From Pseudobdellovibrionaceae bacterium (GTDB lineage Bacteria; Bdellovibrionota; Bdellovibrionia; Bdellovibrionales; Bdellovibrionaceae): a DNA stretch of 22,251 bases. The notes below the pieces were generated by a model, which was not told where the DNA came from, did not search any database, and saw only the letters and a program-made list of their open reading frames with translations. Position 1 is the first letter of the stretch; the number at the start of each line of letters is the position of its first letter. The position numbers were made by a program, and so were the translations under genes. Location: contig JBIKLL010000041.1 in assembly GCA_044359815.1 (NCBI GenBank), positions 1 through 22,251 on the forward strand, read 5' to 3'. Shown here in pieces: positions 1-22,251 of the stretch.

Positions 1-125
1 TGCTCCAGACTTTTGACCTGAGAAAAATCACCTTCACACTTTTCAAGAATCTCGATCATTTGATCAACCAGGTCCTTGGACTCAGCTTGAAAATCACGTA
101 AAATTTCAGGATCTAGTTGCGACAT
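1..125 (-). CDS. Partial (runs off window start) Hpt/CheA-P1-like helical protein
   Basis: Not in the ORF track. Manual translation from ATG at 125 gives MSQLDPEILRDFQAESKDLVDQMIEILEKCEGDFSQVKSLE..., resembling the N-terminal helices of Hpt domains (D-x-E-I-x-x-x-F-x-x-E-S-x-x-L). Confidence 0.6.
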   Translation of the reverse strand, partial: MSQLDPEILRDFQAESKDLVDQMIEILEKCEGDFSQVKSLE

Positions 126-196
126 GAATCAAGAATAGTGATAATAAATAAACTATTCAAGTTATTTTGGCGCAACCTGCAACAAGGACTTAACAA

Positions 197-1129
197 ATGG
201 AATACCTGCCAATCCGGGTGAGTACACTCAGAGGTGATGCTCAAATAAATTTTGATGCCTTTGTTAAAATCAACGAAAAATTTGTTTTGTACATTCGAAA
301 AGGCGACAGCTTCGAAGGCGAACGATTGACTCGATTAAAGGGCAAAAAACTTAAAAAAATGTTTATCGTTCCAGACGAGGAACCAAAATACCGAGATTAT
401 TTGTCAAAAAACATAGAAATGGCCTACGACAAAAATTCTGGCAAGACCGTACAAAATCGCGTCGAGATTGTTCAGGGCATTCAGCAAAACAATGCCGAAG
501 AAGTCATGGAAAATCCTGAAAACGAGCAATCTTATAATACAGCCAAAGACGCCGCTGGCAGATTTGTGAATCTGTTGATTAGCGAACCTGAAGCCTTGGA
601 AAGACTGGCCAAAATTGCCAATGTTGATCAAAACATCGCCCATCATGGAGTGACCGTATCCACTTTGGCTGTGGGTTTAGCAAAAAGATTGGGAGTCAAC
701 GATCCCAAGGTCAATCAAATGATTACAATGGGATCGCTGCTACATGATCTGGATCATTTTCAGACTCAGTTGAACATTGCCAGAAAGACTGCCGATTTCA
801 CACCCGACGAAATGACAATCTATAAAAATCATCCCTTAGCTGCTGCCAGAAAAGTTCAGGATAAAAAACATTTTGATCAACCTGTTATAAATATTATTTT
901 GCAGCACGAAGAATTTATCGACGGCAAGGGATTTCCCCAAGGCCTTAGTGAATCAAAATTGGATCCTAACTCTGTGATCGTGGGGCTATGCAATTGTTTT
1001 GATCGCATGGTGGTTTTTGAGGGAATGAGCCGAGCCGATGCCACTAAAAAATTAATGATCGACAACGTTGGCAAGTACCCGCTGGGACACATCCAACAAT
1101 TGTCTGCCCTGCTTAGTTCAATGAAATAA
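197..1129 (+). CDS. HD-GYP domain protein (degenerate motifs)
   Basis: Motifs HHGVTV, LLHDLDH, KNHP, ILQHEEFIDGKGFPQGL, CNCFDRM; AAGGA RBS upstream at about 184-188. Confidence 0.85.
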   Translation: MEYLPIRVSTLRGDAQINFDAFVKINEKFVLYIRKGDSFEGERLTRLKGKKLKKMFIVPDEEPKYRDYLSKNIEMAYDKNSGKTVQNRVEIVQGIQQNNAEEVMENPENEQSYNTAKDAAGRFVNLLISEPEALERLAKIANVDQNIAHHGVTVSTLAVGLAKRLGVNDPKVNQMITMGSLLHDLDHFQTQLNIARKTADFTPDEMTIYKNHPLAAARKVQDKKHFDQPVINIILQHEEFIDGKGFPQGLSESKLDPNSVIVGLCNCFDRMVVFEGMSRADATKKLMIDNVGKYPLGHIQQLSALLSSMK

Positions 1130-1586
1130 TCCCTTTGGCTACCAATTGGTTAATAATATTTTGATGATTCGCTGGCAATTGAGCAATCATCCCAGCCCAA
1201 AAAGCCGTGTCTGAATCCTTTAGCAAATCAATCACCATGGCCTGTTCAAGACTGATGGGTTCTTCATAAAACTGATTATTGAAATTCCAAAACCCAAAGA
1301 CTCCTGACTTACCTTGAATCTGTTTGGATTTATCAATTTTGAAAACCTGAAAAGTCGGATTTAAAAACTTAAACCCGCCCATAATCTGACTCTGAGTTTG
1401 GAACCTAGAAAAATCGATAAATACAGATTCCACAAGGTCCTCCTGCCAGTTTTGTTTTTTAACCACCAGCGGGATTAAATAATCTGGGGTCGCTTGAGCG
1501 ATTTGTTTTAAGGCCTCGGCCAATCCCCGTTTTTCAATTTCGGGCCAAGAGAATTTTAAAATTTCTTTGAGTCTTGATTCATTCAC
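1113..1586 (-). CDS. Hypothetical protein (start uncertain: GTG 1586 or TTG 1622)
   Basis: Open frame filling the gap between the HD-GYP and creatininase genes; 17-bp convergent overlap with the HD-GYP gene. Confidence 0.65.
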   Translation of the reverse strand: MNESRLKEILKFSWPEIEKRGLAEALKQIAQATPDYLIPLVVKKQNWQEDLVESVFIDFSRFQTQSQIMGGFKFLNPTFQVFKIDKSKQIQGKSGVFGFWNFNNQFYEEPISLEQAMVIDLLKDSDTAFWAGMIAQLPANHQNIINQLVAKGIISLN

Positions 1587-1635
1587 AAATATAAATATTA
1601 AAAGATTTTTAATAAAAACCAAGGACCAATTGAGT

Positions 1636-2358
1636 ATGGAACTTTATTTAAAGACCTGGCCAGAAATAGAAAGCTACCTGAAAACCAACGACAAAATAAT
1701 AGTCCCTGTGGGTTCAACGGAACAACATGGGCCGACGGGATTAATTGGGACAGATTTTCTGACCGCTTGGGAAATTGCAAAAGCCAGCGGCAAGCAATCC
1801 CAAATTATGGTAGCGCCCCCTGTTTGTTATGGCATGGCTCTGCATCACATGGCGTTTCCTGGCAGCGCTGCTTTTAAACCGACGACTTACATCACAGTGA
1901 TCAAAGAAGTTTGCGAATCCTTTTTGCAGCATGGCTTCAGACGATTTGCTTTTGTAAATGGTCACGGCGGCAATATACCTTCATTGACGGCGGCTTTTTC
2001 AGAAATGTTGGACGGAAAGCAAAGTACCGAATTCAAATTGTTTAATTGGTGGCATTTACCAAAGGTCCGAGAATACGAAGAAAAACATTTCGGCTCTAAA
2101 AATGGATTTCACGCCACTTGTGGTGAAATCAGCGTGACCATGCACACTCATCCCGAAGGATATAAAACAGAAAGACCCTTTAGATATTTTGAAAACCCAA
2201 AAACTTATTCCTGGCCAATGAGTCCCACAAAATTTCGGGAAACTTTCGCAGATGGCCGCATGGGGTCAGATCCTTCTGTAGCGACTGCCCATCATGGCAA
2301 AGAACTTTTTAGTTTAGCTGTGCAAGAAATCAGCGATCAGATTAACTCGTGGCATTAA
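1636..2358 (+). CDS. Creatininase/creatinine amidohydrolase family protein
   Basis: Motifs PVGSTEQHGP, NGHGGN, HATCGE. ATG 1636 with upstream AAGGA is preferred over TTG 1567. Confidence 0.9.
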   Translation: MELYLKTWPEIESYLKTNDKIIVPVGSTEQHGPTGLIGTDFLTAWEIAKASGKQSQIMVAPPVCYGMALHHMAFPGSAAFKPTTYITVIKEVCESFLQHGFRRFAFVNGHGGNIPSLTAAFSEMLDGKQSTEFKLFNWWHLPKVREYEEKHFGSKNGFHATCGEISVTMHTHPEGYKTERPFRYFENPKTYSWPMSPTKFRETFADGRMGSDPSVATAHHGKELFSLAVQEISDQINSWH

Positions 2359-2404
2359 TGTTTTGGTTTGACCCCCCTAGGGTCCTTCAATACAGACTGT
2401 TGCG

Positions 2405-2968
2405 ATGTCATTGATTTTAGCGCTTTTTTTATCATTTAACCTGCAGGCAGATTACGTCGATTTTGCAGGGACTTTGCTGAAACAAGATGGCAGAAATTTT
2501 CTGAGGTATGATCATTCGGCAGAACCCGTTGAAATCAGGGGATCAACTGCATTAGTTAATAAAATCATCGGGGCCTTAGGAAATTTTGATTTAGCCTCAG
2601 GCCGTGCCGAGCAAATCACCACTAACATTTGGCTGGTAAATAACATAAATTTTGTAGGGATCAGAAAAATCCTTGGACGATGGGTCAGTATTGGGCCCGA
2701 CAGAATGATTTATGATTTTAGAAATCATTTTGATTTGCGAATCAGTAAGTCGCATCAAAACACCAGCGGATTTAAAACAGGCTTAACCGGTAATCACACT
2801 TATTCCGTGGCTCCGGTGGATGGCAGCTTATACAGGATTTTTATTTCTGATGCTGACAATGTTCTGATCGCAAATTTAGTTTTCAATAAAAACTCAATGA
2901 CAATCGATTTTTTAAACACCACCACCGGAGAAAAAGTCGATTCCCTAACACTGACTCGGATGAAATAG
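2405..2968 (+). CDS. Hypothetical secreted protein
   Basis: 187 aa ORF with signal-peptide-like N-terminus (MSLILALFLSFNLQA-D); 3 bp from the next gene. Confidence 0.75.
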   Translation: MSLILALFLSFNLQADYVDFAGTLLKQDGRNFLRYDHSAEPVEIRGSTALVNKIIGALGNFDLASGRAEQITTNIWLVNNINFVGIRKILGRWVSIGPDRMIYDFRNHFDLRISKSHQNTSGFKTGLTGNHTYSVAPVDGSLYRIFISDADNVLIANLVFNKNSMTIDFLNTTTGEKVDSLTLTRMK

Positions 2969-2971
2969 CTC

Positions 2972-3898
2972 ATGCCACTAAAAGCCATTGATCCCGGATT
3001 GCTTTTTACAAAAAACGAAAAATCAGACATCAGATTAGGTGATCTGACTAAACAGACTGAATTAAAACTGCTACCTAAAAAATCTGACTTAGTTGTTTTG
3101 GGTTACCCTGATGACGAAGGTGTCAAATTAGTGGGTGGCAGACTCGGAGCTGCCGCGGGTCCGGATACAATCAGAAAATATTTCTATAAAATGACCCAAG
3201 GCCTGAGCTCATCCAAAGCTTGGCAGATTTTTGATCTGGGCAATATCGATGTCGGTGAATCACTGCCAAAACGTCACGATCAGGGGCAGTCTGTGGTCCA
3301 CCATCTGTGCGAACGCAATCATTTTTGGATTTCATTGGGCGGAGGCCATGATTATGGCTTTAGCGATTGCAGTGGATTTTTAGCCAGCAAAAAACCCTCT
3401 GCAGCCATCATCAATTTTGACGCCCATTTTGATGTTCGAAGCACAGATAAAGGCCTCAGCAGCGGCACTCCATTTTTTAGAATCCTCAATGAATATTCTG
3501 ATTTTAGTTTTTTTGAAGTTGGCATCCAGCCCCAGTGCAATTCAAAACATCATCTGGAATTTTTAAAATCAAAAAAAGCTCAGGTGTTTTTTTACGATGC
3601 CCCACTGATTAATGTCGTTAAGGCTTTGAAAAAACAAAAGATCAAAAATATTTTTCTGTCCATTGATATAGATTATTTTTCCAGCACCCTGGCTCCGGGC
3701 TGTTCGCAGTCCTGGCCACTGGGTCAAAATGATTTACCTGGTTTTTTGAATTTTTTAAACTCGCTGTTTGCAGAATTTAATATCTGTGGTGCTGGGATAT
3801 ACGAAGTGTCACCCGCTTTAGACGTGCAAGACCAAACCAGCAAATTAGCTGCAGTGCTGATGCATCAGCTTTTGACATTTAAAGCAGCAAACACCTAA
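2972..3898 (+). CDS. hutG: Formimidoylglutamase (arginase/ureohydrolase family)
   Basis: Motifs GYPDDEGV..GGRLGAAAGP, LGGGHDYG, NFDAHFDVR, SSGTPF, SIDID, YEVSP. Confidence 0.85.
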   Translation: MPLKAIDPGLLFTKNEKSDIRLGDLTKQTELKLLPKKSDLVVLGYPDDEGVKLVGGRLGAAAGPDTIRKYFYKMTQGLSSSKAWQIFDLGNIDVGESLPKRHDQGQSVVHHLCERNHFWISLGGGHDYGFSDCSGFLASKKPSAAIINFDAHFDVRSTDKGLSSGTPFFRILNEYSDFSFFEVGIQPQCNSKHHLEFLKSKKAQVFFYDAPLINVVKALKKQKIKNIFLSIDIDYFSSTLAPGCSQSWPLGQNDLPGFLNFLNSLFAEFNICGAGIYEVSPALDVQDQTSKLAAVLMHQLLTFKAANT

Positions 3899-3911
3899 GG
3901 AGCATTTTGAC

Positions 3912-4961
3912 ATGAACCGTGGCTTTGGAAGCGACAATCATTCTGGCACTCATCCGCAATTTTTAAAAGCCATCCAAGAATGCAATGGGGATCACGAGCC
4001 CTCTTACGGGACCGACCAATATTGCATCAAAGCCCAGCAAATGATGTCAGAGCTTTTTGGAAAACCTGTGGAAACCTATTTTGTTTTTAATGGAACAGGA
4101 GCCAATGTTTTTGCCCTTAGGTCTTTTGTGGACAGATTTGAATCCGTTATTTGCGGTGATTATTCTCACCTAAATGTGGACGAATGCGGGGCCGCCGAAG
4201 CCATTGGTGGCTACAAATTGATTCCCCTACCCAGTATCGATGGCAAAATCAGCGTTTCAGATATTGAAAAAGCTATTATCCGCAAAGGCGATCAACATTT
4301 TTCACAAGTGAAAGCTGTCAGCATCACTCAACCCACCGAGGTCGGGACCCTGTACACCCTGGATGAAATCAAACAGATTTCTGATTTGTGCCACCGGCAC
4401 GAAATGTATTTACATGTTGATGGAGCCCGGATTGCCAATGCCGTGGTTTCATTAAAATCTGATTTTAAAGAAACCATCACGGATACGGGTGTAGACGTTT
4501 TATCCTTTGGCGGAACTAAAAATGGTATGTTGTTTGGCGAAGCCGTCGTATTTTTAAACCCGCAGCTGTGTAAAACCGCAAAATTTCACAGAAAGCAATT
4601 GGCACAACTGCCGTCTAAATCCAGATTTATTGCCAATCAGTTTTATCACTATCTGAGCGGACAATTGTGGCAAGAAATCGCTGGGCATTCGCTGTCCATG
4701 GCTCAAAAGCTGGCATCAGCGATAAGCAATTGTCCCCAGGTCAAAATCACTCACCCCGTTCAAAGCAACGGAGTGTTTGCACAAATCCCACAAAAATGGG
4801 TCAAAAAACTGCGGGAAGACTATTTTTTCTATGTTTGGGATGAAAATACCTTTGAATGCCGGCTGATGTGTTCTTGGGATACAACCGCCGCGGACATCCA
4901 AGGTTTTGCATCCGCGCTTAAAAACTTGAGTGAAAATTCAAACGAAAGCTTAAGAGGTTAA
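3912..4961 (+). CDS. ltaE: Low-specificity L-threonine aldolase (PLP-dependent)
   Basis: Motifs FGSDNHSG, FNGTGAN, TQPTEVGTLY, LHVDGARIANA, SFGGTKNG (PLP lysine); AAGGAG RBS. Confidence 0.9.
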   Translation: MNRGFGSDNHSGTHPQFLKAIQECNGDHEPSYGTDQYCIKAQQMMSELFGKPVETYFVFNGTGANVFALRSFVDRFESVICGDYSHLNVDECGAAEAIGGYKLIPLPSIDGKISVSDIEKAIIRKGDQHFSQVKAVSITQPTEVGTLYTLDEIKQISDLCHRHEMYLHVDGARIANAVVSLKSDFKETITDTGVDVLSFGGTKNGMLFGEAVVFLNPQLCKTAKFHRKQLAQLPSKSRFIANQFYHYLSGQLWQEIAGHSLSMAQKLASAISNCPQVKITHPVQSNGVFAQIPQKWVKKLREDYFFYVWDENTFECRLMCSWDTTAADIQGFASALKNLSENSNESLRG

Positions 4962-4963
4962 AC

Positions 4964-6043
4964 ATGAAATACCCACCCGTTGAATATTCAAACTATTTGC
5001 AACTGCAAAATATTTTAAAAAGCCAGTCTCTCAGAAGCGAAGAATTTAAAAAATCCAGCCACGATGAAATGCTGTTTATTATCACCCATCAGACCTATGA
5101 ATTGTGGTTTAAACAGATTTTGTTTGAACTGGATTCTATCATGGAAATTTTTAAACTGAACAGCATCCCTGAAAAAGAAATGGGTCTGGTGGTTTCCAGA
5201 CTGGAACGCGTGGTGCAGATCCAGAAATTTATTAACGGACAGATCGATGTGCTGGAAACCATGACGGCGCTGGATTTTTTAGACTTTCGTGAATTTCTGT
5301 ATCCCGCCAGCGGCTTTCAGAGCTTTCAGTGGCGCTTGATTGAAACTAAATTAGGCCTTCGCAACGAAGACCGGTTGCTGTTTAATGATTCCCCGTTTTA
5401 CAAAGCCCTCAGACCCGAGGATCAAAAACAAATGATGACAGTGTTAAACGAACCCAGTTTGTTTGATCTGTTGGATAAATGGCTTGCCAGAACCCCGTAT
5501 TTAAATTTTAAATCATTTTCGTTTTGGGAAAATTATCAAAAAGTGGTTAAAGAATTTTTTGATCAAGAAATCAAAACCATCGAGGCAATAAGCCATTTGT
5601 CACCGTCTGAAAAATCCAGGACTGTGGCTCAAGTCAAAGCTTCGTTTGATCAGTTTCATTCACTGTTTGACGAAGCGCAATTTACAAAACTGCAGGAACA
5701 GGGCTATTTCAGAATGAGCTCTAAGGCCATACAGGCCGCATTGTTTGTGCAATTGTACCGCGATCAACCAGTGTTTCAGATGCCCTTCAGATTATTGCAG
5801 GGATTAATGAATCTGGATGAACACATGACGACTTGGCGCGACCGTCACGCGCTGATGGCGCACAGAATGATTGGCAAAAAGATCGGGACCTCGGGTTCAA
5901 CAGGACATGATTATTTAAAAGCTACCAGTCAAAAACATAAGGTGTTTCTAGATCTGTTTAACTTAACAACTTTCTTTATACCTAAAAGCTTATTGCCTGA
6001 AATCCCTAGCGAATTGCTAGTTAAAATGAACTTTGTCCAATAG
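4964..6043 (+). CDS. kynA: Tryptophan 2,3-dioxygenase
   Basis: Motifs YSNYLQL, HDEMLFIITHQTYELWFKQI, FLDFREFLYPASGFQSFQWR, WRDRHALMAHRMIGKKIGTSGS. Confidence 0.95.
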   Translation: MKYPPVEYSNYLQLQNILKSQSLRSEEFKKSSHDEMLFIITHQTYELWFKQILFELDSIMEIFKLNSIPEKEMGLVVSRLERVVQIQKFINGQIDVLETMTALDFLDFREFLYPASGFQSFQWRLIETKLGLRNEDRLLFNDSPFYKALRPEDQKQMMTVLNEPSLFDLLDKWLARTPYLNFKSFSFWENYQKVVKEFFDQEIKTIEAISHLSPSEKSRTVAQVKASFDQFHSLFDEAQFTKLQEQGYFRMSSKAIQAALFVQLYRDQPVFQMPFRLLQGLMNLDEHMTTWRDRHALMAHRMIGKKIGTSGSTGHDYLKATSQKHKVFLDLFNLTTFFIPKSLLPEIPSELLVKMNFVQ

Positions 6044-6652
6044 CACTGCCCTGACAGGCGAAGCCTCGGCACCCTTGATGGGTAAAGGCAGAGCGATTAA
6101 AAAATAAACCCCTTCGGGCACCTGGTTTAAAACGATGCCTTCCAAAATCCGCAGGTCGTTTTTATTTATGGCATTATGGGATTCAAGCTCTTTATCATCC
6201 TGAGGATCCATGCTGGGGGTATCAATCCCTATCAGTTTGACCTTTTGACTGGCCAAATACTCGACAGCGCCTGTGGACAAACCACAGAAATCCGCATTCC
6301 ACTGATCAGGGTTCGGGAAACTGTTTGTTTGTATCAAAACCCTGGGTGCGACTATTTTGATATTTTCTAAATGTTTTTTTTCAACCCTTAACCCCTGGGG
6401 CCTGGGGATTTTGATCACTTGGGCGGCACCCATATAGATTTGCAAATCCGCAGATTCAATCGATTGTCCATCCCGGGCATAGTGTGACGGAGCATCCACG
6501 TGCGCACCAATATGAGTGGTGGTCATAAATTTTGTTAGCAGCAGGTTATCACCATTTTTGAAATCCATCACAGTGGTGGGTTCAAAAATCTGGTCACCCG
6601 GAAAAACGCCTAAGCCCTTATGTATGACTGGTGTGATATCGTAAATTTTCAC
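6017..6652 (-). CDS. kynB: Kynurenine formamidase / cyclase family metal hydrolase
   Basis: HIGAHVDAPSH (HxGxHxDAPxH), GIDTPSMD, ILEG, ASPVRAVL; adjacent to kynA. Confidence 0.85.
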   Translation of the reverse strand: MKIYDITPVIHKGLGVFPGDQIFEPTTVMDFKNGDNLLLTKFMTTTHIGAHVDAPSHYARDGQSIESADLQIYMGAAQVIKIPRPQGLRVEKKHLENIKIVAPRVLIQTNSFPNPDQWNADFCGLSTGAVEYLASQKVKLIGIDTPSMDPQDDKELESHNAINKNDLRILEGIVLNQVPEGVYFLIALPLPIKGAEASPVRAVLLDKVHFN

Positions 6653-7131
6653 TTAAGACTTTTGATGTAATTCAAAACCTCGGCGGCATGGCCTTCGGCT
6701 TTTACTTTTCTCCACTCATTCAGCAAAACGCCCTTTTCATCAATAACAAAGGTGCTGCGAACAACGCCCATGACCTTTTTGCCGTACATGTTTTTTTCAT
6801 GGATCACATCAAACATTTTGCATGCGGTTTCTTGCTCATCGCTCAAAAGATCAATTTTGAAATTTTGCTTTTCTTTGAACTTGTTATGAGAATTCATTGA
6901 GTCCCTGGAAATTCCAAAAACCTCGGTGTTGTGTTTTTTAAACTGAGCACTGAGCTTTGAAAATTCCTGCCCCTGGACAGTGCATCCCGGTGTAGAATCT
7001 TTGGGATAAAAATACAGAACGACTTTTTTGCCCAATAAATCCTTAAGCGAAAATTCACTGCCTTCTGTGCTGGGAAGACTCAGGTTTGTAACTTTGCTAC
7101 CAATTTTTAAATTATTTTTTGCCATGGCCAT
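6649..7131 (-). CDS. bcp: Peroxiredoxin, BCP/PrxQ subfamily
   Basis: Motifs VVLYFYPKDSTPGCT, GISRD, RSTFVID; 4-bp overlap with kynB start. Confidence 0.92.
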   Translation of the reverse strand: MAMAKNNLKIGSKVTNLSLPSTEGSEFSLKDLLGKKVVLYFYPKDSTPGCTVQGQEFSKLSAQFKKHNTEVFGISRDSMNSHNKFKEKQNFKIDLLSDEQETACKMFDVIHEKNMYGKKVMGVVRSTFVIDEKGVLLNEWRKVKAEGHAAEVLNYIKSLK

Positions 7132-7138
7132 CAGTCTT

Positions 7139-7208
7139 ATCTGGCGCCTTTAAAAATGTAAACCTTAATAAATAAAATCAAAGGTTTCCATTTTTAAAGG
7201 CGCCAGAT
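7139..7208. repeat. Inverted repeat, 28-bp arms (27/28), 14-nt loop
   Basis: ATCTGGCGCCTTTAAAAATGTAAACCTT (7139-7166) pairs with AAGGTTTCCATTTTTAAAGGCGCCAGAT (7181-7208). Confidence 0.95.
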
Positions 7209-7214
7209 TGGTTT

Positions 7215-8186
7215 TTAATCTCGGTTGGGCAAAGTCGTGCCGGTTAAATTTAATTCTTCGCCAGATTGATCTTCGTTGGATTCTTGTCCGTCAAATTTTG
7301 CGGCCTCACGCAGCTCGGCTTCATGGCGCAGATCTTCCTCGCTGGGACCATCATCACGTCGGACTGGCTGAGTGGTTGTGGTTGTTAAAACTGTAGGCAC
7401 TGTGGGTTTGGCTGAATAATCAGGTATGGGAATTTCCTCTTCGATAATATTAATTTTGCCTTCAAAGGGAACTTTCATCGAAACTTTTTTTATCAGATCC
7501 TGCAAATCCTTGAACACATGAACTTCTGCTTGCAGCATGTTTTGTTGATCTTTGGAATACGTAAACTGCACTAATTCAAAATGCAGATCGGAGCTGATTT
7601 TAGCCCCTAAACCGGCGCATGAAAACCTTTGTATTCTGATTTCAGCATCCACCATATACTGACAGCGAATCATTTTGTTCAAAGTAGTCATCTGAACACC
7701 CTGCACGCTTTTAAATGACCCTGGATAAAATTCGATTTCGATTTCTCCATTTGGTTTTTCTGTATAATTTAAAAACTCAGTACCAGCCCCAGCCACACAG
7801 CCCTCTGCCAAAACTTGAAATTGATAATTATTTAAAGGCACCTGCCTGAGTCTTACTGTTTCGCATTTAGCTTGGGTCAAATCCCCATTGTCTGAATAAA
7901 AAACCCTCATTCGATTGAGAGCGTATTTAAAAATTGAATTTTGCGTGCTGAGTTTACTGCCTGGATTAATTGAAGGCCCCATGGATCTGATGGTTTCACG
8001 ATAAAAATTGTGCGACTGAGTTAAAATTCTGTATAATTTATTGATCTGATTAAAACCGGCATTGCCCGTTGACTGTGATGAAGCCTGATCCACAGTTTTT
8101 ATCTGAAGATCGGATTTTACATACATAAATGCCGTGATGATTGAAAAGGTCAAAAACAGCAATGCAAAAACAAAATACCTCAGCAT
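7215..8186 (-). CDS. Hypothetical protein with N-terminal membrane anchor and acidic low-complexity C-terminus
   Basis: Long ORF. The likely start is ATG 8186 (MLRYFVFALLFLTFSIITAFMYV); the ORF-track start at 8303 overlaps fadD. Confidence 0.8.
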   Translation of the reverse strand: MLRYFVFALLFLTFSIITAFMYVKSDLQIKTVDQASSQSTGNAGFNQINKLYRILTQSHNFYRETIRSMGPSINPGSKLSTQNSIFKYALNRMRVFYSDNGDLTQAKCETVRLRQVPLNNYQFQVLAEGCVAGAGTEFLNYTEKPNGEIEIEFYPGSFKSVQGVQMTTLNKMIRCQYMVDAEIRIQRFSCAGLGAKISSDLHFELVQFTYSKDQQNMLQAEVHVFKDLQDLIKKVSMKVPFEGKINIIEEEIPIPDYSAKPTVPTVLTTTTTQPVRRDDGPSEEDLRHEAELREAAKFDGQESNEDQSGEELNLTGTTLPNRD

Positions 8187-8296
8187 TATATTATTATGCC
8201 TAAGGTCAGAAAATTGATCTATTGGACCAAAGGACAGTAAAAGTTGATTGCAATTTTTAAAGCTCCTCGTATCCTTTAGAAAGCCTAGGAGATCAT

Positions 8297-9976
8297 ATGT
8301 CATTATCAGAAAAAAAGCCGTGGATTAAAAATTACCCAAAAAATGTTTCTACCGAAATTGATTTGAACCAGTACCAGAGCATAGCTTCAGTGATCAAAGA
8401 ATCTGTTTCAAAATTTAAGAACCAACCTGCTTTTTCTAATATGGATAAATCCATCAGCTTTCAAGAATTAGACAAGGCTTCAGATCAGTTTGCCGCCTTT
8501 TTGCAAAATGAATTAAAACTAAAAAAAGGCGACCGGATCGCAATCCAAATGCCTAATCTTTTGCAGTACCCAATTGCACTGTTTGGTTGCATTAAAGCCG
8601 GCCTGATTGTTGTGAACACTAACCCACTTTACACGGCCAAGGAAATGCGCCATCAATTTAAGGATTCAGGAGCCAAGGCCATCATCATCCTGGCCAATTT
8701 TGCCCACCTTCTTCAAGAAGTGATCAAAGACACGCAGATTGAATCAGTGGTGATCACCCAGGTCGGCGACATGATGAATTTTCCAAAAAACTTTATCGTT
8801 AACTCGGTTGTAAAATACATTAAAAAAATGGTTCCAGCTTACAACTTGAATCACTACACATTTAACCAAGCAATGATGTTAGGTGCGTCCACAGAATTTA
8901 AACCTGTCGATATGAATTTAAACGACATCGCATTTTTGCAATACACTGGCGGCACAACCGGTGTTTCAAAAGGTGCCGTGTTGACCCACAAAAACATTGT
9001 GGCCAATATGTTGCAGATTTGTGAATGGATGAAGGCCGAACTGATTGAGGGCAAAGAAATCGTCATTACAGCGCTTCCGATGTATCATATTTTTTCACTG
9101 ACGGTGAACTCGCTGGCCTTTATGAGATTTGGTGGTCACAATATCTTGATCACTAACCCCAAAGACATTCCTGGATTTTTAAAAGAACTGCAAAAATACC
9201 CATTCACTTTGATGACCGGCGTGAACACTCTGTATAATGCTTTAATGAATCACCCCAATTTTTCAAAGGTTGATTTTTCAAAGCTAAAACTGTCAGTGGC
9301 TGGTGCCATGGCCCTGCAAAAAACAGTGGCAGACAGATGGAAGCAAAAAACCAAATCCCCAATATTTGAAGGTTATGGTTTGACCGAGGCAAGCCCCGTT
9401 GTTTGTTGCAATCCGATTTCGGGTGGAGATTTAGTTGGCACCATTGGCATGCCACTGCCTTCAACTGCTGTAAAGTTGCTAGACGACAATGGCAATGAGG
9501 TTGGCCTGGGACAAGAAGGAGAACTGTGCGTACAGGGGCCTCAGGTTATGTCTGGTTACTATCAGCGTCCTGATGAAACAGAAAAAGTTTTTACAAATGG
9601 TTGGCTTAAAACTGGTGACGTCGCCGTGATGTTTGAAACTGGATTTTTTAAAATTGTGGACAGAAAAAAGGACATGATTTTAGTTTCTGGCTTTAATGTT
9701 TATCCAAACGAAGTAGAGGAAGTCATATCTTCTCATCCAGGAGTTTTAGAAGTCGCAGCTGTTGGTGTCCCTGATGAACATTCGGGCGAAATCGTTAAGG
9801 TTTTTGTTGTCAAAAAAGACCCCTCTTTAACCAAAGAAATGGTGATCAATCATGCCAAGACCGGCCTGACCGGTTATAAAATCCCAAAACAGGTAGAATT
9901 TCGTACAGAACTTCCCAAAACAAACGTAGGGAAGATCCTGCGCAGGGCTCTGAGGGATACTCCCAAGTCAGCCTAA
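8297..9976 (+). CDS. fadD: Long-chain-fatty-acid--CoA ligase
   Basis: AMP-binding motifs LQYTGGTTGVSKG, EGYGLTEASP, GWLKTGD, DRKKDMILVSGFNVYPNE, LPKTNVGKILRR; AGGAG RBS. Confidence 0.95.
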   Translation: MSLSEKKPWIKNYPKNVSTEIDLNQYQSIASVIKESVSKFKNQPAFSNMDKSISFQELDKASDQFAAFLQNELKLKKGDRIAIQMPNLLQYPIALFGCIKAGLIVVNTNPLYTAKEMRHQFKDSGAKAIIILANFAHLLQEVIKDTQIESVVITQVGDMMNFPKNFIVNSVVKYIKKMVPAYNLNHYTFNQAMMLGASTEFKPVDMNLNDIAFLQYTGGTTGVSKGAVLTHKNIVANMLQICEWMKAELIEGKEIVITALPMYHIFSLTVNSLAFMRFGGHNILITNPKDIPGFLKELQKYPFTLMTGVNTLYNALMNHPNFSKVDFSKLKLSVAGAMALQKTVADRWKQKTKSPIFEGYGLTEASPVVCCNPISGGDLVGTIGMPLPSTAVKLLDDNGNEVGLGQEGELCVQGPQVMSGYYQRPDETEKVFTNGWLKTGDVAVMFETGFFKIVDRKKDMILVSGFNVYPNEVEEVISSHPGVLEVAAVGVPDEHSGEIVKVFVVKKDPSLTKEMVINHAKTGLTGYKIPKQVEFRTELPKTNVGKILRRALRDTPKSA

Positions 9977-10109
9977 TTAGATTTAGCACTGTCAGGAAAT
10001 TGTTAGGACAGCGCGCGCAGCGCGAAATCTGTAATTGTCTGTTGTAACAACACTGAACTTAAGTTGAGATTAATAGTGAGCACTAGGTCGATGGCTGAAA
10101 TCAGGAGGG

Positions 10110-10994
10110 ATGATGACGGTCGAACGAGTTTTATTAAACCAGGCAATGATTGCTTTGTTAATAATGGTTTGCAATGTATCAAGCGCGTATTTTTCACCGC
10201 TGGATGACATCAGAAATTCAGTCTCGGACCAAATCAAAGATTACTATGTAATCGAAGAATCAAAAATAATTTCAGACGAATCAAATGGTCAATTTCAAGA
10301 TCCTTACTCAATGCTGACTTTGCAAGACCAACAACCCGCAGCTTCTGCAGTTGATTTGTTAAACTGGAAGTATGTTTCACGATCATTTTCGCAACCTGAA
10401 GAACATTACAATCGTAAAAAACATTTTGGTGGCTGGGTTAGCGATCCCAACGACAATTCTTGCTTTAACACCAGGGCTCAGGTTCTGGAAAGGGATTCTC
10501 AGACACCTGTGCAAACCAGTCCCACCAATCGTTGTTTGGTTGCAAAGGGTTCTTGGGAAGATCCCTATACTGGTGAAATCATCACCGAAGCCAGTGACAT
10601 ACAAATTGACCATGTGGTTCCGTTGAAACAGGCTTACATTACGGGTGGATTTGGTTGGAACAAACAAAAGCGTTGTCTGTATGGCAATTTCACTAAAACC
10701 AAATATCATTTGCTGTCGGTCAAGGGTCACGAAAACATGAAAAAATCCGACAAGACCCCTGCTGAATATTTGCCACCAAATAGTTCCTATGTTTGTGAAT
10801 ACATTCACAACTGGTTAAAAATCAAATTAGCATGGCGATTGGTATTGGGCTCTGAAGAAGGTCAAGCCATCAATAAGATCTTGAAAGACTATGACTGCAA
10901 TCCACGACAGATCAAAATTTCAGAGCGCGAATTGGCCACAGTCAGAGCTGCCGAAGACTCTTCTGGGATCTGCGGCGACAGCGATCAAAACTGA
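10110..10994 (+). CDS. Secreted HNH-family (DUF1524-type) endonuclease
   Basis: Motifs HFGGW, CFNTRAQVLERD, GSWEDPYTG, IDHVVPL, ENMKKSDKTPAEYLPP; hydrophobic N-terminus; AGGAGG at 10103-10108 (start may be 10113). Confidence 0.85.
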   Translation: MMTVERVLLNQAMIALLIMVCNVSSAYFSPLDDIRNSVSDQIKDYYVIEESKIISDESNGQFQDPYSMLTLQDQQPAASAVDLLNWKYVSRSFSQPEEHYNRKKHFGGWVSDPNDNSCFNTRAQVLERDSQTPVQTSPTNRCLVAKGSWEDPYTGEIITEASDIQIDHVVPLKQAYITGGFGWNKQKRCLYGNFTKTKYHLLSVKGHENMKKSDKTPAEYLPPNSSYVCEYIHNWLKIKLAWRLVLGSEEGQAINKILKDYDCNPRQIKISERELATVRAAEDSSGICGDSDQN

Positions 10995-10995
10995 T

Positions 10996-11502
10996 TTATC
11001 GACCGCAGTCTTGAACAGGTGGCTGAGACCTGAATTTGCTTTTGTAAAACCGATTCAGATCAGCCATATAATCCAGCAAAAATGTCCGCCAAATATTTAA
11101 TTGTGCATCCAGGTGCCTTTGATTTTTCAAAGGGTCTGAGCAAATATGCTCGGTCAATGTTAGCAGGCCAATGTTAAAATAACGTTCCAGCTTTGCTTTT
11201 ACATAAACTCCAAATTCATAATCAACAGTTCTGAGCAAATCCATCTGATTGACCACAAAAATTCTGGGTTCATAGCTTTTGTCCAACATTTGGCAAGCCG
11301 GGGCTTTACCCTGTGCTATCAAACTTTTTGCCTGAGTGACGTTGGTATAAACGTATCTGCTGGCGCACAACATATCCATGACGATGTATCGATCATCTTC
11401 GGTTTGTTGATTAAATATTTGATTCTGAGCATGGGCACTGACAGACAGTCCCACAATCACTGCCATCACTGCTGCTGCAATGGTCTTTGCATGCGTATTC
11501 AC
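10996..11502 (-). CDS. Hypothetical secreted protein
   Basis: GTG 11502 preceded by GGAGGGG; signal peptide MNTHAKTIAAAVMAVIVGLSVSAHA-Q. Confidence 0.75.
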   Translation of the reverse strand: MNTHAKTIAAAVMAVIVGLSVSAHAQNQIFNQQTEDDRYIVMDMLCASRYVYTNVTQAKSLIAQGKAPACQMLDKSYEPRIFVVNQMDLLRTVDYEFGVYVKAKLERYFNIGLLTLTEHICSDPLKNQRHLDAQLNIWRTFLLDYMADLNRFYKSKFRSQPPVQDCGR

Positions 11503-11610
11503 AAATCCCCTCCCTGTGAAATTCTGCAAAAGCCTAGCACTTGTGATCCCCACAAGTTCAGATAGAAATATTGATGGCATTTATAAGTCATTGGATAAAA
11601 TGAACTTAAA

Positions 11611-11829
11611 TTAAATTAAAAGCCTCTGTTTCAAATTTAAAATCTGAAAATATTTTTTAAATATAAACTTTAAATTTAATTTAAATAGGTTACGGCCTCC
11701 AGCCTCAGCCTCTCGGGCCAAGCCCCCGCCATCCATGGCTCCGCGGAGAACCTATTTAAACAAAATTTAAAGTTTATATTTAAAAAATATTTTCAGATTT
11801 TAAATTTGAAACAGAAGCTTTTAGTTTAA
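11611..11829. repeat. Long inverted repeat, 81-bp AT-rich arms (77/81) around a 57-bp GC-rich core
   Basis: Arm 11611-11691 is the reverse complement of 11749-11829 with 4 mismatches; core is 11692-11748. Confidence 0.97.
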
Positions 11830-11830
11830 A

Positions 11831-12646
11831 CTAGATGTCTGGGAGGCATTTTACCAGGTATTCCATATCGATGGGCCTAGAGACCGTCATTGTTCCCACA
11901 GGTTTTTGAAACTGATCCATCAAAACCTTGGATACTAGCTCTACCGGAATTAATTTTCCAGATTTGTGAACCATGTTGCTTTGAACCACTTTGTGAAATC
12001 CCTTATCAAAGATTTTTTTAAGACCGACTTCGGCTTGATTGTGGGCGTCTTTGGAATAAAGCTCAAAAATTGTTTTGCCAATTAAATCACCGTATTCGTA
12101 ACCCAGCACCAGATGCAAAACTTCGTTGGCCATTTGGATTTTCTTTTCGCCATTCACTGAATGCATCATAAACGGACTCTTGGCAAAAAAGCTCTCGTAT
12201 AAATACAGATTGGATTTCAATTCTTCATCTGGATTTGTACCCATCTGCCGATCAGATTTATTAATGGCTAAAAATGGCAACAGATCCTTGGCCGTGATAA
12301 ACCCAGTGATGGCACCTGCAGAATTGATTACAAAAACACGGTTGCCCATGGCGCTTAAAACCTTTTTCATAATTTCAGGAAACACTTCAGATTCCTGAAT
12401 CAATTGAAAGGGTTCAAATAATTCGCGGTATAAAATCAGGGTTTCGTTTCTGGGGTTTGCTTGAAATCGCAGATAAATCCGCATCAAGTTTGCTTCGGTC
12501 AGCACCCCGTGTATGCGTTCTTGGTCAGCCACCACAGCAGCAAATCCCAGTTTTGAAGTTCTCAGAAAGGCAATAGCCTCTTCAACCGAAGATTCATAGG
12601 GAATCACCGGAGCCCCAACGTGCATTATGTCTTTTGCAATGATCAT
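11831..12646 (-). CDS. CBS-pair + PAS domain protein
   Basis: N-terminal AKDIM...GVLTEANL...GFITAKDLL (CBS pair); C-terminal SPFMMHSVN...ANEVLHLVLGYEYGDLIGKTIFELY...HKSGKLIPVEL (PAS). Confidence 0.85.
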   Translation of the reverse strand: MIIAKDIMHVGAPVIPYESSVEEAIAFLRTSKLGFAAVVADQERIHGVLTEANLMRIYLRFQANPRNETLILYRELFEPFQLIQESEVFPEIMKKVLSAMGNRVFVINSAGAITGFITAKDLLPFLAINKSDRQMGTNPDEELKSNLYLYESFFAKSPFMMHSVNGEKKIQMANEVLHLVLGYEYGDLIGKTIFELYSKDAHNQAEVGLKKIFDKGFHKVVQSNMVHKSGKLIPVELVSKVLMDQFQKPVGTMTVSRPIDMEYLVKCLPDI

Positions 12647-12682
12647 AATTTATTTTCGTTAGGGCTTCGGTGCGCAGTCAAG

Positions 12683-13099
12683 CTATTGCTTTTTAATATT
12701 GATTTGTCTTGGTTTGACAGCTTCTGTTTTAGGTAAAACCACAGTCAATACTCCGTTTTTAAACTGAGCATCGATTTTATCCACATTGACCTCACGAGGC
12801 ATTGTAAAGCTGCGCTCAAATGTCCCATAAGATCTTTCGGTTCTGTGAAGACCTTTTGATTCGGTCTTTTTCTCAAACTTTCTTTCGCCAGAAATTTTTA
12901 AAACATCTTCTAGCACTTCCAGCTTGATGTCTTTTTCTTCCAGTCCTGGTAAATCCAAATGCAGCGTAAAATCCTTTTCCGATTCCTCGACGTCGACTGC
13001 TGGTAAAAAACCGGTTCGAGCCCTATCCCAGGCTTCTGGCGCCCAGCTGTTGTTTCCCCAAAATTTTTCTAGGTCGTTAAATAGTGTCAGTGATCTCAT
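12683..13099 (-). CDS. Small heat shock protein (Hsp20/alpha-crystallin family)
   Basis: Motifs PAVDVEE, DLPG, ISGERK, ERSYGTFERSF, AQFKNGVLTVVLPK; AAGGAGG RBS. Confidence 0.95.
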   Translation of the reverse strand: MRSLTLFNDLEKFWGNNSWAPEAWDRARTGFLPAVDVEESEKDFTLHLDLPGLEEKDIKLEVLEDVLKISGERKFEKKTESKGLHRTERSYGTFERSFTMPREVNVDKIDAQFKNGVLTVVLPKTEAVKPRQINIKKQ

Positions 13100-13249
13100 A
13101 ATGCCTCCTTTATTGGGCTTAAATTAATTAACCAGATGGGTATGTGGTTCGGACTAATGATCCAATCCAATTCTGCCGCCGTGACAGAGCCACCACTGGG
13201 TTTTGTTTATTTATTAAGCTTCTCGAGGCCTCGCATCGCTTACACCATC

Positions 13250-13277
13250 AAGATGTGTTGGGTTTGTTGTCTGTCAA
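13250..13277 (-). promoter_or_regulatory. Candidate sigma70-type promoter for hsp20
   Basis: TTGACA (13277-13272), 16-nt spacer, then CATCTT (13255-13250). Confidence 0.4.
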
Positions 13278-13361
13278 GTTTCGTAAACGCTGTGTTAAGG
13301 TCTCGAATATCTTGAAAATTTATTGGGTCTAGTGTTTTTTAGGGATTCTTTAATCAAAAGT

Positions 13362-13453
13362 GCCTCGGTGGCGAAATTGGTAGACGCACAGGACTTAAAA
13401 TCCTGGGCTTCGGTTAAACGGGCGTGCCAGTTCAAGTCTGGCCCGAGGCACCA
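13362..13453 (+). tRNA. tRNA-Leu(TAA)
   Basis: Acceptor GCCTCGG/CCGAGGC-A-CCA; D-arm GCG..TGGTAGA.CGC; anticodon arm CAGGA-CTTAAAA-TCCTG; long variable arm; T-arm GCCAG-TTCAAGT-CTGGC. Confidence 0.97.
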
Positions 13454-13608
13454 TTTTTGTTCTAGATAATTTATAAAAATACCTCTTCAAAAACTCAGAC
13501 ATGCGGTGCTCGGCGTGAGTCACGCCTGTCGAAGTGCCACTGGCACTTCGAACTGAACTCGTTTTTGAAAAGATATTTTTATAAATTATCTAGAATAAAA
13601 ATGGTGCC
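13447..13608. repeat. Inverted repeat, 48-bp arms (45/48) including the tRNA GGCACCA end, around a 66-bp GC-rich hairpin core
   Basis: 13447-13494 pairs with 13561-13608. The core contains GGCGTGA-G-TCACGCC (13512-13526) and TCGAAGTGCCA-C-TGGCACTTCGA (13529-13551). Confidence 0.95.
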
Positions 13609-13647
13609 CTGTGGTCCTGGCGCAGACCTGGCCAGCCACTGCTTTCT

Positions 13648-13749
13648 GTGCCAGTTCACAAAAAAAGCACGACGCTTTTTTTGCACGAACGTCAGTTCGC
13701 CCGAAGGGTGATGGGTAGGAACCCATCATCACACTGGCCCGAGGCACCA
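13648..13749 (+). repeat. Duplicated tRNA-Leu T-arm/3' end interrupted in the T-loop by a 75-nt palindromic insert
   Basis: GTGCCAGTTCA (13648-13658) equals tRNA 13424-13434; CTGGCCCGAGGCACCA (13734-13749) equals tRNA 13438-13453. Confidence 0.92.
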
Positions 13750-13778
13750 AAAATAAAAAGTAGTAAAATCTGGCAGCT

Positions 13779-15098
13779 TCAGCTCTTAAAGCCCTTTGCT
13801 TTATTTTTCGAATAATTCGACATTTTTTCCCAGTAACCTGAAATATCCAATTTGACCTCTAAACTTTTAAGGACTGAATAAACTCCTCCAAGCTTTCTGT
13901 GCAGAAATGCCAAACCATAGGGCGGTGGACTGAAAACCAGTAGTTCTGCCAAGTCTTTAGCAGCGTTGGCAGAATTGATGGCATGTTGAGGGTCAGAAAA
14001 ATCAAATTTTTGCTGTCCTGCCTTAGCCGTAAAAAATGGTTTAGTGGCAGTGGCTAAAACCTGCTGAAAAGCAAAAAAAGCTTCTTTTGATTCGCGCTTG
14101 TCCAAAAGTCCAAACTGGATAGCATGTTCCTTGAGTGCCTCTGAATCCCCATTGGCAGAAAGATGCAAAAGCAAAATATAATCGCGAATAAAATCTTGCG
14201 AATACCGGCGGGTAGCTCCAAAATCCAGTAATATTAATTCCAGTTTATCACCGATATCGCGCACCAAAAAATTAGCCCAGTTTGGATCGGTTTGAACCAG
14301 TCCCCAGTCGAAAAATTCATGAAAATACAAATCCAATATGGCATGAGCCATAGCATCGCGCTTTACTTGGCTGGGATTTGAACCTATCCAAGTTTTTAGC
14401 GTAGAGCCCTGTTCAAAAGTCATTGCCAGAACATGGGCGGTCGACAGCTCGTCAATCACTCTGGGAACATGAAAGTGAAATCCTGTGTCGGATCGAATCT
14501 TTTCAATGCGAGCCGAGTATTCAGTTTGAAGTTTAGCTTCGCTGAGATAATCGACTTCCTGACTCAGAACATTTCGAAATTCTTGAAACAAAGGGTCCAA
14601 ATTCATTTTTCGCCCTGTCATTTGGCAAAAAGACGAAGCTAAGATTTTTAGAATTTTCAAATCAGAATCGATAGAGTCCGCAACACCGGGATATTGAACT
14701 TTCAAAACAATGTCTTGATCGTTGTAACGCGCACGATGCACCTGACCGATGCTGGCGATGCCGATCGGAGAATTAGAAATTTCACTGAGCTTTTTAAAAT
14801 TCGAAGCGCCAAGTTGCTTTTTAACTATGCCTTGCATTTGGTCAAATGGCTGTGCTGTCGCCTGGTTTTGCAACTGACTCAAAATCTGAATGGCCTCGGG
14901 CGGAAAGTAATTATTCAAATCCAAACTCAAAAGCTGACCCGCCTTCATGGCCGCACCTTTTAATCGTGAAAGGCTGTTGGCAATTAATACGGCTTGTTCG
15001 ATTCGAGATTTCAAATCTCCGGATCGAAATTCCCTAATACCTACGCGGGCGGCAAGCCTTGCCAGTTCAATGGATCTGCCAAAAATTGATGATTTCAC
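13779..15098 (-). CDS. ABC1/AarF/UbiB-family atypical kinase (COQ8-like)
   Basis: Motifs LKGAAMKAGQLLS, ASIGQVHRA, LKVQYPG, QTDPNWANF, LLDFG; GGAGGTGG RBS before the GTG start. Confidence 0.92.
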   Translation of the reverse strand: MKSSIFGRSIELARLAARVGIREFRSGDLKSRIEQAVLIANSLSRLKGAAMKAGQLLSLDLNNYFPPEAIQILSQLQNQATAQPFDQMQGIVKKQLGASNFKKLSEISNSPIGIASIGQVHRARYNDQDIVLKVQYPGVADSIDSDLKILKILASSFCQMTGRKMNLDPLFQEFRNVLSQEVDYLSEAKLQTEYSARIEKIRSDTGFHFHVPRVIDELSTAHVLAMTFEQGSTLKTWIGSNPSQVKRDAMAHAILDLYFHEFFDWGLVQTDPNWANFLVRDIGDKLELILLDFGATRRYSQDFIRDYILLLHLSANGDSEALKEHAIQFGLLDKRESKEAFFAFQQVLATATKPFFTAKAGQQKFDFSDPQHAINSANAAKDLAELLVFSPPPYGLAFLHRKLGGVYSVLKSLEVKLDISGYWEKMSNYSKNKAKGFKS

Positions 15099-15187
15099 AG
15101 ATCCACCTCCCTATTAACATTCAACAGATCTTTGGTTCCTTTGATAGCGACAGTTTCTGATGCGCTCAATTTTTGTCTTTACTCTTC

Positions 15188-15215
15188 ATATAGTTAATAC
15201 TACTATGAACTATAT
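15188..15215. promoter_or_regulatory. Candidate operator palindrome between divergent ABC1-kinase and alkB-like genes
   Basis: ATATAGTTAATA-CTAC-TATGAACTATAT (11/12 dyad). Confidence 0.45.
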
Positions 15216-15240
15216 CAAAAGCAAAGTGTCGAGCCTTAAA

Positions 15241-15825
15241 ATGAGAAACCAGTCGATTGTTAAAAGCTTTGGAGAAGCCATTCTTTTAACTGATGCCATT
15301 TCGCCCGAAATCGCATCAGCTTATTTCAGCCGCTTGCGAAAAGAGATCCAATGGCATCAAGAGCCGATCAGGATTTTTGGAAAATGGATCCCTCAACCAC
15401 GACTGACTGCCTTTTACGGGGACCCCCAAAAAACCTACCGGTACTCAGGATTAACAATGAAGTCTTTACCTTGGACCGCTTGCCTTCTAGAGCTTAGAAA
15501 CCTTGTGCAAGATTTAGCAGAGGAGACTTTTACAAGTGCACTGCTCAATTTGTATCGAAATGGCGACGATAGCATGGGCTGGCACCGTGACAATGAACCC
15601 GAGCTTGGCATTAATCCTGTCATTGCCTCGTTAAGCTTTGGAGCTACCAGAAGTTTTAGGTTTAGATTAAAAGGCAAAAAATCTTCTGAAATTTCAATCG
15701 ATCTTCAGAACGGGTCATTGCTGATTATGAAAGGTGCCATTCAAACCCACTGGGAACACAGCCTTCCCAAAACCAAAAAGCCGATAGGCGAACGAATCAA
15801 CATTACCTTTCGAAAAATTATCTAA
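15241..15825 (+). CDS. AlkB-family 2OG-Fe(II) dioxygenase (ALKBH2/3-like); start uncertain (15160/15205/15241)
   Basis: Motifs QPRLTAFYG, YRYSG, LLNLYRNGDDSMGWHRDNE (HxD), ASLSFGATR, WEHSLPK, RINITFR. Confidence 0.9.
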   Translation: MRNQSIVKSFGEAILLTDAISPEIASAYFSRLRKEIQWHQEPIRIFGKWIPQPRLTAFYGDPQKTYRYSGLTMKSLPWTACLLELRNLVQDLAEETFTSALLNLYRNGDDSMGWHRDNEPELGINPVIASLSFGATRSFRFRLKGKKSSEISIDLQNGSLLIMKGAIQTHWEHSLPKTKKPIGERINITFRKII

Positions 15826-16205
15826 ATTGCAGGTGGTGATAATGACAAAGCCACTGCGATAAGGCTCAGCACCAGCATCACCGCAGCCGGCAAAGATTTT
15901 ATCAAAGGGTCTTTGACTTTTATGTGCATGACTATGGCGCCAACCATTAATAGCGTCACCAGTCCCGCAAAAGGTGTGACCAGTGGTTGAATCCAGATGC
16001 CGGCTAAAAGCATCAGTGCTGAACCAATTTTCAAAATACCCACAACATTGTAGACCCAACTCGGAAGACCGTAAACTTGGAACTCTTCTTTTAATGTGGT
16101 TGCAGTCCCACCCCTGTAAGAAGTTTTCGACTTCAACCGCAGCAGCCAAACATTTAAAAGACCCAACGCTATAATTAATTGTGTGATCGGTAAAACTAAA
16201 TTCAA
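15822..16205 (-). CDS. DoxX-like membrane protein
   Basis: Hydrophobic segments; EEFQVYGLP, LMVGAIVMHIKVKDP; GGAGG RBS before the TTG start. Confidence 0.85.
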   Translation of the reverse strand: MNLVLPITQLIIALGLLNVWLLRLKSKTSYRGGTATTLKEEFQVYGLPSWVYNVVGILKIGSALMLLAGIWIQPLVTPFAGLVTLLMVGAIVMHIKVKDPLIKSLPAAVMLVLSLIAVALSLSPPAI

Positions 16206-16258
16206 AGGACCTCCTGTATTTGATACTAATCGAGATCAAAATATGATCAAGATGATTC

Positions 16259-16597
16259 ATGAGTGATTTCGTCTTTGGCGCAAAAATTATTTCTTGTTTA
16301 AGTTTCCTCTATCACGGTGCCCGTTGCATTTTTTCTAAAAAAATTGAAATCGAATTCGATCGATACGGGTTGTCAGGCTTTAGAAAGCTAACTGGTGTTC
16401 TGCAAATCTTAGGAAGTCTTGGTATTGCGGCGGGGTTTTTCATCGGGGGATTAACAGCCCTATCATCGCTAGGCTTATCGATATTGATGATGATGGGGTT
16501 TTTTGTACGGCTTAAGATTCGTGACCCCTTCCTGTCTACTCTTCCAGCCTTATTCTTTTCAGTTTTAAATTTTTTTATATTTTTTAATTCAATTTAG
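16259..16597 (+). CDS. DoxX-like membrane protein
   Basis: Hydrophobic; EFDRYGL, TGVLQILGSLG, LMMMGFFVRLKIRDP. Confidence 0.8.
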   Translation: MSDFVFGAKIISCLSFLYHGARCIFSKKIEIEFDRYGLSGFRKLTGVLQILGSLGIAAGFFIGGLTALSSLGLSILMMMGFFVRLKIRDPFLSTLPALFFSVLNFFIFFNSI

Positions 16598-16655
16598 ATT
16601 TCACCAATGTGTTTGCAGACTGCGTTACCTACCCTGATAAGGAAAAGGGAATTTT

Positions 16656-17918
16656 TTATGAATATTTAGAAATCACATTAACTCTACTTCGCCCGTTTGG
16701 CATCATCAGATCAATACAGGGGCCAGCCATAAATGTAGTGATCAAAGCCATGATAACCATTATCGCAAAAAGTGAAGGCGAGATAATTCCAAGCTCCAGA
16801 CCTATATTCAAAACGATGAGCTCCATCAGACCTCTTGTATTCATTAACACGCCGATTACGAAAGAATCCTTCCAGCTGAAGCCGGTGACTTTTGATGCCA
16901 CAAGACCACCTCCCAACTTTCCAATGATTGCAAGGCCTGTAATCCCTAAGCAAACCTGCCAGGCTTGCCAATTATCTAACAAACCAATTTGTGTGCGCAA
17001 ACCCGTCATAGCAAAAAACACGGGCAGAAAAATCAAAGCCCCTAAGCTTTCAATCCGTAGCTTCAAGAAATCGCGAAAGCGCGGATCATTAGGCATAGAG
17101 GCTCCTGCTAAAAAGGCTCCGAATAAGGCGTGCACCCCCGACCATTCAAAATACAACGCCGAAGACAAAAGAAAAAACATTCCTAATATGAATTGATATT
17201 TTTCAGACAATTGGTTTTTCTGAATCAAGTGACTCATTAAAGGAGAGACTCCTTTGATAAAGATCAATACGCCAAAAGCCATACTTCCCAAAGTCCAAAG
17301 GAATGGCTGCCAACCTTCATTTTTGCTAAAACCAATGATTCCTGCCAAAATAGTCCAAGCAGCAACATCGTCGATTGCAGCGCAGGTTAGGGCCATCATT
17401 CCGGTTTCTGTATGGGACATATTTCTATCTTGCAAAATGCGCGCAAGAACGGGAAAGGCCGTGATACTAAGGGAAATACCCAGGAACAACGCAAAGCTCA
17501 TCTCGGTGGTATCTTGCTGAGCAAAGACTTCGTACAGTTGGGGTGCGATTAAAACTCCCAAAGAAAAGGGAAATATAATGCTAACTGATGAAATAAAAAG
17601 TGCTTTCTTTCCGCTTCCATCCCACGCCATTGGCCTGGCATGCAAGCCCACGGTGAACATAAATAAAATCAAACCCAATTGACTGATGATTTGAAGATTA
17701 CCCAGAGTGCTTTTTGCAAACACAAACTGAAATTCCGTTGGAAAGTATAAACCAAAAAAAGAAGGACCCAATAAAATGCCGGCTACCACTTCACCTATCA
17801 CTGCGGGCTGTTTGAAAAGCTGAAATATTTTTCCGCATAGCTGTGCTGTTAAAATAATCAAAATCAACTGTGCTAGGAAATGTCCTAAATTTGATAACAA
17901 CGGAATAGCTGTTTCCAT
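16656..17918 (-). CDS. Cation:proton antiporter (CPA2 family)
   Basis: Many TM segments; QPAVIGEVVAGILLGPS, SITAFPVLARIL, AAIDDVAAW, MNTRGLMELIVLNIG. Confidence 0.92.
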   Translation of the reverse strand: METAIPLLSNLGHFLAQLILIILTAQLCGKIFQLFKQPAVIGEVVAGILLGPSFFGLYFPTEFQFVFAKSTLGNLQIISQLGLILFMFTVGLHARPMAWDGSGKKALFISSVSIIFPFSLGVLIAPQLYEVFAQQDTTEMSFALFLGISLSITAFPVLARILQDRNMSHTETGMMALTCAAIDDVAAWTILAGIIGFSKNEGWQPFLWTLGSMAFGVLIFIKGVSPLMSHLIQKNQLSEKYQFILGMFFLLSSALYFEWSGVHALFGAFLAGASMPNDPRFRDFLKLRIESLGALIFLPVFFAMTGLRTQIGLLDNWQAWQVCLGITGLAIIGKLGGGLVASKVTGFSWKDSFVIGVLMNTRGLMELIVLNIGLELGIISPSLFAIMVIMALITTFMAGPCIDLMMPNGRSRVNVISKYS

Positions 17919-18356
17919 CTAAGCCTTCTCACCTGCAAGGCTTTCAAAAGATTGATCCAAAATGATTGGCCCAGAACAGTGATCGCATTTAATTGTAAAC
18001 GGAAGCCTTTCGCTGAGTTCGCGAGCGCTATTAGTGGCTTTACAGAGGGGACAAGTGAAATCTTGTAGGCGAATTTTCTGCTCCTTAAGCGCAATCAGAT
18101 GTTTCAAAAATGATCTAAAAATCAAGATGGGTATGTTCAATAAAAGTATCACAGGAAACACCAGGGAAGTTGCTGCCAGAAATATAAGGATGACTATACC
18201 AACATATTTGGCGAAACTACTTTCTACATATCGAACCGGCATCTGCGCTGGCATTGAAATCTGAGGAACTTCATTTGCCTTTAAAACGATTAGCTTTGTT
18301 TGCCACTTAATTGAACTCATGCAAAAGGATATATAAATAGTTCGTTTGGATTTCAA
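17919..18356 (-). CDS. Hypothetical membrane protein with C-terminal zinc ribbon (start may be ATG 18320)
   Basis: Hydrophobic stretch followed by CPLC...CDHC; its stop directly abuts the antiporter ATG. Confidence 0.7.
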   Translation of the reverse strand: MKSKRTIYISFCMSSIKWQTKLIVLKANEVPQISMPAQMPVRYVESSFAKYVGIVILIFLAATSLVFPVILLLNIPILIFRSFLKHLIALKEQKIRLQDFTCPLCKATNSARELSERLPFTIKCDHCSGPIILDQSFESLAGEKA

Positions 18357-18496
18357 AAGAAAAGATTTAGACTTTTCATTTGCTGAATGAAACTAAGATT
18401 TGTCTTTAAGAAATCAGATTTGACTGGCGGTTTCAAATCAAGGTATTCAAATCTAACACAGTAAGTTCAAAGAACGCAGCAATAGGACAAAGAAAA

Positions 18497-18994
18497 ATGA
18501 ACAATGTAAATCCGACCGACCAAACCAATCTCAAAACAAAAGGCCCAAAAAAAATTCTTCAATCGGAATGTCCCAAAGGATTTGTGAATTTCGAATTTGA
18601 AACTCGGGTGCCCATATCAGCCAATGAGATTGAGGAGTTTTGGCGTCGATTAAATATTCGGGAAAGTTTCACAAAGGGTCAGATCTTTCCTTATCGAGTC
18701 GAATTCGATGCCAGCGAACAAGTGGGTCCTTTTACAGATGGCGAATTGAACATTCATCATGGTCCTTTTTTGAGCGCTCACGGAGCTATTGATGGACTTA
18801 CGCCGCTGCATCGAGGACTGCAGTATTATTACGGAGCCTATGTTTTCAGCTTTCGACTGGTTCGATTAGTGAGACTGGATTTTTATCGTGAAAATGATGG
18901 AGTTCGCTTGAGGCTGAAAACCTTTGTGGCCCCTTGGTTTCGTCCTATTTGGCACTTCGGCAATCGCTTTTTCTGGAAATTTTTTAAGCTCTAG
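18497..18994 (+). CDS. Hypothetical protein (possibly SRPBCC-like fold)
   Basis: 165 aa ORF with AGGA RBS; aromatic/basic C-terminal helix. The fold assignment is only an impression. Confidence 0.7.
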   Translation: MNNVNPTDQTNLKTKGPKKILQSECPKGFVNFEFETRVPISANEIEEFWRRLNIRESFTKGQIFPYRVEFDASEQVGPFTDGELNIHHGPFLSAHGAIDGLTPLHRGLQYYYGAYVFSFRLVRLVRLDFYRENDGVRLRLKTFVAPWFRPIWHFGNRFFWKFFKL

Positions 18995-19043
18995 ATGACT
19001 TTTTATCTGAGAAATCAAAATTGACAGAATACAGTAGAAGCCA

Positions 19044-19949
19044 ATGAAGTTTTTTTACTCCGATCATTACACCCTGCCCTTGCCTGCAGACCATCGATTT
19101 CCAATGAACAAGTATCGACTCCTCAGAGATTATTTGATCGAAAATAAAATTCTCAGCTCTGAGGAACTTCTCGTCAGCCCCATAGCAAGTGAAGACTTGT
19201 TGGCTCTGGCCCACGACCCAAAATATATTACAGCGATGCGAACCGGCCAGATCGATCCCCAGATTATCAATCGCATCGGTTTTCCATGGTCCTATTCCCT
19301 TTATCAACGGAGCTGCGCCACTGTAGGAGGAGCTCTACAAGCAGCATTGACTGCCACTGAAGTCGGAGTTTCGGGAAATCTCGCCGGCGGCACTCATCAC
19401 GCGCACTATAATTTCGGCGCTGGCTACTGCGTTTTTAACGACCTAGCTGTATCAACAAGGTATCTAATGAAGCATGGAAAGGCTAAGCGAGTGGCCATTA
19501 TTGATTTGGATGTGCATCAAGGCGACGGCAATTCAAGCATATTGGGCAAAGATTCTGGAGTATTTATTTTTAGCATTCACGGTTCAAAGAACTTTCCATT
19601 TAGGAAAGTTGCCTCTCATCTTGATATTGCCTTGCCAGAAGGTGCTGGAGACGAGGTCTATCTTGAGTCGCTCGCGCAAGGCATGAACGAAATAAATAAT
19701 TTTTCGCCGGACTTTATTTTTTATCAGATGGGAGTCGATCCCCTCAAAGAAGACAAACTTGGCAAAATGAATCTCAGTTTCGAAGGCCTCATTCAACGCG
19801 ATGAAATAGTCCTGACCTATGCACGCAGCAATGGCGTGCCGATTTCCTTAGCTCTTGGCGGCGGCTACGCAGACCCCATCGAGCTGAGCGTTCAAGCTTA
19901 TGCTAATACTTATCGAGTCCTCAAAAGAGTATTTAGATATCCTCGCTAA
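19044..19949 (+). CDS. Histone deacetylase family Zn-dependent amidohydrolase
   Basis: Motifs HRFPMNKY, LAGGTHHA, GYCVFND, IDLDVHQGDG, GVDPLKEDKLG, LGGGY. Confidence 0.95.
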   Translation: MKFFYSDHYTLPLPADHRFPMNKYRLLRDYLIENKILSSEELLVSPIASEDLLALAHDPKYITAMRTGQIDPQIINRIGFPWSYSLYQRSCATVGGALQAALTATEVGVSGNLAGGTHHAHYNFGAGYCVFNDLAVSTRYLMKHGKAKRVAIIDLDVHQGDGNSSILGKDSGVFIFSIHGSKNFPFRKVASHLDIALPEGAGDEVYLESLAQGMNEINNFSPDFIFYQMGVDPLKEDKLGKMNLSFEGLIQRDEIVLTYARSNGVPISLALGGGYADPIELSVQAYANTYRVLKRVFRYPR

Positions 19950-20065
19950 ATTCAGCATTGTCTCCCGCCACTGGGCTGGATAGGCTCAAACCCAACAAAG
20001 TGGTTCTTCTTGTATTTTTATATTTATCTTTACAAAGATTCCTCTAAGCTTTAAGCCCTGACTCG

Positions 20066-21109
20066 ATGATGGGGAAATGGCTTTTAACTTTTATTTTAAC
20101 TTTTCAATGCAGCTTACAAGCTGCGGGCAACGATGACTCATTTGCTGAAGGTGTTTACCAATTTTGGTTAAAGCCACTGGGCGAAAAGCTTGCAGCCTTT
20201 CCCAACGAAGAGCACCCAGAGGTTTGCACGGAAAGTTATCAACAAATTTATCAAAAAGGATTTTTTGATATTCGCTTAGGTCTTGGATATATGGATCTTT
20301 CAACCGGAGAAAGTTTTGTGAGCTCCGAAACCGGTGAAAACTTTGGCCCCAGCGTGGCCTTTGATTACTGGGGACGCCAAGGCGTAGAAAAAGCTTTACT
20401 AAAACCTTGCACCGGCAATTTGCAAACTTGCGGATTTCAAAAAGTTTCTGAAACTTTATTTACAAAACACGTCACCGCACCCAATGGAAATTTGATTGAA
20501 GTTCGCTTGCAATTGGTGAACGGAGCTTATTCACCCCGCTATGCAGACAACCTGGGATCCTTGCATGCCGAGCAAGAGGCGCATTCGACCCTTGCCGAGT
20601 CTGTTTTTTTTAGTGGCGTTAGCCAATCCGATGCTGTGATTTATTTGGGCCACGCCCGCAATGGTGGCGGCCCCGATTTTCGCCCCCCCGTCTTGCGGAC
20701 CGATGGTCATCCAGATTATTACGGATATTATTTAAAACACAGACCGGGACTTGCGATGTTAAAATCTGCCTTTGCTCAACCAGGCTTAAAACCAATTTTA
20801 TTGGCATTGATTGGTTGTTTTACTGAGTACAAATTTGGCAAGTGGTTAAAGCTTAATAATACAACTGAATTAAAAAATAAAATGGGTTACATCCTAACAA
20901 ATTCTTCAGATAAAATGAGTTTTCAAGAACTCACCGTGTCAGGATATGCTACAGTTGATGCCCTCTTAAGATTTCAATGTGCCAGTAATTTTAAAAGCTT
21001 AGTTGATCTTTCTGTCATCCGATACCCGCAGATTTTGATTCACAATTTTTTGGGATTTCCAGACATAGAACCAAAAAATATTGTGACCCCAAATAAATCA
21101 GCTGATTAA
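20066..21109 (+). CDS. Hypothetical secreted protein, possible clan CD cysteine-peptidase fold
   Basis: Signal-like N-terminus; AVIYLGHAR (His196) and LLALIGC (Cys251). Confidence 0.75.
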   Translation: MMGKWLLTFILTFQCSLQAAGNDDSFAEGVYQFWLKPLGEKLAAFPNEEHPEVCTESYQQIYQKGFFDIRLGLGYMDLSTGESFVSSETGENFGPSVAFDYWGRQGVEKALLKPCTGNLQTCGFQKVSETLFTKHVTAPNGNLIEVRLQLVNGAYSPRYADNLGSLHAEQEAHSTLAESVFFSGVSQSDAVIYLGHARNGGGPDFRPPVLRTDGHPDYYGYYLKHRPGLAMLKSAFAQPGLKPILLALIGCFTEYKFGKWLKLNNTTELKNKMGYILTNSSDKMSFQELTVSGYATVDALLRFQCASNFKSLVDLSVIRYPQILIHNFLGFPDIEPKNIVTPNKSAD

Positions 21110-21270
21110 AAATAAATCTTTTTTTGTAAAAGCTTCTTACTCTCAATTTTGCGGCTCTGCACATTTTGACAGTGACTCAAAACTCAAGCATCAATTCCCA
21201 AATAGATTGAATAAAAACTGAGAAAATAATTTTTCGGTTTTTAAAACTAACCCTCTCAAAAGGAGAAAAC

Positions 21271-21828
21271 ATGAAATCATTATTTGCGTCACTTTTAGTG
21301 GCGGCGACTTTCGGCCTAGTTTCAAACCAAGCGAAAGCTATTGGCATTGAAACACCTTACGCTTGTGCAGCTACAGTTTCTGAACATTACCAAGGTGCAG
21401 CGTTTTTAGTTTTCAACGAATCTTCTGCTACTGGCACTTTGACTCAAGTTTGCATGGGTAACACTGATGGCTTGATTGCTACTGACACTTATGACTTAAC
21501 ATACGAAGGCGCTTTCGGCGTTGCTCTGGCGAATTTGCACCTTTACGGCATTGCGGTACAAGCTGGCCTTTCTGACGAAGACAATTTTGAAGGAACATGG
21601 ACAGTTGTACGCGCTGACGCTGGTGTGTTAGCTGCTGCTGGTGCAGTTGCTGGTGTACAACTTCGACGTGGCAACCAATCAGTTCTGTTGATGGGTAAAG
21701 TTGGTTACGGTTGGGGCGCGGCTGTTGAGCTGGGTACCTTGACGTTGACAAAACGTTCATCAACTGTGACTCCTCCTGCTCCTGAGCCAGTAACACCTGT
21801 TGCTCCTCCAGTTGGTAAAGCAGACTAA
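21271..21828 (+). CDS. Secreted Gly/Ala-rich beta-strand protein (DUF992-like impression) with Pro-rich tail
   Basis: AAAGGAG RBS; signal peptide ending AKA; biased codons (GCT/GGT/GTT/ACT); followed by a terminator. Confidence 0.8.
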   Translation: MKSLFASLLVAATFGLVSNQAKAIGIETPYACAATVSEHYQGAAFLVFNESSATGTLTQVCMGNTDGLIATDTYDLTYEGAFGVALANLHLYGIAVQAGLSDEDNFEGTWTVVRADAGVLAAAGAVAGVQLRRGNQSVLLMGKVGYGWGAAVELGTLTLTKRSSTVTPPAPEPVTPVAPPVGKAD

Positions 21829-21864
21829 TTTTTAGTTAGCGTTAACCTAATTGTACAAAAATTC

Positions 21865-21900
21865 AATACCGCCATATTTAATACATATGGCGGTATTTTT
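21865..21900 (+). terminator. Rho-independent terminator
   Basis: Perfect 13-bp stem AATACCGCCATAT/ATATGGCGGTATT followed by a T-run. Confidence 0.85.
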
Positions 21901-22030
21901 GTAATAGGTGCTAAGCATTGTTTGTGTTTTTAAAATGTTAAGCAATTTCAGTTGAAATGATTTTAGCTCAAATGGTTTCAGTAAAAATTCTTTCCACTAA
22001 AATGATTTCGGTAAAATAAAGAGAGGTTCT

Positions 22031-22251
22031 ATGAATCGAATTTTAAACTCAATTTTGTTTTGTGCTTTTTCTGTTTTCTGTTTTGCAGAAGCAGAGACTG
22101 GATATTTGCAGTCTTTTAAAAAAATCAAGGAAGTCGCTGTCAGTGATAAATATTGTGTGAATTCTAATAATGGCTGCAGTGGTTTGATTTTGTACGATGC
22201 CGTGATCAGCAGCGCACCAAAAGGTGGACAAACCAAAACTATTAAATATCT
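22031..22251 (+). CDS. Partial (runs off window end) secreted hypothetical protein
   Basis: Not in the ORF track. GAGAGG RBS, then MNRILNSILFCAFSVFCFAEAETGYLQSFKKIKEVAVSDKYCVNSNNGCSG..., open to the window end. Confidence 0.7.
   Translation, partial: MNRILNSILFCAFSVFCFAEAETGYLQSFKKIKEVAVSDKYCVNSNNGCSGLILYDAVISSAPKGGQTKTIKY

Follow-up and report, generated by a model that had tools for sequence, protein, structure and literature searches.

We analyzed a 22,251-nt stretch of DNA from a Pseudobdellovibrionaceae bacterium (contig JBIKLL010000041.1, forward strand), referred to below as the window. It contains an intact tRNA-Leu(UAA) gene that is followed downstream, on the same strand, by a second, split copy of its own 3' end (Table 1). 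A first-pass annotation of the sequence had drawn attention to this copy, and its basic description held. A repeat search recovered the tRNA-Leu 3' end as exact direct repeats of 11 and 16 nt, and in the copy the T-loop nucleotides AGT (13435-13437 in the tRNA) are replaced by 75 nt. The copy starts 194 nt behind the end of the tRNA, with no open reading frame of at least 80 amino acids inside this spacing. The genes around the unit are ordinary and encode an HSP20 protein, an ABC1 kinase, and a 2OG oxygenase. By our own arithmetic, chance alone would produce an exact repeat of 16 nt within 500 nt about 3e-5 times, and chance is ruled out because a common plan recurs behind other tRNAs (see below). 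The split 3'-end copy behind tRNA-Leu is real and non-random.

Table 1. Features of the tRNA-Leu(UAA) locus and of the unit behind it, in coordinates of the window.
Feature	Position	Strand	Basis
tRNA-Leu(UAA), intact, CCA encoded	13362..13453	+	ARAGORN; Rfam tRNA, 58.6 bits
Palindromic element, 162 nt	13447..13608	.	Inverted-repeat search
Closing-helix 5' strand, antisense to the tRNA 3' end	13602..13616	+	MFE fold
Predicted hairpin CUGGCGCAGA / UCUGUGCCAG, includes the copied T-stem 5' strand	13617..13654	+	MFE fold, prediction only
Exact copy of T-stem 5' strand and T-loop TTCA, GTGCCAGTTCA (11 nt; source in tRNA 13424-13434)	13648..13658	+	Repeat search
Module, 75 nt	13659..13733	+	R1 match, 59.9 bits over 13649-13738; family alignment A3
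Module hairpin H1, CAAAAAAAGC-acgac-GCTTTTTTTG	13659..13683	+	Perfect 10-bp stem, 13659-13668/13674-13683
Module second hairpin	13686..13699	+	Formed in MFE fold
Module CCCGAAGGG	13700..13708	+	Sequence
Module TGA and hairpin H3, loop AGGA	13709..13728	+	Sequence
Exact copy of T-stem 3' strand, acceptor 3' strand and CCA, CTGGCCCGAGGCACCA (16 nt; source in tRNA 13438-13453)	13734..13749	+	Repeat search

The palindromic element that begins at the tRNA 3' end has arms (13447-13494 and 13561-13608) that are 94% complementary. The outer 7 nt of these arms are the tRNA 3' end itself, GGCACCA, and its reverse complement, TGGTGCC. Between them lies an asymmetric core (13495-13560), of which the host genome holds a second copy in the opposite orientation (contig C4, 63183-63247; 88% identity over 66 nt). 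This second copy sits directly behind tRNA-Asn and is followed by the reverse complement of the tRNA-Asn 3' end, with neither a module nor a third copy of the 3' end. A simple scan of the interval between tRNA-Leu and the unit in the window found no promoter-like or terminator-like sites.

We folded 13600-13760 as RNA and obtained a predicted minimum free energy (MFE) of -70.5 kcal/mol, with a z-score of -6.1 and none of 200 shuffled sequences as stable. In the MFE fold, UGGUGCC at 13602-13608 pairs with GGCACCA at 13743-13749, which closes the whole domain, and 13610-13616 pairs with 13736-13741. The insert had been described as a series of four hairpins. Three of these, H1, the hairpin at 13686-13699, and H3, do form; the fourth, CCC-gaa-GGG, is present in the sequence but absent from the MFE fold. 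H3 appears there as a 10-bp hairpin over 13707-13730, made up of the 8-bp stem at 13709-13728 and two outer pairs. When the window was compared with Rfam, only the tRNA reached its gathering score, and at E <= 10 the insert was overlapped only by weak, chance-level matches to STnc240 and isrK.

Is the insert peculiar to this locus, or does it belong to a family? By BLAST the 75-nt insert is unique in the host genome, and a 307-nt query against 40 relatives returned nothing convincing. The tRNA genes themselves were more informative. ARAGORN placed 34 tRNA and tmRNA genes in the host assembly, and 13 of them have an exact 14-25-nt copy of their own 3' end at most 600 nt downstream. The arrangement follows a common plan. 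The tRNA is followed by a terminator hairpin or a palindromic element, and then by an inverted, degenerate copy of the tRNA 3' half that starts with TGG. Next come the T-stem 5' strand, TTCR(R), a multi-hairpin module, (A)ATC, and finally the T-stem 3' strand, the acceptor strand, and CCA. All 13 host genes with a direct 3'-end copy also carry some type of module.

We built a covariance model, R1, from eight Bdellovibrio-like modules, with no E. coli sequence among them. R1 identified 13 modules in the host genome at E <= 2.3e-6. Three have no annotated tRNA nearby, and the other ten each follow a different gene (Leu, Arg, three Ser, Val, Cys, Met, Glu, and tmRNA). Modules of other types are found behind tRNA-Ala, Leu(GAG), Arg(UCU), and Met. 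The first-pass annotation had proposed to check whether homologous inserts are flanked by T-arm sequence of their own, different neighbors, and this check passes for the T-arm and the 3' end alike: at the module-bearing tRNA and tmRNA genes, the flanks are those of each gene itself.

The family extends beyond the host. Among 60 related genomes (same family and order), R1 matched 14 at E <= 0.01, with one to six copies each versus 13 in the host; two of the genomes matched consist of a single contig. In parallel, an exact-pattern scan over one genome per species gave 61 loci. We rejected 13 of these by eye as not being modules (five, from genomes titled Saprospiraceae, share a coding motif, and eight look like chance). 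The remaining loci are nearly all in metagenome-assembled genomes titled Bdellovibrionales, Bdellovibrionaceae, Pseudobdellovibrionaceae, Bacteriovoracaceae, Oligoflexia, or Bdellovibrionota. R1 matched 41 of the 41 loci tested, a set that excludes the 13 non-modules and seven duplicate or incomplete loci. We then surveyed the flanks of 44 distinct loci with a tRNA or tmRNA gene within 330 nt upstream. At least 15 nt of the gene's own 3' end are kept at the right flank in 26 of the 44, and 23 have an inverted copy that can be recognized at z > 3. The other 18 loci combine an intact module with a 3'-end copy that has decayed or been cut, so the CCA end is not always kept. The duplicated flank measures 8-63 nt across loci and is always the 3' end of the tRNA concerned. 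Thus, the plan of the unit recurs behind many tRNA and tmRNA genes, in the host genome, in Bdellovibrio-like genomes, and, as shown below, in E. coli.

An alignment of 71 copies (A3) shows where the family is constrained. The left flank TTCR(R) and the right flank (A)ATC are fixed, and H1 and H3 have a common loop, AGGA. Covariation of the helices, which the first-pass annotation had made a point of inquiry, is borne out: 95.1% of helix cells are paired, versus 80.2% in shuffles, in an alignment whose fitting to the R1 model favors this result. None of 500 shuffles reached the observed value, registers slid along the alignment did not come close, and 14 of the 16 helix pairs have changed on both sides. 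The same alignment bears on TCACA, which does occur at both junctions of the window insert and had been likened to a target-site duplication. That likeness is not general, as the junctions of most copies read TTCGA/CAAAA and GAGAC/AATC; the window module has TCACA at its right end where the family has GAGAC-AAT. Wobble is rare in the helices and has no strand bias (12 G-U versus 9 A-C among 1033 cells). Such scarcity would fit hairpins that act at the DNA level as well as, or better than, selected RNA.

We next asked how the copies are related to one another. In a nearest-neighbor analysis limited to pairs with a known tRNA type on both sides (33 pairs), the closest module was behind the same type of tRNA in 19 pairs, versus 23% of random pairs, and in the same genome in 10, versus 5%. 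Mean identity is 47% among the host-genome copies and 48% over all copies, and the family is therefore old. Within one genome, a module behind tRNA-Arg and a module behind tRNA-Ser are 82% alike. Judged by sequence, the family is one of tRNA-specific lineages with occasional moves between tRNA types, Arg and Ser being an example.

A displaced tRNA 3' end invites a simple explanation, namely that the copy is an ordinary attL/attR remnant of a decayed island or prophage in tRNA-Leu into which something unrelated was later inserted. Direct repeats of tRNA 3' ends are the hallmark of such islands, and other genomes do have true islands at these tRNAs, equipped with toxin-antitoxin or defense cargo or an integrase. 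Where they occur, they have their own separate 12-nt att repeat and are located between the tRNA and the unit, which makes them later, separate events. Against a remnant there is also the fact that in 71 copies a conserved module interrupts the repeat at one fixed position of the T-loop, and that only 194 ORF-free nt separate tRNA and copy in the window. We consider this explanation highly improbable. As a class assignment, an integrase att remnant was rejected on the structure of the locus: the repeat is not contiguous, being split by 75 nt, and there is neither integrase nor cargo between the tRNA and the copy. Elements with tyrosine integrases reportedly integrate in tRNA and tmRNA genes, crossing over within the T-loop or at the end of the gene (3') (Williams 2002). 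Window-type units are like them in that the tRNA is left intact, its 3' end is duplicated downstream, tmRNA is targeted too, and tandem arrays occur. They differ in having no integrase or cargo, in a repeat that is split by a conserved module, in the presence of an inverted copy, and in the use of one module with many different tRNAs.

A closer likeness is found in E. coli, in which RtT repeats have been catalogued for decades. We searched E. coli K-12 with the Rfam RtT model (RF00391) and found 15 places, all in tRNA operons. Behind tyrV, the 19-nt tRNA-Tyr 3' end occurs three times with a spacing of 178 nt. Each of these repeats consists of a 10-nt inverted piece, GGTTCGA, an insert with CCCGAAGGG-CGA-hairpin-GAGT, AATCC, and the 3' end. 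At proK, lysV, and serX, the tRNA is followed by a terminator, a degenerate copy in inverted orientation, GGTTCGA, the module, (A)ATCC with the tRNA's own 3' end, and the terminator once more, unlike tyrV, which has no terminator behind. The module motif at all four loci is CCCG(A/C)AGGG-CGA-hairpin-GAGT(C). In the Rfam consensus structure, the outer helix forms between the antisense stretch and the 3' copy, as in the window unit.

RtT repeats (the 178-nt repeats of the tyrT operon, rttR, and those of the proK, lys/val, serX, and arg/ser operons) and the Bdellovibrio-like units are thus alike in several respects. Both lie behind a tRNA on the same strand, open with sequence that is antisense to the 3' end of the tRNA, and continue with GGTTCGA, a structured insert, and (A)ATCC joined to the neighboring tRNA's own 3' end with CCA. 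They share the motifs CCCGAAGGG, YGA, a short hairpin, and GAGT(C), as well as a terminator repeated behind the unit and the possibility of tandem units. They differ in the first hairpin, which in the Bdellovibrio-like units is an A/T-rich CAAAAA...TTTTTG stem with an ANGAK loop. The Bdellovibrio-like units also come from a different phylum and reach 13 copies per genome, with one of them behind tmRNA.

The window unit (13602-13749) can be compared with RtT point by point. It lies behind tRNA-Leu on the plus strand, and it ends in its own tRNA 3' end with CCA (16 nt in addition to the 11-nt piece, as compared with 19 nt at tyrT/V). RtT inserts split the T-loop with CCCGAAGGG-YGA-hairpin-GAGNC before (A)ATC, and the window has the equivalent, TTCA/CCCGAAGGG-TGA-hairpin, with TCACA at the right end. 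In the MFE fold, the antisense stretch pairs with the 3' copy to form the outer helix. The first-pass annotation had placed a motif (GTTC.ACAAA...TTTG...GCCCGAAGGG.GA) beside tRNA genes in other bacteria, and this was borne out.

The two covariance models tell a more reserved story. R1 aligned in register with the whole length of the three serX units (22.5-23.9 bits; E about 1e-5). Four tyrT/V units were the top four matches of their locus, at only 8.5-10.9 bits, and there was no full-length R1 match at proK or lysV. These E. coli scores are low (8.5-23.9 bits in all) and lean partly on the common T-loop flanks. In the reverse direction, RF00391 had no match at E <= 10 in 13300-13850 and matched none of 18 Bdellovibrio-like loci, whereas a control locus (L159) gave four matches at 133-137 bits. 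Over the whole host genome its best score was 18.7 bits, away from the window unit and below the gathering cut-off of 45 bits, which the window unit does not reach either. By the Rfam criterion the window unit is therefore not a member, yet it has the plan of an RtT unit and is probably a distant RtT relative. Overall, we put at roughly 60% the probability that 13602-13749 is an RtT-type tRNA-trailer unit, divergently related to the E. coli RtT repeats or at the least closely matching them in structure. The first-pass annotation had allowed that the insert might match a repeat already on record, and the unit plan is indeed that of the E. coli RtT repeats; since this is a catalogued kind, the units are not a new class.

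What would such a unit do? RtT RNA is described as being freed from tRNA operon transcripts, and a connection with the stringent response has been proposed, with its mode of action unknown (Rossi et al. 2016, PMC4986893; Skippington & Ragan 2012, PMC3318445; a 2024 preprint). PMC4986893 also reports Northern signals of RtT RNA in A. pleuropneumoniae. By analogy, the window unit may be transcribed by read-through from the tRNA promoter, which we infer because there is no terminator-like site between tRNA-Leu and the unit. The antisense 5' strand and the 3' copy would then form a helix that resembles an acceptor and T-stem and ends in CCA. Given such an acceptor-like helix, we propose that tRNA-maturation enzymes would excise the unit and release it as a stable small RNA, as is reported for E. 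coli RtT. We hold this combination of read-through, CCA-ended helix, and excision tentatively, at slightly short of even odds. The interpretation offered by the first-pass annotation, either a T-loop-targeting element or a processed tRNA-like RNA, is partly supported, and the second reading matches what is reported for E. coli RtT RNA.

Two observations weigh against an RNA mechanism. Elsewhere the tRNA and the unit are mostly separated by a strong terminator hairpin, a feature that speaks against simple read-through, and the helices have no wobble bias. The decayed or cut 3'-end copies at 18 of the 44 loci likewise count against the RtT-type reading.

In the RtT-type reading, units would arise and spread at the DNA level. 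We suggest that the event would take place at T-loop position 57/58, leaving the tRNA intact and its 3' end duplicated. The product resembles a direct-inverted-direct triplication, for which the terminator hairpin and the palindromic TTCGAA of the T-loop could serve as turning points. The direct-inverted-direct order, the terminator repeated behind some units, and the tandem arrays fit either a small integrating cassette that brings a replacement 3' end or a snap-back event (tandem inversion duplication). The enzyme searches linked no candidate to either route.

The cassette can also be imagined as purely selfish. In this alternative, which is compatible with the RtT-type reading, a gene-less cassette with no RNA role integrates at position 57/58 of tRNA and tmRNA genes. 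It supplies a replacement 3' end together with the terminator and the inverted copy, so that the tRNA stays intact, and the displaced original 3' end is left fused to the module. Repeated insertions would give tandem units, and a recombinase or HUH enzyme acting in trans would use the module hairpins as its sites. The junctions speak for such a cassette, being fixed at TTCR(R) on the left and (A)ATC on the right throughout the 71 aligned copies. So does the extension of the direct repeat through the terminator, which is seen at contig C76 (63 nt), at loci L040 and L042, and at E. coli proK, lysV, and serX. Tandem units are found at L158, on contig C33, and at E. coli serX and tyrT. The patchy distribution (14 of 60 relatives), the 82%-alike Arg and Ser modules of one genome, the AGGA loop common to H1 and H3, the few wobble pairs, and the decay of flanks around intact modules point the same way.

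Other findings speak against such a cassette. No enzyme was found. The host genome, which is 91% complete, has two Xer-sized tyrosine recombinase genes (PF00589; 312 and 324 amino acids) on other contigs, no RVT_1, one rve, and nine Y1_Tnp-like ORFs. The first-pass annotation had proposed to look for a co-occurring HUH or tyrosine recombinase; the only family tested, a 206-amino-acid HUH-like one, showed no association with the module across 60 relatives (present in 7 of the 14 module-positive relatives versus 33 of the 60 overall). The sole integrase found beside a unit, at L153, is part of an ordinary island that has an att repeat of its own. Copies within the host are as unlike one another as copies between genomes (47% versus 48% identity), so there was no recent burst. 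An empty allele, another of the proposed checks, was not seen by synteny or in contigs from four other lake metagenomes. In those contigs, which would miss rare variants, the window locus showed 0 differences and no joint. Among the relatives' loci examined by synteny, the ABC1-kinase gene was not beside a tRNA in any of five, and tRNA-Leu(UAA) of five relatives is followed by unrelated DNA with no unit. We regard the purely selfish cassette as possible but doubtful.

REP/REPIN sequences with their RAYT and the PATE of IS200/IS605 carry no genes, are made of hairpins with conserved loops, and have a constant short motif on their 5' side, features that window-type units share. A two-step origin involving such an element is conceivable. 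Snap-back replication of the tRNA 3' end at the terminator (tandem inversion duplication) would first make a long hairpin, and a REP/PATE-type hairpin element moved by an IS200/IS605-type Y1 enzyme would then insert 3' of TTCR in the loop of that hairpin. The arrangement at tRNA-Asn on contig C4, with tRNA, palindrome, and inverted copy alone, speaks for this origin. TTCGAA is a perfect palindrome, the palindromic cores seemingly lie in hairpin loops, and the host genome has one RAYT-like gene and eight HUH-like paralogues. However, every host gene with a direct 3'-end copy (13 of 13) also has a module, which is unexpected for two independent events, and there is neither an association with the HUH-like family nor near-identity among the copies. 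The units also differ from REP and PATE in being bound to tRNA 3' ends and copying them, in the strong divergence of their copies, and in having no link to the tested Y1-like genes. We judge the two-step origin quite unlikely. Two catalogued classes were likewise rejected as names for the insert: REP/REPIN or IS200/IS605 PATE, as the insert is unique by BLAST, family copies are 47% identical, and no HUH-like association was found; and MITE, as the ends of the module are not mutual inverted repeats and the duplicated flank, a tRNA 3' end in every case, varies from 8 to 63 nt.

A literature search found no description of such units in Bdellovibrio, nor of T-loop-targeting miniature elements. A related case comes from an archaeon, Caldiarchaeum subterraneum, in which a tRNA gene was disrupted by a mobile element (Sugahara et al. 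2012, PMC3293823). There, integration left a tRNA fragment beside an intact gene, which is the point of likeness. It differs in a 1.8-kb element with a recombinase gene, in a 5' rather than a 3' fragment, and in the presence of archaeal introns.

Returning to the RtT-type reading, the comparison shows that the RtT plan is present in a distant phylum in many copies, each of which bears the 3' end of its own tRNA or tmRNA, and that the module of the Bdellovibrio-like units sits at one exact T-loop position. This gives a comparative handle on RtT. The invariant parts are TTCR, the first hairpin with its ANGAK loop, CCCGAAGGG-YGA, the AGGA hairpin, and GAGAC-AATC, and they can be separated from the parts that simply follow the neighboring tRNA. 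A bolder extension is that RtT-type units form one ancient, cross-phylum class (Pseudomonadota and Bdellovibrionota) of tRNA-programmed cassettes. Here, the units would propagate by a DNA mechanism at T-loop position 57/58 that would copy the tRNA 3' half first inverted and then direct, would always restore the tRNA, and would build a tRNA-mimic RNA with an expanded T-loop. We consider this extension speculative and, on balance, unlikely. If true, it would amount to a new site-specific way of inserting or duplicating DNA, directed at the universal TTCRA loop, whether or not a dedicated enzyme takes part.

There are also consequences for annotation. Split 3'-end copies of this kind should not be taken for integrase att scars, and the Rfam RtT model misses the Bdellovibrio-like branch, in which the units are abundant. 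In an array on contig C58, the 7.6 kb between tRNA-Met-type copies contains no recombinase and is occupied by zinc-uptake genes.

We identified two copies of a palindromic element, 162 nt long, whose asymmetric core is conserved. One lies behind tRNA-Leu and the other behind tRNA-Asn, with their cores in opposite orientations. The long arms extend into the tRNA 3' end on one side and into its reverse complement on the other, and they appear to be inverted duplicates of the flanking sequence. A second palindromic family in the same genome assembly (G000) likewise has a conserved core between complementary arms, the arms being variable. All of its BLAST matches (7 of 7) adjoin either RtT-like tRNA-trailer units, in which a hairpin module splits the copied T-loop, or copies of tRNA 3' ends. 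Each copy is followed by TGG and an inverted tRNA end, as with the 162-nt element.

Positions of tRNA-associated features and of HUH-like genes
Feature	Genome or locus	Contig and positions
162-nt palindromic element	window	13447-13608
162-nt element, second copy	G000	C4:63137-63300
Second palindromic family	G000	C84:38556-38672
Second palindromic family	G000	C33:47064-47180
Second palindromic family	G000	C58:8332-8390
Second palindromic family	G000	C107:26408-26476
Second palindromic family	G000	C30:4881-4916 + 5162-5205
Second palindromic family	G000	C75:116-193
Small island	G062, locus L157	C91
Small island	G063, locus L158	C619
Small island	G061, loci L151/L152	C30
Small island	G064, locus L153	C351
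HUH-like paralogue	G000	C23:201-821
HUH-like paralogue	G000	C48:48177-48797
HUH-like paralogue	G000	C56:2969-3616
HUH-like paralogue	G000	C47:11964-12584
HUH-like paralogue	G000	C49:93331-93951
HUH-like paralogues	G000	C100; C125; C8

Contig C58 of G000 carries, within 500-10000, an array of three partial tRNA-Met-type copies, which begin at the anticodon loop, extend to the 3' end and each have their own hairpin module. They are spaced 7.6 kb and 1.3 kb apart, and the longer interval holds CobW, ZnuABC-like and Fur-family genes. No recombinase gene was found in this array, which looks like a gene segment with tRNA copies at its borders.

In four other genomes, small islands separate an RtT-like unit from its tRNA-Ser or Glu-like gene. 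Their cargo comprises RelBE-like genes, DarT/macro genes, a HigA-like gene with GNAT, or a 406-aa integrase. The L157 island, the only one examined in full, has its own 12-nt att repeat; L151/L152 and L153 have short 3'-end remnants at the corresponding position. Pattern matches at L089, L096, L097, L122 and L143 come from MAGs titled Saprospiraceae, where they fall in a conserved coding stretch; they are not modules. In the window, an ORF at 10110-10994 (+), 2.4 kb upstream of the tRNA, weakly matches GmrSD_C (type IV restriction).

G000 also encodes eight paralogous ORFs of ~206 aa with a weak match to Y1_Tnp (HUH); most have a series of short tandem repeats upstream, which varies among copies. 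Multiple members of this family occur in 33 of 60 relatives (maximum, 24 copies), and comparison across these 60 revealed no tie to the tRNA units. The genome has one RAYT-like gene for a Y1 transposase (211 aa; G000:C8:9768-10106, minus strand), with a REP-like sequence of 25 nt in inverted copies at its flanks.
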